From Candidatus Thorarchaeota archaeon (GTDB taxonomy: Archaea > Asgardarchaeota > Thorarchaeia > Thorarchaeales > Thorarchaeaceae), in contig JAWOEX010000010.1 of assembly GCA_046482545.1 (NCBI GenBank), positions 32,001-96,000 on the forward strand: a DNA stretch of 64,000 nt. Reading direction: 5' to 3'. How positions within the stretch are numbered: the stretch's first letter is position 1; every line of letters begins with the position of its first letter. Of the stretch, positions 1 to 64,000 are shown piece after piece. The notes below the pieces were generated by a model, which was given only the letters and a program-made list of their open reading frames with translations, did no database searches and had not been told where the DNA came from. Both the position numbers and the translations under genes were made by a program.

Positions 1-936
1 AGTTATCTGCTTGGACTTCTGTCTGAAATATTCGTCTAACATTTTTTGGGTGTCCGGGCTCACAAGGTTTTCCTCCACGATTCCCATCTCCAGGTGTACT
101 AGTCTTATGAAAGTCCAAGTTAAACAAGAAAAGAGTGCAAGGGGTACGAATCTCAACATTGTTTTTTGTCTCTCTCCCGTTTTCACCAAAGGTGTCTGAA
201 TAGGTATCTCAAAACTACCAGGCGGTTCCACAAAAAAGTAAGCGAGGTCATACATTGAACTGCCCATGCAGGCGTTTTCAAAATCTATTAGGACAACAGA
301 CGTTTCCTGCAAGATGACATTGCTGGGACGGAAATCACCGTGCATCATGTCAGCTGGCCAGTCGGGAAACCCTTCCATCGTTTGTTCTAGCTTATTTCCT
401 ATCTTTTTCATCTTTCCAAGATAATCGGATAAGGGCTCACGCTGTTTTGCGCCACTGCTTTCAACTTGTCCAATCTTCTTTCGGCACATGTTCAAGTAGT
501 CAGTTGGATTGTTGTATTCTGGGAGAGGCAGGCGAAGGTCTGAGAACCTAGAAAGACTATCTCTAATGGCGACAAGCTCCTCATCAGAAAACGAGCGATA
601 TTCCTGTTTGGTGATTCCTTCCTCGTATTCGGTAACAAAGAAAGGTAATTCATAATCAAGCTTGCCCTTGGCCACAGGTTTATTCGATAATCTGTGACCA
701 TATGCGATTTCGTGAACTCTCCACTGTAAATCGTAAGGATTCTCCTCATAGTCAATCTGCAATGCTGGAACTTTCAGAACATAGCAATCATTGTCGCTTT
801 TCAACAAAAGATTAAGATTCGAGCTGCCTCCTAAAAATTGGATGGTGCCATCCAGCTCTAACATAAGCTTGGAACGCAGCATCTCAATGAATCTATTTGC
901 TTCGTATCCATGAATCGTAGTCGGACTATTACTCAT
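1..936 (-). CDS. Aminoglycoside phosphotransferase/choline kinase-family protein (3' end runs off the window)
   Basis: Not in the ORF track because there is no stop in the window. Manual translation from ATG at 936 is open to base 1 and contains GGSSNLN, YVLK, the Brenner motif MHGDFRPSNVI, LIDFE and YDLA. Confidence 0.85.
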   Translation of the reverse strand, partial: MSNSPTTIHGYEANRFIEMLRSKLMLELDGTIQFLGGSSNLNLLLKSDNDCYVLKVPALQIDYEENPYDLQWRVHEIAYGHRLSNKPVAKGKLDYELPFFVTEYEEGITKQEYRSFSDEELVAIRDSLSRFSDLRLPLPEYNNPTDYLNMCRKKIGQVESSGAKQREPLSDYLGKMKKIGNKLEQTMEGFPDWPADMMHGDFRPSNVILQETSVVLIDFENACMGSSMYDLAYFFVEPPGSFEIPIQTPLVKTGERQKTMLRFVPLALFSCLTWTFIRLVHLEMGIVEENLVSPDTQKMLDEYFRQKSKQIT

Positions 937-998
937 TTTCGCGCCAGACGACCTAACAGAACTTAAACTCTTAAATGGCGGCCCGAGTCTAGAAAAAT

Positions 999-1286
999 AT
1001 GAATGGTCGGGAGATTCTGTTCATGCTTTCGCATTTATTCAGAAAAAAGGGAGAATCTGTTGATATCGATGAAGCGGTCCATTATCTCTCGTTCAGATGT
1101 CGCTACGGGAAACCAAGTGATATCAGAAAAGTGCTTACCATTGCACTTCAAAATGGGATGATATCAAGGTCGGAAAATCAAGTTTCAGCAGAATTCCTCT
1201 ATGACAAGCAAGACCTCTCCCCAAATCAGATTGCTGAGATCGGAAAGCACCTCACCGTGAAAACGGACACACCTGAAATTTCCTAA
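999..1286 (+). CDS. DUF2240-like small archaeal winged-helix protein
   Basis: Pattern LFRKKG..VDIDEAVHYLSF..YGKPS..RKVL..ALQNGMI resembles archaeal DUF2240. Confidence 0.6.
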   Translation: MNGREILFMLSHLFRKKGESVDIDEAVHYLSFRCRYGKPSDIRKVLTIALQNGMISRSENQVSAEFLYDKQDLSPNQIAEIGKHLTVKTDTPEIS

Positions 1287-1288
1287 TC

Positions 1289-2401
1289 TCATGCAGGGGA
1301 AGCGATATTCTGAATTGAACCAAGGAGTGCAGAGAGTTGTATGAATGGATTTCTTGCTTGCGTAATTCTGAAGTCAATTTCTGCTACTCGTGACAGTAGT
1401 CTATAGAGCTGTGCTTGCGGAAATGGTCTCCTGAGCAAATCTCGTTGAATCTCGACAATGACCTCATTTGGTTCATAGCCTTCCTTTGCAAGCAAGTTCC
1501 TAACTTTCTTTCTTGCATTTACGAAAGAACCATCAATAGCGTTGGAAACAGCTTCACTTACTGTTTTCGTAAGAAATGTCTCGGAACATTGGTATACATC
1601 ATCTTCGGTCACCACCTGAGTTCCAGAAGAAGCCATCTGGAGGAGATTAATTCCTCGTCTAAAATCACCGGAGGATTCTCTGTAAATTCCAGCAATAGCA
1701 TCTTCTTCAATAGACACATCCTCTTTCTCAGCAATATCGCGAATCAGTTCCTCAATTGTATCCTTGTTTCCCCTTGGAAATCGTAATAACAGGCATCGGG
1801 ATAGTATTGCCGGGCTCCATCCAGCCAATGAAGGAGTGATGAGGATGAACCTGCATGCTTCGTTGTAAATCTCCATGGTTCGCCTTAATGCTTGCTGCAT
1901 GTTATTATCGAGAGCATCAGCCTCATCCAAAACAAGGATTTTGGTCAACCTCGTACTGACTGTTACTGTTGAAGCAAACATCTCGATTGCTTTGTGCAGT
2001 AGCTGGCTCCGATTCGGTCGTCTCCTTCTACCTCCCTTCAGCTTAAGTTCAGCCTTGGCTTCACTATACACTCGGGACATATACTCGTCAAGATATGTTC
2101 GATCCTCGGGATCCATTCTCGCAATCTTGCTCAGAGATCTCTTTGCTTTCGATACCGGGAAATTCCTAACATCTCGGATATTAAGTGACATATAGTTTGA
2201 CTGAAAATCATCTCTAAGTAGCTCTCGTGCGAAAACTTCCGCAGCCGATGTTTTGCCCGTTCCGAATGGTCCATAGAAAATCATATTGGGTAGAGTGCCC
2301 GAAGATGCCAAGTGTTTCAACTGAGAAATGGCAACGCTATCACCTTTGAAGTCTTGCCATTCCTTGGGTCGATATTTGATACACCAAAGCAAGGGCTCCA
2401 T
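1289..2401 (-). CDS. rfcS: Replication factor C small subunit-like clamp-loader ATPase with an internal insertion
   Basis: W..KYRP box, Walker A GPFGTGKT, Walker B ILVLDEAD, QQALRRTME, SRC arginine-finger motif, GDFRRGIN, C-terminal collar domain. Confidence 0.88.
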   Translation of the reverse strand: MEPLLWCIKYRPKEWQDFKGDSVAISQLKHLASSGTLPNMIFYGPFGTGKTSAAEVFARELLRDDFQSNYMSLNIRDVRNFPVSKAKRSLSKIARMDPEDRTYLDEYMSRVYSEAKAELKLKGGRRRRPNRSQLLHKAIEMFASTVTVSTRLTKILVLDEADALDNNMQQALRRTMEIYNEACRFILITPSLAGWSPAILSRCLLLRFPRGNKDTIEELIRDIAEKEDVSIEEDAIAGIYRESSGDFRRGINLLQMASSGTQVVTEDDVYQCSETFLTKTVSEAVSNAIDGSFVNARKKVRNLLAKEGYEPNEVIVEIQRDLLRRPFPQAQLYRLLSRVAEIDFRITQARNPFIQLSALLGSIQNIASPA

Positions 2402-2603
2402 TCTCTACACATCTTAATGTGATGGGATATAACAAGATAAGCATGACCCTATCTGCGGCTCAGAAAACAAATCTCTACATCCGGTATCGTGTTTCTTTTA
2501 TTGGGTATTATGGCCGTCAAAATCTACAACTCGGATATCTCACCGAAAACAAGATAAACTGACAATTGTAAGTTTGTTAGTTTCCAGGGGCCTGAATATT
2601 GAT

Positions 2604-4319
2604 ATGACTAAGGAGAGCCTAGAAAGCGAACTCGAACACATGTTCAGAGATGACTTAATCGTTGCTTGTCAGTACTGGGGAATTGATATCAGCGAAAGCT
2701 CTTCGACTCATGAGCTCAAAGATTTGCTTGCCGAAAAAATGCGCAACCAAGAGGCTCGCGAAAGAGTTTTCGCCACATTTACCAAGAAAGAGCTGGATCT
2801 CTTAGGGATTCTAAGTCTAAGTGGCGGAGCCATGTCGAATGATAGACTCAAGCCATTTAGAAGGATTTACAGCTACGGGCAACTCAATCAGACTGAGCGT
2901 GATCTTCGGAAAAAGGGGATTATTATTAGGAAAATCTTGAGCCGGCTCACCGAGTATGGACGTGAGGTAGCTGAATTCAAGATTATGGACTTCTTCATCC
3001 CTCATTTACGAGCATTGTTTTCAAAGAAACCCGAAGAGAAGCTGGATAAACCAAAAGACAACCTCAAATTCGTCAATCAGCGGGATACTCTTCTCATCGA
3101 TATTCTCCAAGCAGTCTCGTATTTCGCAAAGAATGAAGTAAAGCTTACCAGCTCGTGGGAATTTCCAAAGAGAGAGATGGACAGAATCATCGAGAGGCTT
3201 TCAGAATCAACAGAGGAAAGGTTTGAGATAGTACAGAAGATAGCAAAGAAGGCCACAGCATACACCATAACTGAAGATGATTATGTATTGCCGGGTAATG
3301 TGAAACGAGTATTCAACGGTGACCAAGAACAGGTTTCAAGAAGGATTCTTCTTTCAGCTCTTGGTCGAACCCGGGCAATATGGGCATCCTCCGATCAGCC
3401 AACAGAATACTCGCTAAATCTCATAATTTGTCGCCTTCGAGAAGCGGATAAAGACGATTGGATTCGTGTAGATGACCTACGAGAATGGATTCGCAGTGAG
3501 CTCTACTTGGAGAATCAGCCTCTCAAATGGTTAAAGGTGGACAATGAACGGGTTAGACTGGCACTAGAAACACCAATCCTCTTGGGTATAGTCGAAGCTG
3601 CGTACAAGGGGGATGGAGTGTATGCCATCAAATTGACAGATATGGGTGTAAATGTAATATGCGGAAGGGAAAAGGAGCATCACGATGGCCAAGATACCTT
3701 CTTTGTTGTACCGAATTTCGAGATAACTGCATTTACAACTGAAATGAATTACTACAATCTCTATCGACTGATGCTCATTAGTAAACCAGTCAAAACAGAT
3801 GTGGTTAGCACTTTTCAGATTACTGAGAATTCAATTTTCAGGGCCATAGAAATGGGATTGGGGCAATCTGAAGTTCTGGGATTCCTGAGAGAAGAGAGTA
3901 GCAAGCCGGTACCTGAGAACGTCGTGAGGTCGATTGAAGACTGGACATCACAGACCACTTTCGCAGTGGTATCTGAGGTTACAATTTTTGAGACAGATAC
4001 TGAGAAAGAGCTCGATCATCTAATGCTACTCGAAGAATTCACTCAGTATGTCGAACGAAGGATAGGCGCGAAAGCAGTAATACTGCAGGGAGATGTGGAG
4101 AGTCTAATTCAAGACTTAGAGGAACACAAATGCCATATCAGGAAGGCGGAAGAGGAACCTAGAGGCAACAAGAAAGGCCGCACTCTATCTATGCCATTCC
4201 CAGAAGAAGCCGCATCACGTGATCACGAAGACTTGGAAGATCTGCCAGAGGAATGTAGGGGCTGTCCGGCAGTACACTCCTGTAATCGCGTCATCAGACG
4301 CCGCTCTGAAGACTGTTGA
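2604..4319 (+). CDS. Helicase-associated (Helicase_C_3 / Tfb2-p52-like) domain protein
   Basis: C-terminal half FVVPNFEI...FQITENSIFRAIEMG...VLGFL...PVPENVVRSIEDW matches the XPB-N/Tfb2 clutch-type domain. No Walker motifs seen. ATG at 2604 preferred over TTG at 2574. Confidence 0.7.
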   Translation: MTKESLESELEHMFRDDLIVACQYWGIDISESSSTHELKDLLAEKMRNQEARERVFATFTKKELDLLGILSLSGGAMSNDRLKPFRRIYSYGQLNQTERDLRKKGIIIRKILSRLTEYGREVAEFKIMDFFIPHLRALFSKKPEEKLDKPKDNLKFVNQRDTLLIDILQAVSYFAKNEVKLTSSWEFPKREMDRIIERLSESTEERFEIVQKIAKKATAYTITEDDYVLPGNVKRVFNGDQEQVSRRILLSALGRTRAIWASSDQPTEYSLNLIICRLREADKDDWIRVDDLREWIRSELYLENQPLKWLKVDNERVRLALETPILLGIVEAAYKGDGVYAIKLTDMGVNVICGREKEHHDGQDTFFVVPNFEITAFTTEMNYYNLYRLMLISKPVKTDVVSTFQITENSIFRAIEMGLGQSEVLGFLREESSKPVPENVVRSIEDWTSQTTFAVVSEVTIFETDTEKELDHLMLLEEFTQYVERRIGAKAVILQGDVESLIQDLEEHKCHIRKAEEEPRGNKKGRTLSMPFPEEAASRDHEDLEDLPEECRGCPAVHSCNRVIRRRSEDC

Positions 4320-4330
4320 GGCTGACGTGA

Positions 4331-5365
4331 TTGAAAAAAGCTCTATTGCCTGAAGAAATGATAGGCACATTCTTTGGCGTCGGAAGTGTCGGTGAGGAGG
4401 ACCCAAGGGTTCCAGTGCAATATGTACAACAACTCGAACTGCCCTATGCATATCAGATTCCTGCTCTCAGAGAAGAAGACATGATACGCCAATTTGGCTA
4501 CTTAGTTGATGGATTTGAAGAGGACGATAAAGACTTCGTGCTAGACTTGGGTATTAACACCTATCGGTCTGTTACATCATTCGATACACCTCTCATTCCT
4601 GACAGGCAGCACTTCCACAGCCTATACCTGCTTTTTGAAAACGGGTCTTATCCTATTTTCAAAACACAACAAACTGCACCAGCTACCATGTGCTACAGTA
4701 CCAGAGCGCCTGAAGGTGGACAATACGTATCTAAACAAATGTTGCAGTTTTATACCAATTTGATGAAACGTATTGCAAAAGGACAACAGAAGTATCTTGA
4801 GGATAAATGCGACAAGATAATTCTCTGCCAAGATGATCCTGCCCTAGGTTTTGTACTCGAAATGAGCAAAAATGACGCTTCGATAGGGCTTTCCCTCGGT
4901 GAAATATGGAGATTAACAGAATCGATTTTCCCTGATGGGGTCATTCCTGCATACCATTATTGCCATGACTGGCGCAAAATTGGAGAAGCCAGCCAACATC
5001 CAGTTTTCACAAGCAGACCGCTCCTTTTCCACATCGATCTTCTCAGCTATCCTCCTACTGTTGAGCAACAATTAGCAGAGAGAATGAATGCTTTCATGGA
5101 ACGAGGGGGCGGTTTAGCCCTCGGAGTAATTCCGAATACAGACGACTCTTTTCAGAGCAATCTCATCCCAACTGTACGAGAGAATCTGCGTTCATCCATA
5201 GGGAAGTTCCTCGAATCGGGAGTGGAATTGGGTTTACTTCGGAGAAATGCAATGATATCAACTGTCTGCGGACTTTCGGGTGCGAGTAAGAAGCTGACGA
5301 GACAAATTCACCGCCGGAGCAAAGAGTTACCGGCTTTATTCGAAGAGGTAGTTTCCACGTTTTGA
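4331..5365 (+). CDS. MetE/UROD-superfamily TIM-barrel protein (short Zn-dependent methyltransferase-like)
   Basis: N-terminal GVGS, QDDPAL (cf. QxDEP), Zn-ligand HYC, LALGVIP and C-terminal STVCGL. Confidence 0.6.
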   Translation: MKKALLPEEMIGTFFGVGSVGEEDPRVPVQYVQQLELPYAYQIPALREEDMIRQFGYLVDGFEEDDKDFVLDLGINTYRSVTSFDTPLIPDRQHFHSLYLLFENGSYPIFKTQQTAPATMCYSTRAPEGGQYVSKQMLQFYTNLMKRIAKGQQKYLEDKCDKIILCQDDPALGFVLEMSKNDASIGLSLGEIWRLTESIFPDGVIPAYHYCHDWRKIGEASQHPVFTSRPLLFHIDLLSYPPTVEQQLAERMNAFMERGGGLALGVIPNTDDSFQSNLIPTVRENLRSSIGKFLESGVELGLLRRNAMISTVCGLSGASKKLTRQIHRRSKELPALFEEVVSTF

Positions 5366-5392
5366 CCAGATAGGCTTAAATTATTGCCCTAG

Positions 5393-6244
5393 ATGACCCA
5401 CAGCGTGGACATCATGGGAGATAGTGACAGCGAACCCGGACCGATAATGCGTTTCATTCAGGACTACCGCATGAAGATGTTGATACCAGAGTTGCTGGTC
5501 GTCTTCGGTGTATGGTATCTGAACCCGTCTTCACTCCAGCTTGGGCCGGAAGGAAATGTCTATTCGTTCCTAGGGCCACTGAAATATCTCTGTCAGCCTC
5601 TGTATTTCATTCCCACGGGCGTTCTGATCCTGTTTACTGCGTTCACACTTCATGGTATTTACCCATTGGATAACTACCATGAAGGAAAAATCCTCAAACT
5701 CCCAAAGGGTGCTGTTTTGATGATTCTCGTATCATTTTTCTTTCTTCCTATTCTTGTTGCCATGCAAATGCTTGGATATTTCATGACAGAGGCCACGGAA
5801 TACTTTAGCCGGAACCCGCTCTGGGAAAGATTCGAGAGTTTTGGAGATCTCTTCTTCTATGCCGGTCCAATGTTCTTTGCTGGTTTGCAGTGGTGGCTGT
5901 TTATCCCAGTCTTCTTCCTCTCACAGGGAATAGATGGTATACACAAGATTGCTCACCATGAAACCTCTAGTGACAGAATTACCTGGGTTTTCTACTTCCT
6001 GTTTCCAATCACCATGCCATTTTTCTTCAGCCCTGTAGAAATAATGGCGATGGCGGCCCTCTCGATACCCGCGTTTGCTTTCTATTCGTACATCAGACCA
6101 TATTACACATACGTTACAGCGGTACACACATTCACGTTTGCAGTGCTTGTCATTGTGGCTACACTAATCGCGCCCTACCTACCGCTGATTGAGATATGGC
6201 TGCCAGGATTTGTACCCCCTCACATACCACCAAAATTCTGGTGA
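5393..6244 (+). CDS. Polytopic (about 7 TM) membrane protein of unknown function
   Basis: 283-aa ORF with about seven hydrophobic segments. Confidence 0.7.
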   Translation: MTHSVDIMGDSDSEPGPIMRFIQDYRMKMLIPELLVVFGVWYLNPSSLQLGPEGNVYSFLGPLKYLCQPLYFIPTGVLILFTAFTLHGIYPLDNYHEGKILKLPKGAVLMILVSFFFLPILVAMQMLGYFMTEATEYFSRNPLWERFESFGDLFFYAGPMFFAGLQWWLFIPVFFLSQGIDGIHKIAHHETSSDRITWVFYFLFPITMPFFFSPVEIMAMAALSIPAFAFYSYIRPYYTYVTAVHTFTFAVLVIVATLIAPYLPLIEIWLPGFVPPHIPPKFW

Positions 6245-6265
6245 AACAAGTAAGCAAGGCAAGAC

Positions 6266-6574
6266 TCATTCAGCAGCAGTAGGCTTGCGGCTTGCTGGTT
6301 TCTGGTCTTCCTCACGAAGCTTGTGGCGGAATGGCCGACCTTGACCATAAATTGAGGGGTCTTCATCCATAGTCTTGGAGAGTATAACACCTAGCCCTAT
6401 TGTCTGGACGATAACTGATAGAATAGAGATTACAAAAACCTCCAAGAAATAGGCGTGGTCAAAGAGCTGAAATATCCAAACTGTGGGATAAATTATTGCC
6501 TGAAGAACAATCCCGGTAATAAGTAGCAATACCCATCGGTTCTTTAGATTCTGTGATAGCATAGGTGCATCCAT
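6266..6574 (-). CDS. Small two-TM membrane protein
   Basis: Two hydrophobic helices and a charged C-tail. GGTGA SD-like motif upstream. Confidence 0.6.
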   Translation of the reverse strand: MDAPMLSQNLKNRWVLLLITGIVLQAIIYPTVWIFQLFDHAYFLEVFVISILSVIVQTIGLGVILSKTMDEDPSIYGQGRPFRHKLREEDQKPASRKPTAAE

Positions 6575-6630
6575 TCCTTGAATCGTATCGAGCCGGTCAC
6601 CTAATTAAAGATGTCTGTGATTTCCATCGC

Positions 6631-7608
6631 CTAACTGGTTTCTGCAGCAGTATAGTTCTCTTTCAGCTCTCGTCCCAATGCTGCTCCTAGCTGTCTAAAA
6701 TCAGAATCCGAGATATGCGGTACGCTGCGAGTACGCTTGGGAATGTCAAATCGGGCAACCATCACGACCACATCATCATCCATGGATTGTTCTATTATTG
6801 CATCGTATCTCGTTCGGATTTTCAGTTCCTTCGTCCCTTCAGCGACAGGAAGGCCTTTGTATGAGGTGCCCACGAGGTATGGGTAGCTGAATCCAGTACC
6901 CGATACCTGCACATTCACCTTCACAGTATCAGGTAACTCCTCAACATAAGCCACCGGCTCAGCATCCATGATGGTTAGTGCATCACCTCGTCTACCCAGT
7001 TTCACCTTCATGCCAACACGAAGCCCGGGTGCATCCCGTAAGGCTTTAGCATAATGATACGTATCATCAGTAGTAGGAGATTGAAAGAAATCTTCAGCAT
7101 CAATAGTCGGGAGCCTGAATCCAAGAATGTAGCCGGCCACAGCGATGATTCCGTAGATAATGATAAGCAGGAGAATCGAGTCCAAGGTCAAACCGATAAT
7201 CGGTTGTGCAAACGAACCGTAAGATAGGGCAAGCATACCAAGAAAGACCGTCAAGAAAACCATTAGTATGCAGCCACAGCACTGGCCCTCATGACCCAGC
7301 AGATCACCGTACGCTTCTTCATACTCCTCGCGCATTTGTTCATACTCATGGAAGCTTATCCATTTCTCAGTTTTCTGCCATTTTCCCGGAACATAATCTA
7401 TAGCTCGCTTTGAGGCGGCTCCAAGAATCCCCGAGAGAAGAAGCAAGCCGAAAGGGAATCCAAAATATACTAGCAGTATCGTTTCGAATGTGTCGCCTTT
7501 TGAGAGAAAATAGTATAGTGCGACGATTACCACAATGACTACAGCTACTACAAACACACGGTTTACTGTTCTCTGGCGATGGTAATCGATTATCTGTTCG
7601 TCAGCCAA
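6631..7608 (-). CDS. 4-TM membrane protein with soluble C-terminal domain (paralogue of 7673..8665)
   Basis: Layout 2 TM, loop, 2 TM, soluble domain. GAGGTGA SD before the TTG start. Confidence 0.75.
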   Translation of the reverse strand: MADEQIIDYHRQRTVNRVFVVAVVIVVIVALYYFLSKGDTFETILLVYFGFPFGLLLLSGILGAASKRAIDYVPGKWQKTEKWISFHEYEQMREEYEEAYGDLLGHEGQCCGCILMVFLTVFLGMLALSYGSFAQPIIGLTLDSILLLIIIYGIIAVAGYILGFRLPTIDAEDFFQSPTTDDTYHYAKALRDAPGLRVGMKVKLGRRGDALTIMDAEPVAYVEELPDTVKVNVQVSGTGFSYPYLVGTSYKGLPVAEGTKELKIRTRYDAIIEQSMDDDVVVMVARFDIPKRTRSVPHISDSDFRQLGAALGRELKENYTAAETS

Positions 7609-7672
7609 CGAAACTTCACCTCAGTAGGGCAATCATCCATGAACCTGAATGCTCATGAAGCTTTCTCATGAC

Positions 7673-8665
7673 TTAGTCATCACATTGGATTCTGGAAAGC
7701 AAGTTTTCAGCATCATCATGGCCTTCTTGACGTTCAATCCATTCTCTTAGCAAAAGGATTTCAGCTGCAGTTAGCACATTTTCAACATCTTTTACGCTAA
7801 GCTTCGAACGAGGAAAAGGTGGCTCCTTTACATAATGGCCATAAGAACTAGAACCACGGGATTCTCTGAATTGCCGGTCCATAGATCGCCAGTACCACTT
7901 GACCGAGTCTTCCTGGTCAGAGTGCAATAGCGCATGAACTCTATCCACTGACCAAAGCTCACCAGACCATGATTCAATGTATCCGTCTTTCTCAACATAT
8001 CTTACACGTGCAATCACACGGGGAGAACGGAATATCTCATAGCCACCATGTTCAGCTTTGTCAAGTACAACACGAACATTATAGAAACCAGGAAGGTTAT
8101 CTTGCTTCTCTGCTAGCCAGATTGCCTCTTTTATGAGGGGCAACTTGAAGTCCGAAGATGCTTCATTCCCCATAGCTTGGAAACCAACATATGTGGACGC
8201 GGCTAGCGTTGCCGGATGCAGAATAGCAGCTGCAATCAATAGAAGCCTTGCCGTAATCGTATTCGAAATTGCACCATAGAAAAGGAATCCAACCAACGAA
8301 AGTGCCAAAACAACAGGGAGAAACCACATCCAGAGCTCACTTTTTGGAGTAAGTCGACTGTACTTGCGAATGTATTCTTTGCCCATCTTGTTCAGATCAC
8401 TAGGTTCAAACTGAACTGGTTCAAATTTCCAGTCAGGCCGTCTGTACTCTACTCTCTTCTTACCCGCACGTCCAAGAAGGAATCCAGCCGCTGCGACAGC
8501 CAATGGAGCTGATGGAAGATAAAGGAAAAACAAGGCCAAACTGTATGCCTCATTCCTGACAACTTGTACAACGCAAAACCCGAGTATTTGAGTTGCAATG
8601 ATGAGTGCAATGAACAATGCCTTGATAGAACTCAAAGATCTCTTTTTCACAATCTCACTAGGCAA
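7673..8665 (-). CDS. 4-TM membrane protein with soluble C-terminal domain (paralogue of 6631..7608)
   Basis: Same topology and shared spaced motifs (Y..xxW, EY..xY, DF..P, PG, YVE). Confidence 0.75.
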   Translation of the reverse strand: MPSEIVKKRSLSSIKALFIALIIATQILGFCVVQVVRNEAYSLALFFLYLPSAPLAVAAAGFLLGRAGKKRVEYRRPDWKFEPVQFEPSDLNKMGKEYIRKYSRLTPKSELWMWFLPVVLALSLVGFLFYGAISNTITARLLLIAAAILHPATLAASTYVGFQAMGNEASSDFKLPLIKEAIWLAEKQDNLPGFYNVRVVLDKAEHGGYEIFRSPRVIARVRYVEKDGYIESWSGELWSVDRVHALLHSDQEDSVKWYWRSMDRQFRESRGSSSYGHYVKEPPFPRSKLSVKDVENVLTAAEILLLREWIERQEGHDDAENLLSRIQCDD

Positions 8666-8784
8666 GCCCGCTAGCTCCCGTAATAATGAAAACGTAATTG
8701 CTCTTTAAACGTATCCTTCGCCATTGATAACAAGTTTTGTTAGCAGAGTGGATATTATATCTTCGCTATAGTGAAGTGACAATC

Positions 8785-9250
8785 ATGGTTAGTATAGGTG
8801 ACGAGGCACCCTATTTTGAAACAAAAGATGAGAGTAAGAATACATTTAGGTTAAGTGATTACGGGGGAAAAGCTTGCCTTGGTATTCTATCCCAGAGGTA
8901 AAAGGCCAGGATGCCCCTCGGAAATGTGTTCTCTCAGAGACAGCCACCAAATGTTTGAAGACACAGGAATAACAATCTATGGTATATCTGCTGGGTCTGC
9001 TGAGTCCCATCAAGAGTTCAGGGAAGAATACAACCCCCTATTTCACCTTTTAGTGGATGAAGACCTAGAGATTGTAGAGAAATATGACGCACGTAGTCGA
9101 CTCGGTATCATTGGATTTAGTGTCAAAAGGATAACATATCTCATCGATGAAGAAGGGCCAATTGAGGACATATTCGGCAGGGAAGAAGGAGATGTAAAAA
9201 CCAAGGAGCATGCTAAGCAGATCTCTCAATTTTGGGTTCTTAAGTTGTAG
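8785..9250 (+). pseudogene. bcp: Frameshifted BCP/PrxQ-type peroxiredoxin
   Basis: ATG 8785 gives MVSIGDEAPYFETKDES..FRLSDY. The rest (LALVFYP..PGC..EMC..LRD..GIS..RITYLID) is in the +1 frame, switching at GGGGGAAAAG (8863-8872). Confidence 0.8.
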
Positions 9251-9504
9251 AGGCGTGAATTGCATATTCCTAACCGGTACATAGTCCAAAATCCTATGAT
9301 GCCGGACGACCGATGTCGCAGGCAAGTCACTATTGAAATTGCACTAGTGAACATTCATACCTTCGTGGAGCCCAACATTTTATGAATTTCAAATTGATTT
9401 ATTCATTAGCACCTGAAAGGTTACACTTTAAACCGGCCTCTGGGCCAGATTGTAATGTAAGACAGATAATCTGGAAATCAATCTGTCGCTAGCCAACGGA
9501 GTTC

Positions 9505-10872
9505 ATGAAAATGCCTGAAGACAAACTCTCAGCGGAAGAATTGAAGAAAAAGGCTGAGAAGCCAGGAAAAGATGCAATGGTGCTGCACCCTTACTACAAG
9601 GGAAAAATACAATCAATTGGTAAGGCACCAGTGCGTGATTTTTCCGACTTCGCTATCTGGTACACCCCAGGGGTTGCCAAAGCCTGTACAGCCATCAAGG
9701 AGAATCCCGAGCAAGTCTACACCATGACAAACAAAGGGAATATGGTAGCTGTGGTAAGCGATGGGACCCGTGTCCTCGGATTGGGGGATATTGGCCCTGA
9801 AGCAGCTGGCCCGGTCATGGAAGGTAAATCTATTCTTTTCAAATACCTTGGTGGTGTAGACGCTTGGCCGATATGCCTTGATACCAAAGATGCCGACGAG
9901 ATAATCAAAACGGTGAAGATTCTCCAGCCATCATTTGGGGGAATCAATCTTGAAGATATCTCAAAGCCGAAATGCTACAAGGTTCTTGAGGAACTAAGAG
10001 CTGACAAGGATATCAAAATCCCTGTCTGGCACGATGATGCTCAGGGAACCGCAACGGTAGTTCTGGCTGGCGTATTAGGCGGTCTCAATGTGGTGGGCAA
10101 GGACATAGAAAACATCAAGGTTGCCATGATAGGAGTTGGATCAGCTAATACTCGCACAGCATATCTCCTCATAGCAGCCGGTGTAGACCCCAAGAACATG
10201 GTTATGGTTGACAGCAAGGGTGCTATCTACGCTGACCGAGACGATATAGTCGAGCAAAAAGACTATGATACGTTCAAATACGACCTTGCTCAGAAAACAA
10301 ACCCAGAGCGGCATACCGGCAAGCTCGTTGATGTCATCGACGGAGCAGATGTTCTGATAGGTGCATCACGACCTAAGCCAGGTACAATAAAGAAAGAAGC
10401 GGTTGAGAATATGGCCGATGATGCCATTGTTTACGCCTGCGCCAATCCTCTACCGGAAATCTGGCCATGGGATGCCAAAGAAGCAGGTGCCAAGATTGTT
10501 GGAACTGGTCGTAGCGACTTTGAGAATCAAATCAACAACTCGCTGGGATTCCCGGGTATCTTCCGAGGTACCCTAGATGTGCAAGCAGAAACCATCACAG
10601 ACGAGATGTGTATAGCTGCAGCTGAAGCACTTGCGGAGCTGGGGGCTGAAGAAGCTTCCGAGCACAAGGTAATCCCGACCATGGATCGTTGGGAGCTCTA
10701 TCCCCGAGAGGCAACAGCAGTTGGTATGAAAGCCATTGAGCAGGGAATAGCCCGGAGAGAGTGGGAAGAAAAAGAGCTATATGAGCATGCCGAAGAAATC
10801 ATCCGCAGAGCACGTGCAGCATCAGAGACACTCTATGCCGAAGGACACATACCCAAAGCCCCTGAGACATAG
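9505..10872 (+). CDS. mae: NAD(P)-dependent malic enzyme
   Basis: YTPGVA, VVSDGTRVLGLGDIG, VMEGK, INLEDI, HDDAQGTA, ANPLPEI, GRSDF.NQINN. Confidence 0.95.
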   Translation: MKMPEDKLSAEELKKKAEKPGKDAMVLHPYYKGKIQSIGKAPVRDFSDFAIWYTPGVAKACTAIKENPEQVYTMTNKGNMVAVVSDGTRVLGLGDIGPEAAGPVMEGKSILFKYLGGVDAWPICLDTKDADEIIKTVKILQPSFGGINLEDISKPKCYKVLEELRADKDIKIPVWHDDAQGTATVVLAGVLGGLNVVGKDIENIKVAMIGVGSANTRTAYLLIAAGVDPKNMVMVDSKGAIYADRDDIVEQKDYDTFKYDLAQKTNPERHTGKLVDVIDGADVLIGASRPKPGTIKKEAVENMADDAIVYACANPLPEIWPWDAKEAGAKIVGTGRSDFENQINNSLGFPGIFRGTLDVQAETITDEMCIAAAEALAELGAEEASEHKVIPTMDRWELYPREATAVGMKAIEQGIARREWEEKELYEHAEEIIRRARAASETLYAEGHIPKAPET

Positions 10873-10884
10873 GTCTAGTTTATT

Positions 10885-10927
10885 GAGGGGTTCCTTTGGA
10901 GCCTCTCATTCTTAGCTTTTTTTTTTT
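10885..10927 (+). terminator. Hairpin plus T11 tract after the malic enzyme gene
   Basis: GAGGGGTTCC-TTT-GGAGCCTCTC stem (with G-U pairs), then a T run at 10917-10927, between convergent genes. Confidence 0.6.
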
Positions 10928-10999
10928 CGATATTAACAGTGCTGGGAGTAATCTGTCCATTTCTATGTACAGAGGGTCACAGTGCTGATTGTTTTTTAC

Positions 11000-12973
11000 T
11001 CAACCCAAGCGTTTCCAGAATATTATGCTACCCGTGGCCACCGGCACCAGAGCAAGCATGAGAATAACGATAATTGAATTGATTCTGGGATTAGGGTCTG
11101 AACCATCAGGTAAAAGGTCCATATCGTAATCAGGAAAAAGGGGATCTAAGGTTTCCCTAATTTCCGACAAGTCATTCAAATCATCAGCATCTGTGTCGTC
11201 ATTCGAAGGGTCAGTTCCCAGTTGTACCTCTTCCCAGTCAGTCAATCCATCAAAATCACTATCAGCAGATAGAGGGTCAGATCCGTAAAGATATTCTTCG
11301 TAGTTGGTAAGGTTATCGTCATCGAAGTCAAGGTGAGAATCATTGACAAGAGGGTCGGTTCCGAAGGTTACTTCCCAGTTATCAGGCAGATTATCCTCGT
11401 CCGTATCATTATGGTTTGGTCTTGTTCCCAATGACTTCTCCCTGATATTTGAAAGGCCGTCATTATCCAAGTCGTCTTCGGCATCATCAGCTAGAGGATC
11501 AAGACCGAAATTCACTTCATACCCATCATTCATCCCGTCTCCATCAGTATCACTGACAAATGGGTCACAACCGATGGATTTCTCTAAACTCTCATTCAAA
11601 CCGTCATTATCCCAGTCAAGAGGAGATTGAGGTGGGGGCCATGAATATTGGTCGGAATCCAAGATACCGTCACCATCGGTATCAGAATCATAAACCAAAT
11701 AGACTTCAATTTCATTGTTTGTATCGCCTACGTTTCTTACAGAAAGACGCACATCGCCTATCAGAGCAGGCATCTCCGTTTCAAATGAGAAGCTACTATT
11801 TGGTAGTTCGTCTATAGAAAGAAGGTCAAAAGAGGCGTTCCTTAGAGTAAGGCTTGTGTTTTCTGGCACCTCTACATTTCCATAAACTTGGAGTTGCTGA
11901 GGGACTGTAATGATTGTATGAAGGGTAGCTTGTTCATATGAATCCAACTCTCTCTGGAGTTTGTATTCTGTAGGATTACCATTCCCCTTCTGTGCTAGAT
12001 AGACAGCCATTGCGCACGAGGCCTTCGCTACTAGGAAGCCTTGAGTTTTGTTGTAGTAGGAAGTCGATAATGAATCGGGAATATAGTCTTCTGACAGCTT
12101 CGTATGACCGCTTTTGATGTTGATGGCCGGATATCCCCGCTCCCAGAACGATTTATGGTCTGTATCAGTCTGTGTATTCCTAGTGCTATTTATAATGTCA
12201 TAGCCAGAGCTAGACATGAAAGTGATGAGAAGGTCCGCGAAATATGCAGTCTGATGATACCCAAAGATAGATGGCGATCTATACTCAACAATCAATCGTT
12301 TATTTTCCGATTGTTGGGAATCATAATAGAGAATCTCATCGAAATTCAGAGAAGAAATTACATCAACACCCCGTGTTTTCAGGGTGTCTGCCACCTCCTG
12401 TGAACCATAAAGGGCCCTCTTGTTTTTCTGAAAATCGATAAATTCCATATTTCCTGCAAAGAAGCAATAGTAGAGATCTACAGGTAATTGAAACTCGGAA
12501 AGAACGGTAGCAATCATCATGACAGTCGCACAACCACCTGCGTTCTGGTCTACACCGCTACTATCCTCTGCAGAATCGAGATGTGCTCCAAATACAATAG
12601 CCCTGCTATCGTTTCCATATCCTTTCTGATAACCTACGACAGATCTGTGTTCACCCCAAAAGGAGGCCTCTATCGACAGCGATTCAAGAGTGTCTATCAG
12701 GTAGTCAGCCGCAGCCTCATATCCATCAGATTCACCGAACCTTGACCCCTTGGATACTATCGTAGTCAACGGTGTAGAAAACTGGTTGAATTTCCCTTCT
12801 TCCCAAGCTATATTCCACCAATTCAGAGAATTATAGGGGTGGAGATCAATCTCCAGGTTCTGTTCTTCATCATCGGCATCAGGAGTAGAAGGCAGAGAAA
12901 GGAAATATCCAAGACTCGCTGAAATAATCATAGCGAGAATAACTAATACGGCCACTGCTTTCTTTTTCTGCAT
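11000..12973 (-). CDS. Membrane-anchored M28-family peptidase-like protein with DxDxDG (TSP3-like) Ca-binding repeats
   Basis: N-terminal signal/TM, GAHLDS, GVDQNAGG, LNFD, TDH.SF, about 8 DxDxDGL.D..E...GTDP repeats, C-terminal TM. Confidence 0.8.
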   Translation of the reverse strand: MQKKKAVAVLVILAMIISASLGYFLSLPSTPDADDEEQNLEIDLHPYNSLNWWNIAWEEGKFNQFSTPLTTIVSKGSRFGESDGYEAAADYLIDTLESLSIEASFWGEHRSVVGYQKGYGNDSRAIVFGAHLDSAEDSSGVDQNAGGCATVMMIATVLSEFQLPVDLYYCFFAGNMEFIDFQKNKRALYGSQEVADTLKTRGVDVISSLNFDEILYYDSQQSENKRLIVEYRSPSIFGYHQTAYFADLLITFMSSSGYDIINSTRNTQTDTDHKSFWERGYPAINIKSGHTKLSEDYIPDSLSTSYYNKTQGFLVAKASCAMAVYLAQKGNGNPTEYKLQRELDSYEQATLHTIITVPQQLQVYGNVEVPENTSLTLRNASFDLLSIDELPNSSFSFETEMPALIGDVRLSVRNVGDTNNEIEVYLVYDSDTDGDGILDSDQYSWPPPQSPLDWDNDGLNESLEKSIGCDPFVSDTDGDGMNDGYEVNFGLDPLADDAEDDLDNDGLSNIREKSLGTRPNHNDTDEDNLPDNWEVTFGTDPLVNDSHLDFDDDNLTNYEEYLYGSDPLSADSDFDGLTDWEEVQLGTDPSNDDTDADDLNDLSEIRETLDPLFPDYDMDLLPDGSDPNPRINSIIVILMLALVPVATGSIIFWKRLG

Positions 12974-13147
12974 TTTTCATACAATCCGAGAGTATCTTTC
13001 AAAACCCAACCTGAAGTGACAAGAAGGGCATAAATATGCGTTGAAAAGAGCATTACATTTCCTAATCGGAAATATGTGTTCATATCGTTAGGGATATTAT
13101 TCCAAAATCAGTGTAGACGCATAGTACCTATTCCGGAGCAATAACTG

Positions 13148-14254
13148 ATGTCTTTCAACCGCTGTGTGCGATGTGGGTCCTGCTTGAAGGTTTGCCCGAT
13201 ATTCGATGTAACTAAGGAAGAAAAGTACTCTCCGCGAGGCAAGACGTACCTTCTTCAAGTTATGGATCTGATAGAAGATGATGAAGAAGCTGGGAGAGAA
13301 TTCCGACGCCTACTTTTCGAATGCACCATGTGCGGAAGATGTAAGGAAATCTGTGAATCCGATGTCGACTTACTAGAGGTGTGGCATAAGCAGAGAGGTT
13401 CAGCTATTGAAGAATCGCCTCAGCAATTCGACTACTTAGAGTCCCTGAAAAAAGCTCTGAGTAGCGTCAGGAACATCTATGGATTACCTGAAGAGGATAG
13501 AGCGGTATACTGGCTCGACGAGATAGAACTGGAGATCCCTGACATACGAGAGAAAGTGTATGAAGCGGGAAAAACAGCTGACACCATGATTTTTCTCGGA
13601 TGTCTGATGTCATTCAGAGCAAGTCAAATGGATGTAGTACGGGCACTCTTTGAGGTCTTGGAGCATCTAGAGAGTGATTACCTTGTCATGGGAGCCGAGG
13701 AGTTCTGTTGCGGGCATCCGCTTCATCTCATGGGGGACGATGAAGCTGCAGAAGACCTGCGGAAGCACAACAGAAAGATTATCGAAGCGGCTGGTGTTAA
13801 CCAGGTTGTTACGTGCTGTCCGGGCTGTCTCATTCAATTATCTCAGTACCACAATTTCAAGAATGTTGAAGTCCTCCATCACACTGAATATCTTGACCAC
13901 CTAATAGACGAAATTCCAGAATACAATCAGAATGTGGACATGGCGTATCATGATCCCTGCGAACTCCATAGGATAAGCAATGTGAAAAAAGAACCACGTT
14001 CACTGCTTCGAAAGATGGTACTGGATTTCAGAGAGATGGACTTGTCGTGCTGTGGCGGTGGCGGGCTCTTGCGGATGACCGATCCAGACCTCAGTGACAA
14101 GATAGTGGCAGTCAAAGCCAAGAGAGAGGAGTTGGCCGATACCGTTGTTGTCACGTGTTGTCCCTCATGTCGAGAACAGTTCCTAGCCAATGATATCCAA
14201 ACACGTGATATCGTGGAGCTGCTGGCAGACATCTACAACGAGGAAGGAAGATGA
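13148..14254 (+). CDS. GlcF/HdrD-like Fe-S protein (2x[4Fe-4S] plus two CCG domains)
   Basis: CVRCGSCLKVCP, CTMCGRCKEIC, CCG..CPGC, YHDPC..CCGGGG..CPSC. Confidence 0.9.
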   Translation: MSFNRCVRCGSCLKVCPIFDVTKEEKYSPRGKTYLLQVMDLIEDDEEAGREFRRLLFECTMCGRCKEICESDVDLLEVWHKQRGSAIEESPQQFDYLESLKKALSSVRNIYGLPEEDRAVYWLDEIELEIPDIREKVYEAGKTADTMIFLGCLMSFRASQMDVVRALFEVLEHLESDYLVMGAEEFCCGHPLHLMGDDEAAEDLRKHNRKIIEAAGVNQVVTCCPGCLIQLSQYHNFKNVEVLHHTEYLDHLIDEIPEYNQNVDMAYHDPCELHRISNVKKEPRSLLRKMVLDFREMDLSCCGGGGLLRMTDPDLSDKIVAVKAKREELADTVVVTCCPSCREQFLANDIQTRDIVELLADIYNEEGR

Positions 14255-15591
14255 AGCTTCGAAACATAGTGGCAGGTGCAAATGCTTCAATATACTATCG
14301 CTTTAATTTCAAGAACATTAAGCGAGTATTCTATCCAAAAGATCAGAATGATGTTCGTGATGCTATCGATTATGCTCGGAACCACGGGTATGATGTCACT
14401 CCAAAAGGAGCAGGGTCGGGTCTCAGTGGAGCGTGTACGGGAGGTAATCGGGAACGGGTAATCATAAGTACACTTCAGATGAACAAAATTATGGATGTCT
14501 CAATTGATGAAGGATATGTGGATGTTCAACCAGGAGCTACTCCCGATGAGATTAATGCCATTCTGCAGCCAAAGAACGTGAAGTTCTGGGTTGCGCCCAG
14601 TAGCAGAGATGTGGCGACAGTCGGAGGAATTCTGAACACGGATGGCGGCGGCAATGATACATGGGTAAATGGTACGATGCGAGACAACACACTGAAAGTG
14701 CGCATGATGCTGTATGATGGGCATCAAATATCCGTGGACCAGAATGGGGTGGAGTCGGATGATACGAATCTTCAGGATAAACTGAATCAAGAGGGATTAA
14801 CTATTGATGACATAGCCAGCTCCCATGGTACTCTGGGATTCATAACCCAGTTGCGGGTCGCCATACGACCATTCCCTGACGAAAATCTTACCGGCGCACT
14901 AGTCGAGTATGAGGACTATGACACAATGGGTAGAACGATTGATGAAATGGTCAGCAGAAATAGCCCAATCCGTTATGGTGAGAGCATTGTAATGGCACAC
15001 GATGACGTGAGAGAGAATCTGTCACCCCCACTTCAGATACTGGAATTCCCAAGTAACTATGCTGATGAATTGAACGAGATAACCGATTACAAGGAGCTAA
15101 CGGAGGCAGAGCTTGAAAAGCTCAAGGAGACCAGAATCAAGCTGCCGAAAAAGAATCCCAAGGACGGAAGGCAGCTAGCACTGTTCGAAGGCTACGGACT
15201 TCATGATGATAGTCTCCGAAACATGAGTAATAGTATAGACCAAATCAATGAAGTTCTTCAAAACCACGGCTTCATTCCTCTTGTGAAATACGGACACGCC
15301 CCGAGCAAGTGGTATCTTGGAAATAACGAGGAAGCCTACGGTATGATTATGCATTCGCGAGAGATTAGACCTGAAGCACAAAGCGGTAAGAGAGTCTTCC
15401 AGACGGTATTGGCACTACTTGATAGATGCAAGGAGCTTGGTATCACTCCAAAACCTGAGCATAAATGGCCATTTTCAGATACCGAGAAAAAGAGTAGAAT
15501 TGCGGAACTTAGAAAGGTTGTAGGCGATGGCTTCAACAGTTTTATACTCCAAGAAGACTGCGCCACACCCACTCTCCGGACCATGGTTTAG
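14251..15591 (+). CDS. FAD-binding oxidoreductase (GlcD/D-lactate dehydrogenase-like); ATGA overlap with the Fe-S gene
   Basis: PKGAGSGLSG, VQPG, PSS..ATVGG, SHGTLGFIT (VAO/PCMH FAD-binding fold). Confidence 0.85.
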   Translation: MKLRNIVAGANASIYYRFNFKNIKRVFYPKDQNDVRDAIDYARNHGYDVTPKGAGSGLSGACTGGNRERVIISTLQMNKIMDVSIDEGYVDVQPGATPDEINAILQPKNVKFWVAPSSRDVATVGGILNTDGGGNDTWVNGTMRDNTLKVRMMLYDGHQISVDQNGVESDDTNLQDKLNQEGLTIDDIASSHGTLGFITQLRVAIRPFPDENLTGALVEYEDYDTMGRTIDEMVSRNSPIRYGESIVMAHDDVRENLSPPLQILEFPSNYADELNEITDYKELTEAELEKLKETRIKLPKKNPKDGRQLALFEGYGLHDDSLRNMSNSIDQINEVLQNHGFIPLVKYGHAPSKWYLGNNEEAYGMIMHSREIRPEAQSGKRVFQTVLALLDRCKELGITPKPEHKWPFSDTEKKSRIAELRKVVGDGFNSFILQEDCATPTLRTMV

Positions 15592-15667
15592 CAAATCTTC
15601 AGAATAGTTTCGGTCTACTCCCTCTAGGTGCTTAAATATCCTTCACAAAAATAATACACGATGATGT

Positions 15668-16807
15668 GTGATGGTGGATTCAAATAGAAGCCCTCGCGGA
15701 TTGTTTGACCCCTATTATGTACCAGATAGCTTGCTACATCGCAATCGAGAGATAAAAAGAATCAACGGGTTCTATAGCGATTCCTATGAAGACCAGTATG
15801 GCATCAACTGCTTGGTCCACGGGATAACAGGTGTTGGCATGACTGTCTTCTCGCGATACTTTTTGACTAGACTCGTTCCGAGTAAATTCGATGCACTTAC
15901 TGTGTACGTGGATGCTGAGCATAAGGATACGCTCGAAATAGTATCTGAGCTCAATGATAAAATCCATAGGAAAGCAAATAGACCAATTACTGTTGCCTTC
16001 GATTTAGACGTTCTATGGATGCAATTCAAACGAACCGCTTCAAAAGTCGATAAACGGGCAGTTTTCGTCATAGATAACATAGATAAAACCAATGAGGATA
16101 TTTACTCAAAGGTAGCTCAGCTTTCCAAGGAAATCAAAGCAAGTACGATTGGGGTTTTGAATAGTCATGACTACAGAATGCTGACCAAATCACCCGCAAC
16201 CAGCATGGCTTATGATTTGGAGATTCCCCTTGATACCTATACTCAGTCGCAGCTCTATGACATAGTCAGAATGAGAGTTGAGGATACCTTTCCGTTGACC
16301 CTAACGGATGAGGTCATTCGTTATCTGACAGACATTGTATGTGAGTTCGATGCAAGCCGACCGAAGACGTCAATTGAAGCCCTTAAGACCCTTTGGCCAC
16401 TTTCCAAGCAGGGTAAGGAAATCGATTCCGATGTTGTGAGAGCAGCTACTTCCAAGATTGCGGAATATGCCTATGATCAGGATTACTTGGATATTGTAGA
16501 GACTGTGAGCATGAACGATTACATGACCCTTCTCGTTCTTGAAGCACTAGCTGAACATTTGGTCCACTACAAGCAAGAAACCTACATCGACCGGCAGACC
16601 CTTGATGAGAATGTCGCAATCAAATGTGAAGAGATGGGAGTCCGATACTCGGTTGAGGATGTCAACAAAAGCCTGCAAACTCTCATTTTCCAGAGCGTTG
16701 TTTTTGAATCGGGCTATTCCAGCAATCTGCTCTATGTTCTAGTTCCGCCAGAGATACTCCATGATGCAGCCCTTCAAATGAGGAGAGATCTGGCTAGAAG
16801 AAAATAG
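15668..16807 (+). CDS. Cdc6/Orc1-family AAA+ protein with degenerate Walker A and B motifs
   Basis: FDPYYVPDSLLHR.REI N-terminus, HGITGVGMT, VFVIDNID, YT.SQLYDIV..RV, C-terminal wHTH-sized domain. Confidence 0.82.
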   Translation: MMVDSNRSPRGLFDPYYVPDSLLHRNREIKRINGFYSDSYEDQYGINCLVHGITGVGMTVFSRYFLTRLVPSKFDALTVYVDAEHKDTLEIVSELNDKIHRKANRPITVAFDLDVLWMQFKRTASKVDKRAVFVIDNIDKTNEDIYSKVAQLSKEIKASTIGVLNSHDYRMLTKSPATSMAYDLEIPLDTYTQSQLYDIVRMRVEDTFPLTLTDEVIRYLTDIVCEFDASRPKTSIEALKTLWPLSKQGKEIDSDVVRAATSKIAEYAYDQDYLDIVETVSMNDYMTLLVLEALAEHLVHYKQETYIDRQTLDENVAIKCEEMGVRYSVEDVNKSLQTLIFQSVVFESGYSSNLLYVLVPPEILHDAALQMRRDLARRK

Positions 16808-16896
16808 AGAAGTGGTGCAGACTCACGCCCGCACCATATTATATTCATATTGTGAAGTTTATTGTGTGGGAGTTGATACTTTCAAACACAATAGAA

Positions 16897-17325
16897 TCAA
16901 AGGTCTCCACTTTTGTCCTCCCATTCATCCTCAACCCATTGCTCAAGTCCCTCTGCACCTTGCATATCTTCAAGGTCTTCTTCCAGATTCGCGGGTTCGA
17001 GAACGGCTATCCAACCATCCCCATAAGGATCTTCATTGAGAACTGTGGGATTCGTTTTGAGCTCTTCATTGACTTCAACAAGCTTTCCTGTTACAGGGGA
17101 TTTTACAGCACCAGTCCATTTGCCGGATTCGAGCGTGCCTATACTACGGCCGGCGTCAATATCTCTGCCGGGAGGACGGAGCCTCACAAACTTTATCTTG
17201 CCTGCTAATTCCATCCCAAAAGTTGTGAACCCAATTCTAACCTGACCATCTTCTTTCTTGAGCCAGATCTGGTCCGAATTGTAGTAAAGATCCTCTGGAA
17301 ATTCAAATCCTTCCTTAGTCACCAT
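16897..17325 (-). CDS. gcvH: Glycine cleavage system H (lipoyl carrier) protein
   Basis: LESGK lipoylation site, SPVTG..VEVN, LNEDPYGDGWI. AGGTGA SD upstream. Confidence 0.92.
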   Translation of the reverse strand: MVTKEGFEFPEDLYYNSDQIWLKKEDGQVRIGFTTFGMELAGKIKFVRLRPPGRDIDAGRSIGTLESGKWTGAVKSPVTGKLVEVNEELKTNPTVLNEDPYGDGWIAVLEPANLEEDLEDMQGAEGLEQWVEDEWEDKSGDL

Positions 17326-17398
17326 AGAGTTGTCACCTTATAATTAACATCTAGAGTCATACTTAAGTGGATTTCGGCATGCCGATACTCGCATGAAC

Positions 17399-17605
17399 TC
17401 AGCTCTGATTTTCGCCATTCATAGCTTTTGTGAATTCCTTCAGATTGCTTTCATCCACTTCTACAAACAATGGGCCCGAATAGCCGCACTCTTCATTTTC
17501 ACAGTAGTACGTCTGGGGTATAAGCCATCCACCGATTGAGTTTCCAGCCTTGCGCAGTTTGGGGCTTCCGCAGCGCGGACAAACCTTAACTTTTTGCTCT
17601 GTCAT
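17399..17605 (-). CDS. Small zinc-ribbon protein
   Basis: CPRCGS ... YYCENEECGYSG. Confidence 0.75.
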   Translation of the reverse strand: MTEQKVKVCPRCGSPKLRKAGNSIGGWLIPQTYYCENEECGYSGPLFVEVDESNLKEFTKAMNGENQS

Positions 17606-17827
17606 AAGATAGTTCCTCCCGACTTGACAGTATTGGAATCATACCGTTTTAAGTCAATTCACTGCCACACTTGTTGTATGAATTTACCAAACATGGATTA
17701 TAGTGAAGAAAGGTTCACAAAGGCTAGAAGATCAGATAAAATGGACCCAAACCCAACCAGACGGTCATTACAGGGACAAGAAATCTCCCAGAAGGGAGAC
17801 TCCAGCCTGCATGACGGAACAGAGTAC

Positions 17828-20800
17828 CTAGACTCCATTCTCATCTAGACTATCCAGCAGCTCATCAACCAAATCCCGAGGCAGTCGCTCGGCCTGTTTC
17901 ATAATGGTGTCAATTTCATGAGGGGGCACTCCTCTCTTCTGAAGGTCTTTCCTAAGCTCCTCCAGTTCGTAGGGACTCAAGCGATCGGGTGGAGCCTCGG
18001 TTCCTGGCTCTGCCGGTGTTACTTCGTCTAGTCTTTCTTCTTCCTCTTCCTCCAGAAGAATCCTCTCCACATCCTCGACTTCTCTTACCTCTGGAGCTCC
18101 TTCTGGTTCCTCTGGAACATCTTCACCTCTTAGACGCTTGCGGGCGTCTTCCCGAACCTCTTCGATAATGACATCGGTTTCCTTGCCCTCACGCTTGGCC
18201 GCTCGTATGGCCTCCTGATGGATGACTTCTTTGATGAAGGCGGCCTTCTCACTCGGTCTCATCTTGTCAATGTCACCTTTGAAGTCCTCCAGTTCCTCAG
18301 GTGTAAGTTTTGTGAGTATTGATAGCATCATCAGAAGCTCACCAAGTTCAGGCACCTCAACCTCTATTGCCTCTGGAGGCATTTCCTCTGGTGCCTTTGT
18401 GAGCTCAACCTCTTTGTAGGTATCATTGTATAGTTCCGCAACAAGGTGCTGCCTACTCTTAGCCTCCTCCACAGGACTCGGAAGTTTTCCTTTTTCAAGC
18501 GACTTGATTTGGCCATTTATCTGTCTAAGTCTCTTCGGTACACTCCATATTTTGATGTAAGCGAGAAGCAGAAGTATGATTACGATGCTGATGGGTGTGC
18601 CAAAAGTGAAAGCCGTGTTCAGCGTCTCTGCAGCTTGGGTGGGATTCACGGTGACATCCTGCTCGATTACTTGTGCCTCTGTATTCTCCATTTCAATCAG
18701 CAGTACAAGAGTTGAAATACCTGAGTCTGCTTGGAGTAGTGGCGACGCAGCAACATATTCAACAATGTAATATCCTGGTCGGTCCTCGTCTGGATAGGAA
18801 TCTTCAATGCTGAGTAGTTTTAATTCAGACTCGCCAGTTATGCTTAAGTTGGCTCCAGTAACTGGTTGGTTGTGCCAGGTATCATTGTAGTAGATGACAA
18901 TCCGTCCCCGGTCACCATAGAGAAGATTCCTGTCGACCTGAATTATGCTCAATTCTGTCGGTATATCAATGATAGTAACTGATATTCTGATAGTAGCGGT
19001 TGTCCGGTTTGCTAGCTCCAACTTGACCAAGAGCGTGTAAGGGTTAGGACTGGATCGAGGACCTCCTTCTTGATAGAGGGCACTGGAGGTTGTATCAAAT
19101 GAGTACCGATAGTAACCATCTCCGAGCTCCTCCAAATCAAATCTAATTGTCTCTAGCAGATTCGTATGTGAGATGCCGGTGATGTTGACTGCATTCTCCA
19201 ATCCTCCAACATAGCCGTCGGAATCATCAGTATCATTGTAGAAGAATGTTATATCCACAGACTCACCAACTGGAACTACGAGGTCGGTAGATTCGTTTTC
19301 TACACAATTCTTTTCTGGAGCCTCGGGAACAATCTCCGTTGGAACTTCCAAAACGGCAATCCGAATTACTGCAGTTGCTTCCTGATAGTTTTCCTTTGTA
19401 AACGTCAAGGAAAGTTGATAGGTATCAGGAACTAACAGACTGGTATCAACCGGAACAAGATATTCGCCATCACCAACTGCAGTAGCGGTTCCGCGTATTT
19501 CAGAGAGGGCATAGGGGGCATCTGCTTGTGCGATAGTATCATTGAATGAAAGGTCTACGTATGTGAAACTTACATTACCTTTCCAGCCCCAATATACCTC
19601 AAGGGAAGGGGGTCTGTCAGCTTGAGTTGTAATCTTCTTTACTGTAAGTGAGAGAGATGCTGTAGAACCTGCAAATTCCGAAGCATTGGCGTATGGCCTT
19701 GCCTTGAAACTGAGTCCCCAGATACCAAAACCGGGAGCATCCTCGGTTGTGTTGAAGGCCACCCAGTATACGCCATCGCCAGCGTTTGTAAAGTTTCCAC
19801 TCTGACCAGTATCCGCAAGATACCAGCTTACGGTAGCATCCGAGAATGTAATTCCCAAGTCGGGAGCAGTAAGAAGCACTGTGAAATTCACGATTTCCGA
19901 GTAGACGGCTACCATATCCTCATTGGTTTCACCTGTCAAAGAAAGGTCTGTCCTTGTCTGGAGTAGATTCACCTTGAACTGGTAGCTAGCAGGGTCATAG
20001 TTTGACAGCTTCGCAGTCAATCTGACCGTGTAGAAGTCAATCGGTAGGATGGTTGCGGAATCAGGAATTGTCGTGTTGTAATACCCCCCTGTGCCATTAA
20101 AGGTTAATGCGTAGTCAGTTCCTTGGAACGTAGCGTAAATCTCATCCACGTACGAATCGTTTATGGCCGAAACATAGTTCGTATCATTGAGATAGAGCGT
20201 GATGTTCACTTGTGAACCTCTATCAATATCCTTAACCAATTCAGCCGGAGTGATAGAGATAATCTCGCTAGGTAGTGTTTTAACAACCAATGTTACTGTC
20301 GTGACTGAAGTGGCGAATTGATTTTTGGTTGCGTTAATAGTTACGACTCGTGTGCCGGTAGCAGCTAGTTCTGTGTCAATGGAGCCATTATAGATTCCAT
20401 CTCCTTGAGGGTCTTCAAGGACATCGCTGCCACCATCCCAACTGTAAGTAACCGTTGCACCAGGAATCAGGTTGCCATCAAGTAGGTTATTGTAATCTAC
20501 TGAAACATTAGCATATTCTTTCCAGAATATCTCAATTGTCTCTTGGCTAGGAACGAGAGTCGTGGAAATCACAGTAACCGTAAATGAAGGCGTGACTGTT
20601 CTGGAAGTATAAGGCCATATCTCGGCAGTTATGTTAAGTGTCTGTGAACCTGTGCCTTCAAGATTTGAAGTGTCGAAGGAAATATTGTATGCTCCTGAAC
20701 CGATATAATCAACTACAAGATTGGATGGAACAATCGATTCCTCAAGATAGTGGACATACATAGTAGCACCCGCAATACCTGTCTGATTGTGATCTAGGTC

Positions 20801-23800
20801 TTCGAAATACACCACTACTGAAACCGAATCTGTGTACTGCACACTTGAAGGATTCGGTGGATCGTTTTGTAGACTGGTGTATATCCTGTCAACACTCCCC
20901 CTCAGCGTGATAGTGCTTAGATTAGCGTAGTATGGCTGTTGAGTAGAATTCCATTTGATAACCAAGTCGAAGCTATAAGTTCCAGTTTTGTTCAGCTGAG
21001 TCGTGTTGAAGCTAATTGAATAAGTTCCCTCAGCCGAGCCTGTACCTTCAGTCAAAGTATAGCCTGATAACGATGGATCTTTACAATCGAATTCTACAAT
21101 GGCGCCGGTGATTGGATTTGCTGTGTCGTCATCTGCTAAAGTAAACTCCACCGTCATATTATCCCGAAGCGGTGTAGTGGAAATTGGTACTAGCGAAATC
21201 GACATGATTCTGTTGGTGATACTGACCTTTACGATAGTTTGGTCATCACTGTAGTACGGAATCTGAGACTCATCCCAGTCCACCGTAACATTCAGCTCAT
21301 AATTGCTCACCAGAGTGTCCGTTATCAAATCCGAGGGAATGGATATTTCAAAGCTCTCACCATCCTGTACCAGACTGAAACCACTTGTCAGTTCAGTTCC
21401 ATCCTGAAGGTAGATTTTGACATCATCTACAGTAATACCCACGATTGGCTCGTCAGCATCTAAATCGGTGTACACAAAACTGAATGTGACATTATCCAAG
21501 AACCTTGTTTGAGCGGGTGGTACAGTGATTTCTACGTTTGTGTCACGCTCCCTAACCCGAACTCTAACGGAAACGGTGGCATTATCGTGATAGGGTGACC
21601 CCAATGTCCAATTAGCATAGACGTTTACAGTATATTGGCCGGGTGCACCTAATGCAGAGGTATTCAACGAGATTTCGTAGAAGCCAATGCTTCCAGAACT
21701 CAGCGTGTAATGAGCACTCTCATTGAGAGGCTGCGAACCATTGTACACATGAATATCGCCATCCTCGATGCCCTGTTCAGCATCCGTGTCTTCATAAAAT
21801 ACAGTTAAAGATGCATTGTCGTTGTACGGGGTGGTTTCAGGTGTATCATCGATGCTGAGAGAGGAAGACCTGATTCGAAGCTCAAACTCTATGAAAAGAG
21901 TATCTGGTCCATAATAGGGGGTTGTATGCTCATACGACATATTGAGTTCAAGAGAGGTTGGATCACTTATGTTCAGTTCAGGATGATTGTAGGTTTGAAT
22001 TTCAACCACATAGTAGCCAAAATCTGGTTTCCATTCAGAAGTGAAGAACCAATCCGAACCATTCCTTATTTCTAGTGTAACCAGACTTGAGTCGTTCCCA
22101 ATATTATCCAGTGTGTAAAGGTCCTGATAGTTGAGAATTACTGTGATTGAGGAGTTGTAAGGTACTTTTCTTATTGGTTCGGAGGAGAGCAGTGTAACTC
22201 TCTGTCTTACCGTAAACTGGCGTATCCCAGTAGAGTTGAAGTAGTAGAATTCTGGAGAGTAAATAGTCACATTCAGCTCATACTCAGCTGGTTCATCATA
22301 ATAGGTCGTATTGAATTCGATTTCGTATTGTCCATTTCCAATCACGGTTACACTGTAGTATTCCTGGTCAATAGCTGTACTGCCATTGTAGATGCTTACA
22401 TTAGCGTTTTCGATACCATCTGAACTTGTTCCAGTTACGTCTGTCCAAGTCACAGAGAAGGTTACATTATCGAGATACTGTGTAGGCGCTGGCGCCAAGT
22501 AATCCAATACGGTCTGTCGTGCAATAACATCTATGAATACAATACGGTTTGTTCTGTTTGCATAGAAAGGTGACCCCGCCCACGTGACATTGAGCTGTAA
22601 AGACTTGGTTCCAAGCTCACCAAAACTGGTTGTATTAAACTCAATTGTAAAAGTGCCAGCAGAATGAGAGTAGCTGAAGGAGATATTAAGAGAAATGGTC
22701 AGCTTATCATCATCTAGGATGTCCTGCGCCTCTGCCCCAGTAACGTCTTCAAAGGTGAACGTGAACCTACCATTTTCTCCGTAGCTGGTAGGTGAAGGAG
22801 GAGTTAAGGAAATGAGGGTGTCGCGTGGTAAGATGCGGAGCGAAATCGTGTCGGTTCGGTTCGTGTACAATGGCTCTACGCCTTTGGACCAATTGACATT
22901 TAGATTCATGTAGATTCGACCGGTAGTGCTGAAAATGGTGGTATTGAAACGAATCGAGTAGTTGCCGGGCTGATTTGTACGATCAACTTCCCATATATCC
23001 ACATTCGAAGTATTTACCTGATATCCTTGGAATTCAACATAGATATGAACAGCCCCCGTCTCGTTATCAATTCCTTCACCGCTATTGAGGTCACTAAAGA
23101 ACAGTAGATAGCTCATATTCTCGAGATAGGGTATTGGTTCCGCTGATTCTAATAGCGTCAGCGAAGACTCTTGGCCCACAACGTTCGCAGTTGTTGTAAA
23201 AGTCCTATTCTTGTATGTGTACACACTTCCCGTCCAATTGGCATACACGATGAAGGTCTTTATGCCCAATGAGGTAAACTGGGATGCATTAACGTAGATG
23301 GTATAGAATCCAGGGTCAGCATCGTAATCCCAAGATGAGTTGAGACTGCCGAGAGTCTCTTCCTCCACACGGAAATCAACTTTTGTTGAATTGATACCTA
23401 CATTGTTGTCAAGATCCCCATAGTAGACAGAGATGTCGAATACGCCTTCGAGACTTCTAGGATCTATGGAACTTACAAGCCTGAAATCTGTATTATGGGT
23501 CCGCACTGTAATTGTCAGATTGAAAATTCCAAACTGATAGTTCTCGCCCTTTGAGAAGTTGAACGTCACCACGGTGTTCTGTTGAAGCGGAGTTGTATCT
23601 TCGGTACTGAAGATGACTTTGTATCGTTCTTCTCCGGGCAGGTAAGTCACGTTGACATCGTGATTCCAAGTTGTTTCCAAAGAAGCATTGACTACTGGTT
23701 CGTCATGGTCTGTATCCCAATAATCGACATAGAACACCGGATCGTTGCCAACTGGAATATCCAGCGCACCAACGGTCGGTATAGCGTAGGTATATGCGAT

Positions 23801-26800
23801 TCTGATTGTAAGGGTAAATGTGAGAGTCTTATTTTCGTATTGAGACGCGCCTGCTGTTAGATTGAATGGGTGATCACCTTTTGAAAGGCCGCTAACATCA
23901 AGAGTGACTATATATTCACCATTCCCAAGATTCTGCTCATTGTATATGGTGATACCCTCTGACGTTATCGTTGCATTATCTATACCCTTGTTCCTGTCAA
24001 CATCAGTGTAGTTCAAACGAACCTCTACATCCGTATCGTAAGGCGTTGTAACCTGAGGATAGCTGGGTGAAGATAAGTAACTTCGAGCATCTCGATACCT
24101 GAACTCGACCACAATATAGTCACTACTGTAATTCCCAAACGATTTCTTGATTGTGATTCTGATACGGTAACTCTCATCAGTCAGCTCAGAACTGTTGAGC
24201 GTAAGGTTGTATCTTCCGTTGGTAAGGTCAGACCAAGTTATTGAGAATGTATGGGTTGAATTCTCAACTCTAACCTCAGTGTTGTTCAGGCCTGATATGG
24301 GATAGCCATCATACTGATTGCCCACTTCAGAGACGTTGACTCTAAGGACAATGTTGAAGTCGTCACCAGAGGGTATAATCAAATCAGTCGGCTCATGGGT
24401 AACTCTGATTCCCAATCGTCGAATTGTGACTGAGAAGGTGTGAGTTGCACCCTTATAGTATTGGTTTGAATCCACACATGTGATAGTGAGGTTAATGGAA
24501 TGACTACCAACGTCCCATCCAGTGGTGTTCAGCCTCATTGAGTAGTTGCCGAATTCTTGGTTACCAAGACTCTCTTCGTACTCAAATGCTACTCCATTGG
24601 ATGACACATTGTCAATGGGTACCTGTTCGTTCCAATCATTATCCCAGAAAACGACAGTTACAGGCGTCTTGTTGCCATAAGGAACTGTCAGTCCACCTGT
24701 CACCGAAACCGAAGTGTGATGAGGACGAATAGTTACATTAACTTGTGTCCGGGCGTGCATATAGCTTGAATTTGAGGAATAAAGGTGGACATCAAGTCGA
24801 TATGTACCTACTGACCAATTATCGGTCATGAAATCGAAGCTCTTGTTTTCGAAGCTCTGTGAACCGACCGTTACGTTATCCAAATTGTTAGTTATAGCCG
24901 AATCGCCTGCGTCCGTATCGTACCAAGATAGGGAGAATGTCGAGTTCTCACCCCAAGGTACGTTTGTATCTGCATTAACCACAATGCTAGTTCGGTGAGG
25001 TATTATTGTGAAATTGACAATGATACTGGTGTCCCTATACTTTGCATCAGATGAATACAAGTTCAAAGATTTCTGGTGTTCGCCCAACTCCCAGTTGCTT
25101 GTATCGTAGGTAAACGAGAGATTATCAAACGATTGAATCCCGACGGTTATGTTATCCAGATTTGTCACGTTAATCTCACTGTTTCCAGTATCGAGATCAT
25201 GCCAAGAGACCTTAAATGAGGACTGATAACCCCATGGCAATTGAGAATCATAATTCACGGTTGGCGATGTATGATGAGCCCTAACTGATATGCTGACCCT
25301 CGTTGAAGCACCATAATAATTGGAACTATTGGAGAACAAATCAACATCTCGCTCATAGCTACCTACCCCAAGAGAGCTTGTGTTGTAGTCGAATGAGAAT
25401 GAAGAAAAGCTATCGACTCCTACCGTGATCTGATCCAGATTTGATACATCAATCGTGGTTCCACCCGTATCAGAGTCATACCAAGTAACTGTGAATGAAG
25501 AGGTATCACCCCATGGTATCTCCTGATCATGATTAACGTCGATGTACGTATGATGAGCCCGGATGGTGATGTTCACAACCGTATGAGCGTTCTCATATTT
25601 CACGCTTGAGGAGTATACATCCACATCCCGTTGGTAACTGCCAACTTCCAAAGAGCTAGTATCGTACTCAAATGAAAAAGTCTCATTGTAGTCGGAGCCT
25701 ACTGTAACGTTGTCAAGGTTTGTCACATCTATTTCAGAACCACCAGTATCGGAATCATACCAGGTGACAACGAACGTCGAGTTTTCACCCCAGGGCACCT
25801 CTTCGTCATAGTTGACTTCGATATAGGTTTGATGAGCCCTGATGATAATATCAAATGTGCTTGACTGAGCTTCATAATGGGTGTTGGTATCAGCACACTC
25901 GATTTCTATTGTCACAGTTTCGGTTCCAACATCCCAGCTTGACGTACTGAGTGTGGGTGTGTATGTTCCATCATGATTTTGGGTTTCATATGAAGAAGTA
26001 TAGGATATACTGGTAACATTGGCGATTGGAACCTCGGAGTTTGTGTCAGTATCCCAGAATGTGACAGCGACATCTGTATCGTACCCCCATGGCGAAATTT
26101 CGGTGGCCACCGCAGTCAGTGTCGTATGATGTGTTCTGATTGTGATATCAAAAGAACTGGATGCCGAGTTATAATACAAATTGCTGCCTTCACATTGTAC
26201 AGTGATTGATGTTGAAACGACTCCTACGTCCCATGTGTCGGTGGTCAAGGTTGGCGTGTACGAAGATTCACTTTGAGATCCATACTCTGTAGGATTGAAA
26301 TCTATCGAACTCACATTTTGAATCGGGACTTGTTCGTTATTGTCAGTGTCCCAGAATGTAACAGTTACGGAAGTATTGAAGCCCCACGGTGTTGCATCAT
26401 CAACGACCGCACTCAGAGTTGTATGATGAGCTCGAATTGTGATTTCAAAATTCTTTGACGCAGAGTCATAGTATTGATTATCTCCTACGCAGGAAACGCT
26501 AAGATTAGCTGAATAGGTCCCTACTGTCCAAGACGAAGTGGAAAGAGTAGGCGAGTATGTATTGAAGAGCTCGGAGCCATAGGATTCATAGTCGAACTGG
26601 ATACCATCAGTGGTTACATTTGTACTTGGTACACTTGAATTGGTATCTTCGTCCCAAAAGACTACTTCGATATTGGTATCATACCCCCAAGGAGTTACAG
26701 GTGACGAATCAACAGTCACACTTGTATGGTGAGCACGAATCTCAAGAGTAATTGTGGTCCAAGCATCATCATACTTACTATCACTGGAAAAGAGAGTCAC

Positions 26801-29800
26801 ATTAAGATAATATGTACCTACCGTCCAAGAACTAGAATCGAAGTTGAATGTCATACTGGATCCATATGAGACGCCATCAACTGTTATGTCGCTTGGTGAG
26901 ACAGAGCTAGATATATCCGTACCACTAGTGTCTGAATCATACCATGTGACATTGAAGAAAGAATCCACTCCCCAAGGTATATTCTGGTCATGATTGACAT
27001 TGATATATGTGTGGTGAGCTCGGATAGTGATATTCACAATCGTATGAGCGTCCTCATAATTCACGCTCGAAGAGTATACATCCACATCTCGTTGATAGCT
27101 GCCAACTGTTAGTGAACTGGTATCGTACTCAAATGAAAAAGTCTCATTGTAGTCGGAGCCTACTGTAACGTTGTCAAGGTTTGTCACATCTATTTCAGAA
27201 CCACCAGTATCGGAATCATACCAGGTGACAACGAACGTCGAGTTTTCTCCCCACGGTACCTCCTCGTCGTAGTTGACTTCAATGTAGGTATGGTGAGTTC
27301 TGATAGTAATATCAAATGTGCTTGACTGGTATTCATAATACGTGTTACTATCAGCACAGTCAATCTCAACCGTTACTGTCTCTGTCCCAACATCCCAATT
27401 AGATGTGTTCAGAGTTGGAGTATATGACTTCGTTGGTGTTTGCGTTCCATAGCTAGAGCTGTATTGGATACTCGTTACATTGTCAATCGGGACTTCGGAA
27501 TCAGTATCAGTGTCCCAGAATGTAACAACAATGTCAGTATCATAGCCCCATGGCGTCGTTTCGGTTGCCACAGCGGTCAATGTGGTATGATGCGTCCTGA
27601 TTGTTATGTTAAATGAACTGGATGCAGAGGTGTAGTACAAGTTACTACTCACACACTGCACAGTTATTGCTGTTGGAACCAACCCAACGTCCCATGCATC
27701 AGTTGTCAATGTCGGAGTATAGGATGATTCACTTTGAGAATCATAACCTGTGGGATTGAAATCAATTGAGCTCACGTTTCCAATCGGAACTTGCTCGTTA
27801 TTATCAGTGTCCCAGAATGTGACAGTTGCAGGAGTGCTGAAACCCCAAGGGGTTGCATCATCAACAACCGCCGTCACGGTGGTCTGGTGAGCACGAATTG
27901 TAATAGTAAAGTTATTTGATGCTGATTCGTAGTACCGATTGCTGTCTACACACGAAACACTCAGGGTAACCGAATACGTATCAACAGTCCAAGAAGAGGT
28001 GGTGAGAGTTGGCGAGTAAGTGCTGAACTGTTCAGATCCGTAAGTTTCATAATTGAACTGGATGCCATCCGGGGTTACATTAGTAATTGGGACACTCGAA
28101 TTGGTATCGACATCCCAGAAAACTATACTAACATCGCTATCATAGCCCCATGGTGTTACTGGAGATGAATCAACTGTAACCGTGGTATGGTGTGCTCGAA
28201 TCTCAAGTGTGACTGTAGTCCATGCACTCTCATAGTCACCATTCCCGGAATACAGAGTCACATTCAGTTGATATGAATCCACAGTCAAATCATCAGAATC
28301 AAAGCTGAATCCCAAATCCGTGCCATAAGAAGAACCATTCACAGTCATGTCAGTAATATTAACGGAGTCAGAAATGTTAGTGCCGCCAGTATCTGAATCA
28401 AACCAAGTGACTAGGAAAGTTGAATTCGCTCCCCATGGCACCTTCTGGTCATGATTGACATTGATATATGTGTGGTGAGCTCGGATAGTGATATTCACAA
28501 TCGTATGAGCGTCCTCATAATTCACGCTCGAAGAATGAACATCCACATCCCGTTGATAGCTGCCAACTGTTAGTGAACTGGTATCGTACTCAAATGAAAA
28601 AGTCTCATTGTAGTCGGAGCCTACTGTAACGTTGTCAAGGTTTGTCACATCTATTTCAGAACCACCAGTATCGGAATCATACCAGGTGACAACGAACGTC
28701 GAGTTTTCACCCCACGGTACTTCTTCGTCATAGTTGACTTCAACATAGGTGTGATGTGGTCGGATTTTAAGAGTCACGGTAGTCCATGCGCCTACATAAT
28801 CACCACTATCAGAATAGACAGTCACATTCAGTTGGTATGAATCCACAGTCAAATCATCAGAATCAAAATCGAATCCTAGGTCCTGACCATAAGAAGAACC
28901 ATTCACAGTTACATCGCTAACATTAACCGTTCCGGAGATATTTGTTCCTCCGGTGTCCGAATCATACCAAGTCACCGCAAATGTTGAATTTTCTCCCCAA
29001 GGTATCTCTTGGTCATGATTAACGTCGATGTATGTGTTGTGGGCTCGAACCTCAAGAGTCACGTTAGTCCATGCATCTTCGTAATTATCGCTATCAGAAT
29101 AGACAGTCACGTTAAGATGATAAGTGCCTACTGCCCAATCATCCGAATCCAAATCAAATCCTAGATTCTGACCGTAAGAGGTACCATTCACTGTTATGTC
29201 GCTGACAGGAACTGATTCGGAAATATCAGTATCACCGGTATCTGAATCATACCAAGTGACTGAGAAGGTTGAATTCTCTCCCCAGGGTATTTCTTGGTCA
29301 AGGTCTACAACTATGAATGTGTCATGCTCAGTGATGGTCAATTCAAGTAGAAATGTACTATTTTCATAATTTGTCTTCGAGAAAGTGACTTCGATGTTGT
29401 AGGTTCCAACTGCAGTCGTGCCAACATCGATAGCCAAATCATAAGATCCATCTGTGTTATTACTCACACCAACGGTTACACCGGATGGCTCATTTACGAA
29501 CCAGTTAGCTCCAGATATGCCGTCATAGCTGTGGTCGGTGTCGTTGTAGGTTATTGTGAAAGACGTATCAATCTCATACGGTGTTGAAACCGAATTTCCG
29601 CCAACTCCATAGGTCGCAGTATGAATATCTCTAAGTGTGAACACGATATCGACTGTACTCTTTAATAGATAGGTTTCAGTCGGGGTCGCGTTGATATGGT
29701 AGACGTAGTTGCCTGTGGTCAAACCTTCTGAATTTAGAACCAAGTCATATGTACCGTCACCATTGTCAGTTGTGTCAATTAGCGAGCCATTAGACGCGAT

Positions 29801-32104
29801 ACTAGCACCTGTAATTGGATTGCCATTGTAAGCATCTCGCACCGTTATTCGGACGGTGAAGTCATCTCCGACTGGTGTTGAGGGGGGAGTCTCGTACAGG
29901 ATTTCGGTTTCATGTGATAGGTCAATATCGAAGTAATAACTTGCATTGTTGTAGTAGGGATGATAAGAATCTATGTTGATTCTCCATCTGCCTTCAGTAG
30001 CTAGGTCTGTCGTGTTCAAAGTTCGGCTATAGGTTCCGTTTCCGTGGTCGACGAGCGTCTTCTGGGTGGCAGTTCCGTCTACTGTCCAGTTCATTGCAAC
30101 AGTAGCGCCTTCGACATAGTCTGATATGTTGTCATCATCTTGCAAATCTAGAACAACGTAAAGCATGTCGCCTGCAATCTTGTTAGAAAGCTGGTCACCT
30201 ACGGCGTCACCAGGCGATTTCAATTTCAGAGAAGTGTCGTGTTTAACTATAAAATTCCGCTCATAGAGGCCAGTCTTGTTGGTCACTGAAGTCCCAGTGT
30301 CATTGTAGTAAGTACTAGCAGTCCATTCACCGGCTGGCGCAGTTGAATCAATGGTTTTGATGAATGTGTGTTCAGGTGAAGTACGTTGAGTGTGCGTACC
30401 TTTCTGTACGAATGTATCGGGAGAATTCTGGCTATCATATTCTGCTGAAATCCAAGCCTGTGACCGTATCCCTGTAGATACTCTAACTTCATCAATCGAG
30501 CCATTCAGGAAACCTGTGCTTTCTCCGCTTCCAGTTTCGTAGGAACCTCCACCGATACCCCAATCAGCACTGAATGAAAGGCTCCCTATATTCGATCCAG
30601 AATGGGAATCTGTACGATTCACGCTATCAATGTATATGTCGTTATTGACCATTGAATCCGCATCAAGAGTAACGGAGTAATGATACCATCCGGGAGACCA
30701 ATATGTAGCGTTTGTATACGTGTACGTGGGTGAGTCAGCAGAGCTTTCGACTTTCCATACGAGTGTTCCAGCGGGAACACTCCCGTAATCTGTACCAGCT
30801 AGAGCTACAACCATATCACGGTCCGCATCCAAATACTTTGACATAATAACCTGAGTAGCGGTAGATGAACTATCAAATGCTGAGTTCAAATAGAACCAGC
30901 CAGAAATCGTAACGTCGCCTTCGGGTTCAAGTCCCTCGGTTGCATTCACGGAAATCCAGTCATCTGTACCATCGAACTCTTGGGCATATTGGACAATACC
31001 TAGTTCGTAATAATTTCCATGCTGTACCCCATCATAATCGCCTGATGTGCTGTCTTCGTGAATGTTACCATCAGCCTCATCAGGATAAGTCTCATCAAGG
31101 TGCCACGCCGCTTCATACCCATTCGTCCACACATCAGTTGTGTTTTCACACGGACCAACAGCTGGATTGCCATAGTACATGTACACAGTACTGGGTGCTG
31201 AAGACGAAAGATTTGTTTTGACCCATGCAGTCAACTCGCCCAATGACTGAGTGAACTCTGTCAATTCATGAGGTAGAACTTCCCCATTCTGAACGAAGAC
31301 AATATCATCCCCATCAGACTGCACTTTGTTTTGATTTTTCAAGTCGGTGTCAGTAATGTTTACTAACAGGGGAAAATCATTCAAGTCTGAATCTACATTG
31401 GAGGCTGAAACGGTAAGTGGTAACCTGTTTTCAAAAGAGGGGACATGCCAAGCGGTGCTTGGTGTTCCTGTGGTATTATAGGTGGAATTCCAGACAGTAC
31501 CATAAGGGTCTGTTAGTTCAAATCCAACTCGTGCATTCTCAATCCAAGGAGTAGTGCTTCTCAACTTCAAATCATCGCCAACGTTGAGGACAGCACTATC
31601 TGATAATGACTGACCGCTAACACCGAGTTGAAGATTCTCGATGTAGTTTGTGCCTATGAATTTGATAGTCCATACGCCATGTACATCAACGGAGGAATTG
31701 TAGATAGTAAGAGTACCAAGTGAGTAATCCCATTCTGTTCCTTGATTTCTCACGTTTCCAAGAGAGTCAATGACTTTTGTGGGACGCCACTCCAACCTCG
31801 GATAGTAGATTTCGACATCTCCAATTTGAGTTTCATTATCAAGAATGTCTATCTCTGAGGTCCAGTTGACAAATGTACTCGCGTTGCTAACAGAGAAAGT
31901 GGTTGGAGCAGTATCCGTAATGCCGCCAATCGAATATTCCAGTGACTGACCAGAGCCGGAGTATAACCCTGACTCTTCTGCCAGGGCGCCCGGTGAAGAA
32001 CCAAGAAGGGGAGATTCTGTGGGTCTGAACGGTGTTGAATTAAGATTCGTAGGAATCAAGATAAGAATTGACACAATCACTACTGCTAGGGCTATTCGCC
32101 TCAT
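17828..32104 (-). CDS. Giant (4758 aa) cell-surface protein: signal peptide, DUF2341, LamG, dozens of Ig-like modules, single TM, about 240-aa cytoplasmic tail
   Basis: Uninterrupted 14.3-kb ORF. DUF2341-like (DGDDIVF..WVK..YMYYGN), LamG (WHLDE..FDG..TISGW..GSIDEVRVS), about 95-aa beta-rich modules with abundant N-x-S/T, TM ISIVIILLLLAYIKIW. Confidence 0.92.
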   Translation of the reverse strand: MRRIALAVVIVSILILIPTNLNSTPFRPTESPLLGSSPGALAEESGLYSGSGQSLEYSIGGITDTAPTTFSVSNASTFVNWTSEIDILDNETQIGDVEIYYPRLEWRPTKVIDSLGNVRNQGTEWDYSLGTLTIYNSSVDVHGVWTIKFIGTNYIENLQLGVSGQSLSDSAVLNVGDDLKLRSTTPWIENARVGFELTDPYGTVWNSTYNTTGTPSTAWHVPSFENRLPLTVSASNVDSDLNDFPLLVNITDTDLKNQNKVQSDGDDIVFVQNGEVLPHELTEFTQSLGELTAWVKTNLSSSAPSTVYMYYGNPAVGPCENTTDVWTNGYEAAWHLDETYPDEADGNIHEDSTSGDYDGVQHGNYYELGIVQYAQEFDGTDDWISVNATEGLEPEGDVTISGWFYLNSAFDSSSTATQVIMSKYLDADRDMVVALAGTDYGSVPAGTLVWKVESSADSPTYTYTNATYWSPGWYHYSVTLDADSMVNNDIYIDSVNRTDSHSGSNIGSLSFSADWGIGGGSYETGSGESTGFLNGSIDEVRVSTGIRSQAWISAEYDSQNSPDTFVQKGTHTQRTSPEHTFIKTIDSTAPAGEWTASTYYNDTGTSVTNKTGLYERNFIVKHDTSLKLKSPGDAVGDQLSNKIAGDMLYVVLDLQDDDNISDYVEGATVAMNWTVDGTATQKTLVDHGNGTYSRTLNTTDLATEGRWRINIDSYHPYYNNASYYFDIDLSHETEILYETPPSTPVGDDFTVRITVRDAYNGNPITGASIASNGSLIDTTDNGDGTYDLVLNSEGLTTGNYVYHINATPTETYLLKSTVDIVFTLRDIHTATYGVGGNSVSTPYEIDTSFTITYNDTDHSYDGISGANWFVNEPSGVTVGVSNNTDGSYDLAIDVGTTAVGTYNIEVTFSKTNYENSTFLLELTITEHDTFIVVDLDQEIPWGENSTFSVTWYDSDTGDTDISESVPVSDITVNGTSYGQNLGFDLDSDDWAVGTYHLNVTVYSDSDNYEDAWTNVTLEVRAHNTYIDVNHDQEIPWGENSTFAVTWYDSDTGGTNISGTVNVSDVTVNGSSYGQDLGFDFDSDDLTVDSYQLNVTVYSDSGDYVGAWTTVTLKIRPHHTYVEVNYDEEVPWGENSTFVVTWYDSDTGGSEIDVTNLDNVTVGSDYNETFSFEYDTSSLTVGSYQRDVDVHSSSVNYEDAHTIVNITIRAHHTYINVNHDQKVPWGANSTFLVTWFDSDTGGTNISDSVNITDMTVNGSSYGTDLGFSFDSDDLTVDSYQLNVTLYSGNGDYESAWTTVTLEIRAHHTTVTVDSSPVTPWGYDSDVSIVFWDVDTNSSVPITNVTPDGIQFNYETYGSEQFSTYSPTLTTSSWTVDTYSVTLSVSCVDSNRYYESASNNFTITIRAHQTTVTAVVDDATPWGFSTPATVTFWDTDNNEQVPIGNVSSIDFNPTGYDSQSESSYTPTLTTDAWDVGLVPTAITVQCVSSNLYYTSASSSFNITIRTHHTTLTAVATETTPWGYDTDIVVTFWDTDTDSEVPIDNVTSIQYSSSYGTQTPTKSYTPTLNTSNWDVGTETVTVEIDCADSNTYYEYQSSTFDITIRTHHTYIEVNYDEEVPWGENSTFVVTWYDSDTGGSEIDVTNLDNVTVGSDYNETFSFEYDTSSLTVGSYQRDVDVYSSSVNYEDAHTIVNITIRAHHTYINVNHDQNIPWGVDSFFNVTWYDSDTSGTDISSSVSPSDITVDGVSYGSSMTFNFDSSSWTVGTYYLNVTLFSSDSKYDDAWTTITLEIRAHHTSVTVDSSPVTPWGYDTNIEVVFWDEDTNSSVPSTNVTTDGIQFDYESYGSELFNTYSPTLSTSSWTVGTYSANLSVSCVGDNQYYDSASKNFEITIRAHHTTLSAVVDDATPWGFNTSVTVTFWDTDNNEQVPIQNVSSIDFNPTEYGSQSESSYTPTLTTDTWDVGVVSTSITVQCEGSNLYYNSASSSFDITIRTHHTTLTAVATEISPWGYDTDVAVTFWDTDTNSEVPIANVTSISYTSSYETQNHDGTYTPTLSTSSWDVGTETVTIEIECADTNTHYEAQSSTFDIIIRAHQTYIEVNYDEEVPWGENSTFVVTWYDSDTGGSEIDVTNLDNVTVGSDYNETFSFEYDTSSLEVGSYQRDVDVYSSSVKYENAHTVVNITIRAHHTYIDVNHDQEIPWGDTSSFTVTWYDSDTGGTTIDVSNLDQITVGVDSFSSFSFDYNTSSLGVGSYERDVDLFSNSSNYYGASTRVSISVRAHHTSPTVNYDSQLPWGYQSSFKVSWHDLDTGNSEINVTNLDNITVGIQSFDNLSFTYDTSNWELGEHQKSLNLYSSDAKYRDTSIIVNFTIIPHRTSIVVNADTNVPWGENSTFSLSWYDTDAGDSAITNNLDNVTVGSQSFENKSFDFMTDNWSVGTYRLDVHLYSSNSSYMHARTQVNVTIRPHHTSVSVTGGLTVPYGNKTPVTVVFWDNDWNEQVPIDNVSSNGVAFEYEESLGNQEFGNYSMRLNTTGWDVGSHSINLTITCVDSNQYYKGATHTFSVTIRRLGIRVTHEPTDLIIPSGDDFNIVLRVNVSEVGNQYDGYPISGLNNTEVRVENSTHTFSITWSDLTNGRYNLTLNSSELTDESYRIRITIKKSFGNYSSDYIVVEFRYRDARSYLSSPSYPQVTTPYDTDVEVRLNYTDVDRNKGIDNATITSEGITIYNEQNLGNGEYIVTLDVSGLSKGDHPFNLTAGASQYENKTLTFTLTIRIAYTYAIPTVGALDIPVGNDPVFYVDYWDTDHDEPVVNASLETTWNHDVNVTYLPGEERYKVIFSTEDTTPLQQNTVVTFNFSKGENYQFGIFNLTITVRTHNTDFRLVSSIDPRSLEGVFDISVYYGDLDNNVGINSTKVDFRVEEETLGSLNSSWDYDADPGFYTIYVNASQFTSLGIKTFIVYANWTGSVYTYKNRTFTTTANVVGQESSLTLLESAEPIPYLENMSYLLFFSDLNSGEGIDNETGAVHIYVEFQGYQVNTSNVDIWEVDRTNQPGNYSIRFNTTIFSTTGRIYMNLNVNWSKGVEPLYTNRTDTISLRILPRDTLISLTPPSPTSYGENGRFTFTFEDVTGAEAQDILDDDKLTISLNISFSYSHSAGTFTIEFNTTSFGELGTKSLQLNVTWAGSPFYANRTNRIVFIDVIARQTVLDYLAPAPTQYLDNVTFSVTWTDVTGTSSDGIENANVSIYNGSTAIDQEYYSVTVIGNGQYEIEFNTTYYDEPAEYELNVTIYSPEFYYFNSTGIRQFTVRQRVTLLSSEPIRKVPYNSSITVILNYQDLYTLDNIGNDSSLVTLEIRNGSDWFFTSEWKPDFGYYVVEIQTYNHPELNISDPTSLELNMSYEHTTPYYGPDTLFIEFELRIRSSSLSIDDTPETTPYNDNASLTVFYEDTDAEQGIEDGDIHVYNGSQPLNESAHYTLSSGSIGFYEISLNTSALGAPGQYTVNVYANWTLGSPYHDNATVSVRVRVRERDTNVEITVPPAQTRFLDNVTFSFVYTDLDADEPIVGITVDDVKIYLQDGTELTSGFSLVQDGESFEISIPSDLITDTLVSNYELNVTVDWDESQIPYYSDDQTIVKVSITNRIMSISLVPISTTPLRDNMTVEFTLADDDTANPITGAIVEFDCKDPSLSGYTLTEGTGSAEGTYSISFNTTQLNKTGTYSFDLVIKWNSTQQPYYANLSTITLRGSVDRIYTSLQNDPPNPSSVQYTDSVSVVVYFEDLDHNQTGIAGATMYVHYLEESIVPSNLVVDYIGSGAYNISFDTSNLEGTGSQTLNITAEIWPYTSRTVTPSFTVTVISTTLVPSQETIEIFWKEYANVSVDYNNLLDGNLIPGATVTYSWDGGSDVLEDPQGDGIYNGSIDTELAATGTRVVTINATKNQFATSVTTVTLVVKTLPSEIISITPAELVKDIDRGSQVNITLYLNDTNYVSAINDSYVDEIYATFQGTDYALTFNGTGGYYNTTIPDSATILPIDFYTVRLTAKLSNYDPASYQFKVNLLQTRTDLSLTGETNEDMVAVYSEIVNFTVLLTAPDLGITFSDATVSWYLADTGQSGNFTNAGDGVYWVAFNTTEDAPGFGIWGLSFKARPYANASEFAGSTASLSLTVKKITTQADRPPSLEVYWGWKGNVSFTYVDLSFNDTIAQADAPYALSEIRGTATAVGDGEYLVPVDTSLLVPDTYQLSLTFTKENYQEATAVIRIAVLEVPTEIVPEAPEKNCVENESTDLVVPVGESVDITFFYNDTDDSDGYVGGLENAVNITGISHTNLLETIRFDLEELGDGYYRYSFDTTSSALYQEGGPRSSPNPYTLLVKLELANRTTATIRISVTIIDIPTELSIIQVDRNLLYGDRGRIVIYYNDTWHNQPVTGANLSITGESELKLLSIEDSYPDEDRPGYYIVEYVAASPLLQADSGISTLVLLIEMENTEAQVIEQDVTVNPTQAAETLNTAFTFGTPISIVIILLLLAYIKIWSVPKRLRQINGQIKSLEKGKLPSPVEEAKSRQHLVAELYNDTYKEVELTKAPEEMPPEAIEVEVPELGELLMMLSILTKLTPEELEDFKGDIDKMRPSEKAAFIKEVIHQEAIRAAKREGKETDVIIEEVREDARKRLRGEDVPEEPEGAPEVREVEDVERILLEEEEEERLDEVTPAEPGTEAPPDRLSPYELEELRKDLQKRGVPPHEIDTIMKQAERLPRDLVDELLDSLDENGV
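25525..28760. repeat. Intragenic super-repeat, 1461-bp (487-codon) period, three copies of the most conserved module
   Basis: GTCGAGTTTT anchor at 25776, 27237 and 28698, each exactly 1461 apart. A block of about 128 bp (25659-25786 and equivalents) appears identical in all three copies. Confidence 0.9.
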
Positions 32105-32106
32105 AT

Positions 32107-32301
32107 TTAATGACCTCCGAGTTCAACTGGGAAAGCGACCTTCATTTGGAAGGCTGAAGATTTACCATCATAATTCAGATTAGGCAAAGATAAATCAAGC
32201 TTCTTTGAATGTACGTCCGGATCGTTATCTGAATTCGCCATTCTGAAATGTACAACAGCATAAAGTGAGCTCTTTTTATCTATAAAGGAGTTTTCCGTCA
32301 C
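32107..32301 (-). CDS. Possible small hypothetical protein directly upstream of the giant gene
   Basis: 64-aa ORF ending 2 nt before the giant ORF start; its end contains the GGAGGT SD for the giant gene. No recognisable family. Confidence 0.25.
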   Translation of the reverse strand: MTENSFIDKKSSLYAVVHFRMANSDNDPDVHSKKLDLSLPNLNYDGKSSAFQMKVAFPVELGGH

Positions 32302-32507
32302 TACTCATATCCTCCGGGCAGACATCCCAAGTACCAAGCAATTGAAACGGACAGATTTCATCAAAGTATACTTCTTACTGTCCTTGCCTGATTGTCCCGT
32401 AGTTAGGAAAGTGCATAATAAAGAATATCATCTAGAGTGTTTCGTTCCTTTGTCAAACCTTTCGTTTTTTCGATTCGCTTTTCCGACAAGTACCCAAATG
32501 GTATACA

Positions 32508-33230
32508 CTAGGTGGTTTTCATGTCTTCAGTTACCTGATCCAAATAGTCACGATATCCAAAAAATCGATAATCAAGACGATCAACCAGTTCCTCAATTAG
32601 ATTGTACGTCCGGTTACGCTCAGAATCCAGTGGGTGAACAGCAATTTGTAGGGGGCCACCTATTTCAGTTTCAACGATAATATCCTCTAGTGAAGGCTCC
32701 TTTGTCTTTTCGCTTATTATAGTTTCAACAGTTGAATACGACATACTGGAAGAAAGGGAAAAGACTTGATTACCAACTGCATAGTACGCAAAGCCAAGAT
32801 TAGAAAGGGCGGTTTTCAATCGTTTTGGAGCTACCCATCCAGGGGGAATAAAGCCGCTCGGTTTAACCCCGAAATTCTTTAGAATTGATTTCAAACCACT
32901 TCTAAGTCGTGAAGCTGTCTGCTGTTTGTCGAGATTCTTGAATTCTTCAGGACGTCCAGTTTTTGTGGTGTAAGAGAAACCATGAAGAGAAATCTCTAGG
33001 TCAAGAGAAAGCAAGTAATCCACAAGCATTGGATGCCTATCAAAACGCATATTCCGCTTTCTTTCCAAGAATGGAGTCACAAGCAGAGTGAATCTATCAA
33101 TCCCAAGATCTCTCAACCTGTCATAAGACGCTACTATGGCATCCTCGTAAGCGGGACTAATCTCATGCAGACTTAGTAGGACTGTGTTGTCTTCAACGAG
33201 TTGCATAGAATTGCCTGCACGATTGGGCAT
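32508..33230 (-). CDS. DUF2334/CE4 polysaccharide-deacetylase-like protein
   Basis: LSLHEISP, LLVTP, ISLHG, EEF, GFIPPGW, IAVHP.D. Confidence 0.8.
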   Translation of the reverse strand: MPNRAGNSMQLVEDNTVLLSLHEISPAYEDAIVASYDRLRDLGIDRFTLLVTPFLERKRNMRFDRHPMLVDYLLSLDLEISLHGFSYTTKTGRPEEFKNLDKQQTASRLRSGLKSILKNFGVKPSGFIPPGWVAPKRLKTALSNLGFAYYAVGNQVFSLSSSMSYSTVETIISEKTKEPSLEDIIVETEIGGPLQIAVHPLDSERNRTYNLIEELVDRLDYRFFGYRDYLDQVTEDMKTT

Positions 33231-33294
33231 ACAGATGAAAGAGTTTTCCTTGGTTATCTAAGTTGTGTTGATTTGAAGAACTTAGTTGACCCGA

Positions 33295-33531
33295 TTACCG
33301 TCCTCTCCGCCACTGTTTGTAGGCCAGTTCAACGTCAGCATCGGTAATCGTTTTCCGATCTGCATGCTCTGTAAGGTCAACTGCCATCCTGGCCAGCTCT
33401 TCACCCACCTCTTCAAGAATCTTGGCGAGTTTCTCCGCACCTGTATCACTAACTCGTTCTGCTCCGGCTTTTCTAATCAGCCTGTCTACTGGCGCCACTG
33501 GCAGAATTCTATCTTTCCGTGATCTTGGCAT
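33295..33531 (-). CDS. Archaeal histone (HMf/HTk type)
   Basis: LPVAPVDRLIRKAGAERVS ... A.DL..HADRKTI...DV.LA histone fold. Confidence 0.95.
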   Translation of the reverse strand: MPRSRKDRILPVAPVDRLIRKAGAERVSDTGAEKLAKILEEVGEELARMAVDLTEHADRKTITDADVELAYKQWRRGR

Positions 33532-33593
33532 AGTTTTTCATACTCCCTTTTGTATTGTCTGCTGGTTCTATAACACTTTTTCAGTGCATATCT

Positions 33594-33613
33594 CCCTTTA
33601 AAAGCGTTTATCT
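33594..33613 (-). promoter_or_regulatory. Candidate BRE/TATA promoter of the histone gene
   Basis: The minus strand reads AAGATAAACGCTTTTAAAGG about 65-80 nt upstream of the ATG. Confidence 0.35.
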
Positions 33614-33714
33614 TACAATATAGACCAACTGAAGTTTCAAACAGGAAAATAAGATATTATTACGCAGGTTAGCAATGAAGACATAGATTAGTTCATACAA
33701 AGAAGATAGGAATT

Positions 33715-34908
33715 TCAAGGCGATCTCAGGTTCAATACCTTGGAATCTCTCACTTCATCTTTCAGTATTGTGAAGTCCAGAGTCGAATCAAATTCTTCTA
33801 TCGAATCGATGTGTGGTTTGATTATGGGATACTGGGGGGGAAGGGTACAGCAAGTCTGAGCCCGAGCAGCGGGTTCATAGGTACCGAGCTGGCGCGATAA
33901 CTCCTGAATAGTCTCCTTGTCTTCACCAATACAAGGCCGTAGAACGGGCAACTCACAAATTGCACTGTCGATAGCCCGGATGTTTCTGCTTGTTTGTGAT
34001 GCTTGCTCACCAAGTATGTCACCCGTCACTATAACATCCGCATTCTCCTCAAAGCCAATCATTTGGGCAATCCGAAGCATGTTTCTCTTGCAGTAGACGC
34101 AGATCATGCGTTCCGGGACTTTTTCTACGATTTGCTCCAAATCTCTTTCGCGTTGTACTATGTACATCTTGACTTCATAATCATAAATGTATTTTGACAG
34201 AATCTTAGCTTGTTCTATCGCGGCCTCACGACATGTTGAATTTGAGTACCCAGCATTGTCAAGATATAGGAACACCGGGATGCAACCGCGTCTCATAACT
34301 TTATACGCTGCGATGGGAGAATCAAGTCCCCCAGATATCGTGCAAATTGCCTTTCCTTGTGTTCCAGTTGGCATGCCTCCGAGACCTTCAATTGTTGAAG
34401 TGAAAATGTATGCAGTGTCGGGACGTACCTCTACATAAATTAGGTTTTCCGGATTATCCAAGTCCACCGAAACTGAGTCATCTCCAAAGCTCTGGAGAAC
34501 CAAATCGCCCAGTTGAATCTTGATATCCATACTCGTGAAATCATGCTCGCCTACCCTGTGAGCATCTATTGCAAACGATTGGTCTTCGTCGATAACAGAT
34601 TTGGCAACTTCCAAGCCGACATCGAGAATCAAATCTAAGTCTGTATTCACCACAACAACTGGAGAAGTAGACACAACGCCAAAGACCCCCGCTGAAGCAT
34701 TGGCCGCTTTGTCAGCTTCTTCTGTTTCTATGAAGATGCGTCCAAATTCGGTTCTTATCTGTTCAAACGAGATGCCTTGCTCTCTCAGTGCAGATCGAAG
34801 ATGTCGAACCAACATATTGACGAGACGGTGCCTTGTCTGGCGAGACTTTATGCCTATCTCGCCGTAGCGAACTAGAACCGCGGAGTATTCTATACTTAAT
34901 ATCAACAC
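33715..34908 (-). CDS. thiI: tRNA 4-thiouridine synthase
   Basis: VRYGEIGIKS, THUMP domain, GGMPTGTQG, PP-loop SGGLDSP, TGD.LGEQASQT. Confidence 0.93.
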   Translation of the reverse strand: MLILSIEYSAVLVRYGEIGIKSRQTRHRLVNMLVRHLRSALREQGISFEQIRTEFGRIFIETEEADKAANASAGVFGVVSTSPVVVVNTDLDLILDVGLEVAKSVIDEDQSFAIDAHRVGEHDFTSMDIKIQLGDLVLQSFGDDSVSVDLDNPENLIYVEVRPDTAYIFTSTIEGLGGMPTGTQGKAICTISGGLDSPIAAYKVMRRGCIPVFLYLDNAGYSNSTCREAAIEQAKILSKYIYDYEVKMYIVQRERDLEQIVEKVPERMICVYCKRNMLRIAQMIGFEENADVIVTGDILGEQASQTSRNIRAIDSAICELPVLRPCIGEDKETIQELSRQLGTYEPAARAQTCCTLPPQYPIIKPHIDSIEEFDSTLDFTILKDEVRDSKVLNLRSP

Positions 34909-35046
34909 CTTCTGAAACAGTTGAGATTCTATATAGATTGATTCGTTGCTGTAAATAAGTGCAGGCTATTGCGGCATAATCCCATCAAATATTCAGTATC
35001 TCATATAAGAGTGGGTTCTCGTTCCCATCATGGGTTCTATATTATC

Positions 35047-37092
35047 ATGGGCCAGAGGAAACCCGTACTTGGTATCGATGTGGGTGGCACCTTCACTGAT
35101 TTAGTGCTGACCGATACAGAGACAGGAAAGCATGCCATCCACAAGATTCCGACAACCCCTTCCGCTCAAGAAGAAGCTGTAATCCAGGGTATACGCCAAA
35201 TACTTGATGAGACCAGTACCGACCCTAAGAGTATAAGTCTGATAATTCACGGGACGACTGCAGCGACCAATGCTCTACTTGAGCGTAAAGGTGCTAAGGT
35301 TTCTCTGGTTACTACTAGGGGGCTGGAAGATGTCATTGAAATAGGACGACAGAACAGAGAAGAAATCTACAGTCTTGTAGCGAGCAGACCAAAACCTCTT
35401 GTCAATCAGGAAAGGAGAATTGGTGTCGCGGAGAGAATTAACGAATCAGGAGATATCCTGCGTCAATTAACTCCTGGAGAAATTGAACGGGTACGCACGA
35501 AGGTGAAAGAAACCGATCCAGAATCCGTAGCAATTTCTTTGCTGTTCTCGTTCCAGAATCCGATACACGAAGAAATGCTGCTCCGAGAACTCGGGAACTC
35601 CTCTGACTGGTACACAGTAGCCTCCCACAATGTGCTTAGAGAATTCAGAGAATTCGAACGCACTTCAACAACGGTACTCGAAGCATATCTCGGACCCGTA
35701 GTCATAGATTATCTGGAGAGGCTTCGTGAAGGTATCCACCAGCTTTGCCCTAACGCGTCCTTAGCAGTTATGCAATCCAACGGAGGAACAATGTTGAGCT
35801 CCGAAGCAAGGGGGCACTCTATCTGGCTCGCAATATCAGGATTAGCAGGCGGGGTGATAGGAGGGTGGGCTGCTGCTCAACACCACAATATCATGAGAGC
35901 CATCACAGTCGATATGGGTGGTACCAGCTGCGACGTGAGTGCAGTTGAGGATGGTATCATAGTGAAAGCAGATAACAAAGTGGCCGGATTTCCGCTAAGA
36001 GTTCCATCTGTCGATGTACAAACCATCGGAGCAGGCGGAGGCAGCATTGCATGGATTGATGAAGCCGGAGTTCTGCATGTCGGACCACAGAGCGCAGGGG
36101 CGGATCCTGGGCCAGCTGCCTACGGACAGGGTGGACGGGATGCGACCGTAACTGACGCCAATCTCCTTATTGGCAGACTCAATCCAGACTACTTCTTGGG
36201 TGGAGAAATAAAACTCGATGCGAGGAAGGCCAGACAGGCTATCGAAAATCTTGCAAACGAATTGGATCTTCCGCTCATGGATGCTGCTTGGGGGATAACA
36301 CGAATCTCAACAGCTAACATGGTGCAAGCTATTCGAGAAGTCACGGTGGAACGGGGCATAGATCCAAGGGATTTCGTCTTGGTTCCATTTGGCGGTGCTG
36401 GCCCAACACAAGCCGTCGACATAGCTGAGATGCTCCAAATCGATAACATACTTGTACCAAGATATCCAGGCATTACATCGGCGATGGGCCTCGTGCAAGC
36501 GAATCCAAGAGTAGACAGAATGAGGACTGTGTTGACGAAAGCCAAGAGCGAACATACCTCTTCCCTATGGGAAACGTTGAAGGACCTGACTACAGAGGTG
36601 ACAACCAGACTAAAGAAACAGGGTTCAAAGGAGGGGAATATTGCATTCAACTGGGCCGTTGATATGCGTTATGAGGGACAGTCCCATGAACTCACGATTC
36701 CAGTGGAGCCATACACAGACGGATTGCTAGATGAATCAACGCACCGCTTTGAAGAAAGACACGAACAGGAATTCGGCTACAGGATGCAGGATAAGACCAT
36801 CGAGTGGGTCACAGCAAGAGTCACCGGGATAGTAGAACATCCAATGAGTACAAGAGGAAAGCAGTTCCATTCAGGTGAATCAGAAGTGGTTGATCTTAGG
36901 GAGGTTACTCTGATGGATGGAAGCAGAGCCAAAGCAGACGTGTTTAGAAGGGAACTGCTTGGACAGGACACACTCATCAAAGGTCCTGCAATCATCGAGC
37001 AGGTAGATACTACAACATGGATTGGCAATGGATGGGAAGGGCAACAATCTGCTGAAGGGGCACTATGGATAAGGAGGTGTAATCATGATTGA
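35047..37092 (+). CDS. hyuA: Hydantoinase/5-oxoprolinase A subunit (ATP-dependent)
   Basis: GIDVGGTFTD, HGTT.ATNALLE, DMGGTSCD, IGAGGGS, GPQSAGADPGP, FGGAG, DMRYEGQ. ATG at 35047 preferred as start. Confidence 0.93.
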   Translation: MGQRKPVLGIDVGGTFTDLVLTDTETGKHAIHKIPTTPSAQEEAVIQGIRQILDETSTDPKSISLIIHGTTAATNALLERKGAKVSLVTTRGLEDVIEIGRQNREEIYSLVASRPKPLVNQERRIGVAERINESGDILRQLTPGEIERVRTKVKETDPESVAISLLFSFQNPIHEEMLLRELGNSSDWYTVASHNVLREFREFERTSTTVLEAYLGPVVIDYLERLREGIHQLCPNASLAVMQSNGGTMLSSEARGHSIWLAISGLAGGVIGGWAAAQHHNIMRAITVDMGGTSCDVSAVEDGIIVKADNKVAGFPLRVPSVDVQTIGAGGGSIAWIDEAGVLHVGPQSAGADPGPAAYGQGGRDATVTDANLLIGRLNPDYFLGGEIKLDARKARQAIENLANELDLPLMDAAWGITRISTANMVQAIREVTVERGIDPRDFVLVPFGGAGPTQAVDIAEMLQIDNILVPRYPGITSAMGLVQANPRVDRMRTVLTKAKSEHTSSLWETLKDLTTEVTTRLKKQGSKEGNIAFNWAVDMRYEGQSHELTIPVEPYTDGLLDESTHRFEERHEQEFGYRMQDKTIEWVTARVTGIVEHPMSTRGKQFHSGESEVVDLREVTLMDGSRAKADVFRRELLGQDTLIKGPAIIEQVDTTTWIGNGWEGQQSAEGALWIRRCNHD

Positions 37093-38659
37093 AGACCCAA
37101 TCAGTTTCGAGGTAATCAAGAATGCGCTTGTATCATGTGCTCGTGAGATGAGCCAAGCACTTCGAAAAACAGCGTTCAGTCCCAACATAAAGGAACGACG
37201 AGATTGTAGCTGTGCACTTTTCGATTCTGAAGGAAGACTTGTTTCTCAGTCAAAAGATATACCGGTCCACTTAGGAGCAATGCCACTGTCTGTAAAGGCA
37301 TGCATTGATGATTTGGGTTCAGAGATGGCAGCAGGTTCCATGGCTTTAGTCAACGATCCATTCTCAGGCGGGTCGCATCTACCAGACTTGACACTGGTTG
37401 CCCCGGTCTATCATGACGAAAAGCGCGTTGCCTTTGTGGCAAATAGAGCCCATCATGCAGATGTGGGAGGAGAAAGCGCGGGCTCAATGCCAGGCATGTC
37501 GTCGACTATCGAAGAAGAAGGCATACTGATTGAGCCAAGAATCATAGTCGAAAACAACCAACTCAAGGAAGAAAGAATCTCGGATTTGCTTGAAGCTACA
37601 CGAACACCAGAAGAACGGCATGGTGACCTCTCAGCTCAGATTGCTGCAAATCGGGTAGGAATCATTCGTCTCAGTGGAGTTGCTGACCGACATGGCTGGC
37701 CCACGCTACTCAATTCATTCGATGATTTGCGAGATTACTCAGCCAAACGCATCCAGTCAGCGATGAAATTGTATGCAGGAGAGCAGGGGGAATTCTCAGA
37801 CGTACTGGATAGCGATGGGGCAGGTAACTGGTTCCTAGATATTAGTGTACATCTTTCCTTTCATGATAATCATGCCAGCATAGATTTCACGGGAACAGCA
37901 GACCAAGTGAAAGGTAACGTGAATTGTCCAGTAGCGTCTTCATTATCGGCGGTCTACTACGTCTTCATAACGCTATTTGGCCAAGGAATACCTGTGAACG
38001 AAGGGTGCTGGAGGGCTCTGGAAGTGAAAATCCCCGAAGGCTCGCTATTGAACCCCCGTTACCCGGCGGCTGTATCGGCAGGTAATGTTGAGACTACACA
38101 GCGAGTGGTGGATACAATTCTCGGAGCTATGGCCGAAATTGACCCCAATATTGTTCCTGCTGCGAGTCAAGGTACGATGAACAACTTGGCGATAGGGGGC
38201 GAACTCGCAAGTGGCGAAGGAATGTTCTCATTCTATGAAACTGTGGGCGGTGGAGCTGGCGCCGCAAAGGGAATTCATGGCACAGATGGTATCCATATTC
38301 ACATGACCAATACCCGGAACACACCAACAGAATCACTTGAGAGTTCGTACCCTTTGAGAGTTACAAAATACTCCATCAGGAAAGGTAGTGGTGGGGACGG
38401 AAAATGGCGGGGTGGGGATGGCATAGTACGCGAAATCGAAACTCTAGTTGATGGCTGCAGTATATCTATTCAGACTGAGAGAAGGCATAGCAAGCCATGG
38501 GGGTTAGCAGGTGGAAAGTCAGGATCTCGAGGACGAAATCTACTCTTCTATCAGGGTAAGGAGTATCAGCTACAGGCGAAATCTACTGTCATTGCTCCTA
38601 AAGGAACAAGAATACGCCTTGAAACTCCTGGCGGTGGGGGATGGGGGACCACCGAATAG
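37085..38659 (+). CDS. hyuB: Hydantoinase/5-oxoprolinase B subunit
   Basis: AFSPNIKERRDCS, PVHLG, NDPF.GGSHLPD, HHADVGG, TPGGGGWG. Overlaps hyuA. Confidence 0.93.
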   Translation: MIEDPISFEVIKNALVSCAREMSQALRKTAFSPNIKERRDCSCALFDSEGRLVSQSKDIPVHLGAMPLSVKACIDDLGSEMAAGSMALVNDPFSGGSHLPDLTLVAPVYHDEKRVAFVANRAHHADVGGESAGSMPGMSSTIEEEGILIEPRIIVENNQLKEERISDLLEATRTPEERHGDLSAQIAANRVGIIRLSGVADRHGWPTLLNSFDDLRDYSAKRIQSAMKLYAGEQGEFSDVLDSDGAGNWFLDISVHLSFHDNHASIDFTGTADQVKGNVNCPVASSLSAVYYVFITLFGQGIPVNEGCWRALEVKIPEGSLLNPRYPAAVSAGNVETTQRVVDTILGAMAEIDPNIVPAASQGTMNNLAIGGELASGEGMFSFYETVGGGAGAAKGIHGTDGIHIHMTNTRNTPTESLESSYPLRVTKYSIRKGSGGDGKWRGGDGIVREIETLVDGCSISIQTERRHSKPWGLAGGKSGSRGRNLLFYQGKEYQLQAKSTVIAPKGTRIRLETPGGGGWGTTE

Positions 38660-38665
38660 TCTTGA

Positions 38666-40396
38666 CTACTTATGTGCAAAAGCCAGCTTCACCGCATCGT
38701 TCATGTCATAAATCTTAGCGAAGCCAACTCGCTCGAATTGAAGAAACGTTCCTACATCCAAATCCGATATGCTTGGTTCTCCAACACCCCCCGTAATCTC
38801 TCCATCAATCATAGTCAATTCAATGGGGATATTGTTTCCTCTTGGAACCCAGTGGATAATCTGGCCTTCGCAATCAAGAATCTCTTCCACATCGAAACTC
38901 TCAAAGATTGCCGAAGGCTCAGAACACTTATTCATCCTGCAGTTTGCCAAATCCTTGAGCCTGAAGACCTCACCATCCGCAATCCGCTTGAAGTCATGAG
39001 TGGGAATCCCAATATCCAAGTGTTCGTTGTTCCGTGGCAACGGTATTTCTCGTTTCCCTCGAGCAGGGTAATCAGGGTGAATTGGCGCCTCAGCAAACTC
39101 GACATCACTAGGCAAACCCGTAACCGATATCCAAATTGGCGATTCTACAAAGAACGCTCGTGGGACATCTGAATCACGTAGTTTTCGATTCTCAGAATAG
39201 ACGGCTTTCATCGAGAAGTTGATATCAGACAGACTCAGTCCAAGGTCAAGCATGGCTTTTCTCAGCGCTTGCGGATGGATTCCACGATGTTCCAAGGATT
39301 GTAAGCTCCACGTACGCGGGTCATTCCAACCAGTATATTCACCCTTCAGGATCTTTCTTCTGGCTCTACTCTTGCTCAATGTGGCATCTTGAAATTTGAG
39401 ACGACCATAGTAAATCAGCTCAGGTTCTGCCCACCCGTAAATCCTCCAGAGGTGTTGTTCGATTTTGCCTTCCTTCACCAAGTCCTTTCCACGGATGATG
39501 TGGGAGATACCTAGTTCGTGATCATCGATGCCCCATGAATACTCCAGCATCGGCCATACTCGATAGCGATCCCCCACTCGTGGGTGTTCAGTTTCTGAGA
39601 TGCGGAGAATTACATGATCTCTCATAGCAGGATCGGGATCATCCATCCCTGTCTTGATACGAACAGCCGCTCCCTTTTCCGGGTAGGTTCCATCCAGCAT
39701 CTTTTCCCAGCGTGCCAGATTCTCCTCAACCGACAGGTCACGACATGGGCATGGCCTAGATAGAACCTTGTGTTCGTTCCTCCAGACCTCGGGATCGCAA
39801 TTACAAACGTATGCCTCTTGCTTCTTGATTAGGTCAACCGCGTACTCGTAGAAGATTTCTAGCCTATCAGATTTGTACACTGTTTCATCCCAAGCAACAC
39901 CCAGATATTCCAGACCTTCGGGTATCAAGTCGTAGGCCTCGGGTTCGACTACTTTCTTTTCAGACCCAATGGTATCGTCAAAAACAAGGATGAGCTTTCC
40001 ACCCAATCGTTTCACATAGTAATCATTTAGAATAACCATTCTTGCATTTCCTATGTGCAGCGTACCCGAGGGGAACGGTGCCAATCTCATGACGATGTCG
40101 TCCCATTTGTCCACATTCGGTAACTCGGGAGGCTCCTCTTCCTCGGGTTCTTCCTCATCTTCCTTAGCGAGCTCTGGAGCTATTTTCATCAGCTCAGCAC
40201 GCTGTGCCTCTAGGGATTCCTTCTCAATTTCCTCCACTAGGCGCTCGGTGATTTCCTTCACTTCTGCAGCACGAGAACGTAGGTCTTCTCTGGAACCAAG
40301 TAGAGCAGACATTACAGACTTCACGGATGGTTGACCTTCATACTTCACTGCGTTGTGCAGCACCATCTTGCGTATCTCTAGCTCAAGATCATCCAT
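38666..40396 (-). CDS. gltX: Glutamyl-tRNA synthetase (archaeal type)
   Basis: R.APFPSG.LHIGN, SHIIRGKD, LSKS, GWNDPR, QFERVGF. ATG at 40396 preferred as start. Confidence 0.95.
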   Translation of the reverse strand: MDDLELEIRKMVLHNAVKYEGQPSVKSVMSALLGSREDLRSRAAEVKEITERLVEEIEKESLEAQRAELMKIAPELAKEDEEEPEEEEPPELPNVDKWDDIVMRLAPFPSGTLHIGNARMVILNDYYVKRLGGKLILVFDDTIGSEKKVVEPEAYDLIPEGLEYLGVAWDETVYKSDRLEIFYEYAVDLIKKQEAYVCNCDPEVWRNEHKVLSRPCPCRDLSVEENLARWEKMLDGTYPEKGAAVRIKTGMDDPDPAMRDHVILRISETEHPRVGDRYRVWPMLEYSWGIDDHELGISHIIRGKDLVKEGKIEQHLWRIYGWAEPELIYYGRLKFQDATLSKSRARRKILKGEYTGWNDPRTWSLQSLEHRGIHPQALRKAMLDLGLSLSDINFSMKAVYSENRKLRDSDVPRAFFVESPIWISVTGLPSDVEFAEAPIHPDYPARGKREIPLPRNNEHLDIGIPTHDFKRIADGEVFRLKDLANCRMNKCSEPSAIFESFDVEEILDCEGQIIHWVPRGNNIPIELTMIDGEITGGVGEPSISDLDVGTFLQFERVGFAKIYDMNDAVKLAFAHK

Positions 40397-40479
40397 AATC
40401 ACCAGCACCACGTTCCCTTTCTTTGTCACTGCATATATGTTTCCGGTTATTGTCGGACGGTCTACGGTGAAGAGAAGGG

Positions 40480-41250
40480 AAGATTGACAAAGTATAGCGA
40501 GAAAAGAGCCAATGCAACCAGCACCAGCAAAGTAGCGTTACCTACAAGCTAATGCTTTGCTTTCGATTTACTCACCTTCAGCGGCCCCACAGGCTTGAGA
40601 CCAACAGGGGCTTCATCATATGGACTAACTACCCACCAAACGATTTCAAAAGGACTGGCATTGCTTGGATATATATCCAAGAAAGGGTGGTTAGCATATC
40701 CAAGTAAAAAGAGTGCCGTGATATATAGTACTCAACTTCATCTCCAATTCTGAATGTGTGTGCAGAAGCAACTTTCATGGCAACATTTAGGATAGTTGTG
40801 AGCGTAATCAAGAGGGGGAGAATGGCTGAATGGAATACTACATTGCGGTGCCGTGATATGCCAAGCAACGGAATATCAGAATCGGCGAGTTCTGCACCGA
40901 TAAGGGTAATCAACCCGCCAATAAGGGTCGAAATATTGCCGACGATAGGGATTCCGCTTCTCCACTGGTAGATTATTGACCCCCTAGTGACCCTATGCCG
41001 AATGTAACAAAAGCCAAAGCAGAAACGGCACCTAGGTTTCCAAATGTGCGAGTGCTGGTACCCCGATATGGCGCTTTATAGTAGAGTATAGGCACTGAAA
41101 CAACAGTAAGAACCAATCTACCGATAGCGTAATATGTAAGCAAGTCTGTAAGAAGGGCAAAGCTGGCTTGCCACACGCTGAAAGCATGGATTAGCGAATA
41201 GAGCGCAACAAATAGGAAAAAAGCAAATAGGATATGGAAAGCCGATTCAT
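40480..41250 (-). pseudogene. Decayed membrane-bound metal-dependent hydrolase (YdjM-like) gene
   Basis: SD AGGTGAT plus ATG at 41250, an early stop and fragments in several frames: LADSD..RHRNVVFHS, then GYANHPFLD after a shift at a TA repeat near 40725, then an in-frame TAG near 40550. Confidence 0.55.
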
Positions 41251-41459
41251 AATTGGATCACCTTAGGAATAGGTCAAATCATTTCTTAGAAATATCCATT
41301 ATCTCTCTTTAACTTGAACGGATATCGACGGAGCATATTAAGCAATTCCATCGTCAAAAGCATTCGATTAGAACTGATGAGCTGAACAATGCTGAAACCT
41401 TTTGCAACATCAGGGTTAAACATTTATGTCGAAAACGCAATCGCGTCTTGGAGCTTCAA

Positions 41460-42572
41460 ATGCCTGAAGGAGTCTTTGTCGTCCGCTTGGACAAGATGAG
41501 CGGCTTTCTTGTAGAAAAGAAATACCCTTCATCATTGAGATTGAATGAAAAGCTTCTGAATCTCATCTATTATGAACATGAAACAGGAAAGAGGGAACAG
41601 ATGAAATTTTTCGAATCGGAGGGTAAGAGGTTTGGTTCGTTCACTCACACATCCCACCCAGCATATTTTGTTTGTTTTGTGCTTAATCCAGAAGAGAAAC
41701 CCGAGATAATTCGGGATCAATTCATCGGTATGGGGAGATTAATTATCCAACTTGCTATAGAATCTCCAGACAAACTGTACTTGGGACAGATACTAGAAAA
41801 GGGCAGCGTGTTACCGAAGCGATCCGATGAACAGATTTTCACGGATATATTTACAACTCCCTCTACAGCACTGCTACTTGAAAGACTGGAAAAGGAAGGA
41901 CTGGAAAAGGCGGCCGCACTTTCACTGTGGTTAAAGAATCAGATAAGAAGTGAAGATATGGATTTGCGTGAGACTGTCAAACCCCTCATGAAATCAGGGG
42001 CGGTAGAAGTTAAGATGGTTGGAAAGGCTTCCGAAATGGTCTTTCTCATCAAAGATGTATTCGCTCACAGGGCGCCTCCGGTTAAAGCACTACTACATGT
42101 AGAAAAACAAGAAAAGGAAATCGCGCAGAAATATAGGGAAGAAATCAAGAAATTCTTCTCGCCTGCTGGAGAGGGGGGTTATAACCCTACAATACCCGTG
42201 GAAGACCCGAATTCACCCCTTCTAGAGGATAGACAGAAGATTGCGGAAATAATGTCAGATATTTTTCATTACAGGATAATTGAGGCGCTCAGACAAAAAC
42301 CGCTTACTGCGGCGGAAATAGCTGATGAAACTGCTCTTCCAGACCAAATTGTCGAGGATTCATTATGGACGTTACACGATAATCACATAGCAATTAATAT
42401 TGGAGAAAACATTACGTGGGTACTGCTTTCAGATCCAAGGATTGATTGTTTCCTGCCGGAATTCGTGCTTCCTATTGTAGCAAATAAGGTTAGAAACAAG
42501 AAAGTACAAAGAAGAGCTGCACAGGAGTATCTGAAATCATTGATGCAGAGCTGGAAAGGTGAATGTATTTGA
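41460..42572 (+). CDS. Longin/uDENN-like N-terminal domain plus winged-helix domains protein
   Basis: N-terminus GVFVVRLDKMSGFLVEKKYP resembles the uDENN/longin start (hh.FD...G..h...YP). C-terminal IIEALRQKPLTAAEIADETALP..IVEDSLWTL wHTH. Confidence 0.6.
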   Translation: MPEGVFVVRLDKMSGFLVEKKYPSSLRLNEKLLNLIYYEHETGKREQMKFFESEGKRFGSFTHTSHPAYFVCFVLNPEEKPEIIRDQFIGMGRLIIQLAIESPDKLYLGQILEKGSVLPKRSDEQIFTDIFTTPSTALLLERLEKEGLEKAAALSLWLKNQIRSEDMDLRETVKPLMKSGAVEVKMVGKASEMVFLIKDVFAHRAPPVKALLHVEKQEKEIAQKYREEIKKFFSPAGEGGYNPTIPVEDPNSPLLEDRQKIAEIMSDIFHYRIIEALRQKPLTAAEIADETALPDQIVEDSLWTLHDNHIAINIGENITWVLLSDPRIDCFLPEFVLPIVANKVRNKKVQRRAAQEYLKSLMQSWKGECI

Positions 42573-43438
42573 TACGCGGGGTTTATGTACTGGGAAAGCA
42601 CAACAGCATCCTTCATTCTAAGGAATACGCAGAACCTGTATCAAGAGAGGCTCTTATCGATTTCTTGCTTAATTTGAGCGAGTTTCTTTCTACGCAAAAC
42701 TTGGGAGACCAAATCGAATTTATGAATCTCGCAACTTCTCGGCTCTACTATTCAGTAAATGGAGAATATACGTTTCTTCTCGTAGCAGACAAAGCAGATG
42801 ATATGGAGCAAATAACCAACAAGATTGAGCAGCTGGAAACTGTATTCATGGAAGAATTCAAGCCGTTGATTGAGGCTGGCAGAGCAATTGAAGGCCTTGA
42901 CAACTTCATAGACAGCTTGGCAGTGACCATGGTAAAGGTAGCAATTCTCGGTTTTGCTGGTGTCGGAAAAACAACTACCCTACATCTGCTCCGGGGTGAG
43001 ACACTACCCCTTAAACATGATCCCACAATTGGCGTCACTATCAAGAAGCTGCCTTCAGAAGTTCAAAATGCTAACATAGTTTTGTGGGATTTGGCGGGAC
43101 AATCACGGTTTAGTATACTTTGGGGAAAGATGATTGCAAATGCTCAAGTCGTTGTTATTGTAACCGATAGCACACTTGAGAATGTCCTAAAGAGTAAGAA
43201 ACTAGTCAGCCTTGTGAAAGAGAAGGTGCCTAATGCAAAAATAATTGGTATTGCCAATAAGCAGGACCTCCCAACTGCCCTTACCCCGGACAGAGTTGGC
43301 AAGATACTAGGCGTTCCTACCTATGAGTTGGTAGCAATCGATGTTACCTATCGGGACAGGCTTATCCAAATCATCCGAAAGGGCATTTTGGAAGGAAAAG
43401 CAGAAAGATCCAGTGATGGAGAAGAGACAGACAATTAG
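42563..43438 (+). CDS. Longin-domain / Arf-like small GTPase fusion
   Basis: N-terminal longin-like IRGVYVLG..SILHSKEY..YTFLLVADK. G1 GFAGVGKTT, G2 PTIG, G3 WDLAGQ, G4 ANKQD. Overlaps the upstream gene. Confidence 0.85.
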   Translation: MYLIRGVYVLGKHNSILHSKEYAEPVSREALIDFLLNLSEFLSTQNLGDQIEFMNLATSRLYYSVNGEYTFLLVADKADDMEQITNKIEQLETVFMEEFKPLIEAGRAIEGLDNFIDSLAVTMVKVAILGFAGVGKTTTLHLLRGETLPLKHDPTIGVTIKKLPSEVQNANIVLWDLAGQSRFSILWGKMIANAQVVVIVTDSTLENVLKSKKLVSLVKEKVPNAKIIGIANKQDLPTALTPDRVGKILGVPTYELVAIDVTYRDRLIQIIRKGILEGKAERSSDGEETDN

Positions 43439-43516
43439 ATATAAGACAACAAAGATTAAGAATACTAGAATAAGAACAAACACTAGAGTTACTATTAACT
43501 GAAGGTGGATTATCTG

Positions 43517-44200
43517 ATGGCGTTTGATATCGAAGAGATTATGGAGAAGCTCAAGGCAATCGAGGGTTTTGCCAAGAATGTATCTGAAACCAAAAAGCTA
43601 GCAGACGAGTTAGCCAAGAACTTTGCTAGTATGAAAGAAGCACTAAACAAGACCATGAACGAAAGCTTCACTGAGATTGCCAACCAAATAGATACACTTC
43701 GTAAGAACATGGAGCGTATGGAGGAAATGGGAACGGTGGAAGCAACCACCTCGACAGAGGAGGAAAAAACCTCACCAACTCCGAAGGTACCTGAACCAGA
43801 ACTGGAGCCAGAGCCAACCCCTCAAGAATCGACTATAGAACCACCTGAAGTGGAAGAAGTGGAAGAACCTGAACCCGAAGTACCCCCCGAAGAACCACCT
43901 ATTCCTGAACCCACCGAGGCGGAACAACTGGAAGCAGAAGAACCTACAGTGGAAGAGCCTACGGCGGAGGAGCCTACCGTAGAAGAACCGGCGGAGGAGC
44001 CTACCGTAGAAGAACCGGCGGAGGAAAGTGGAGAACTCGATTTGCTCATCCAACAGCAAGATCAGGTCAAAGCAAAGTTAACCGACCTGCGTTTTGACTA
44101 TATGAGAGGGTATATTCCCGAAGATGAATATAAACAGAAAGAGAGCGAGCTAGATGACAAGCTCGAAGAGTTGGATAGGAAGATTGCTGACTTGAAATAG
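43517..44200 (+). CDS. Coiled-coil, acidic Pro-rich linker, SHOCT-like C-terminal protein
   Basis: Heptad-patterned N-terminus, EP/PTVEE-rich middle, LRFDYMRGYIPEDEYKQK C-terminus. Confidence 0.75.
   Translation: MAFDIEEIMEKLKAIEGFAKNVSETKKLADELAKNFASMKEALNKTMNESFTEIANQIDTLRKNMERMEEMGTVEATTSTEEEKTSPTPKVPEPELEPEPTPQESTIEPPEVEEVEEPEPEVPPEEPPIPEPTEAEQLEAEEPTVEEPTAEEPTVEEPAEEPTVEEPAEESGELDLLIQQQDQVKAKLTDLRFDYMRGYIPEDEYKQKESELDDKLEELDRKIADLK
43937..44025 (+). repeat. Coding tandem repeat (27-bp unit x2.4 plus 15-bp EEPTV variants)
   Basis: CGGCGGAGGAGCCTACCGTAGAAGAAC at 43962-43988 and 43989-44015, partial to 44025. Confidence 0.85.
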
Positions 44201-44220
44201 TCTGGAAAGAAAGGCTGATA

Positions 44221-44246
44221 GAGAGCAGTATTCTCTTACTGCTCTC
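44221..44246. terminator. Perfect 10-bp inverted repeat between convergent genes
   Basis: GAGAGCAGTA-TTCTCT-TACTGCTCTC. Confidence 0.55.
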
Positions 44247-44293
44247 CGCCTAGAGGGGTTCGTACATCACTGCTAAGATAGAATCAAGTGTTA

Positions 44294-45253
44294 TTATTTC
44301 AGAAGCTTCTTTGCTGCTTTGATTATCCGTTCAGCACCATCGTCGGTTATTCCTTCGACTTTCTTTGCTACTTCTTCTGGTTTAGCATCTGCCAGCTCCT
44401 TTACAGAGTCATAATGTGCCAGAATCAAACGCTTTTCCAGTGTCGGACCAATACCCTTGATATCCGCTATCTCCGGGATTTCCTCACCTTCACCTTCGAT
44501 TTCTCGGATCATCTTCTTTGCTGCATAAATCATATCAGCCGCACCCTTGGAACCAATCCCATCAACCTCATCCGCGATTTGGTCGGGTTCAGCTTCGGAT
44601 ATGGCTTTAACCGAATCAAACCCTGCATTCGTCAAGCCCTCTGCAGTCTTGGGCCCAACACCAGAGATGTCGGTTATCTTAATCTCAGGTTTCTCGGGAG
44701 CAGGAGCCTTCTTTTTCTTCTTTGGTTTGGGCTTCTTCTCTGGCTTCTTCTTTGGCTCTTCTTCCACTTCTTGAACAGCTTCTGGTTCAGGTTTGGCCTT
44801 CTTTTTCTTCGCTTTCTTTTCCCGTGCTTCCCGTTTCTGTCGGGCGGCTCTACCGGGTTTCATGGGAGCACCCTCTGATGCAGCATCAATTGCTGATTCC
44901 ATTTTCTCTGTCATCAGTGGGACATTAGTGATAGTGCTTGCTACGACCTCAATTTGTTCGGGTTTTCCCTCGTTATGCTTCTCCATCTGTTCAGGAGTGG
45001 TATATACACTAACACCACTATCACGAATCAGGGGTACGATATCGTCCGCATCTGCATACTCTCTGAGCATTTTCTTTGCAACGCTTATTCGTATGTTGAA
45101 TTTCGACGCCAAATCATATGGCGTCACCGATTTGGCATTGAGCACATAACTCTTGATATCAGAAACGGTGTCATCTTTTGGGATAGCATCTCTGACTACC
45201 CGCTCTTTCTTCTTTTTTGATCGGCCCCATTTTTTCTTGCTAATTGTAAACAC
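44294..45253 (-). CDS. rps25e: Ribosomal protein eS25 fused to a Lys-rich linker and two tandem (HhH)2 domains
   Basis: KKKWG..K..VTPYDLASKFNIRISVAKKMLRE...I....SVYT matches eS25. C-terminal ISGVGPKTAE.L..AGFDSV..I..A..DGIG and IKGIGP..L..YDSV..LA.A..EGI. Confidence 0.8.
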   Translation of the reverse strand: MFTISKKKWGRSKKKKERVVRDAIPKDDTVSDIKSYVLNAKSVTPYDLASKFNIRISVAKKMLREYADADDIVPLIRDSGVSVYTTPEQMEKHNEGKPEQIEVVASTITNVPLMTEKMESAIDAASEGAPMKPGRAARQKREAREKKAKKKKAKPEPEAVQEVEEEPKKKPEKKPKPKKKKKAPAPEKPEIKITDISGVGPKTAEGLTNAGFDSVKAISEAEPDQIADEVDGIGSKGAADMIYAAKKMIREIEGEGEEIPEIADIKGIGPTLEKRLILAHYDSVKELADAKPEEVAKKVEGITDDGAERIIKAAKKLLK

Positions 45254-45393
45254 TCTCCTAGATTATTTGCTGAGGCCCCAGTATCATACTAGGCCCTCTC
45301 CTTGAGGTCATCGCGAACCGTCATTTTCCAACTTAAAAACGTGCGCATCTGGAACAGCGTGAATGGTCGTAAGGAACGCTGGTCCTAGCAGTT

Positions 45394-46674
45394 TTAACCC
45401 TTTTTTTCTGAAATATTCAGCTCTTGCTTCACTGAGACATTCTTCCGAGGGGGGATATCTCTATCAATAATGCACCCAGGCGAAATCACACTCTCCTCAC
45501 CAATCTTCACTGCAGGATACAGAGATGCATTAACACCAATCACGACGTTATCTCCGATAATGCCGCCAATTTTACTCAAAGGCACTTCGATTCTCTCCTC
45601 ACCGGCATAGAAGTAAAAAGGGTCTGATCCCGGTCGCCAGTTCCATAGCTGCGCTCCTGCTTCTATACAGCTATTGGTGCCCACCATCGAGTCCGCGACA
45701 TAGGTCATCCTGCCAACATTGACTTTTTCGAAAACCATGGAGTTTCGGATTTCAACAGAATAGCCAATATGAACATCATCGCATAGACATGAATAGTCTC
45801 GTATTAAGGAATTATTGCCAATGTGGACTCTCTTACCGATGTATAATGGACCTCGAAGCGTTGTACCAGGTCGAATGATAGATTCTTCATCGATGTAAAC
45901 AGGCCCCTCTATAACCACATTCTTGTCAATCTTGACAGATTCAGCTATGAAACTGCCTCGGCCTTTCAACATCCTGTCCATTACAATCCTATTGGCCTTA
46001 AGAATATCCCATGGCCAAGTGAATTCAGCCCACTCCTTCTCCCAGACAGTACTAACGACTCGTCTGTCGTTTTCGATCATCTCGCCAATAGTCTTCTCCA
46101 TCGTTTCATGCTTTCTCAGCAAGTCGAAGACTTCGGTCGTGAACACAGAAACGCCTGCAACTGCATAGTTGCTCACATATCGCTCAGGACCACCCTTCTC
46201 GACAAGCTTTTCCACACGGCCATTCTTGCCCATTTTGACAGTACCAAACTGTTCAGGGTTAGAGACGAGCGTAACCAGCATGGTTACATCCGCATTCATG
46301 TTGTCATGGTTGTCAAGTGTTCGTGATACCATTTCGTCCTCTACGAGCACATCACCATTGACAAGCAGGAACTCATCTTCATCTTCCAATTCCGCAGCAG
46401 CTGTCAGCATAGCATGTTCAACACCCTTCTGTTCATGCTGCAGAACATACCCAATCTGGACCTCCTGGTCCCCACCATGCTGAAAGTGATCCACAATCTG
46501 ATCTCTGCCGTGGCCAAGCACAATAATGATATCCTTGATTCCATTCTCCTTGAGGCTGTCAATGATATACTGGAGCACGGGACGACCAGCAATCATCAGC
46601 ATTGATTTGGACCGATTGGCCGTCAACGGCCTGAGCCTTCTTCCTTTCCCTGCTGTCAAGACAAGAGCCTTCAT
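45394..46674 (-). CDS. Bifunctional sugar-1-phosphate nucleotidyltransferase/acetyltransferase (archaeal GlmU-like)
   Basis: MKALVLTAGKGRRLRPLT..RSK, VNGD, LVEK, C-terminal hexapeptide left-handed beta-helix. ATG at 46674 preferred as start. Confidence 0.88.
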   Translation of the reverse strand: MKALVLTAGKGRRLRPLTANRSKSMLMIAGRPVLQYIIDSLKENGIKDIIIVLGHGRDQIVDHFQHGGDQEVQIGYVLQHEQKGVEHAMLTAAAELEDEDEFLLVNGDVLVEDEMVSRTLDNHDNMNADVTMLVTLVSNPEQFGTVKMGKNGRVEKLVEKGGPERYVSNYAVAGVSVFTTEVFDLLRKHETMEKTIGEMIENDRRVVSTVWEKEWAEFTWPWDILKANRIVMDRMLKGRGSFIAESVKIDKNVVIEGPVYIDEESIIRPGTTLRGPLYIGKRVHIGNNSLIRDYSCLCDDVHIGYSVEIRNSMVFEKVNVGRMTYVADSMVGTNSCIEAGAQLWNWRPGSDPFYFYAGEERIEVPLSKIGGIIGDNVVIGVNASLYPAVKIGEESVISPGCIIDRDIPPRKNVSVKQELNISEKKG

Positions 46675-46782
46675 CGCTGACACGCGTTCCCAGCTGTCCT
46701 CATAACTAATATAACCTTTCGCAACACCCAAGAAAAAGGGAACAAAGTATGAAACCACCACTAAAACGGGGTTACCAAGTAC

Positions 46783-47511
46783 TTAATGCTCCCTGAGACT
46801 GAAATAGATTCGCTGTTTTTCAGATCCCATATTCTTGTTCTCCGTAATTTCGATTCCACCAATCTCTCTTGTATTCCTAACATGTGTACCGGCACACGAA
46901 GCAGCATCATAATCTCCAATGACTATAATGCGGAAGATTTTCACGAAATCGGGTACCATTTGGATGTACCTTGTTTGGTATCCGCGTGACTCAAGGAATT
47001 CAACAGCCTCCTCACGTGGCATAAATCGCATCTCTACATCAATGCCTTTTTGAATAATTGAGTTGACCCCGTCTTCTACTTCACGTTTCATGTCGTTGCC
47101 GAAATCATCAATGGGTTGATAATCAGCACGACCATGGTCCGGCTTAATCATACTTCCTGCAGTCTCAAGGCCATAGTTCTTTTGGAGGTATCGAGATAAT
47201 ATATGCTGAGCCGTGTGGAACCTCATGCAACGAAATCGGCGGTCCCAGTCAATAATCCCGTGAACATCATCGCCAACTTCGATGCCTTCCACAGAATCGA
47301 CCTTGTGGTATACAGTCTGGCCTTTCTTTTTCGCCTGCTTCACCCGAAACTCCTTGTCACCAATCAGCAGTACTCCGCTATCACCTACTTGACCACCGCC
47401 CTCAGGATAAAAGGCAGTACGATCTAGCACTACCGAATCCTTGGTAATTTTCTCTACTTCGGCATCAAATTCTCGGGCATAATTATCTTTCATATGTAGC
47501 ATTTCAGTCAT
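46783..47511 (-). CDS. alaXM: Free-standing alanyl-tRNA editing protein AlaX-M
   Basis: LDRTAFYPEGGGQ..D.G, IDWDRR..MRFHTAQH, CAGTHV.NT.EIG. Confidence 0.92.
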   Translation of the reverse strand: MTEMLHMKDNYAREFDAEVEKITKDSVVLDRTAFYPEGGGQVGDSGVLLIGDKEFRVKQAKKKGQTVYHKVDSVEGIEVGDDVHGIIDWDRRFRCMRFHTAQHILSRYLQKNYGLETAGSMIKPDHGRADYQPIDDFGNDMKREVEDGVNSIIQKGIDVEMRFMPREEAVEFLESRGYQTRYIQMVPDFVKIFRIIVIGDYDAASCAGTHVRNTREIGGIEITENKNMGSEKQRIYFSLREH

Positions 47512-47523
47512 TGTTGATAACCT

Positions 47524-48030
47524 CTACTGACGGCGGTGGCGCTGCCATTCATTCAAGGCTAGCTGCTTAGCTTCCTCTACTTCCCGAACGTTGAAATCTA
47601 CTCCCACCATCTCTGTTGCAGCCTCCACTACATCGAACACTTCTTGCCGCTTAAGAGTTGGCAAGTCGTCAAGAATCGCCCTCATAGTATCAATATCAAC
47701 GCCGTGCTGAATCATATAGTCTGAAAAATCGCCTGTCGATACAGGAATGTAACCAGCTTCGCTTGATGGTTCCAAACCGATTTTGTTCATTTTGCTCTCA
47801 AAGATGTCAGTGATTATCTCCCGTCGAGATCTTGTAACTGGTGCTTTTGGCTCCTTTCCCTTCTTGATATCGGAATGCATATCCTTTATCTTTCGAATCT
47901 CAGGGGGTTCTGTGGGCTCAAGAAATCTACGGCGAGCGAAATATAGGACAGCAACGAGAAGAATCAAAATGACAAGAACAATCAATATTGGTTGTCCTAA
48001 TAAACTTCCAAGCGAATCGGGGAATTGCAT
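47524..48030 (-). CDS. Single-TM protein homologous to the anchor and cytoplasmic tail of the giant surface protein
   Basis: TM, then PPEIRKIK..HSDIKKGKEP..SRREII.DIF, aligning by eye with the giant protein tail. Confidence 0.7.
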   Translation of the reverse strand: MQFPDSLGSLLGQPILIVLVILILLVAVLYFARRRFLEPTEPPEIRKIKDMHSDIKKGKEPKAPVTRSRREIITDIFESKMNKIGLEPSSEAGYIPVSTGDFSDYMIQHGVDIDTMRAILDDLPTLKRQEVFDVVEAATEMVGVDFNVREVEEAKQLALNEWQRHRRQ

Positions 48031-48153
48031 TCCTGTGGGACCTCGCAGAGAGCTAGTTCTACTTGCAACAGCACTAAAGGTCAACTTTAAGGTTTCTACC
48101 AGCAGTCATCAAAACTACATTCGGGAGTTCCATGTCATCTAGAGTATTCTCAT

Positions 48154-48726
48154 TCAGGCCCATCTAGCCTTGTCTTCATCTTCCTCTTGCTTTTCCCTTA
48201 CTTCCTGTTCCAGCTGTGAACGGCTTTGCTCAGGATCGAGATTGTCCCATTGTGGGGGCTTCTTTTCAACTTCTTCTTTCTCATACTCTTGAGAGGGTAC
48301 TGGTTTCTCCTCTCCCTCGTCGGGTCCATGGGCGTCATAGGAATCGTCGTCGGTTTCTTCTTCCTCCTCGTAAGGATATTCTTCATATTCCTCTTCCTCG
48401 TAGGAACGCTCCTCAAATTCTTCTTCTTTTTCTGCTTCTGGTTCCTCCGCCTCATAGAACTCGCGTTCCTTCTCGCATTCTTCTTCGGTATCTATCTCTT
48501 CATAGGAATACTCTTCAGATTCCTTCTCTTCTTCACTATCTTCGTCCTCTCCCTCGAACTCAATTTCCTCTGCAATCGGGATTTTTCCGGATTCGATTTT
48601 TTCAAGAAGTAGATTGAACATCCGTTCGATTACGGTAGCTTTCCCCTTCGCTTCGAATTCCAGCGAGCCCAGCTCGAATTCGAACTCTATTTGTTCATCC
48701 TTTTTCTTCGCCTCTTTACGCACCAT
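48154..48726 (-). CDS. Highly acidic, Tyr-interspersed low-complexity protein with a small N-terminal domain
   Basis: Beta-beta-alpha-like N-terminus (IEFEFELGSLEFEAKG..VIERMF), then a Glu-rich tail. Confidence 0.7.
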   Translation of the reverse strand: MVRKEAKKKDEQIEFEFELGSLEFEAKGKATVIERMFNLLLEKIESGKIPIAEEIEFEGEDEDSEEEKESEEYSYEEIDTEEECEKEREFYEAEEPEAEKEEEFEERSYEEEEYEEYPYEEEEETDDDSYDAHGPDEGEEKPVPSQEYEKEEVEKKPPQWDNLDPEQSRSQLEQEVREKQEEDEDKARWA

Positions 48727-48850
48727 TTGTTTTCACGTTTCTCCTTTGACTCTTTTGTATTAATAAAGGATATTCACAGATGTTCGGTAACCTTTGCCAA
48801 AGCTTTTAGAGAAATACGACCACACAATCCTCGGCCGAGGTGGCCTATAG

Positions 48851-49345
48851 TTGCCTCAACAACTTACTGTGGACTATCAGAAATGTACGGGATGCCGGCT
48901 TTGCGAATTAGCTTGCTCAGCTCACCATGAAGGGAAATTTCAACCAAGCTTGGCGCGACTGAAGATTGTGCGGTACGATGATTTGGGAATTGATATTCCG
49001 AATGTTTGCGGTCCCTGCGAAGAGGCACCTTGCGTTGATGTTTGCCCGACATACGCAATGCGGCGAGACCCAGTTACCAAGATGACCTATGTGGAACATG
49101 AAAAATGCATTCTCTGCAAATCGTGTATTGGAGCATGTGTCAACGGCGTTATTCGCCTAGATACTGAAAGGATGCGGATTATCAAATGTGATCATTGTGG
49201 AGGGGATCCTAGGTGTGTTAAGATTTGCCCGACAGGAGCAATTCAATATGGGCCGCCTGCAAGAACCACAGTTGTTGACCGGCATGATAAGGCAGAAGCA
49301 TATCTCTCAGAGATGGCTCGTACTGCAAGTGAAGGTGAGGCATAG
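48851..49345 (+). CDS. 4x[4Fe-4S] DmsB/HydN-like ferredoxin subunit (AOR partner)
   Basis: CTGCRLCELAC, CGPCEEAPCVDVCP, CILCKSCIGAC, CDHCGGDPRCVKICP. Confidence 0.92.
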   Translation: MPQQLTVDYQKCTGCRLCELACSAHHEGKFQPSLARLKIVRYDDLGIDIPNVCGPCEEAPCVDVCPTYAMRRDPVTKMTYVEHEKCILCKSCIGACVNGVIRLDTERMRIIKCDHCGGDPRCVKICPTGAIQYGPPARTTVVDRHDKAEAYLSEMARTASEGEA

Positions 49346-51241
49346 ATGACCGTTGGAGGATACAAGGAATCAATTCTACGAGTCGACCTTACTAACGAGC
49401 AATTCAAGCACGAACAGATTCCTAAGGAATGGATTGTGGACTACATCGGTGGTGATGGATTTGCAGCCAAGATTCTTTTTGAAGAAGTGCCACCAGAATG
49501 TCGGCCCTTGGATGAGGGTAACAAACTGATTCTTGCAACTGGCCCGGTCACAGGAACCCTTTGGCCAACGAGTGGGAGGTCTGCTTTCTTTTCAAAAGCA
49601 GCACTAACGGGAATCTGGGGAGAAAGTCATGTGGGGGGATTCTTAGGACCTGAGCTGAAGTATGCAGGTTATGACCTTCTTGTGGTGGAAGGGCGTTCTG
49701 AGAAACCCGTTTACATTAGTATCGTTGATTCAGATTTGCGTCTGAAAGATGCTACTGATTTGTGGGGAAAAACAACAGATACGACTACGTCAGAGATTCG
49801 TCGCTTGCAACAGGATCCCGATACGCAGGTTGCAGCAATTGGTCCGGCAGGTGAACACGGTGTTCGTTTTTCGTCCATTATCGTCAATCACGCTCGAGCA
49901 GCTGGTCGAACTGGAATGGGCGCAGTTCTTGGCTCTAAAAATGTCAAAGGCATCGCTATTCGAGGGCGAGGGCCAGTCGAAGTGCATGACCACGAAGCCT
50001 TCGTAGAATTAGCGAAAGACGCACATAGGAGGACTCGGGAAAATCCTCAGGCTCAGGAGATGAGCAAGTGGGGTACATGGTCACTAACGGCAACAAAACA
50101 AGAAATAGGTGAACTCCCAACATATAATCATAGAACAGGTGTCTTCTCAGGTTGGGAGAGGCTGAGTGCCAGTTATATCCGTCCGCGATACACGGTGTCG
50201 GATCGAGCTTGTTTTGGCTGCAGTATTGGGTGCAAAAAGGTCAACTACATCAAAGAAGGTGAGTATGCAGGTACGCTTGAAGAGGGACCAGAGTATGAGG
50301 GTCTGATGGCGTTTGGCAGTTCATTGGGAATTGATGATTACCCAGTTTGTCTGAAGGCAAACGAAATCTGCAATAAGTATGGAATGGATATTATTTCAGC
50401 AGGAACAACAATAGCATTTGCCATGGAGTTATTTGAACAAGGAATTCTCACTGTGGAAGATACTGGCGGATTGGAGCTTGAGTGGGGAAACAACGAGGCA
50501 GCTCTAGATCTCCTTAGAATGATTGGTGAACGGGAAGGGCTTGGTGAAGTACTATCAAAAGGAAGCAGGAAGGCTGCAAAGGCTATTGGCCCTGAAGCAG
50601 AAAAGTATGCAATGCACGTAAAGGGACTGGAAGTATCGGGTCAGGATGGGCGCACTCATAGAAGCATTGGTCTGGCGCATGCGACCGCCGCGAGGGGTGC
50701 AGACCATCTGAGAAGTCTGGTGACTGTAGATCAACTTGGATATGAAGATGTAGCTGCCAAGCGCTGGGGTAAAGACAAACTGCCTGAGATTATTGACCCA
50801 TACACTGAGAAATACAAGGCAGCGGCTGTAGTTGAAACTGAAAACGCCTATTGCATTCGTGATACGTTAATTGTTTGCTGGTATTCTGTTTCATGGCCGC
50901 CTATATTTTGGATGGAGGACTTTGCTGAATTGCTACCCTTGGCTACAGGAATTGAAGAATTCGGTAGTGTTGACAAGCTGAATCTGATTGCAGAACGACA
51001 AGTAACGCTCAAACGGCTTTTCAATGCACGAGAAGGCATCACCCGACAAGATGATATGTTGCCAAGTAGGTTTACTGATGATCCTATGCCCGAAGGACCT
51101 GGAAAGGGACAGACCGTGGACTTGAACCCGATGCTCGATGCCTATTATCGCAGGCGTGGCTGGAATAAAGAGACCGGTTTGCCCACTAATAGAACAATCA
51201 AGCATCTCTCGCTGGGATGGACAAGAGATTTAATGAATTAA
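49346..51241 (+). CDS. aor: Tungsten-containing aldehyde:ferredoxin oxidoreductase family
   Basis: LRVDLT, ESHVGG, IGPAGE, AAGRTGMGAVLGSKN, CFGCSIGC, EGPEYE, GMDIIS, VKGLE, RGADH, YY..RGW. Confidence 0.93.
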   Translation: MTVGGYKESILRVDLTNEQFKHEQIPKEWIVDYIGGDGFAAKILFEEVPPECRPLDEGNKLILATGPVTGTLWPTSGRSAFFSKAALTGIWGESHVGGFLGPELKYAGYDLLVVEGRSEKPVYISIVDSDLRLKDATDLWGKTTDTTTSEIRRLQQDPDTQVAAIGPAGEHGVRFSSIIVNHARAAGRTGMGAVLGSKNVKGIAIRGRGPVEVHDHEAFVELAKDAHRRTRENPQAQEMSKWGTWSLTATKQEIGELPTYNHRTGVFSGWERLSASYIRPRYTVSDRACFGCSIGCKKVNYIKEGEYAGTLEEGPEYEGLMAFGSSLGIDDYPVCLKANEICNKYGMDIISAGTTIAFAMELFEQGILTVEDTGGLELEWGNNEAALDLLRMIGEREGLGEVLSKGSRKAAKAIGPEAEKYAMHVKGLEVSGQDGRTHRSIGLAHATAARGADHLRSLVTVDQLGYEDVAAKRWGKDKLPEIIDPYTEKYKAAAVVETENAYCIRDTLIVCWYSVSWPPIFWMEDFAELLPLATGIEEFGSVDKLNLIAERQVTLKRLFNAREGITRQDDMLPSRFTDDPMPEGPGKGQTVDLNPMLDAYYRRRGWNKETGLPTNRTIKHLSLGWTRDLMN

Positions 51242-51267
51242 ATCTCAGCAACCACTCGCTCAGCCTT

Positions 51268-52236
51268 CTACATTCTAACATAGTCTACACGATGAGTGGC
51301 ACCGCAGTTCGGGCATTGGTATTGGTCCGGTCCGACCCAGTCTATCTCCTGCCAGGATAATGGAGCTCCACAGTGACTGCATTTATCACTGATTACTGGC
51401 TTCACGAAAACCGTACCACTTGATTGACTCCCAGAAGTAACCTGCATTTCTTCTTCTGTCTCAGTTGCTCTAGCCATGGGTGAAGTCTGCTCGTAGTCTT
51501 GAATATCATATTGCGAGAGTGGATGACGTGCCTTAATGTAGTCGTAAGGACGAACCAACCAGTCAAGATGGTCGTCAGGCACTGTGTCCCATGCCCGTGC
51601 TTGCCAGACTCTCAAAAGGTGGTCCTGTCGCGGGACTTTACCCCGAATCTTGAAGTCGCCTGTCTTGCACTCAATTTTCAATTCGCCTCTTTTGGATTCA
51701 AAGGTGTGAACCCAGTGCATCGGAAAGATGAATAACTTATTCTTACGAGAATCTCGCTGATATAGGCGGTAATTAGTTAAGATAAACGAATCTGGATAGT
51801 ACGTGAAGATTTCTTCTCCCTTAATCCATGCATAAACTCGATAGAAGTGCTGAGAAAACTTCCTGTGGTAGCCTATAGTCGTCCAATGATTGTATGGATG
51901 TCGTTCATGCACAAAAGGTACTGATGACACCTCGCATAGTTTCCGTTGGTCACCCACATTCAAATCATCGAATTCCCTCATGCTCAGCGCAGAGCGTATC
52001 TCCTCTCTTCTGGGCATATTTCCCAATACATTGACAATACCATTAATGACCTTGAACATAGCCTTGCGTGATGTCAGCTTGTACTCCTTGATTATGTGAA
52101 GCGGAAGGCTGACACTGGTTCGAGAACCATGGTCATATTGGATTAGGCGATAATTGGTTAGGATGTATTCATCGGCTTGTGCGAGTTTTCGCTCGCTTTC
52201 AATTGGGATATATACAAGGGAAGAGCTCGGAGTCAA
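51268..52236 (-). CDS. Tandem PH-like (bPH/GRAM-like) domains plus C-terminal zinc ribbon
   Basis: Duplicated ILTNYRL..D...h.hP.h units; CSHC..CPNC. Confidence 0.6.
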   Translation of the reverse strand: MTPSSSLVYIPIESERKLAQADEYILTNYRLIQYDHGSRTSVSLPLHIIKEYKLTSRKAMFKVINGIVNVLGNMPRREEIRSALSMREFDDLNVGDQRKLCEVSSVPFVHERHPYNHWTTIGYHRKFSQHFYRVYAWIKGEEIFTYYPDSFILTNYRLYQRDSRKNKLFIFPMHWVHTFESKRGELKIECKTGDFKIRGKVPRQDHLLRVWQARAWDTVPDDHLDWLVRPYDYIKARHPLSQYDIQDYEQTSPMARATETEEEMQVTSGSQSSGTVFVKPVISDKCSHCGAPLSWQEIDWVGPDQYQCPNCGATHRVDYVRM

Positions 52237-52319
52237 TTCGGTACACCATCCGGTGATTAGTGTAGTACATACTTTTCTTTTTCATTAAAAGGTTGACCAT
52301 GTCTATTGGTCTGCAATGA

Positions 52320-52568
52320 CTACTTCCGGGAAATCGAGAGATACAAGATATCAGAATAGCCAAGAATGCCAAAGCCGGAGGGATTTTCCAGCTTCACATG
52401 GTCATCGTTGATTTCGTTTACCTGCACATTAGGAATCTTAGCAAGCGTGTCCTTCTGTTGGTATCGCAAATAGACCGTGAAGGTCGTTTCGGTATTCTTC
52501 AAATCTTCAAATATACGCTTCCAGTTTATTTCAGCCAAGCTTTTTTCCTCCGCTGTCCTGTAAGTCAC
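52320..52568 (-). CDS. Small beta-barrel (Sm/SH3-like) protein
   Basis: Helix followed by strands VNEINDDHVKL..GILGYSDILYLSI. Confidence 0.45.
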   Translation of the reverse strand: MTYRTAEEKSLAEINWKRIFEDLKNTETTFTVYLRYQQKDTLAKIPNVQVNEINDDHVKLENPSGFGILGYSDILYLSISRK

Positions 52569-52617
52569 TTATCCTAATGGGGAATTTAACCCTTGCTGAA
52601 TGATGAATTAGCGATTC

Positions 52618-53091
52618 TTATTTTGAAGGGGAAGGGAATTTCTTCCCTTTTGCGATGTGTGGCTGAAGACCCAGCTTCTTGAAAATTCTGTCCAGAATGT
52701 CCGCTGTAGATTGATTTGTTGTTTGCCGAAACAGGTGGGTACCACAGTTCCTTTTGCAATCAGAGGCACCGAACCCCGGTGGGCCTTGCTCGAAGTCATC
52801 GCTGCTCTTTATGCTCTGGGCTAGATCACATTCCATTGTTTCATCTGTCCTAGCCCATACTGCGCTTTCAATTTCTACATCCATGTCTAACAGGTAATCG
52901 ATGTGCCAATGAATTGTCTTTGTATCAGAGAAGTGACGGCCCAGTCTGTTTTCTAAACTTGTGGAGCCTATCCCCAATGCAGACCCAACATAGACATAGG
53001 CCCCCTTCTCTAGAGTTAGTTTTCCTAGTCCTCCTGTTGTGAGAGTCAGTTGCTTACTGATTTGGATTATAAGTGCGTATACGCCTTTCAT
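52618..53091 (-). CDS. DUF123 / GIY-YIG (Uri) nuclease-family protein
   Basis: KGVYAL, GAYVYVGSA, RLGRH, HWHIDYL, EC.LA, GFGASDC..C.THL. Confidence 0.88.
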   Translation of the reverse strand: MKGVYALIIQISKQLTLTTGGLGKLTLEKGAYVYVGSALGIGSTSLENRLGRHFSDTKTIHWHIDYLLDMDVEIESAVWARTDETMECDLAQSIKSSDDFEQGPPGFGASDCKRNCGTHLFRQTTNQSTADILDRIFKKLGLQPHIAKGKKFPSPSK

Positions 53092-53128
53092 GATTTGAAA
53101 ACCTGCCGGGTTAACATCACTGTTGAAT

Positions 53129-54172
53129 CTATCTTCTATTCTTCATAGATGGCTTTGCAACCTTCTTGATGAATCGCCAGGCTTGCCTACTGTTTAGCAC
53201 CCCTGCTTCCAGCTCTCTTAGGATTCTATAGACTGATGGACCAACCATACCCCAACCCATGTTATGGAGCTTCCTGAGGAAATTACAACCGAATGTCTCT
53301 CGCCTGGGTGAAAACCCGTGGTGTTTCAGTATATCCTTCATTCGGTATTTCGTCAAGCTCAGAAGTGCCGGTAAGTGGATTTGGAGCATCCCATCTTGTT
53401 CCTGTAGGGCCTGCCTCCCTGTTGGAAGGCTTTGACCCGTCACTACAATATTGTGCCCATCCGCTTTGGCTTCTTCAATGACCTTCGCCATGAGCGCTGT
53501 ATGACATTCACCGCAGGGATGAATCCGCCCTTGTCTTGATTTTTCCATAATACCCTCAATCATGCTTGGGACTTCTACAATGCGGCAAGTAGCATCAAGC
53601 TTTTCACAGACCTCTACTATGGCACGTATGTCTGGGGGTGCCAAGACTTGAGGATGCGGAGATATCGTATAGGCTACGCACTCCATTTCGGCATCTCGAA
53701 GAATAACTAGGGCCGCAGAGCTATCCACCCCTCCTGAATAGGCAACTGCTGCAAGTCCCTTATTGTTGTCTGGCTGGTAATCATGCAGTGACTGAGCCGG
53801 AAACGCAATCTCAAGTGCGATGAGAGCCTCAAGCCAGGGAAATAGGTTATTATCACTAAATTTGCTTGTAGTCATAAGTTCGTGCAGCCTGTGCTTGCTG
53901 GCTTCAAGTCTTACCCGTCTAAGCGCCAGCTCGTCCGCTCCATGAAATGCTACATCCTTTCCTATTTGTCGTGCGATTTTAGCCGCTAGCCTACCCCCAG
54001 GGCCTATACATTGGCTTTTCTCAGCTCTGTCAGGAACGATTGCATGAAGTTGGCCTTCTGGATGCTCAAGAACTTTCCGTACTTGAGGGTTTTCTCCTCG
54101 GTCTAGGTTCAAGCTCTTTCTTGTATCTTCTAGCAGTCGCGCCATTTCTACAGCATCCATCCAATAAGCCAC
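53129..54172 (-). CDS. Archaeal PP-loop ATPase with an N-terminal KH-like domain (COG1365-like)
   Basis: DRAEKS..IGPGG, AYSGGVDSS, HPCGECH, LPALL, FGC, RILRELEAG. Confidence 0.82.
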   Translation of the reverse strand: MAYWMDAVEMARLLEDTRKSLNLDRGENPQVRKVLEHPEGQLHAIVPDRAEKSQCIGPGGRLAAKIARQIGKDVAFHGADELALRRVRLEASKHRLHELMTTSKFSDNNLFPWLEALIALEIAFPAQSLHDYQPDNNKGLAAVAYSGGVDSSAALVILRDAEMECVAYTISPHPQVLAPPDIRAIVEVCEKLDATCRIVEVPSMIEGIMEKSRQGRIHPCGECHTALMAKVIEEAKADGHNIVVTGQSLPTGRQALQEQDGMLQIHLPALLSLTKYRMKDILKHHGFSPRRETFGCNFLRKLHNMGWGMVGPSVYRILRELEAGVLNSRQAWRFIKKVAKPSMKNRR

Positions 54173-54232
54173 CTGTACCGTTCAGAAGCTCGATACCATC
54201 TTAAGTTGCCGGGTCCACTATGAAATAGGAAA

Positions 54233-55180
54233 ATGCCTTCCAAGATACTTCCTAGCGTCTACCGCATAGAAGGAGAATATGCTGGAGAGTACGGTTATTT
54301 ATCTAGCTATCTGTATATAGCTGATGATGAATGTCTGGTGATTGATCCCCGAACAGCCGGTAGTCCTGGTAAAAAGATACTCAAAGCAATCAAAACCCTT
54401 GGTTTGAAAGCTTCCCGAGATGTCATAGGTATCCTGTGTACCCATGCTCACCCGGATCATGTTGGCGGGGTGAAGATGCTGAAGGAAGAGACCGGTGCTC
54501 CCGTGATTATACATGCAGATGCCGTACCTCTGCTCAGAGAGCCCGGTCTTTTCACAAAGTCCCGCTTAAGGCTAAACCTCTCTGAGCGAATAGCGATGAA
54601 GTTCGAGAGAGGTCCCTTACGAGTTAACTATGATGGCCAAGAAGCAGACAGAATCCTCAATGACAGAGACTTGGTGCATATAGGCAATAGTACACTTCGG
54701 ACGATACTTACTGCTGGCCATTCTGCAGGCCATTGTGCATTCTATGATTCTGATCGCAAGATTCTATTCTGCGGAGACGAAATCACCAACTTTCCAAATA
54801 GCCCTAGAAAATTCTACGTTGACCTGTCGGGAAGCATGATAGCAAAACGATGCGCTCTCGAAAAGATAAAGAAGATGGAAATTGACTATCTCCTTCCTGC
54901 TCATGATATACCTCATCTTTTCGGAGACGTGAGGACGCAGATTGTAGAGTCACTCAGTGGAGTGATAGCTTTCCAAGACTCAGTTCTTGAGCACGTATGC
55001 ATACGGGGAGAAGCAGATATTGAGCAACTCGTATTCGATATTACGAAAGCCAACTCGATACCATATCCCAAGGAGATGAAGGCGCTTCTGCCAACAACAA
55101 TCCTCGTAGCGCTTAGAAGTCTTCAGAAGGCCGGATTGGTCTTTGAGGAAGAAGGCATTTGGATGTCAGAGAATTGCTGA
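54233..55180 (+). CDS. MBL-fold metallo-hydrolase
   Basis: THAHPDHVGG, AGHSAGH, LFCGD, LPAH. Confidence 0.9.
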   Translation: MPSKILPSVYRIEGEYAGEYGYLSSYLYIADDECLVIDPRTAGSPGKKILKAIKTLGLKASRDVIGILCTHAHPDHVGGVKMLKEETGAPVIIHADAVPLLREPGLFTKSRLRLNLSERIAMKFERGPLRVNYDGQEADRILNDRDLVHIGNSTLRTILTAGHSAGHCAFYDSDRKILFCGDEITNFPNSPRKFYVDLSGSMIAKRCALEKIKKMEIDYLLPAHDIPHLFGDVRTQIVESLSGVIAFQDSVLEHVCIRGEADIEQLVFDITKANSIPYPKEMKALLPTTILVALRSLQKAGLVFEEEGIWMSENC

Positions 55181-55269
55181 TAAGATTGCCACCCATTTCA
55201 GCTACGAACAGGTTTGCAATGGAAACCTATATACGGAATAGCTCGGCGCATCGTTGTGGTGGCTAATCC

Positions 55270-56670
55270 TTGACAAAGAGATTTACTCCCTCCGGGGTAA
55301 TGCCCGCACTTGTTACACCATTCACTAGACATGGTGATATACATGAAGAGGGCCTCAAGGAGGTAATAGATTACACTATTGAGAAAGGGTGTACGGGGGT
55401 GGTTCCTGCAGGAACCACCGGTGAATTTGTCTACATGCGAACTGAAGAGAGAAAGAAGTTACTCAAACTGACAGTAGAACATGTGGATGGCCGTGTCCCT
55501 GTGGTAGCTGGAACTGGACAGAACAGCACCCGCGCCACAATCAGCCTTACAAAGTACGCTGCTGATTTGGGCTGTGATGCAGCTCTGGTTGTTTCACCTT
55601 TCTTCTTGCGCCCAGATGATAAAGGGTACTACCAACATTATGCAGATGTAGCAAGAGAAGGGAATCTTCCTGTAATCCTGTATAATATCCCTCAATGTAC
55701 CCTTGGGACCCTACAATCCAACGTCGTTCAGGATTTGGCGGATCTCGACAATATCGTTGGAATCAAGGATAGTGGAGGGGATATCGGTCATACAATGGAA
55801 CTAATACAGAAGGTTAGTGACAGAATCCCTGTCCTGATAGGACATGATGAGTGCTTCCTCTCAGCAGTATCTGCTGGAGCTAGCGCTGCTATTATGGCTT
55901 CAGCAAATATTATGCCACATATCTGGCTGGAAATAATGGAGTGTGTCCAGAACGGAAACTTCGAGAAAGCACGAAAAATGCAACTGGATGCTCAGACGCT
56001 TGCCAGAATAGTCACAAGAAATGGGGGTGCTCCACCTGTGAAGGCTGCCCTCAAAATGATGGGTATTGAAGCGGGATATTCTCGAATGCCACTTGATTCT
56101 GGAGGAACACTTACACGGGAACTGAAGGAAGAAATCAGATTGGAGCTTGAAAAGCTTGGCCTGATAGAAACTCCAACTAGGTCACCACTTCAGGAAAAGC
56201 CTGACGTACGGAAATTAGCTACCGACCTTGGCTTTGAGAATCCCGATTTTGAAGGGTGTAGATTCGCTACAGCGGCGAATGATACAGTCTCGGTGACTGT
56301 TGTTACTGGAAAGAAGAAATCAGCAATTGGAGATTTCTTTGTAAGGCTACTCACCACACCCAAACAGGGCTATGAAGGGCTTACCGTTATTCTAGAGCCA
56401 AATTTGGCGGTAAAACCGAGCTCATTAATGGTTCCTGCCAGAGGAATACAATCCATGCGTCAAGCTTCTCTTTTCTATGGCCCCGTTCAATCCGGTGCTG
56501 CTAAGGCGATAGCAGCCACAGTGGAATCTGGTGCTATAAGCGAAGAGAGAATCGACGACACGTTGATGATTCTAATGCTAGATGTGAACTTGGACTCGCG
56601 TGACCGCAGGAAGATAGTCACAGCCACGGAAGAAGTAGTCGCTGAAGCAATGAGTTCTATTTGGAGCTGA
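55270..56670 (+). CDS. DapA/NAL-family class I aldolase fused to a degenerate Fae domain
   Basis: ALVTPF, GTTGE, YNIP, GIKDS. C-terminal LTVILEPNLAVKP.SL....RQASLFYGPVQSGAAKA matches Fae. Confidence 0.85.
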   Translation: MTKRFTPSGVMPALVTPFTRHGDIHEEGLKEVIDYTIEKGCTGVVPAGTTGEFVYMRTEERKKLLKLTVEHVDGRVPVVAGTGQNSTRATISLTKYAADLGCDAALVVSPFFLRPDDKGYYQHYADVAREGNLPVILYNIPQCTLGTLQSNVVQDLADLDNIVGIKDSGGDIGHTMELIQKVSDRIPVLIGHDECFLSAVSAGASAAIMASANIMPHIWLEIMECVQNGNFEKARKMQLDAQTLARIVTRNGGAPPVKAALKMMGIEAGYSRMPLDSGGTLTRELKEEIRLELEKLGLIETPTRSPLQEKPDVRKLATDLGFENPDFEGCRFATAANDTVSVTVVTGKKKSAIGDFFVRLLTTPKQGYEGLTVILEPNLAVKPSSLMVPARGIQSMRQASLFYGPVQSGAAKAIAATVESGAISEERIDDTLMILMLDVNLDSRDRRKIVTATEEVVAEAMSSIWS

Positions 56671-56674
56671 GAAA

Positions 56675-58150
56675 ATGAGTGATGATTTTAAGTTTCAAGG
56701 TGTCTATCCGGCCCTCGTTACACCTTTTGACGAGGGCGGCGTGAACGCATCGCAGTACAAGGGTTTGATTGAGCATTTGATTGGAAGGGGCGCGACTGGA
56801 ATTGTTCCTTGCGGTACAACCGGTGAGTTTACCAGTATGACTTTTGATGAGCGTTTGCAAGCCATCCGAATCGCATGTGAGACAGCTGCGGGACGCGTAC
56901 CCGTCATGGCTGGTACAGGTGCCCCATACACGGCAGATGCGGTCAAACTCACTCGACGAGCAGCTGAATTGGGAGCGGATGCTGCTCTAGTGGTTACTCC
57001 ATATTTCCTTAAGCCCTCCACAAAGGAAATCTACGAACACTACACGCGAGTAGCTGAGGCCAGTGACCTCCCCATCTTTCTGTACAATATTCCGCAAGTA
57101 ACAGGAATCAAGCTGGACTGGAAACTGGTCGATGGCTTACAAGAAATAGATGGTATTGCTGGCATGAAAGATTCTAGTGGCGATCTGGTTAACCTTACAA
57201 CCATTCTATTGCGACGCCCTCATGATTTTCAGGTTGTTGTAGGCCATGATGAAGTGGCATTTCCTGCTCTTGCGGCGGGTTGTGATGGAGCCATACTCAT
57301 GAGTGCAAATGTCTTTCCTAATCGATACATTCAGATGCAAAGTGCTCTGTCAAGAGGGAATCTCAAAGATGCGAAGATTGTGCAAAGGACGATTCAAAAG
57401 ACTGTACGCCTCCTTGTCAATAAGGGGGGTGCAATCGCAGTCAAAACTGCATTGAATATGATGGGCATAAATGTTGGAGATGCTCGGAAACCTCTTCTCG
57501 AAGGTGATTTGTTTAGTTTTGAGGATCTTGATGAGCTCAGGACATGCTTAGAGGATTTGCAGCTGATTCCAAGAGGACCTGTGACATTCAAGATGGGCAA
57601 TCGGGAAATAGTTGCCGAACAATATCCAAAGGCTGCAGGAATTGTTGCTGATGTTGTTGATGACTTGACACTCCTGCATGGAGAATCTCTGTGCGGTGGT
57701 GGTCATGAGGTCGCCCATGTTGATTTGGTGATGGGTATCAAGACAGGTCCAATGCAACAGGCTTTAGAAACAGCAGATAAGATAGTAAAGGGTTTCCATC
57801 AGTCAAACATTATCAAAAATCTTCAGCCAACAACGGTCTTTGCGCCTACAGTGAATATCACTGATGAAGCCCACAAAGAAATGGTATATGATGTAGCCGA
57901 GAAAGCAGTCGCTGATGCGGTTACCAGAACTGTGACAGATCAAATCATACCCGAGGAACTTGTTCCTGATCTCGTCATTGCGGTTAACGCCTTTGTTCAC
58001 CCTGCTGCTAATAACAAGCGTAGGGTGCACATCAATAATTTCCGCGCTGTTCGGCATGCTCTTAGACGCGCTATTGAAGGACGACCTGATATTTCTACAG
58101 TCATAGAACAGAAGAACTCATCTCGGCATCCTTTTGCCTATGGTCCATAA
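56675..58150 (+). CDS. DapA/NAL-family class I aldolase fused to a Fae domain
   Basis: ALVTPF, GTTGE, YNIP, GMKDS. C-terminal GESL.GGG.EVAHVDLVMG...FVHP.A....NNF.A...A..RA.EG.P......SRHPF matches Fae. Confidence 0.88.
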   Translation: MSDDFKFQGVYPALVTPFDEGGVNASQYKGLIEHLIGRGATGIVPCGTTGEFTSMTFDERLQAIRIACETAAGRVPVMAGTGAPYTADAVKLTRRAAELGADAALVVTPYFLKPSTKEIYEHYTRVAEASDLPIFLYNIPQVTGIKLDWKLVDGLQEIDGIAGMKDSSGDLVNLTTILLRRPHDFQVVVGHDEVAFPALAAGCDGAILMSANVFPNRYIQMQSALSRGNLKDAKIVQRTIQKTVRLLVNKGGAIAVKTALNMMGINVGDARKPLLEGDLFSFEDLDELRTCLEDLQLIPRGPVTFKMGNREIVAEQYPKAAGIVADVVDDLTLLHGESLCGGGHEVAHVDLVMGIKTGPMQQALETADKIVKGFHQSNIIKNLQPTTVFAPTVNITDEAHKEMVYDVAEKAVADAVTRTVTDQIIPEELVPDLVIAVNAFVHPAANNKRRVHINNFRAVRHALRRAIEGRPDISTVIEQKNSSRHPFAYGP

Positions 58151-58263
58151 CGGAAGAACGTCACAGTTATAATGGTGTATGCACAGCCACCTTTGATACT
58201 TCCCAGGTGTGGCACAGCCAATCCTTACGGCAACCAGAGCTGAAAATTCCCCATAATCGGTGT

Positions 58264-58497
58264 ATGAATGTGCATGAAGAATACAAGAAATTGCTCGATA
58301 ATTTAATTCGATCCGTTAGCTCCAATAAGTTGGATGAGTTTATTGAAGATGGGGAAAACATCGTACTGGAAGGCGATTATGGTCGCATATCCTTAACAAG
58401 GAAAGGTGACGAGGTCCGGGCAAAATCTGTGTCTGGTATTGATTCTGAGGGCAGATATAGGCTTGACAAAAGTGTTCTTTCTGACACATCAGATTAA
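58264..58497 (+). CDS. Small hypothetical protein
   Basis: 77-aa ORF from ATG 58264 with protein-like composition, in an otherwise empty gap. Confidence 0.4.
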   Translation: MNVHEEYKKLLDNLIRSVSSNKLDEFIEDGENIVLEGDYGRISLTRKGDEVRAKSVSGIDSEGRYRLDKSVLSDTSD

Positions 58498-58760
58498 GCA
58501 ATTCGTTATGAGTAGGCACCCGAATTCGTATTCTTGACCTATTGTGGTTGAATCACACTGAAAAAAAGGTGTGGCTAAGTCTCAGCCTGCTCTTGGATAA
58601 TCATTGCCTTTCGGCTCATACAGGGGTAATTTGCAACATCATGGACCGCCACAGCCTTTTTTCTCAGATTGCCTTTAAGAACTATTTCTTGTGCTCTCGA
58701 AGGCCACTCCCCCGGATTCACAATGCTAATCAGTTGTTGTTCATCTTCTCTGAGTGATAG

Positions 58761-59900
58761 ATGATGGTTAACGAATCTAGGATTTTAGGCCTTCTAAAAG
58801 AACTAGTAGCGACTAACAGCGAAAATCCGCCCGGTAATGAACGCGGAGTGGCCGAAGTGCTTCGCGATTACCTATCACAGTATGATATTAAGTCAAAAGA
58901 GGTTGGAGATAATGAGGATCGCCCCAATCTTATTTTCTCAACCCATGACGGTGATTTTGGAAATCTCCTAATGCACGGTCACATGGATACCGTACCTGTT
59001 GGCTCTAAGGATAATTGGTCTTACGACCCTTTTGGTGCTAAAGTATCATCAGGGCGTCTCTATGGCCGGGGTGCATGCGATATGAAAGGTCCATTAGCCG
59101 CCTTGGCTGAGACCATGATTCAATACAAAAAGGAGAATCATGAGATGCCATTGGTCATGCTTGCAACTTCGGATGAAGAAGCAGGCTTGCGAGGTGCCCA
59201 ACAAGTATCAGACAGTGGTATACTGGAAGGTATTAAGTGGGGGGTATGTGCCGAACCTACCAGCTTGGGTATTCTCTTAGGCGGAAAAGGCACGTTCTGG
59301 GTGAAACTACGGACAACAGGAAAATCCGCGCACGGTTCGAGACCCCAAGAAGGTATCAATGCTATCTCCCTGTGCATAGAAGCCCTAGAAGCAATCACCG
59401 GTGAGCAATTTGAATATGATGAGTCATTGTTGGGAGCGCCTACTGTTAACATAGGAGTGATTGAAGGTGGTGCGAAAATCAATGTGGTACCTGAGTACTG
59501 TGAAGCCCAAATAGATATGCGCACTGTTGAAGGTCAGACTACTGAATACATCGCCGAATCCATGAAGAGCCGACTGGAAAGCGCGGGTTTGGACGAGTAT
59601 GTCCAAATAGATATCATAGATGCACATCCACCAGTACTGACACCAAAGGATGCGGAGATAGTAATAGCTGCGAAAGAGGCGATAACAGAAATCACTGGAA
59701 CCACCCCCGAATTGGCCACAGCCACCTACGGAACAGACTGTTCAGTTCTTCAGCCCGACGTGGGGATTACTAACGTTATCTGTGGGCCTGGATCAATCGA
59801 GCAAGCGCATCAGCCTGATGAGTATATCGAAATCAAGGAACTTCTGACTTCAGTTGGGGTTTATCTCCAGATCGCTCGCTACTTTGCCAATGTTTACTGA
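58761..59900 (+). CDS. M20 family metallopeptidase/deacylase (ArgE/DapE-like)
   Basis: HGHMDTVP, GRGACDMKG, DEE, AEPT, AHGS.P..G.NAI, GPG...AHQPDE. Confidence 0.92.
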   Translation: MMVNESRILGLLKELVATNSENPPGNERGVAEVLRDYLSQYDIKSKEVGDNEDRPNLIFSTHDGDFGNLLMHGHMDTVPVGSKDNWSYDPFGAKVSSGRLYGRGACDMKGPLAALAETMIQYKKENHEMPLVMLATSDEEAGLRGAQQVSDSGILEGIKWGVCAEPTSLGILLGGKGTFWVKLRTTGKSAHGSRPQEGINAISLCIEALEAITGEQFEYDESLLGAPTVNIGVIEGGAKINVVPEYCEAQIDMRTVEGQTTEYIAESMKSRLESAGLDEYVQIDIIDAHPPVLTPKDAEIVIAAKEAITEITGTTPELATATYGTDCSVLQPDVGITNVICGPGSIEQAHQPDEYIEIKELLTSVGVYLQIARYFANVY

Positions 59901-59921
59901 CCATCAACGTAGCGACTGCCG

Positions 59922-60707
59922 TTAACTCTCGGATGACGCTCTTACAGCAATAAGAGCTGCAATAGCTCCGCCACCAATACCATTCCCAATGTTGACTACA
60001 GCCAAGCCGGGAGCACAGGACTGAAGCATGGAGGCCAAAGCGGTTTCGCCCCTCCCACCATGTCCGTATCCGATAGGCACAGGTACGCCAATAACTGGGA
60101 TATCAACCAGTGAAGCCACTACTGTGGGTAGAGCCCCTTCCATTCCTGCAAATACAACTATTGCATGAACTTGTTCTTCTCTTATTTTCTGGAGCGGTTC
60201 GATAAGTCGGTGAATGCCTGAGACGCCAACATCACGGAATCTCAATACACCCACCCCCATGGTTTCTGCAACAGCTTGGGCTTCTTCTGCAAAGAATTCA
60301 TCGGAAGTCCCTGCTGTGATAATCGCAATCATGCCGCCTGTTCTTTTTGGTATCCATCTGGGATGATGAACTAACAGAGTCATGTGGTTTCCACCCCCTC
60401 TGATATCAAATTCAAAATCCGCGAGATGATTTTCAAGGTACTCTACTTGTTTTTCGTTGACACGGGTGGCAAGTACAAAATCCTTCACTTCGAGCATGGC
60501 TCGGAGAATCTGCATCAGTTGTTCGCTTGTCTTCGTTTCAGCCATAACAACTTCTGGAATGCCGCTCCTGTGTTCACGCCCAGGATCAATTACAGCTAAA
60601 TCTCCAACTTTCTGCAATTCTAGTTTTTGCAATCTCTTTTGAGCTTCATCAACATTGATTTGGCCTGAAGCTAGGGCTTCCAAAACCTCTCGAATTTCTT
60701 GCATCAC
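59922..60707 (-). CDS. larB: Nickel-pincer cofactor biosynthesis protein LarB (PurE-like)
   Basis: D..R..R.G.PEV..E.K, AGTSD..AEEA, DVGV.G.HRL, AGMEGALP, VP.GYG, SCAPG..VVNI.NG. Confidence 0.92.
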   Translation of the reverse strand: MMQEIREVLEALASGQINVDEAQKRLQKLELQKVGDLAVIDPGREHRSGIPEVVMAETKTSEQLMQILRAMLEVKDFVLATRVNEKQVEYLENHLADFEFDIRGGGNHMTLLVHHPRWIPKRTGGMIAIITAGTSDEFFAEEAQAVAETMGVGVLRFRDVGVSGIHRLIEPLQKIREEQVHAIVVFAGMEGALPTVVASLVDIPVIGVPVPIGYGHGGRGETALASMLQSCAPGLAVVNIGNGIGGGAIAALIAVRASSES

Positions 60708-60849
60708 TCTTAGTCATTCCTATGGATATCCTCATTGCAGTTAGTGAGAAATCTTAAAGTTGCTGTTTGCTGCTCCTATAAGCGAGATCCCCTCTGTGAA
60801 GCCAAAGAAAACAATGTAGTTCCTCGAAACTCTCGGCGATTTGGACGTG

Positions 60850-61060
60850 GTGAACAGCCGCAGACTCTCCAGAGCCTGATGAGGCTCTTTGTTCGGATAG
60901 TGGGACTTCTGTCGAGAAGGGGAAGACTTCACTCAGGCTCTCGGCCTCGCGGTTCGCAGCACTGCACTAGCCCTCTAGCCTAGTTCTACGGAAACCCAAC
61001 TCGATAGCTAGCCCAATAAACACCTCTTGTGCTCGGTCATGAAGGGACTTTCAGGAAATC
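60850..61060 (-). mobile_element. Candidate IS200/IS605 right-end / omegaRNA-like structured remnant without a transposase
   Basis: Minus strand GAAGTCCCACTATCC..AGAGCCT-CATC-AGGCTCT-GGAGAGT..GTTCAC: a nested stem-loop ending in TTCAC, within a GC-rich non-coding stretch. Confidence 0.35.
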
Positions 61061-61141
61061 TTGCAGATATGCTTCACTTTGGAGTGCCGATTTGTTTAGG
61101 ATTTTGTAAGATTTACGTCTTCCTCGATTTCCGGATAAAGT

Positions 61142-62206
61142 CTATATCTCATAAATCCAGCCATATGGATCGTCAGTATGCCCACACTGAATACCTGTGA
61201 GATTGTCAAACAGCTTCCGTGAGAGATTGCCTACATATCCATCCGCTACCTGATAAGATGTGTTTTCAAAGTAGAGTTCACCCACTGGTGCAATCACAGC
61301 AGCTGTTCCAGTCCCGAAAATCTCAAGCACTTTGCCATTCGCGATACCTTCTATAACTTCGTAAATCGAAATCTTTCGTTCGGTTACATCATAGCCAAAG
61401 TCACGCGCCAATTGCAGTACTGAATCGCGGGTTATACCTGGGAGAATTGTGTCGTTGAGAGGGGGAGTAGCAAGCTCGTCCTCAAAGCGCACAAAAACGT
61501 TCATCGTTCCGCATTCTTCAATATACTTGCGCTCAATGGCATCGAGCCACAACACCTGTGAGTATCCCTTCTCAGTCGCTTTCTTCGTAGCCAAGAGGCT
61601 CGCAGCATAGTTGCTCATCGTTTTAGCTGCGCCCACTCCACCCTTGACCGCTCTCGTGTACTTGTCTGAGACATATATGCTGACGGGATTGAATCCCTCT
61701 TTGAAGTATGGTCCAACAGGACTCAAGATGACATAGAGCAGATACTGGTCGGATGGTTTCACACCAAGTTTGGGCTCAATAGCTATCATGGTAGGCCGAA
61801 TATACAGGGAGGTACCGTGCTCCTCAGGTATCCAATCTCGCTCAATATCGATGAGCTTGGTCAGAGCAATGAGTAGCTGCTCGCTATCGACTTCTGGCAT
61901 GACCATACGTTTGGCTGACCTGTTCAAACGTTTGAGATTCTGACGAGGACGGAACAGTAGGACTCGATTCCCCCGCCGGTATGCCTTCATTCCCTCGAAG
62001 ATACCCTGACCATAATGGAGAACCAATGCAGCAGGACTAAGCTCAAGATGAGAATAGGGCCTAATCTGAGGGCGGTGCCATTGGCCGCATCTATATTCCA
62101 TCATCAACATGTGATCGGAATATACGCTGCCAAAGGTCAAAGCCATCGGGTCTGTGGGCTTACGTTTTCGCTCATCTTCTGGAACCAGATTAAGATCGAT
62201 ATCCAA
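61142..62206 (-). CDS. ilvE: Branched-chain amino-acid aminotransferase
   Basis: LHYGQGIFEGMKAY, LFRP, SLYIRP, AK..NYA, EE.G.MN, ILPGITR, GTGTAAVI.P. Confidence 0.95.
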   Translation of the reverse strand: MDIDLNLVPEDERKRKPTDPMALTFGSVYSDHMLMMEYRCGQWHRPQIRPYSHLELSPAALVLHYGQGIFEGMKAYRRGNRVLLFRPRQNLKRLNRSAKRMVMPEVDSEQLLIALTKLIDIERDWIPEEHGTSLYIRPTMIAIEPKLGVKPSDQYLLYVILSPVGPYFKEGFNPVSIYVSDKYTRAVKGGVGAAKTMSNYAASLLATKKATEKGYSQVLWLDAIERKYIEECGTMNVFVRFEDELATPPLNDTILPGITRDSVLQLARDFGYDVTERKISIYEVIEGIANGKVLEIFGTGTAAVIAPVGELYFENTSYQVADGYVGNLSRKLFDNLTGIQCGHTDDPYGWIYEI

Positions 62207-62312
62207 ATCAACCCAACTCGAGTAGCGAATTTCAGCGGTACCTCTTAGGTCTTTCCTAGAAACGACGCAACAAATATCTTAAGTCAGTGATACGCAAAAT
62301 AGACTGATTTTC

Positions 62313-62915
62313 ATGAGTCACAGTGAAGGAGCAGATGATGAGGATTTTTTCCTTGAGCCGAAGGAGGTGCTTTCCCAGTACTCGGTGGAATGGGTCTCCC
62401 TTCGCAAATCACACACTGAAGTCAAGGATAAGCTTGAAGAAGTAAAAGATAAACTGAATGAACTGGATCAACAGCTTGAGAGAGGCGAGATAAGCGAAAA
62501 GAAACACATGGAACAGTACAGAGACTATTGGCAGAAATCAACAAAAATGATTGAGATAAAGCGAGAAGTCGAATCAAGACTCTTCGAAATCCAGCGTGAA
62601 ATACGAAAGGCAAACCGCAAACTCAAGAAGCTTGAAGAAGAAAAGCGCAGGCGGAAGCGAATTGAACAAGAACGTTCTAACGCTATGATTGAATGGATGA
62701 GCTTGAAGCAGGGATTTGAACTTGTTGGAGAAAAAAGAGACAACATATCTGCGAAAATGGATCAATTGGAACTAAAGCGTCGGAACGGAGAAATTAGTGA
62801 CGCTGATTATCGAAGGCAGCATGTTGAAAATCTGAAAGAATTGGCCAAGTTGCGGACGCTCGAGGTAGATATTCAAAACAGACTCGGTGAATTGCTGGAA
62901 ATAATCAGGAAGTAG
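62313..62915 (+). CDS. Internally duplicated coiled-coil protein with two GEIS..Y (SHOCT/CdvA-like) turns
   Basis: Two aligned halves EW.SL...GEIS...RL.E....IRK. Confidence 0.75.
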   Translation: MSHSEGADDEDFFLEPKEVLSQYSVEWVSLRKSHTEVKDKLEEVKDKLNELDQQLERGEISEKKHMEQYRDYWQKSTKMIEIKREVESRLFEIQREIRKANRKLKKLEEEKRRRKRIEQERSNAMIEWMSLKQGFELVGEKRDNISAKMDQLELKRRNGEISDADYRRQHVENLKELAKLRTLEVDIQNRLGELLEIIRK

Positions 62916-62940
62916 CGCTTTCTCGTAAAAACTAATTTTC

Positions 62941-62977
62941 AAAAAAGATGAGGGTGACCCCCAAGAGGGGGCCTTAC
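62941..62977 (-). terminator. Hairpin plus T6 after gdhA
   Basis: Minus strand GGCCCC-CTCTT-GGGGTC followed by TCTTTTTT, between convergent genes. Confidence 0.45.
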
Positions 62978-62989
62978 ACCACACATATT

Positions 62990-64000
62990 CTACATCAAAT
63001 AACCCTGTGCAATCATTGCATCGGCGACTTTCATGAAGCCAGCAATATTCGCACCAAGCATGAGATTGCCTGGTTCGCCGAACATCTCTGATGTTTCGTA
63101 TGCAGTCTTGTGGATGTTGATCATGATGTCATGGAGTTTCCGGTCGACTTCCTCTCGGCTCCAGAAGTACCTCTGGCTGTTCTGAGACATTTCTAGGCCA
63201 GATACAGAGACACCACCGGCGTTTACAGCCTTACCAGGACCATATAGGACATTGGCATCTTGGATTATCTCGATTGCATCAGGTGTTAAGGGCATATTGG
63301 CACCTTCACCTACTGCCAAGACACCATTGTCAACCAGGGCTTGTGCTTCCTTCTTGTCCACTTCGTTCTGTGTCGCACATGGAAGAGCAACATCGCAGCC
63401 GAGGTTCCACGGGTTACTTTCAGGATCAAATTCAACATCATCGAATTCTTCAGCGTATTCTTTAATCCGTCCACGACGTACATTCTTGAGCTCAAGAATC
63501 CACTCCAGCTTCTCTCTATCGATGCCGTCAGGATCATACACGGCACCATCAGAGTCGCTCATGGAAATGACCTTGGCACCCAGCTGGATGCACTTCTCAG
63601 CGGCATACTGGGCCACATTCCCAGAACCGGAAACGCATACCTCCTTACCCTTTATGGTTTCATCACGGGTTTTCAGCATCTCTTCTGTGAAATAGACTGT
63701 TCCATATCCAGTCGCTTCTGGACGGATAAGAGACCCTCCGTAATTGGGACCTTTTCCTGTCAAGACACAGGTGCCATGTTTGTTAGTGACCTTGCGGTAG
63801 GCTCCATAGAGATAGCCAATTTCGCGCGCTCCCACACCAATATCTCCAGCGGGTACGTCAGTAAACTGGCCGATATGCTTGTAGAGCTCGAGCATGAAAC
63901 TGGTACAGAAATTCCGCACCTCTTCATTGGTCTTACCGTGTGGGTCGAAATCAGAACCTCCCTTGCCTCCACCCATTGGTAGGCCCGTCAAAGAGTTCTT
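62990..64000 (-). CDS. gdhA: NADP-specific glutamate dehydrogenase (5' end outside the window)
   Basis: KNSLTGLPMGGGKGG, DVPAGDIGVG, RPEATGYG, SGSGNVA, PCATQNE, EGANMP, GANIAGF. Confidence 0.96.
   Translation of the reverse strand, partial: KNSLTGLPMGGGKGGSDFDPHGKTNEEVRNFCTSFMLELYKHIGQFTDVPAGDIGVGAREIGYLYGAYRKVTNKHGTCVLTGKGPNYGGSLIRPEATGYGTVYFTEEMLKTRDETIKGKEVCVSGSGNVAQYAAEKCIQLGAKVISMSDSDGAVYDPDGIDREKLEWILELKNVRRGRIKEYAEEFDDVEFDPESNPWNLGCDVALPCATQNEVDKKEAQALVDNGVLAVGEGANMPLTPDAIEIIQDANVLYGPGKAVNAGGVSVSGLEMSQNSQRYFWSREEVDRKLHDIMINIHKTAYETSEMFGEPGNLMLGANIAGFMKVADAMIAQGYLM

Follow-up and report, generated by a model that had tools for sequence, protein, structure and literature searches.

Tethered (HhH)2 domains on haloarchaeal eL32 and histone H1-like tails on insect ribosomal proteins are already known. 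The long form of haloarchaeal eL32 (NCBIfam NF009401/PRK12766; PDB 1JJ2_X, 1S72_Y, 9L94_Q) is a solvent-side protein of the large subunit that carries one acidic, RadA-N-like (HhH)2 unit at its N-terminus on a flexible linker. The H1-like extensions of insect RpL23a and RpS6 and the Lys-rich tails of bacterial bL21 are Lys/Ala/Pro-rich and disordered (PMC11764897, PMC6821194), and Lys-rich low-complexity regions function in non-specific DNA binding (PMC6821194). It has been reported that the GhG motif binds the sugar-phosphate backbone, and that DNA binding by the (HhH)2 repeats of Topoisomerase V is non-specific for sequence, salt-tolerant and scales with the number of units (PMC8313265). Canonical eS25 (PF03297; PDB 9E71_BW, 9FHL_c) is a single-copy protein with a basic N-tail and a winged-helix core.

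In this study, we found that the eS25 of Thorarchaeota (Asgard archaea) is two to three times the normal length and that in many genera it ends in one or two helix-hairpin-helix (HhH) domains of a DNA-binding type. The protein shares its N-tail, core, fold and single copy with canonical eS25 but has about 230 extra residues and a probable AUU start, and it lacks the N-terminal Gly-Gly of Saccharolobus eS25. As in haloarchaeal eL32, an intact ribosomal core bears a related unit on a disordered linker, and the units of the two proteins match at E about 1e-6. Unlike eL32, however, eS25 belongs to the small subunit, and its 0-2 units are C-terminal, preceded by a conserved block and a lysine-rich tether. 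The insect and bL21 tails are of independent origin. In Thorarchaeota, the tail comes after the conserved block, and folded HhH units can cap it or take its place.

The window, a 64,000-nucleotide stretch of Thorarchaeote DNA, contains the eS25 ORF at 44294-45253 (-), which is open for 319 codons when read from GTG (Table 1). The earlier note had identified the N-terminus as eS25, and this was confirmed by both sequence and structure. Pfam Ribosomal_S25 (PF03297) matched aa 6-85 with 48.5 bits against a gathering cut-off of 28.8 (E 1.1e-12), and the core of the AlphaFold model superposed on archaeal and eukaryotic ribosomal eS25 chains at about 2.2 A over 61 residues in Foldseek, where about 25 of the top 50 matches were ribosomal eS25 chains. 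The NCBIfam S25e subfamily models matched at E 1e-9, below their clade-specific cut-offs. A generic wHTH was rejected for this region, as no HTH Pfam family matched and the MarR matches had an rmsd of 13-17 A compared with 2.2 A for eS25. HHH_5 (PF14520) was matched as well (E 1.4e-22, in two stretches), with 50.1 and 42.7 bits for the two units against a cut-off of 27. In the AlphaFold model, the core was confident at aa 21-90, both HhH domains had pLDDT 85-93 with 4-5 helices each, and aa 154-187 were disordered with pLDDT <50.

Table 1. Features of the eS25 locus in the window (positions of the whole stretch)
Feature	Position	Strand	Details
eS25 gene, long form	44294..45244	(-)	316 aa from the probable ATT; 319 aa if GTG 45253
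Shine-Dalgarno AGGAG	45255..45259	(-)	10 nt before ATT, 1 nt before GTG 45253
Probable near-cognate start ATT	45242..45244	(-)	from homologous codons and AGGAG spacing
eS25 basic N-tail and winged-helix core	44999..45238	(-)	aa 6-85; Pfam PF03297, fold match 9e71_BW and other eS25 chains
Thorarchaeote-specific conserved block	44780..44998	(-)	aa 86-158; amphipathic helices, then a basic helix starting KP(S/G)(K/R)
Disordered Lys/Pro/Glu linker	44681..44779	(-)	aa 159-191
(HhH)2 domain 1	44513..44680	(-)	aa 192-247; both GhG hairpins intact; net charge -4; HHH_5 match 44513-44677
(HhH)2 domain 2	44306..44473	(-)	aa 261-316; hairpin 1 intact, hairpin 2 partly degenerate

This eS25 is the only profile match in a 3.05 Mb genome that is 98.9% complete, with no short paralogue, as the earlier note had asked to be checked. 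The relatives also have one eS25 match above cut-off per genome, and all are long within the Thorarchaeote family. The eS25-HhH fusion is genuine. The two-HhH architecture recurs on contigs obtained independently from NCBI, JGI and Logan, as well as in the two congeneric genomes. A misassembly or a sequencing artefact, the latter named in the earlier note as a refuting outcome, was rejected on these grounds. A search for related loci using the short eS25 core as query gave no match.

The approximately 100 aa between the core and the HhH pair had been described as a Lys/Pro linker. This holds for about 35-45 of some 105 residues, which are low-complexity Lys/Pro/Glu; the remainder is a conserved block. 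The former linker is thus two things, because the conserved block precedes a Lys/Ala/Pro/Thr/Glu tail, and the HhH pair is the variable part. The helices of the block, which has about 70-80 aa, were predicted at pLDDT 50-72, and its dN/dS was 0.02-0.2. Among 1.84 billion proteins, it was present only in Thorarchaeote-type eS25. It matched no Pfam family and nothing in the Atlas, and its best PDB sequence match (E 0.044) was not convincing.

The long eS25 is constant in the family, which was taken to be Thorarchaeota from the names of its homologues, and the HhH units are optional. The open frame has 237-353 codons in all family genomes with an untruncated gene, 85-157 in about 95 genomes of other Asgard families, and 182, with a short Lys/Thr tail, in the sole genome of the sister family. 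Among 20 complete eS25 genes, five have two HhH units, seven have one and eight have none. The tail after the conserved block varies from 28 to 143 aa across the family and is histone-H1-like in relatives; it averages 106 aa with a net charge of +22 in HhH-less eS25, compared with 62 aa and +8 in HhH-bearing eS25. Several of the homologues are annotated as 'hypothetical', and gene callers miss both the probable conserved non-AUG start and the lineage-specific block of eS25.

The eS25 start is probably ATT 45244 rather than GTG 45253, judging from the sequence around the two codons. The AGGAG lies at the modal spacing from ATT (10 nt; the mode in this genome is 8-11 nt) but only 1 nt from GTG, and the 16S rRNA end of this genome carries GGATCACCTCC. 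In all 24 family genomes compared, AGGAG stands 10-13 nt upstream of the codon that precedes S-(K/R)-K-(K/R)-W-G. This codon is ATT in seven genomes, ATC in nine, ATG in three, TTG in three and GTG in two, and several relatives have another in-frame canonical codon 2-3 codons further upstream. ATT and ATC were rejected as general starts in this genome, since they showed no Shine-Dalgarno enrichment (0.063 and 0.043, against 0.048 and 0.061 for internal codons and 0.20 for ATG). The radA gene of this genome (G000:C14:36112-37149 (-)) has no ATG, GTG or TTG upstream of its HhH domain, so it would also need a near-cognate start.

The earlier note had assigned the HhH pair to the type of the RadA N-terminus and the NusA acidic repeats. 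The first assignment holds and extends to Topoisomerase V, and the second does not. The (HhH)2 repeats of Topoisomerase V (E 3.5e-8) and the RadA/Rad51 N-terminal domain were the best PDB sequence matches of the unit, which keeps the GhG loops, followed by haloarchaeal eL32; NusA matched only at E 0.005, and RadA and eL32 were also much closer than NusA. All 17 eS25 units have an invariant G-h-G in hairpin 1 and an invariant G in hairpin 2, and unit 2 of this eS25 keeps the first hairpin and the first G of the second. The NusA acidic repeats AR1/AR2 have the same fold and likewise form a tandem C-terminal pair, but the eS25 units reached only 32.9 bits with TIGR01954, under its cut-off of 48.15, and their first-hairpin GhG is intact. 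No conserved surface was kept beyond GhG and core residues. The dN/dS of the eS25 units was 0.04-0.15 in divergent pairs, as low as that of the ribosomal core, and the units are under purifying selection. The Topoisomerase V and RadA units serve DNA enzymes, whereas the eS25 unit hangs from a ribosomal protein.

The module is widespread in this genome. HHH_5 had 30 matches here, 12-31 in family members and 2-11 in other Asgard families. A local profile placed the unit on eS25 (two), eL32 (three), Top6A (seven), Rpo6, and RadA and its paralogues. It was also present on two HEAT-repeat proteins (G000:C20:132577-133953 (+) and C23:16600-17232 (-)), on a 2,400-aa surface protein, in its cytoplasmic tail (G000:C22:186192-193400 (+)), on a multi-pass membrane protein (G000:C9:83623-85230 (-)) and on an unknown helical protein (G000:C9:61704-62780 (-)). 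Only two ribosomal proteins carry it in this genome, eS25 and eL32, one per subunit. The three units of eL32 (G000:C34:30288-31439 (-), L062) are spaced by poly-Lys; family-wide, eL32 has 0-4 units, with 1-4 in 19/24 genomes; the remaining five have long lysine repeats instead, which parallels HhH-less eS25. In another Asgard family, one eL32 (L057, genome G030) has a C-terminal stretch weakly resembling HhH (15 bits) that seems to have been added independently. Top6A, the Spo11 homologue (G000:C14:40869-43727 (-)), has 953 aa with seven N-terminal (HhH)2 units, and both congeners have 951-aa frames with the same seven-unit array. Rpo6 bears one N-terminal (HhH)2 in 20/20 family genomes (here G000:C42:30408-31145 (-), L046), whose fold recalls the bacterial alpha C-terminal domain. 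The Rpo6 units form one clade in the domain tree (100/99), and a 'helix-loop-helix' of Rpo6 has been mentioned (PMC13257274).

The units of eS25 and eL32 were intermixed in the domain tree, which rests on 56 columns, with sisters from the same genus such as G008/G023 (99/95). Strong branches forced at least five changes between the eS25 and eL32 hosts, and a single origin of the eS25 units was rejected (AU p=1.4e-4, 56 columns). Unit 1 of this eS25 groups with the Top6A units of the same genome (90/90), and unit 2 is most similar, at 52-57% identity, to units on eL32 from the same genus. Between the congeneric G001 and G002 (L020:811-1770 and L022:1471-2430), dS was 0.64 in the core and 0.03-0.17 in the linker and units. 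This drop suggests a recent recombination of the 3' half of eS25.

We give a probability of about 0.5 to the reading that the eS25 arm is a sequence-non-specific nucleic-acid grip with DNA as its likeliest ligand. The protein would be a working ribosomal eS25, incorporated at full length with its core in the usual archaeal position atop the 30S head. Its arm would have three layers: the conserved block, which probably packs on the 30S head, a floppy lysine-rich tether, and the optional (HhH)2 units. Hydrogen bonds from the GhG loops may hold a nucleic-acid backbone, most plausibly that of duplex DNA, so that 30S subunits or ribosomes could be kept near the chromosome and nascent mRNA by avidity, with no defined partner. 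Lysine repeats and HhH units may be two interchangeable ways of gripping. Because the units interchange with lysine repeats and between host proteins, the ligand would be a generic polyanion rather than a co-evolved protein interface. The earlier note had proposed a flexible arm that tethers the ribosome; the flexibility is borne out by the model at aa 154-187 and a nucleic-acid tether is the best reading, but a specific coupling to RNA polymerase is not upheld.

The HhH form may be favoured in genera with more acidic, and probably more salt-adapted, proteomes, because salt would screen purely electrostatic tails. Acid excess tracked the HhH number of eS25 across 14 genera with rho 0.79 on aligned orthologues and 0.68 unadjusted; the values come from 20-40 kb of each genome, taken relative to this genome, and kinship is a confounder (three changes on a poorly resolved tree). 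The shift is modest, since HhH-bearing genera have about 1.2 acidic residues more per 100 aa, and the correlation hints at salt adaptation. Several points count against a grip on DNA. In this eS25, the two units have net charges of -4 and -1, which makes them neutral to acidic, and the whole extension has about +1. The module also occurs on membrane, surface and HEAT-repeat proteins that have no obvious need for DNA. Furthermore, DNA is spatially separate from ribosomes in Loki- and Heimdallarchaea (PMC8776820; Thorarchaeota were outside that study), which counts against a DNA tether.

The arm might instead act on RNA in translation, by holding rRNA helices or expansion segments, capturing mRNA near the exit channel or bridging ribosomes in polysomes or storage, and have no DNA role. 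This is unlikely, yet it has several points in its favour: eS25 is located on the head, close to the E site, and its eukaryotic form binds structured IRES RNAs (PMC9932298, PMC11698992), Asgard rRNAs have large expansion segments (PMC12993045), the conserved basic helix resembles an rRNA-binding extension, and just two ribosomal proteins here bear the unit, one in each subunit. However, the closest characterised homologues of the unit bind DNA, Top6A, RadA and Rpo6 have the unit in common, and a fixed rRNA site would not predict 0-2 units on tethers of 28-143 aa. The abundance of the module, with 30 HHH_5 matches against 2-11 in other Asgard families, its presence on membrane and HEAT proteins, its varying copy number and exchange between hosts, and the occurrence of acidic units in acidic proteomes would suit folded tags that aid solubility or prevent aggregation, or else tolerated passengers of a recombination-spread module, in which the fold and not a ligand is selected. 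We consider this improbable, as the surface GhG residues are invariant, dN/dS in the units is as low as in the core, and tripling an abundant protein is costly. Free eS25, with its winged helix, H1-like tail and HhH units, could also moonlight outside the ribosome as a regulator or nucleoid-associated protein whose supply is tuned by the near-cognate start. The parallel H1-like extensions on insect RpL23a and RpS6 (PMC11764897), the dispensability of eS25 in yeast and the conservation of an ATT/ATC start in a genome that does not use such starts generally agree with such a role. It is nevertheless improbable as well: the genome has one eS25, whose ribosomal core is intact, a free pool would be limited rather than raised by a weak start codon, and eL32 bears the same HhH decoration.

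The NusA-like arm coupling the ribosome to RNA polymerase, one form of the tether proposed in the earlier note, fared worst. Here the HhH pair would bind protein, possibly through an HhH-HhH contact with the Rpo6 unit, and we regard this as the least probable reading of all. The constancy of the Rpo6 unit as one clade in the family is in line with it, as is the top Foldseek match, NusA in an E. coli coupling complex (E 3e-4, though with TM 0.19 and rmsd 14 A). The use of a NusA extension for coupling in Mycoplasma and the still unresolved archaeal coupling factors (PMC8116511) also count in its favour. The predicted complex of eS25 unit 1 with the Rpo6 unit scored 0.00 and was counted neither for nor against a contact. 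However, eS25 sits on the exit side of the ribosome, and the docking sites of known expressomes are uS10 and the mRNA entry side. The eS25 unit is absent in 8/20 genomes, in which the Rpo6 unit is constant. The eS25 units are not one clade, show no surface conservation apart from GhG and core residues, have been exchanged with eL32 units and recur on unrelated proteins, and NusA is a far weaker sequence match than Topoisomerase V or RadA. Overall, the findings agree better with an interchangeable grip on nucleic acid that lacks specificity than with an arm dedicated to RNA-polymerase coupling.

A broader version of the DNA grip seems doubtful. One DNA-gripping module on eS25, eL32, Rpo6, topoisomerase VI and membrane proteins would keep transcription, translation and membrane anchoring together at the chromosome with no need for dedicated coupling factors, with the unit number tuned by salinity and the eS25 supply set by the conserved AUU/AUC start. 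If so, DNA and ribosomes would co-localise in Thorarchaeota, unlike in Loki- and Heimdallarchaea.

A literature search, with most subscription journals outside its coverage, found no paper on eS25 or eL32 together with HhH. What is new here is eS25 as host, the family-specific block, the alternation of Lys repeats and HhH, and the probable conserved AUU/AUC start. HhH units were added to many different ribosomal proteins in unrelated lineages. The Thorarchaeote family is a natural series with zero, one or two units on eS25, 0-4 on eL32 and lysine repeats as the alternative; because it comes in small, expressible domains, the ligand question is directly testable. The eS25 arm is also relevant to the question of a physical coupling between transcription and translation in Asgard archaea, and earlier work on archaeal coupling (PMC8116511) and on the separation of DNA and ribosomes in other Asgards (PMC8776820) gives the finding a testable context.

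The neighbours of eS25 encode a nucleotidyltransferase, AlaX and an Arf-like GTPase; they are partly conserved but rearranged and give no hint to function. An extremely acidic, Glu/Tyr-rich ORF of 190 aa with no Pfam match lies at 48154-48726 (-) of the window. A convergent cluster at 41448-44200 (+) encodes a 374-aa protein with a C-terminal HTH and a longin-like plus Arf-like GTPase (PF00025). It also encodes a coiled-coil protein of 231 aa that bears an acidic EEP repeat and weakly resembles CdvA/GvpG. The synteny of this cluster with eS25 is partly kept in two related loci (L131 and L132).

Follow-up and report, generated by a model that had tools for sequence, protein, structure and literature searches.

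Two tandem DapA-Fae fusion genes of a Thorarchaeota archaeon probably share one formaldehyde-activating site between them and are candidates for a 4-hydroxy-2-oxobutanoate aldolase

Results and Discussion

Organization of the gene pair

The window analyzed here is the whole 64,000-nucleotide stretch of DNA from a sediment archaeon, Candidatus Thorarchaeota, and positions refer to it unless another contig is named. Its features of interest are as follows.

55270..56670, + strand: gene A, TTG start, 466 aa; barrel plus a one-faced Fae domain
55288..56133, + strand: aldolase domain of A, residues 7-288 (Pfam DHDPS, E 6.5e-79)
56275..56652, + strand: Fae domain of A, residues 336-461 (Pfam Fae, E 2.1e-26)
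56671..56674, + strand: 4-nt spacer from the A stop to the B ATG
56675..58150, + strand: gene B, 491 aa; barrel plus a Fae domain with the opposite face, including the catalytic His
56690..57502, + strand: aldolase domain of B, residues 6-276 (Pfam DHDPS, E 3.7e-74)
57680..58135, + strand: Fae domain of B, residues 336-487 (Pfam Fae, E 1.5e-32)
58761..59900, + strand: ArgE/DapE-family M20 deacylase, downstream of the pair in 6/7 Thorarchaeia loci

An earlier note on this DNA described two adjacent co-oriented genes 4 nt apart, each joining a DapA/NAL aldolase to a formaldehyde-activating enzyme (Fae) domain. The coordinates (55270-56670 and 56675-58150) agree with this, and a Pfam search finds both domains in both proteins, with all four matches exceeding the cut-off. 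The 4-nt spacer suggests that A and B are carried on one transcript with coupled translation. The two proteins are 34% identical to each other and are the only DHDPS-family and the only Fae-family genes in this genome, which is 98.9% complete.

The catalytic Thr, Tyr and Lys, of which the earlier note named the Tyr and Lys, are present in both barrels; T49, Y138 and K166 of A and T48, Y137 and K165 of B align with T44, Y133 and K161 of E. coli DapA. The Schiff-base Lys166 of A (55765-55767) is kept in 80/80 A homologues. Lys165 of B (57167-57169) is intact in this genome, and a Ser takes its place in four of 81 B homologues.

The barrels are distinct from lysine-pathway enzymes

Database names would make A and B ordinary dihydrodipicolinate synthases (DHDPS). 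Both pass the TIGR00674 dapA cut-off of 206.15 (scores 233.7 and 231.2), which is why their homologues bear DapA names and DHDPS annotation, and their nearest solved relatives are DHDPS. We regard this assignment as very improbable. Arg138, which binds aspartate semialdehyde in DHDPS, is found in none of the 227 proteins compared, counting A, B and single fusions (its position holds Cys143 in A and Val142 in B by alignment), and Asn248 is likewise absent from all 227 homologues, being replaced in each by Gly or Ala. DapB (PF05173) was detected in 0/41 Thorarchaeia genomes, with the control positive in 11/14, and the enzymes that would supply the substrate, Asd and aspartate kinase, were not found in this genome, albeit with E. 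coli queries alone, which makes for a weak absence. The missing Arg had already led the earlier note to doubt a role in lysine biosynthesis, and the wider survey bears out that doubt. Hundreds of Asgard and Bathyarchaeia genes named 'DapA' are thus unable to serve lysine synthesis, and their annotation is corrected here.

A and B have the barrel and the Thr/Tyr/Lys set in common with the DapA/NAL class I pyruvate aldolases (DHDPS, NanA, YagE, 4-hydroxy-2-oxoglutarate aldolase). They differ in having neither R138 nor N248, in being fused to Fae and in probably being heteromeric, and in the tree they form their own clade, with a long stem separating them from the bacterial outgroup.

A Fae site probably divided between two duplicates

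Known Fae forms homo-pentamers whose active sites lie between subunits, and each subunit presents both inter-subunit faces. Here A has one face and B the other. The Fae domain of A keeps E369, L375-E376-P377-N378 (56392-56403), R397, S400, G404-P405, Q407 and R446, and has lost the segment equivalent to that around His22, the NxFVHP and NN motifs and the C-terminal HPF tail. That of B keeps G336-E337, His348 (57716-57718), D350, N438-x-F-V-H442-P, N454-N455 and H485-P486-F487, and lacks RxAS and the central LEPN and GP segments. We take His348 to be the equivalent of the catalytic His22 of Fae; it is present in 99% of 81 B proteins and missing from all 80 A proteins. Only A and B together hold one complete Fae site, His348 included, whose residues are kept at 95-100% over the 80 A and 81 B proteins. 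The domains recognized in the earlier note are therefore genuine Fae matches, but neither is full, and its two equivalent aldolase-Fae enzymes give way to complementary halves. B alone exceeds the cut-off of the Fae model TIGR03126 (121.8 against 118.05), and A falls below it at 85.

Using the Fae columns that are conserved in 66 single fusions, we compared conservation on the two modelled faces (20 columns each). The face used by B is conserved at 0.86 in B itself against 0.17 in A, and that used by A at 0.78 in A itself against 0.25 in B. The complementarity gives a Mann-Whitney p=7e-7, although columns and genomes are not independent and the test is partly circular because the model that defined the faces drew on those same alignments. 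The same complementary retention recurs in a second lineage. A modelled A–B dimer scores 0.89 and the best of three controls 0.01, a result that may reflect memory of the solved Fae oligomer; its runs share at least 96% of contacts and the partner pLDDT is at least 85. The mark applied to this score is reached by 58/80 solved pairs and by 2/110 mismatched pairs. In the model, the A–B interface joins the two retained Fae faces.

Taken together, A and B very probably form a heteromer with a single composite Fae site, and the complex foreseen in the earlier note gains backing from both the faces and the dimer model. Since each subunit keeps just one face, we predict one site per A–B pair and no ring. 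The tree places the origin of A and B in a single duplication (support 95/91), and judged from sequence their ancestor is an intact single fusion of the kind found in other Asgards and in Bathyarchaeia. In Thorarchaeia no intact Fae was found in the genomes searched (best E 1e-23 to 1e-35); other Asgards encode, in addition to the DapA fusion, a ~400-aa frame with a strong Fae match. The pair offers a clear case of a homo-oligomer active site divided between two duplicates.

B aligns over nearly the full chain of Methylorubrum extorquens Fae (PDB 1Y5Y, 1Y60; EC 4.2.1.147) at E 1.3e-20, with His348 at His22, but that enzyme is a homo-oligomer, whereas A and B each retain one face only. A functional parallel is Fae-Hps, in which a formaldehyde-forming aldolase (3-hexulose-6-phosphate synthase) is fused to Fae and the formaldehyde is caught on the pterin. 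A and B likewise pair an aldolase with Fae, but theirs is a class I Schiff-base DapA barrel at the N-terminus, so that the domain order is reversed, and the Fae site is divided over two genes; the scores against the Fae-Hps model NF009833 are 70.7 and 99.3, with a cut-off of 274. The literature searched, which leaves out most subscription journals, contains no mention of a DapA-Fae fusion.

The pterin carrier

Fae speeds the formation of methylene-H4MPT (PMC8879981), and the earlier note linked the fusions to H4MPT. This genome has Mch and Mer, but searches for Ftr, Mtd and beta-RFAP synthase found none of the three, which leaves the link incomplete here. Among Thorarchaeia, Ftr occurs in 43/59 and Mtd in 19/31, and RFAP synthase is over the cut-off in 1/31, as against 5/5 of the Asgards with a single fusion. 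The earlier note had held that fusion-carrying genomes lacking H4MPT pathways would count against its reading; the negative searches in this genome, together with the count of 1/31, make that objection partly valid.

The folate branch is intact in this genome (FolD, Fhs), and MetF was not found with an E. coli query alone, a weak absence. The odds that the carrier here is H4MPT, either scavenged or made by an unrecognised route, seem to us slightly better than even. Because Ftr, Mtd and RFAP synthase were not found, the carrier may be a folate, for which we would put the chances a little below even. Bacterial Fae is not known to use tetrahydrofolate, and the split site of Thorarchaeia may have been retuned to folate after methanopterin synthesis was lost.

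An unannotated TIM-barrel gene and its neighbourhoods

A third gene bears on the substrate of the pair.

Contig C2, 57543-58820: TIM-barrel gene of this genome, apart from the A/B pair

Its product has no Pfam match. The predicted fold (pLDDT 76, pTM 0.82) gave no Foldseek match at E<=0.001, and a wide structure search returned only tied TIM barrels (Z 10.5-13.2), so that the modelled fold is assigned by a generic match alone. The family has at least 8000 clusters. In the Atlas a 315-aa type is linked to Peptidase_U32 (17-23% of members), and no link is given for the 428-aa type. The two types are likely kin, a relationship short of proof because their alignment is weak (E 4e-4, probability 35%). 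A U32 Fe-S hydroxylase was considered for the TIM barrel and rejected, as a conserved cysteine cluster was not seen. On C2 the TIM-barrel gene has a threonine-synthase-like gene nearby.

Of the loci chosen by Fae alone, 21/21 have the TIM-barrel gene within three ORFs of the single fusion; when loci are chosen by the TIM barrel, the fusion is nearby in 39/80. It is present in 25/26 Thorarchaeia, where it has no linkage to the pair. Two Asgard families have no Fae (0/26 and 0/16). There an aminotransferase gene comes after the TIM-barrel gene in 13/13 loci, and 11/13 have genes for homoserine dehydrogenase and aldehyde:ferredoxin oxidoreductase (AOR) downstream of it as well. In Bacillota a PanB-like gene is directly 3' of it in 11/12 genomes, occupying the place of the fusion. 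These linked PanBs, which we read as paralogues outside pantothenate synthesis, form a clade separate from the panC-linked PanBs, and four genomes have both.

PanB is an unrelated, metal-dependent and folate-using single-domain enzyme, yet what it accomplishes in one step with folate has the same net outcome as the reaction proposed for the pair: a hydroxymethyl group moves between a 2-oxo acid and a pterin. The heteromer could act on ketopantoate as a pterin-dependent PanB stand-in, catalysing 2-oxoisovalerate + formaldehyde <-> ketopantoate for pantoate synthesis or degradation, with the TIM barrel as a pantoate enzyme. The PanB-like gene is the commonest bacterial neighbour of the TIM barrel, it passes panB cut-offs, and in three Bacillota genomes the linked copy is the only PanB found. 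We nevertheless consider this reading unlikely, given that one genome (G122) has a panB-panE-PPS operon in addition to, and separate from, its fusion and TIM barrel, that linked and panC-linked PanBs of the same genomes cluster apart, and that the homoserine dehydrogenase operon is left unexplained. PanB is already present in 36/41 Thorarchaeia, including this genome, which encodes its own elsewhere; for the same reason we dropped a first proposal in which the pair makes up for a PanB that the genome lacks.

Some bacteria carry the TIM-barrel gene amid sugar-acid genes (IlvD, lactonase, kinases), a context that fits 4-hydroxy-2-oxo acids generally rather than HOB (4-hydroxy-2-oxobutanoate) from methionine. 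The pair might cleave a larger 4-hydroxy-2-oxo acid, such as a 2-keto-3-deoxy sugar acid or 4-hydroxy-2-oxoglutarate, with the Fae part trapping another aldehyde or serving only as a scaffold or ligand sensor. Both barrels retain the G-x-D-E motif of N-acetylneuraminate lyase (NanA), which could indicate a larger polyol substrate, and the apparent lack of H4MPT synthesis in Thorarchaeia points the same way. But conservation of the complete Fae site exceeds what a scaffold needs, no archaeal locus seen has sugar-acid genes beside the fusion, and this genome yielded no IlvD/YagF dehydratases (E. coli queries alone, a weak absence, as for IlvC). Moreover, A and B miss the curated cut-offs for NanA, KdgD, HpaI and archaeal KDG aldolase by wide margins (146/158 against 382 for the nanA model; 114/115 against 390 for the archaeal KDG aldolase model). 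A larger substrate is therefore improbable.

Proposed reaction and pathway

Transamination of homoserine gives HOB, which is also the aldol of pyruvate and formaldehyde (PMC8879981). We favor, at a probability of roughly 0.6, a reading of the pair as a dedicated aldolase for HOB that works together with formaldehyde capture, because HOB fits all three modules (the fusion, PanB and homoserine dehydrogenase–AOR). The barrels would hold the 2-oxo acid as a Schiff base and split HOB into pyruvate and formaldehyde, and the formaldehyde would join the pterin carrier at the composite site, formed by the His348 face of B and the LEPN/GP face of A, giving methylene-pterin; the net reaction would be HOB + carrier -> pyruvate + methylene-carrier. 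HOB is probably the substrate, an assignment that rests on the neighbours of the third gene, the TIM barrel, and this gene context lends independent support to the reaction HOB <-> pyruvate + formaldehyde put forward in the earlier note. A Mycobacterium plasmid offers a further parallel, in that a fragment of the shorter TIM-barrel type is followed there by acetaldehyde dehydrogenase and 4-hydroxy-2-oxovalerate aldolase, again an aldolase with an aldehyde trap. The Phe at the Tyr107 position of both A and B in this genome counts against the reading. Any channelling of formaldehyde by A–B is putative.

If HOB is the substrate, Fae would pull the cleavage, and the direction is likely catabolic. 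The aldol and Fae reactions are reversible, and the chemistry might instead run backwards, with Fae freeing formaldehyde from methylene-pterin and the aldolase making HOB for homoserine or, via the TIM barrel with methanethiol or sulfide, methionine. Such a bypass could serve this genome, in which searches recovered no aspartate kinase, Asd or homoserine dehydrogenase, and the threonine-synthase-like gene on C2 would suit it. However, the lack of a homoserine dehydrogenase also speaks against assimilation, homoserine kinase (ThrB) was not found either (E. coli query only, a weak absence), the replacement module of Fae-less Asgards has AOR, usually an aldehyde-oxidising enzyme, as its last member, and the failure to find IlvD, IlvC and DapB here fits amino-acid uptake. 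The assimilatory homoserine/C1 route of the earlier note thus seems unlikely, with breakdown the better reading.

For the catabolic HOB aldolase, the C2 TIM-barrel enzyme would supply HOB, most likely from a 4-substituted 2-oxobutanoate; our best guess is KMBA, the methionine keto acid, with release of methanethiol. Methionine gamma-lyase is immediately 5' of one TIM-barrel locus (L220), another (L218) has an amino-acid dehydrogenase and that of Polaromonas a Cys/Met lyase close by, and these neighbours hint at methionine as the source. Overall we hold methionine as the source of HOB only tentatively. Equally tentative is the wider scheme in which the pair is the final step of methionine breakdown, running from methionine through KMBA to HOB and methanethiol. 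HOB would then pass to any of three modules that can replace one another: the pterin-dependent DapA-Fae, a folate-dependent PanB paralogue, or an aminotransferase-homoserine dehydrogenase-AOR set leading to aspartate. This route would perhaps be common to Asgard archaea, Bathyarchaeia and anaerobic bacteria. A fungal KMBA demethiolase was considered as a precedent for the TIM barrel; it is a PLP enzyme (PMC4763297) and shows only that the reaction type exists. This genome also has a methionine gamma-lyase-like gene, an alternative route for methionine.

The proposed reaction is that of the HOB aldolase step in the synthetic homoserine cycle, where a secondary activity of E. coli RhmA/YfaU provides it and HOB is described as 'non-native' (PMC8879981, PMC7918591). 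A and B would differ in being a dedicated enzyme, probably run as cleavage. The step would belong to a breakdown pathway of many anaerobic microbes that looks not to have been described before. If it is real, nature uses HOB chemistry although HOB is regarded as non-natural, and C1 engineers, who now use side activities, would have a direct tool for the homoserine cycle. The proposed step would also connect the fermentation of amino acids with C1 flux, and possibly with methanethiol flux, in sediments, and it gives a testable substrate class for the large unannotated TIM-barrel family and for the PanB paralogues.

Other genes at the locus

A homoserine-lactone route via the upstream metallo-beta-lactamase gene (54233-55180) was considered and is not counted, that gene being adjacent in only 2/7 Thorarchaeia loci. 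The M20 deacylase at 58761..59900 is possibly part of the pathway, and we give this low weight. Elsewhere, too, M20 enzymes lie close to either the single fusion or the TIM-barrel gene.

A tandem pair of aldolase-Fae fusion genes

55270-56670 (+): gene A, 466 aa, DHDPS-family barrel then Fae domain
56675-58150 (+): gene B, 491 aa, DHDPS-family barrel then Fae domain

The two open reading frames, their spacing and their domain order are as the earlier note described them from sequence alone. The A and B proteins share 34% identity and are the sole DHDPS-family and sole Fae-family members of this genome, which is 98.9% complete and whose host is placed in the Thorarchaeia by named homologues. 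Of 59 related genomes, 55 have Fae matches and 50 of them have two, with scores that are always weak and of the decayed type; the same tandem pair lies at six inspected loci. Other Asgard families and the Bathyarchaeia carry one intact fusion of ∼495 aa, here termed the single fusion. An aldolase-domain tree places A and B on either side of a single duplication (support 95/91), and both the A clade (99/92) and the B clade (100/98) take in the copies of a second pair, so that the pair would either predate the Thorarchaeia or have moved once by transfer, in either direction.

L118:8429-13032 and L120:2868-7916: second A/B pair, on contigs with Bathyarchaeia-like gene order, adjoining a TIM-barrel gene and an M20 amidohydrolase

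The pair is real, conserved and misannotated; no paper on a DapA-Fae fusion was found in the searchable literature, a search that most subscription journals lie outside. Both proteins are named DapA in databases because they clear the dapA cut-off. Nevertheless, the pair does not belong with DHDPS, in line with the earlier note, which held a role in lysine biosynthesis to be unlikely: Arg138 and Asn248 are absent from all 227 homologues (A, B and single-fusion proteins), and DapB was found in none of the 41 genomes searched. Neither Asd nor aspartate kinase was found in this genome using E. coli queries alone, and these are weak absences.

One probable Fae site shared by two proteins

Single fusions retain every Fae motif. 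A retains E369, LEPN, R397, S400, GP, Q407 and R446 and lacks the His22 segment, NxFVHP, NN and the tail, whereas in B the situation is the reverse. Co-folding of the two Fae domains gave a score of 0.89 (best control 0.01), with contact agreement between runs of at least 96% and pLDDT of at least 85. The pass mark was cleared in calibration by 58 of 80 solved pairs and 2 of 110 mismatched pairs, although the pass seen here may stem from likeness to already solved Fae. More telling than the score is the identity of the meeting surfaces: the modelled contact joins B residues 332-339, 348-352, 436-438 and 483-490 to A residues 369-382, 400-412 and 446-450, which are those that each protein kept. 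Conserved columns of B's face are retained at 0.86 in B and 0.17 in A, and those of A's face at 0.78 in A and 0.25 in B (p=7e-7, a partly circular value); the L118/L120 pair shows the same pattern.

A and B thus very probably form a heteromer. Since their outer faces have decayed, we infer that an A-B ring cannot close, and the simplest reading is a predicted A2B2 enzyme in which a DapA-type core would carry two composite Fae sites. The barrels may also split their labour, since Lys166 is present in all 80 A proteins and the aldolase lysine is gone from four B proteins, whose aldolase sites are predicted to be dead.

P0013, P0055, P0057 and P0102: B homologues, aldolase Lys to Ser, altered pyruvate loop, Fae His retained

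A TIM-barrel gene and the likely substrate

The pair's own neighbours in the window say little about its substrate. However, an unannotated gene lies within three ORFs of the single fusion in 21 of 21 loci, which were picked by Fae alone and represent about five lineages rather than 21 independent events. It comes as a 315-aa or a 428-aa type, which align weakly and have E, K, D/E-x-H and K-x-E motifs in common; structure prediction and structure search give the 428-aa type a TIM-barrel fold. The family comprises at least 8000 clusters with no Pfam family, and is present in 25 of 26 Thorarchaeia; the copy in this genome is 63% identical to that of a Lokiarchaeia genome. Its product is the likely supplier of the pair's substrate. 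A 385-aa homologue (L190:8001-9158) lies among small unknown genes on a 41-kb contig named viral.

L066:7544-8821 (= G000:C2:57543-58820, another contig of this genome): TIM-barrel gene, 425 aa, no Pfam family
L194:7300-12900; also L195-L197, L200, L204-L208, L211: TIM barrel-aminotransferase-homoserine dehydrogenase-AOR operon, Fae-less Asgard families
L213-L223: TIM barrel then PanB paralogue, anaerobic Bacillota

Two Asgard families without Fae and without Ftr have operons led by the TIM-barrel gene, with an aminotransferase in 13/13, a homoserine dehydrogenase clearing its equivalog cut-off in 11/13, and an aldehyde:ferredoxin oxidoreductase (AOR) in 11/13. In Bacillota, a PanB-like gene directly follows it in 11 of 12 genomes; in a quick tree these PanBs form a group separate from the panC-linked ones (SH-aLRT 90), and both kinds co-occur in four genomes. 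At L218 both TIM-barrel types flank the PanB gene. One further Asgard locus has a stand-alone DapA-like gene and then the TIM-barrel gene, and a Mycobacterium plasmid has a TIM-barrel fragment ahead of an aldolase and an aldehyde dehydrogenase.

A compound open to transamination to homoserine, hydroxymethyl loss to folate, and cleavage to pyruvate and formaldehyde would be 4-hydroxy-2-oxobutanoate (HOB); its transamination to homoserine and its cleavage to pyruvate and formaldehyde are described (PMC8879981). Ketopantoate as the shared compound would suit two of these three gene-context modules but leaves the third unexplained, and genome G122 holds the fusion plus a complete panB-panE-PPS operon. 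We thus favor, with a probability of roughly 0.6, an HOB aldolase coupled to formaldehyde capture. Such a pair would work like Fae-Hps, and would do in two steps what PanB does, without being a member of either, pointing to an undescribed pathway.

The proposed pterin carrier

Fae and Ftr are gained and lost in step across Asgard families, and RFAP synthase is present in 5/5 genomes with the single fusion. Most Thorarchaeia genomes retain Ftr (43/59) and Mtd (19/31), yet RFAP synthase is found in 1/31, suggesting methanopterin from outside or a different carrier. Three genera, including that of this genome, keep the pair, yet Mtd was found in no genome of theirs and Ftr in a single one. Mch, Mer, FolD, Fhs, PanB and a GlyA homologue are present in this genome. 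Either scavenged methanopterin or a folate may serve as the carrier; for a cultured Lokiarchaeon, import of cofactors of this kind has been proposed (PMC9931769).

In one Asgard family (L046:8763-9746, L047, L049, L054) a CitG-family gene directly follows the single fusion; this family accompanies methanopterin genes.

Possible source of HOB and direction of flux

Bacterial TIM-barrel clusters hold methionine gamma-lyase (upstream of the TIM barrel-PanB cluster at L220), amino-acid dehydrogenase, NhaC-type and TRAP transporters and M20 deacylases, and an M20 deacylase gene follows the pair in this genome; for these reasons methionine is our best guess for the source of HOB. The keto acid of methionine (KMBA) would, speculatively, lose methanethiol and gain water to yield HOB, and the methionine pathway as a whole remains tentative. 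In other bacteria the family lies amid sugar-acid genes, so that several 2-oxo acids may serve as its substrates. The favored direction is breakdown, because homoserine dehydrogenase and other amino-acid synthesis genes are missing from the host and AOR stands last in the replacement module. In G212, a Thorarchaeia genome with two Fae matches, homoserine dehydrogenase-AOR genes lie near the gene orthologous (55%) to the M20 deacylase of the window (L225:2591-9843).

Other genes in the window

44294-45253 (-): ribosomal protein eS25 domain, Lys/Glu/Pro-rich linker and two helix-hairpin-helix domains, fused
48851-51241 (+): ferredoxin-like subunit and AOR, 4 kb upstream of the pair
53129-54172 (-): PP-loop protein
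59922-60707 (-): AIR-carboxylase-domain protein, interpreted as LarB-like
61142-64000 (-): branched-chain aminotransferase and glutamate-dehydrogenase-like ORF extending past the window end

The ferredoxin-like subunit and AOR lie near the pair in just one other Thorarchaeia locus. The aminotransferase and glutamate-dehydrogenase-like ORF show no conserved adjacency to the pair, although they could serve as a keto-acid source.

What the first reader, a model, noticed from the sequence alone, without database searches (positions are those of the whole stretch)
56260..58150. The two Fae domains have decayed in complementary halves, suggesting an obligate hetero-oligomer
Seen: Fae copy 1 (about 56260-56670) keeps the central L.VI.PNL.VKP..RQA..FYGP.Q.G.A.A segment but lacks the N-terminal GE..G.EVAH.DL motif and the C-terminal HPF. 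Copy 2 (about 57670-58150) keeps EVAHVDL, FVH and HPF but has lost the PNL..KP and GPAQ segment. Established: Fae is a homopentamer with active sites between adjacent subunits and a conserved catalytic His in AHIDL. Inference: one full active site forms only at the copy1/copy2 interface. Fusing a normally tetrameric aldolase to a normally pentameric Fae also implies a new symmetry or a higher-order assembly.
Basis: partly seen in the sequence, partly recalled or inferred. Interest (0 to 1): 0.8.

Follow-up and report, generated by a model that had tools for sequence, protein, structure and literature searches.

The report
Split-site aldolase-Fae enzyme gene pair
Two adjacent genes of a Thorarchaeota (Asgard) archaeon each fuse a pyruvate-type aldolase to a formaldehyde-activating (Fae) domain that keeps the key residues the other has lost, so they probably work only together, as one unstudied enzyme linking pyruvate to one-carbon metabolism.

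Summary
Gene A (55270-56670) and gene B (56675-58150) are DapA-family aldolase + Fae fusions. A keeps EPNL..KP and YGPVQ but lacks the AHxDL histidine and the HPF tail. B is the reverse.

The same split holds in more than 100 orthologue clusters of each. It is seen in 79 of 87 Thorarchaeia genomes, always one A-type upstream of one B-type. It recurs in about 36 Chloroflexota loci and in a Korarchaeota MAG. Related Asgard lineages carry a single fusion with all motifs. This genome has no other Fae and no other DapA-family gene.

"Decay in complementary halves" is too strong. Only about 17 of 47 invariant Fae positions partition reciprocally in both phyla. B's centre is remodelled but constrained, and A has gained new invariant residues.

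An obligate A:B hetero-oligomer is the best reading (about 0.55). The key test could not be run: whether the two residue sets lie on opposite sides of the inter-subunit cleft of PDB 1Y60.

New here: holders of the pair lack methanopterin synthesis (Thor 1/30, Chloroflexota 0/5), so the cofactor is probably not H4MPT. Neither protein is DapA (no Arg138, no DapB or DapF). Homoserine dehydrogenase is absent.

The scan has reported this pair before in other Thor genomes, with similar verdicts.

The parts
55270..56670 (+). Gene A, 466 aa: class I aldolase (DapA family) fused to an A-type Fae domain
   Evidence: ORF. PF00701 at 265 bits plus PF08714 at 93 bits. Orthologues are 63-85% identical in >100 clusters.
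55288..56133 (+). A aldolase barrel (res 7-288). It has GTTGEF 55411-55428, YNIPQCT 55681-55701 (Cys where DHDPS has Arg138), the Schiff-base Lys in GIKDS 55759-55773, and GHDE 55840-55851.
56275..56652 (+). A-type Fae domain (res 336-461). It keeps LEPNLAVKP (56392-56418) and MRQASLFYGPVQSG (56455-56496; Gln407 = Gln88). It lacks His22/Asp24 (TVSVTVVTG, 56284-56310) and Phe119/His121 (LDVNLD, 56578-56595). It has no C-terminal arm.
   Evidence: AF2 pLDDT is 91.4, and the TM-score to 1Y5Y is 0.74-0.81 with rmsd 1.5 A.
56660..56677 (+). A/B junction: a GGAG-like stretch in the last codons of A, the TGA stop at 56668-56670, a 4-nt gap, and the B ATG at 56675.
   Evidence: Sequence. The junction is -10 to +36 nt in 16/16 Thor loci. 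RNA-library contigs bridge it, at 56467-57059 and 56551-56751.
56675..58150 (+). Gene B, 491 aa: class I aldolase fused to a B-type Fae domain
   Evidence: ORF. PF00701 at 249 bits plus PF08714 at 113 bits. Orthologues are 63-98% identical in >100 clusters.
56690..57502 (+). B aldolase barrel (res 6-276). It has GTTGEF 56813-56830, YNIPQVT 57083-57103 (Val where DHDPS has Arg138), the Schiff-base Lys in GMKDS 57161-57175, and GHDE 57242-57253.
57680..58135 (+). B-type Fae domain (res 336-487). It keeps Glu337, His348 and Asp350 (= Glu11, His22, Asp24; 57680-57736), NAFVHP (57986-58003), INNFRAV (58031-58051) and the RHPF arm (58118-58147). It has the 56-60 loop deleted (IIKNLQPTT, 57809-57835) and YDVAE in place of YGPAQ (57884-57907).
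   Evidence: AF2 pLDDT is 89.9, with a floppy C-terminal arm. The TM-score to 1Y60 is 0.80.

Best explanation
A and B are the two subunits of one enzyme.

Origin (inferred from trees). An ancestral single-chain fusion of a non-DapA class I aldolase to a complete Fae domain still exists in Loki-type Asgard archaea and in Bathyarchaeia. It was duplicated long ago, and the pterin site of Fae, which lies between neighbouring subunits, was divided between the copies.
- B keeps the catalytic side: Glu11, His22, Asp24, Phe119, His121, Asn134 and the C-terminal HPF arm that becomes ordered on the cofactor.
- A keeps the other side: the 52-64 EPNL..KP loop and the Gly85-Pro86-x-Gln88 helix cap.

Predicted assembly (inferred). 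Only a B:A contact rebuilds a complete cleft. The reverse A:B contact is degenerate, so the homopentameric ring is probably replaced by defined A:B pairs. Both aldolase barrels keep their Schiff-base Lys, Tyr and Thr-Thr, so both are likely active.

Likely chemistry (inferred). The enzyme moves a one-carbon unit between a pterin carrier and the pyruvate enamine, making or cleaving 4-hydroxy-2-oxobutanoate, the keto acid of homoserine. The carrier here is probably tetrahydrofolate, because methanopterin synthesis is missing.

Shown: the motif partition, the strict co-occurrence, the tight junction, the folds and the genomic context.
Inferred: the physical heteromer, the composite site, the substrate and the cofactor.
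For: - Reciprocal motif retention holds in >100 clusters of each type. It is robust across two phyla: A-only L52, P58, G85, P86, A92 (and Q88 in all A-types); B-only E11, A21, H22, G32, V72, A87, V91, F119, N134, A162, H164, P165.
- There is one A-type to one B-type, adjacent and in A-then-B order, in 79/87 Thorarchaeia genomes of 16 genera. Single hits are cut by contig ends, and two genomes lack both genes.
- The same pair and order occur in about 36 Chloroflexota loci. In G296 and G297 the genes are unlinked, yet each genome has exactly one of each type. Korarchaeota accessions RLG49790/RLG49791 are consecutive.
- The junction is -10 to +36 nt in 16/16 Thor loci. RNA-library contigs bridge it.
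- Single fusions with all five motifs and no paralogue beside them occur in five other Asgard genomes.
- The own genome is 98.9% complete and has only these two Fae domains and only these two DHDPS-family genes.
- Both Fae domains fold confidently as Fae.
- A's retained centre is more constrained than canonical Fae (0.89 against 0.87), while its flanks are relaxed (0.64-0.68).
- Holo 1Y60 chains have 168-169 ordered residues against 158-161 in apo 1Y5Y, so the HPF end becomes ordered with the cofactor.
- Established knowledge, from my memory of the abstract of Acharya et al. 2005, JBC 280:13712: the cofactor lies in the cleft between two adjacent subunits, His22 is the acid catalyst, and Gln88 flips on binding.
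- Trees place all B-types in one clade (96-98) and, in the Fae tree, all A-types in one clade (91).
Against: - No structural mapping was possible. If His22 and Gly85-Pro86/Gln88 line the same cofactor from the same chain in 1Y60, a composite A:B site cannot form.
- Ten of the 47 invariant Fae positions are lost in both Thor copies.
- Complementarity over all conserved positions is not significant (p = 0.065 for Thor, 1.0 for Chloroflexota).
- Most ThorB proteins still have Gln88 (88%), so B may be largely self-sufficient.
- A five-membered ring cannot alternate A and B.
- Beta-RFAP synthase is absent, so the canonical Fae reaction with H4MPT is unlikely here.
- No binding or activity data exist.
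- RNA-library contigs do not prove transcription.
Confidence: 0.55

Rival explanations
1. B is the only working Fae-type subunit. Its pocket has been remodelled for another pterin (deleted 56-60 loop, changed 85-86). A is a pseudo-Fae partner that keeps an active aldolase barrel and serves as a scaffold or regulator. The two may still associate through the aldolase barrels, but no composite Fae site forms.
For: B passes the TIGR03126 cut-off and A does not. B keeps His22, Asp24, Phe119, His121 and the arm, and in 88% of Thor orthologues also Gln88. B's changed centre is itself conserved at 0.82. A's N- and C-terminal parts are relaxed. Holders of the pair lack methanopterin synthesis, which could explain a remodelled pocket.
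Against: A's central segment (G48-A94) is the most conserved stretch of either domain. It keeps exactly the canonical motifs that B lacks, at 98-100% and in three phyla. That is hard to explain for a mere scaffold. ChlB and the other B-types have lost Gln88, while all A-types keep it.
Confidence: 0.25
2. A and B are two separate homo-oligomeric enzymes with different jobs (neofunctionalised paralogues). They are kept side by side because they act in one pathway, for example on different 2-oxo acids or in successive steps.
For: Both aldolase barrels keep every catalytic residue in both phyla. A and B are only about 36% identical. A has new invariant residues: Asp119, Trp146. In two Chloroflexota genomes the genes are unlinked.
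Against: Neither domain alone keeps the residues that are invariant in every canonical and single-fusion Fae. No genome was seen with only one type. Overlapping or near-overlapping junctions suggest coupled translation in equal amounts. Lineages with a single gene keep all motifs.
Confidence: 0.15
3. This is plain decay: one or both Fae domains are degenerating remnants on the way to loss.
For: Loss of the catalytic His and the arm in A, a loop deletion in B, and Fae scores of only 80-124 bits against 200-244 bits in other Asgard lineages.
Against: Both domains have been kept at 63-74% identity across 16 Thor genera and in other phyla. There are no stops or frameshifts. The AF2 models are confident. 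Motif conservation is near 100%.
Confidence: 0.02

Closest known systems
Formaldehyde-activating enzyme Fae (Methylorubrum extorquens; PDB 1Y5Y/1Y60; PF08714, TIGR03126)
   Same: The fold is the same (TM-score 0.74-0.85). Taken together, A and B carry most of its invariant residues.
   Different: Fae is a stand-alone homopentamer of about 170 aa, and each chain has all the motifs. Here the motifs are divided between two paralogous chains, each fused behind an aldolase, in an organism without methanopterin synthesis.
Single-chain 'complete' aldolase-Fae fusion of Loki-type Asgard archaea and Bathyarchaeia (e.g. L005:3594-5087, L006:4135-5625, P0117, P0362). It is unstudied and is labelled DapA in databases.
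   Same: It has the same two-domain architecture, the same aldolase subfamily (no Arg138; invariant Glu193 and Arg245 in B numbering) and the same Fae subclade.
   Different: It is one gene with all five Fae motifs. It occurs in genomes that also have a canonical Fae (probably Fae-Hps) and beta-RFAP synthase.
Archaeal bifunctional Fae-Hps (NF009833)
   Same: An Fae domain is fused to an aldolase-type enzyme that handles formaldehyde, which suggests channelling of a one-carbon unit (family named).
   Different: Its partner is a 3-hexulose-6-phosphate synthase barrel, the Fae domain is N-terminal and complete, and there is no paralogue pair.
Enzyme plus catalytically impaired paralogue heteromers with active sites at subunit contacts (trypanosomatid AdoMetDC/prozyme and the deoxyhypusine synthase pair; from my own knowledge)
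   Same: A duplicated enzyme whose oligomer interface carries the active site becomes an obligate heteromer after reciprocal or one-sided loss of site residues.
   Different: The families and chemistry are unrelated. Here the heteromer is only inferred.
Ketopantoate hydroxymethyltransferase PanB and serine hydroxymethyltransferase (from my own knowledge)
   Same: These catalyse transfer of a pterin-bound methylene unit to or from a carbon next to a carbonyl. This is the chemistry proposed here with pyruvate.
   Different: PanB is a metal-dependent barrel and SHMT is a PLP enzyme. Neither has an Fae domain or a Schiff-base lysine aldolase.
4-hydroxy-tetrahydrodipicolinate synthase DapA (TIGR00674)
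   Same: The barrel, Schiff-base Lys, Tyr133 and Thr44-Thr45 are present, and the HMM score is above the cut-off.
   Different: Arg138 is Cys (A) or Val (B). The genome has no DapB or DapF.

Membership tests
Fae (PF08714 / TIGR03126) | Domain model matched above the curated cut-off | tested here: met
   Pfam: A 93.2 bits and B 113.3 bits against a cut-off of 27. The stricter TIGR03126 equivalog cut-off (118.05) is met only by B (121.8). A scores 85.
Fae (PF08714 / TIGR03126) | Fae fold | tested here: met
   The B model matches 1Y60 with E 1.5e-17 and TM 0.80. The A model matches 1Y5Y with E 1.1e-12, TM 0.74-0.81 and rmsd 1.5 A.
Fae (PF08714 / TIGR03126) | Catalytic His22 in AHIDL (with Asp24) in every chain | tested here: not met
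   B has His348 and Asp350. A has Ser and Thr at these positions. ThorA carries His at this position in 0% of sequences.
Fae (PF08714 / TIGR03126) | EPNL..KP loop and GPAQ (Gln88) in every chain | tested here: not met
   A has both. B has the loop deleted and YDVAE in place of YGPAQ.
Fae (PF08714 / TIGR03126) | C-terminal arm ending in HPF | tested here: not met
   B has RHPF. All A-types end at about position 146-147.
Fae (PF08714 / TIGR03126) | Tetrahydromethanopterin available as substrate | tested here: not met
   Beta-RFAP synthase (TIGR00144), Mtd and Ftr were not found in a 98.9% complete genome. Among Thor genomes, 1/30 have RFAP synthase, against 40/41 in family f21. FolD, SHMT and Mch are present.
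Fae (PF08714 / TIGR03126) | Homopentamer with sites between neighbouring subunits | not testable with these tools
   No multimer prediction and no coordinates were available. The PDB entries hold 10 chains in 2 entries.
DapA / DHDPS (TIGR00674) | HMM above cut-off; Schiff-base Lys161, Tyr133, Thr44 | tested here: met
   Scores are 233.7 and 231.2 against a cut-off of 206.15. The residues are kept at 97-100%.
DapA / DHDPS (TIGR00674) | Arg138, which binds aspartate semialdehyde | tested here: not met
   A reads YNIPQCT and B reads YNIPQVT, against YNVPGRS in B. anthracis DapA. The position is Cys or Val in all fusion groups.
DapA / DHDPS (TIGR00674) | Diaminopimelate pathway present in the genome | tested here: not met
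   No DapB (TIGR00036) and no DapF (PF01678) were found.
Obligate paralogue heteromer with split interface site | The two paralogues always co-occur, one to one | tested here: met
Obligate paralogue heteromer with split interface site | The reciprocal residue sets lie on opposite sides of one interface | not testable with these tools
   This needs 1Y60 coordinates or a multimer model. The paper is not held.
Obligate paralogue heteromer with split interface site | Physical complex; neither subunit active alone | not testable with these tools
   This needs experiments.

The most novel reading that the evidence does not exclude
The A/B pair is the first Fae-family module that works with tetrahydrofolate instead of methanopterin. 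On this reading, when lineages without methanopterin (Thorarchaeia, Chloroflexota) kept the aldolase-Fae enzyme, duplication and division of the inter-subunit pterin site rebuilt the pocket for the other carrier. The result would be a heteromeric, folate-dependent pyruvate hydroxymethyltransferase that makes 4-hydroxy-2-oxobutanoate and so feeds homoserine and threonine synthesis without homoserine dehydrogenase.
Probability: 0.3. Interest if true: 0.85.

Novelty: new variant of a known kind. Interest (0 to 1): 0.62.

Why it matters
If true, this is a clean natural case of a homo-oligomeric enzyme with interface active sites turning into an obligate two-gene heteromer, and it recurs in archaea and bacteria.

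It would also correct a widespread database label. More than 200 protein clusters are called DapA in organisms that have no diaminopimelate pathway.

Finally, it would point to an undescribed link between pyruvate and pterin-bound one-carbon units in abundant sediment and salt-lake microbes. That link may be a natural version of the engineered formaldehyde-to-homoserine route. It may also run on folate, for which no Fae-type enzyme is known.

Tried and rejected
I obtained contexts through the genome search, the fetch from genomes, the search for related loci and cluster accessions instead.
- The Fae structure paper (Acharya 2005) is not held. Five literature searches gave no residue-level description of the cleft and no paper on an aldolase-Fae or DapA-Fae fusion. 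What I say about His22, Gln88 and the cleft therefore rests on my memory of the abstract.
- Structure prediction returns no coordinates and no multimers, so I could not measure which face each residue set lies on.
- Testing complementarity over all 47 invariant positions gave only a trend (p = 0.065) in Thor and nothing in Chloroflexota.
- I looked for a second complementary feature in the aldolase barrels, the trans-acting Tyr107. One partner tends to have Phe, but not the same one in the two phyla (Thor B, Chloroflexota A). I rejected this as evidence.
- Gene neighbours gave no functional clue. The MBL-fold gene upstream is usually 5-6 kb away, and the M20 peptidase downstream is 0.6-5 kb away.
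- In the first aldolase tree two non-Thor pairs grouped by lineage, which hinted at repeated duplication. With more sequences only the Korarchaeota pair still did so.
- RNA-library contigs cover both genes and bridge the junction. They cannot show expression level, and DNA carry-over cannot be excluded.
- No A-B single-chain fusion was seen among the open frames.
Full report
WHAT IS THERE

The region holds two + strand genes 4 nt apart: A (55270-56670, 466 aa) and B (56675-58150, 491 aa). Each has an N-terminal DHDPS/DapA-family barrel and a C-terminal Fae domain.
- A: PF08714 at 93 bits, matching profile positions 9-134 of 159.
- B: PF08714 at 113 bits, matching profile positions 2-158.

Only B passes the stricter TIGR03126 cut-off. 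The only solved relative of the C-terminal domains is M. extorquens Fae, PDB 1Y5Y/1Y60. AlphaFold2 models of both domains are confident (pLDDT 89.9 and 91.4). They superpose on Fae with TM-scores of 0.74-0.85. The last ~15 residues of B are floppy in the monomer.

THE OBSERVATION

- A keeps LEPNLAVKP and FYGPVQ. It lacks the AHxDL histidine and aspartate, lacks Phe119/His121, and stops about 20 residues early, so it has no HPF arm.
- B keeps GE..G..EVAHVDL, FVHP and RHPF. It has a 5-residue deletion of the LEPNL loop, and Glu/Asp-Val replaces Gly85-Pro86.

The split is systematic.

| Motif | B-type clusters | A-type clusters |
|---|---|---|
| AH.DL | 112/120 | 1/120 |
| [YF]GP.Q | 1/120 | 118/120 |
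| terminal HPF | 113/120 | 0/120 |

(All.)

I then scored the 47 positions that are >=90% invariant in canonical Fae plus the single-chain fusions. In Thor, 6 are kept in both copies, 10 only in A, 21 only in B and 10 in neither. That is a trend, not a strong statistical signal (Fisher p = 0.065). In Chloroflexota the same table shows no association (p = 1.0).

What is robust in both phyla is a small reciprocal core.
- A-only: L52, P58, G85, P86, A92, with Q88 kept in every A-type.
- B-only: E11, A21, H22, G32, V72, A87, V91, F119, N134, A162, H164, P165.

'Decay' is also not the right word. B's altered centre is itself conserved (0.82 against 0.87 in canonical Fae). A's centre is the most conserved stretch of all (0.89). 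A has new invariant residues: Asp at position 119 in 99% of sequences, and Trp146 in 100%.

DISTRIBUTION

The genome is a Thorarchaeia (Asgard) assembly, 98.9% complete. It holds no other Fae domain and no other DHDPS-family gene.

Across 87 Thorarchaeia genomes, 79 have Fae matches. Nearly all have exactly two, with the short A-type about 1 kb upstream of the full B-type on the same strand. Genomes with one hit are cut at a contig end. Two good genomes lack both genes. In 16 loci from different genera the A/B junction is -10 to +36 nt, while other neighbours vary.

Outside Thor:
- About 36 of 42 Chloroflexota loci show the same A-then-B pair.
- In the two exceptions the genome still has exactly one A-type and one B-type, on different contigs.
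- A Korarchaeota/Thermoproteota MAG has the two types under consecutive accessions.
- A further lineage has them on contigs of equal length.

Other Asgard families are different. They carry a high-scoring canonical Fae in a ~400-460 aa frame (probably Fae-Hps). Many also carry one ~496 aa aldolase-Fae fusion with all five motifs and no paralogue beside it.

Trees place all fusion aldolase domains apart from stand-alone DapA (support 99-100). They place all B-types in one clade (96-98), next to the complete fusions. In the Fae tree all A-types form one clade (91). This fits one old duplication of a complete fusion. The root, and the Korarchaeota pair that groups by lineage in the aldolase tree, leave some doubt.

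WHAT IT IS NOT

It is not DapA.
- Arg138 is Cys in A and Val in B.
- DapB and DapF are absent.
- The fusion clade has its own invariant Glu193 and Arg245.

It is probably not an H4MPT enzyme either.
- Beta-RFAP synthase, Mtd and Ftr are absent, while FolD, SHMT and Mch are present.
- Among Asgard genomes >=92% complete, RFAP synthase is found in 1/30 Thor genomes, against 40/41, 5/5, 3/3 and 3/3 in families that carry canonical Fae and the complete fusion.
- None of five Chloroflexota holders of the pair has it above the cut-off.

So the split pair goes with the absence of methanopterin. This rests on only two or three independent lineages.

HOW IT MOST LIKELY WORKS

Established knowledge, from my memory of the abstract of Acharya et al. 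2005: Fae binds methylene-H4MPT in the cleft between two adjacent subunits, His22 is the acid catalyst, Gln88 flips on binding, and the C-terminal arm becomes rigid. The tool data agree on the last point. Holo chains have 168-169 ordered residues and apo chains 158-161.

The catalytic side (His22, the arm) is kept only in B. The Gly85-Pro86-x-Gln88 cap and the 52-64 loop are kept only in A. The two always co-occur. Single-gene lineages keep everything. The simplest reading is therefore that one complete cleft forms only where a B domain meets an A domain.

The reverse contact would be degenerate, so a closed five-membered ring seems unlikely. Defined A:B pairs would also fit the two-fold symmetry of the aldolase barrels.

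Both barrels keep all catalytic residues.

The physical complex and the composite site are inferences.

FUNCTION

Earlier reports of this scan on the single fusion propose pyruvate plus a carrier-bound one-carbon unit giving 4-hydroxy-2-oxobutanoate, then homoserine. I checked this in part.
- This genome lacks homoserine dehydrogenase, which is found in 14/14 control genomes, but it has three threonine synthase matches.
- In Thor, 54 of 57 genomes >=85% complete lack it. The one sister-family genome without the pair has it.

This is suggestive, not proof.

EXPRESSION

Salt-lake metatranscriptome libraries from two studies hold contigs >=99% identical over parts of both genes. Two contigs bridge the junction. 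Carry-over of DNA cannot be excluded.

COMPARISON AND NOVELTY

I found no paper on an aldolase-Fae fusion in the held library. The scan itself has reported the same pair in other Thor genomes with similar verdicts, so the core finding is not new to the scan.

- the link to missing methanopterin synthesis;
- the unlinked Chloroflexota pairs;
- the measure of how limited the complementarity is;
- the RNA contigs across the junction.

VERDICT

The best explanation is an obligate A:B enzyme with a divided pterin site (0.55). The main rival is a self-sufficient, remodelled B with a pseudo-Fae partner A (0.25).

Noticed in passing
own genome, whole (G000); threonine synthase matches at C2:55047-56024, C32:4926-5918 and C20:109117-110079: No homoserine dehydrogenase (PF00742) in a 98.9% complete genome, yet three threonine synthase matches above the cut-off. 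One lies about 19 kb downstream of genes A/B, just outside the window. In Thor, 54 of 57 genomes >=85% complete also lack PF00742.
   Followed up: partly
L006:5644-6930 (-), L007:5945-7237 (-), L008:5754-7034 (-), L009:1966-3252 (+): In Loki-type Asgard genomes a 426-430 aa gene with no Pfam match sits directly upstream of the single complete aldolase-Fae fusion, in the same orientation. It may be a partner gene.
   Followed up: no
L005:5711-7114 (-): In genome G088 a DUF4147+MOFRL (glycerate-kinase type) gene lies next to the complete aldolase-Fae fusion, on the opposite strand.
   Followed up: no
window 58761-59900 (+) and 59922-60707 (-): An M20-family peptidase (ArgE/DapE-like) and a LarB-like AIR-carboxylase-fold gene follow genes A/B. 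They are found in 13/16 and 8/16 Thor loci respectively, at variable distance. This looks like synteny rather than an operon.
   Followed up: partly
window 54233-55180 (+): A metallo-beta-lactamase-fold gene lies 90 nt upstream of gene A. In 13 of 16 other Thor loci the same gene is 5.2-6.2 kb upstream, so this genome has lost or moved about 5.5 kb of intervening genes.
   Followed up: no
G015:C115:37364-38317: This is the only Thor genome of 30 with a beta-RFAP synthase match (225 bits). It could be real retention, transfer or bin contamination (5%).
   Followed up: no
P0279, P0289 (Bathyarchaeia, 232-233 aa, on contigs of 155-209 kb): These are stand-alone Fae proteins about 70% identical to the Fae domain of the complete fusion. 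They carry an N-terminal extension of about 65 residues, as if the aldolase barrel had been cut off.
   Followed up: no
   Followed up: no
window 54200-60000: Contigs >=99% identical to this stretch occur in salt-lake metatranscriptome libraries from two or three studies of 2025. This suggests the organism's habitat.
   Followed up: partly
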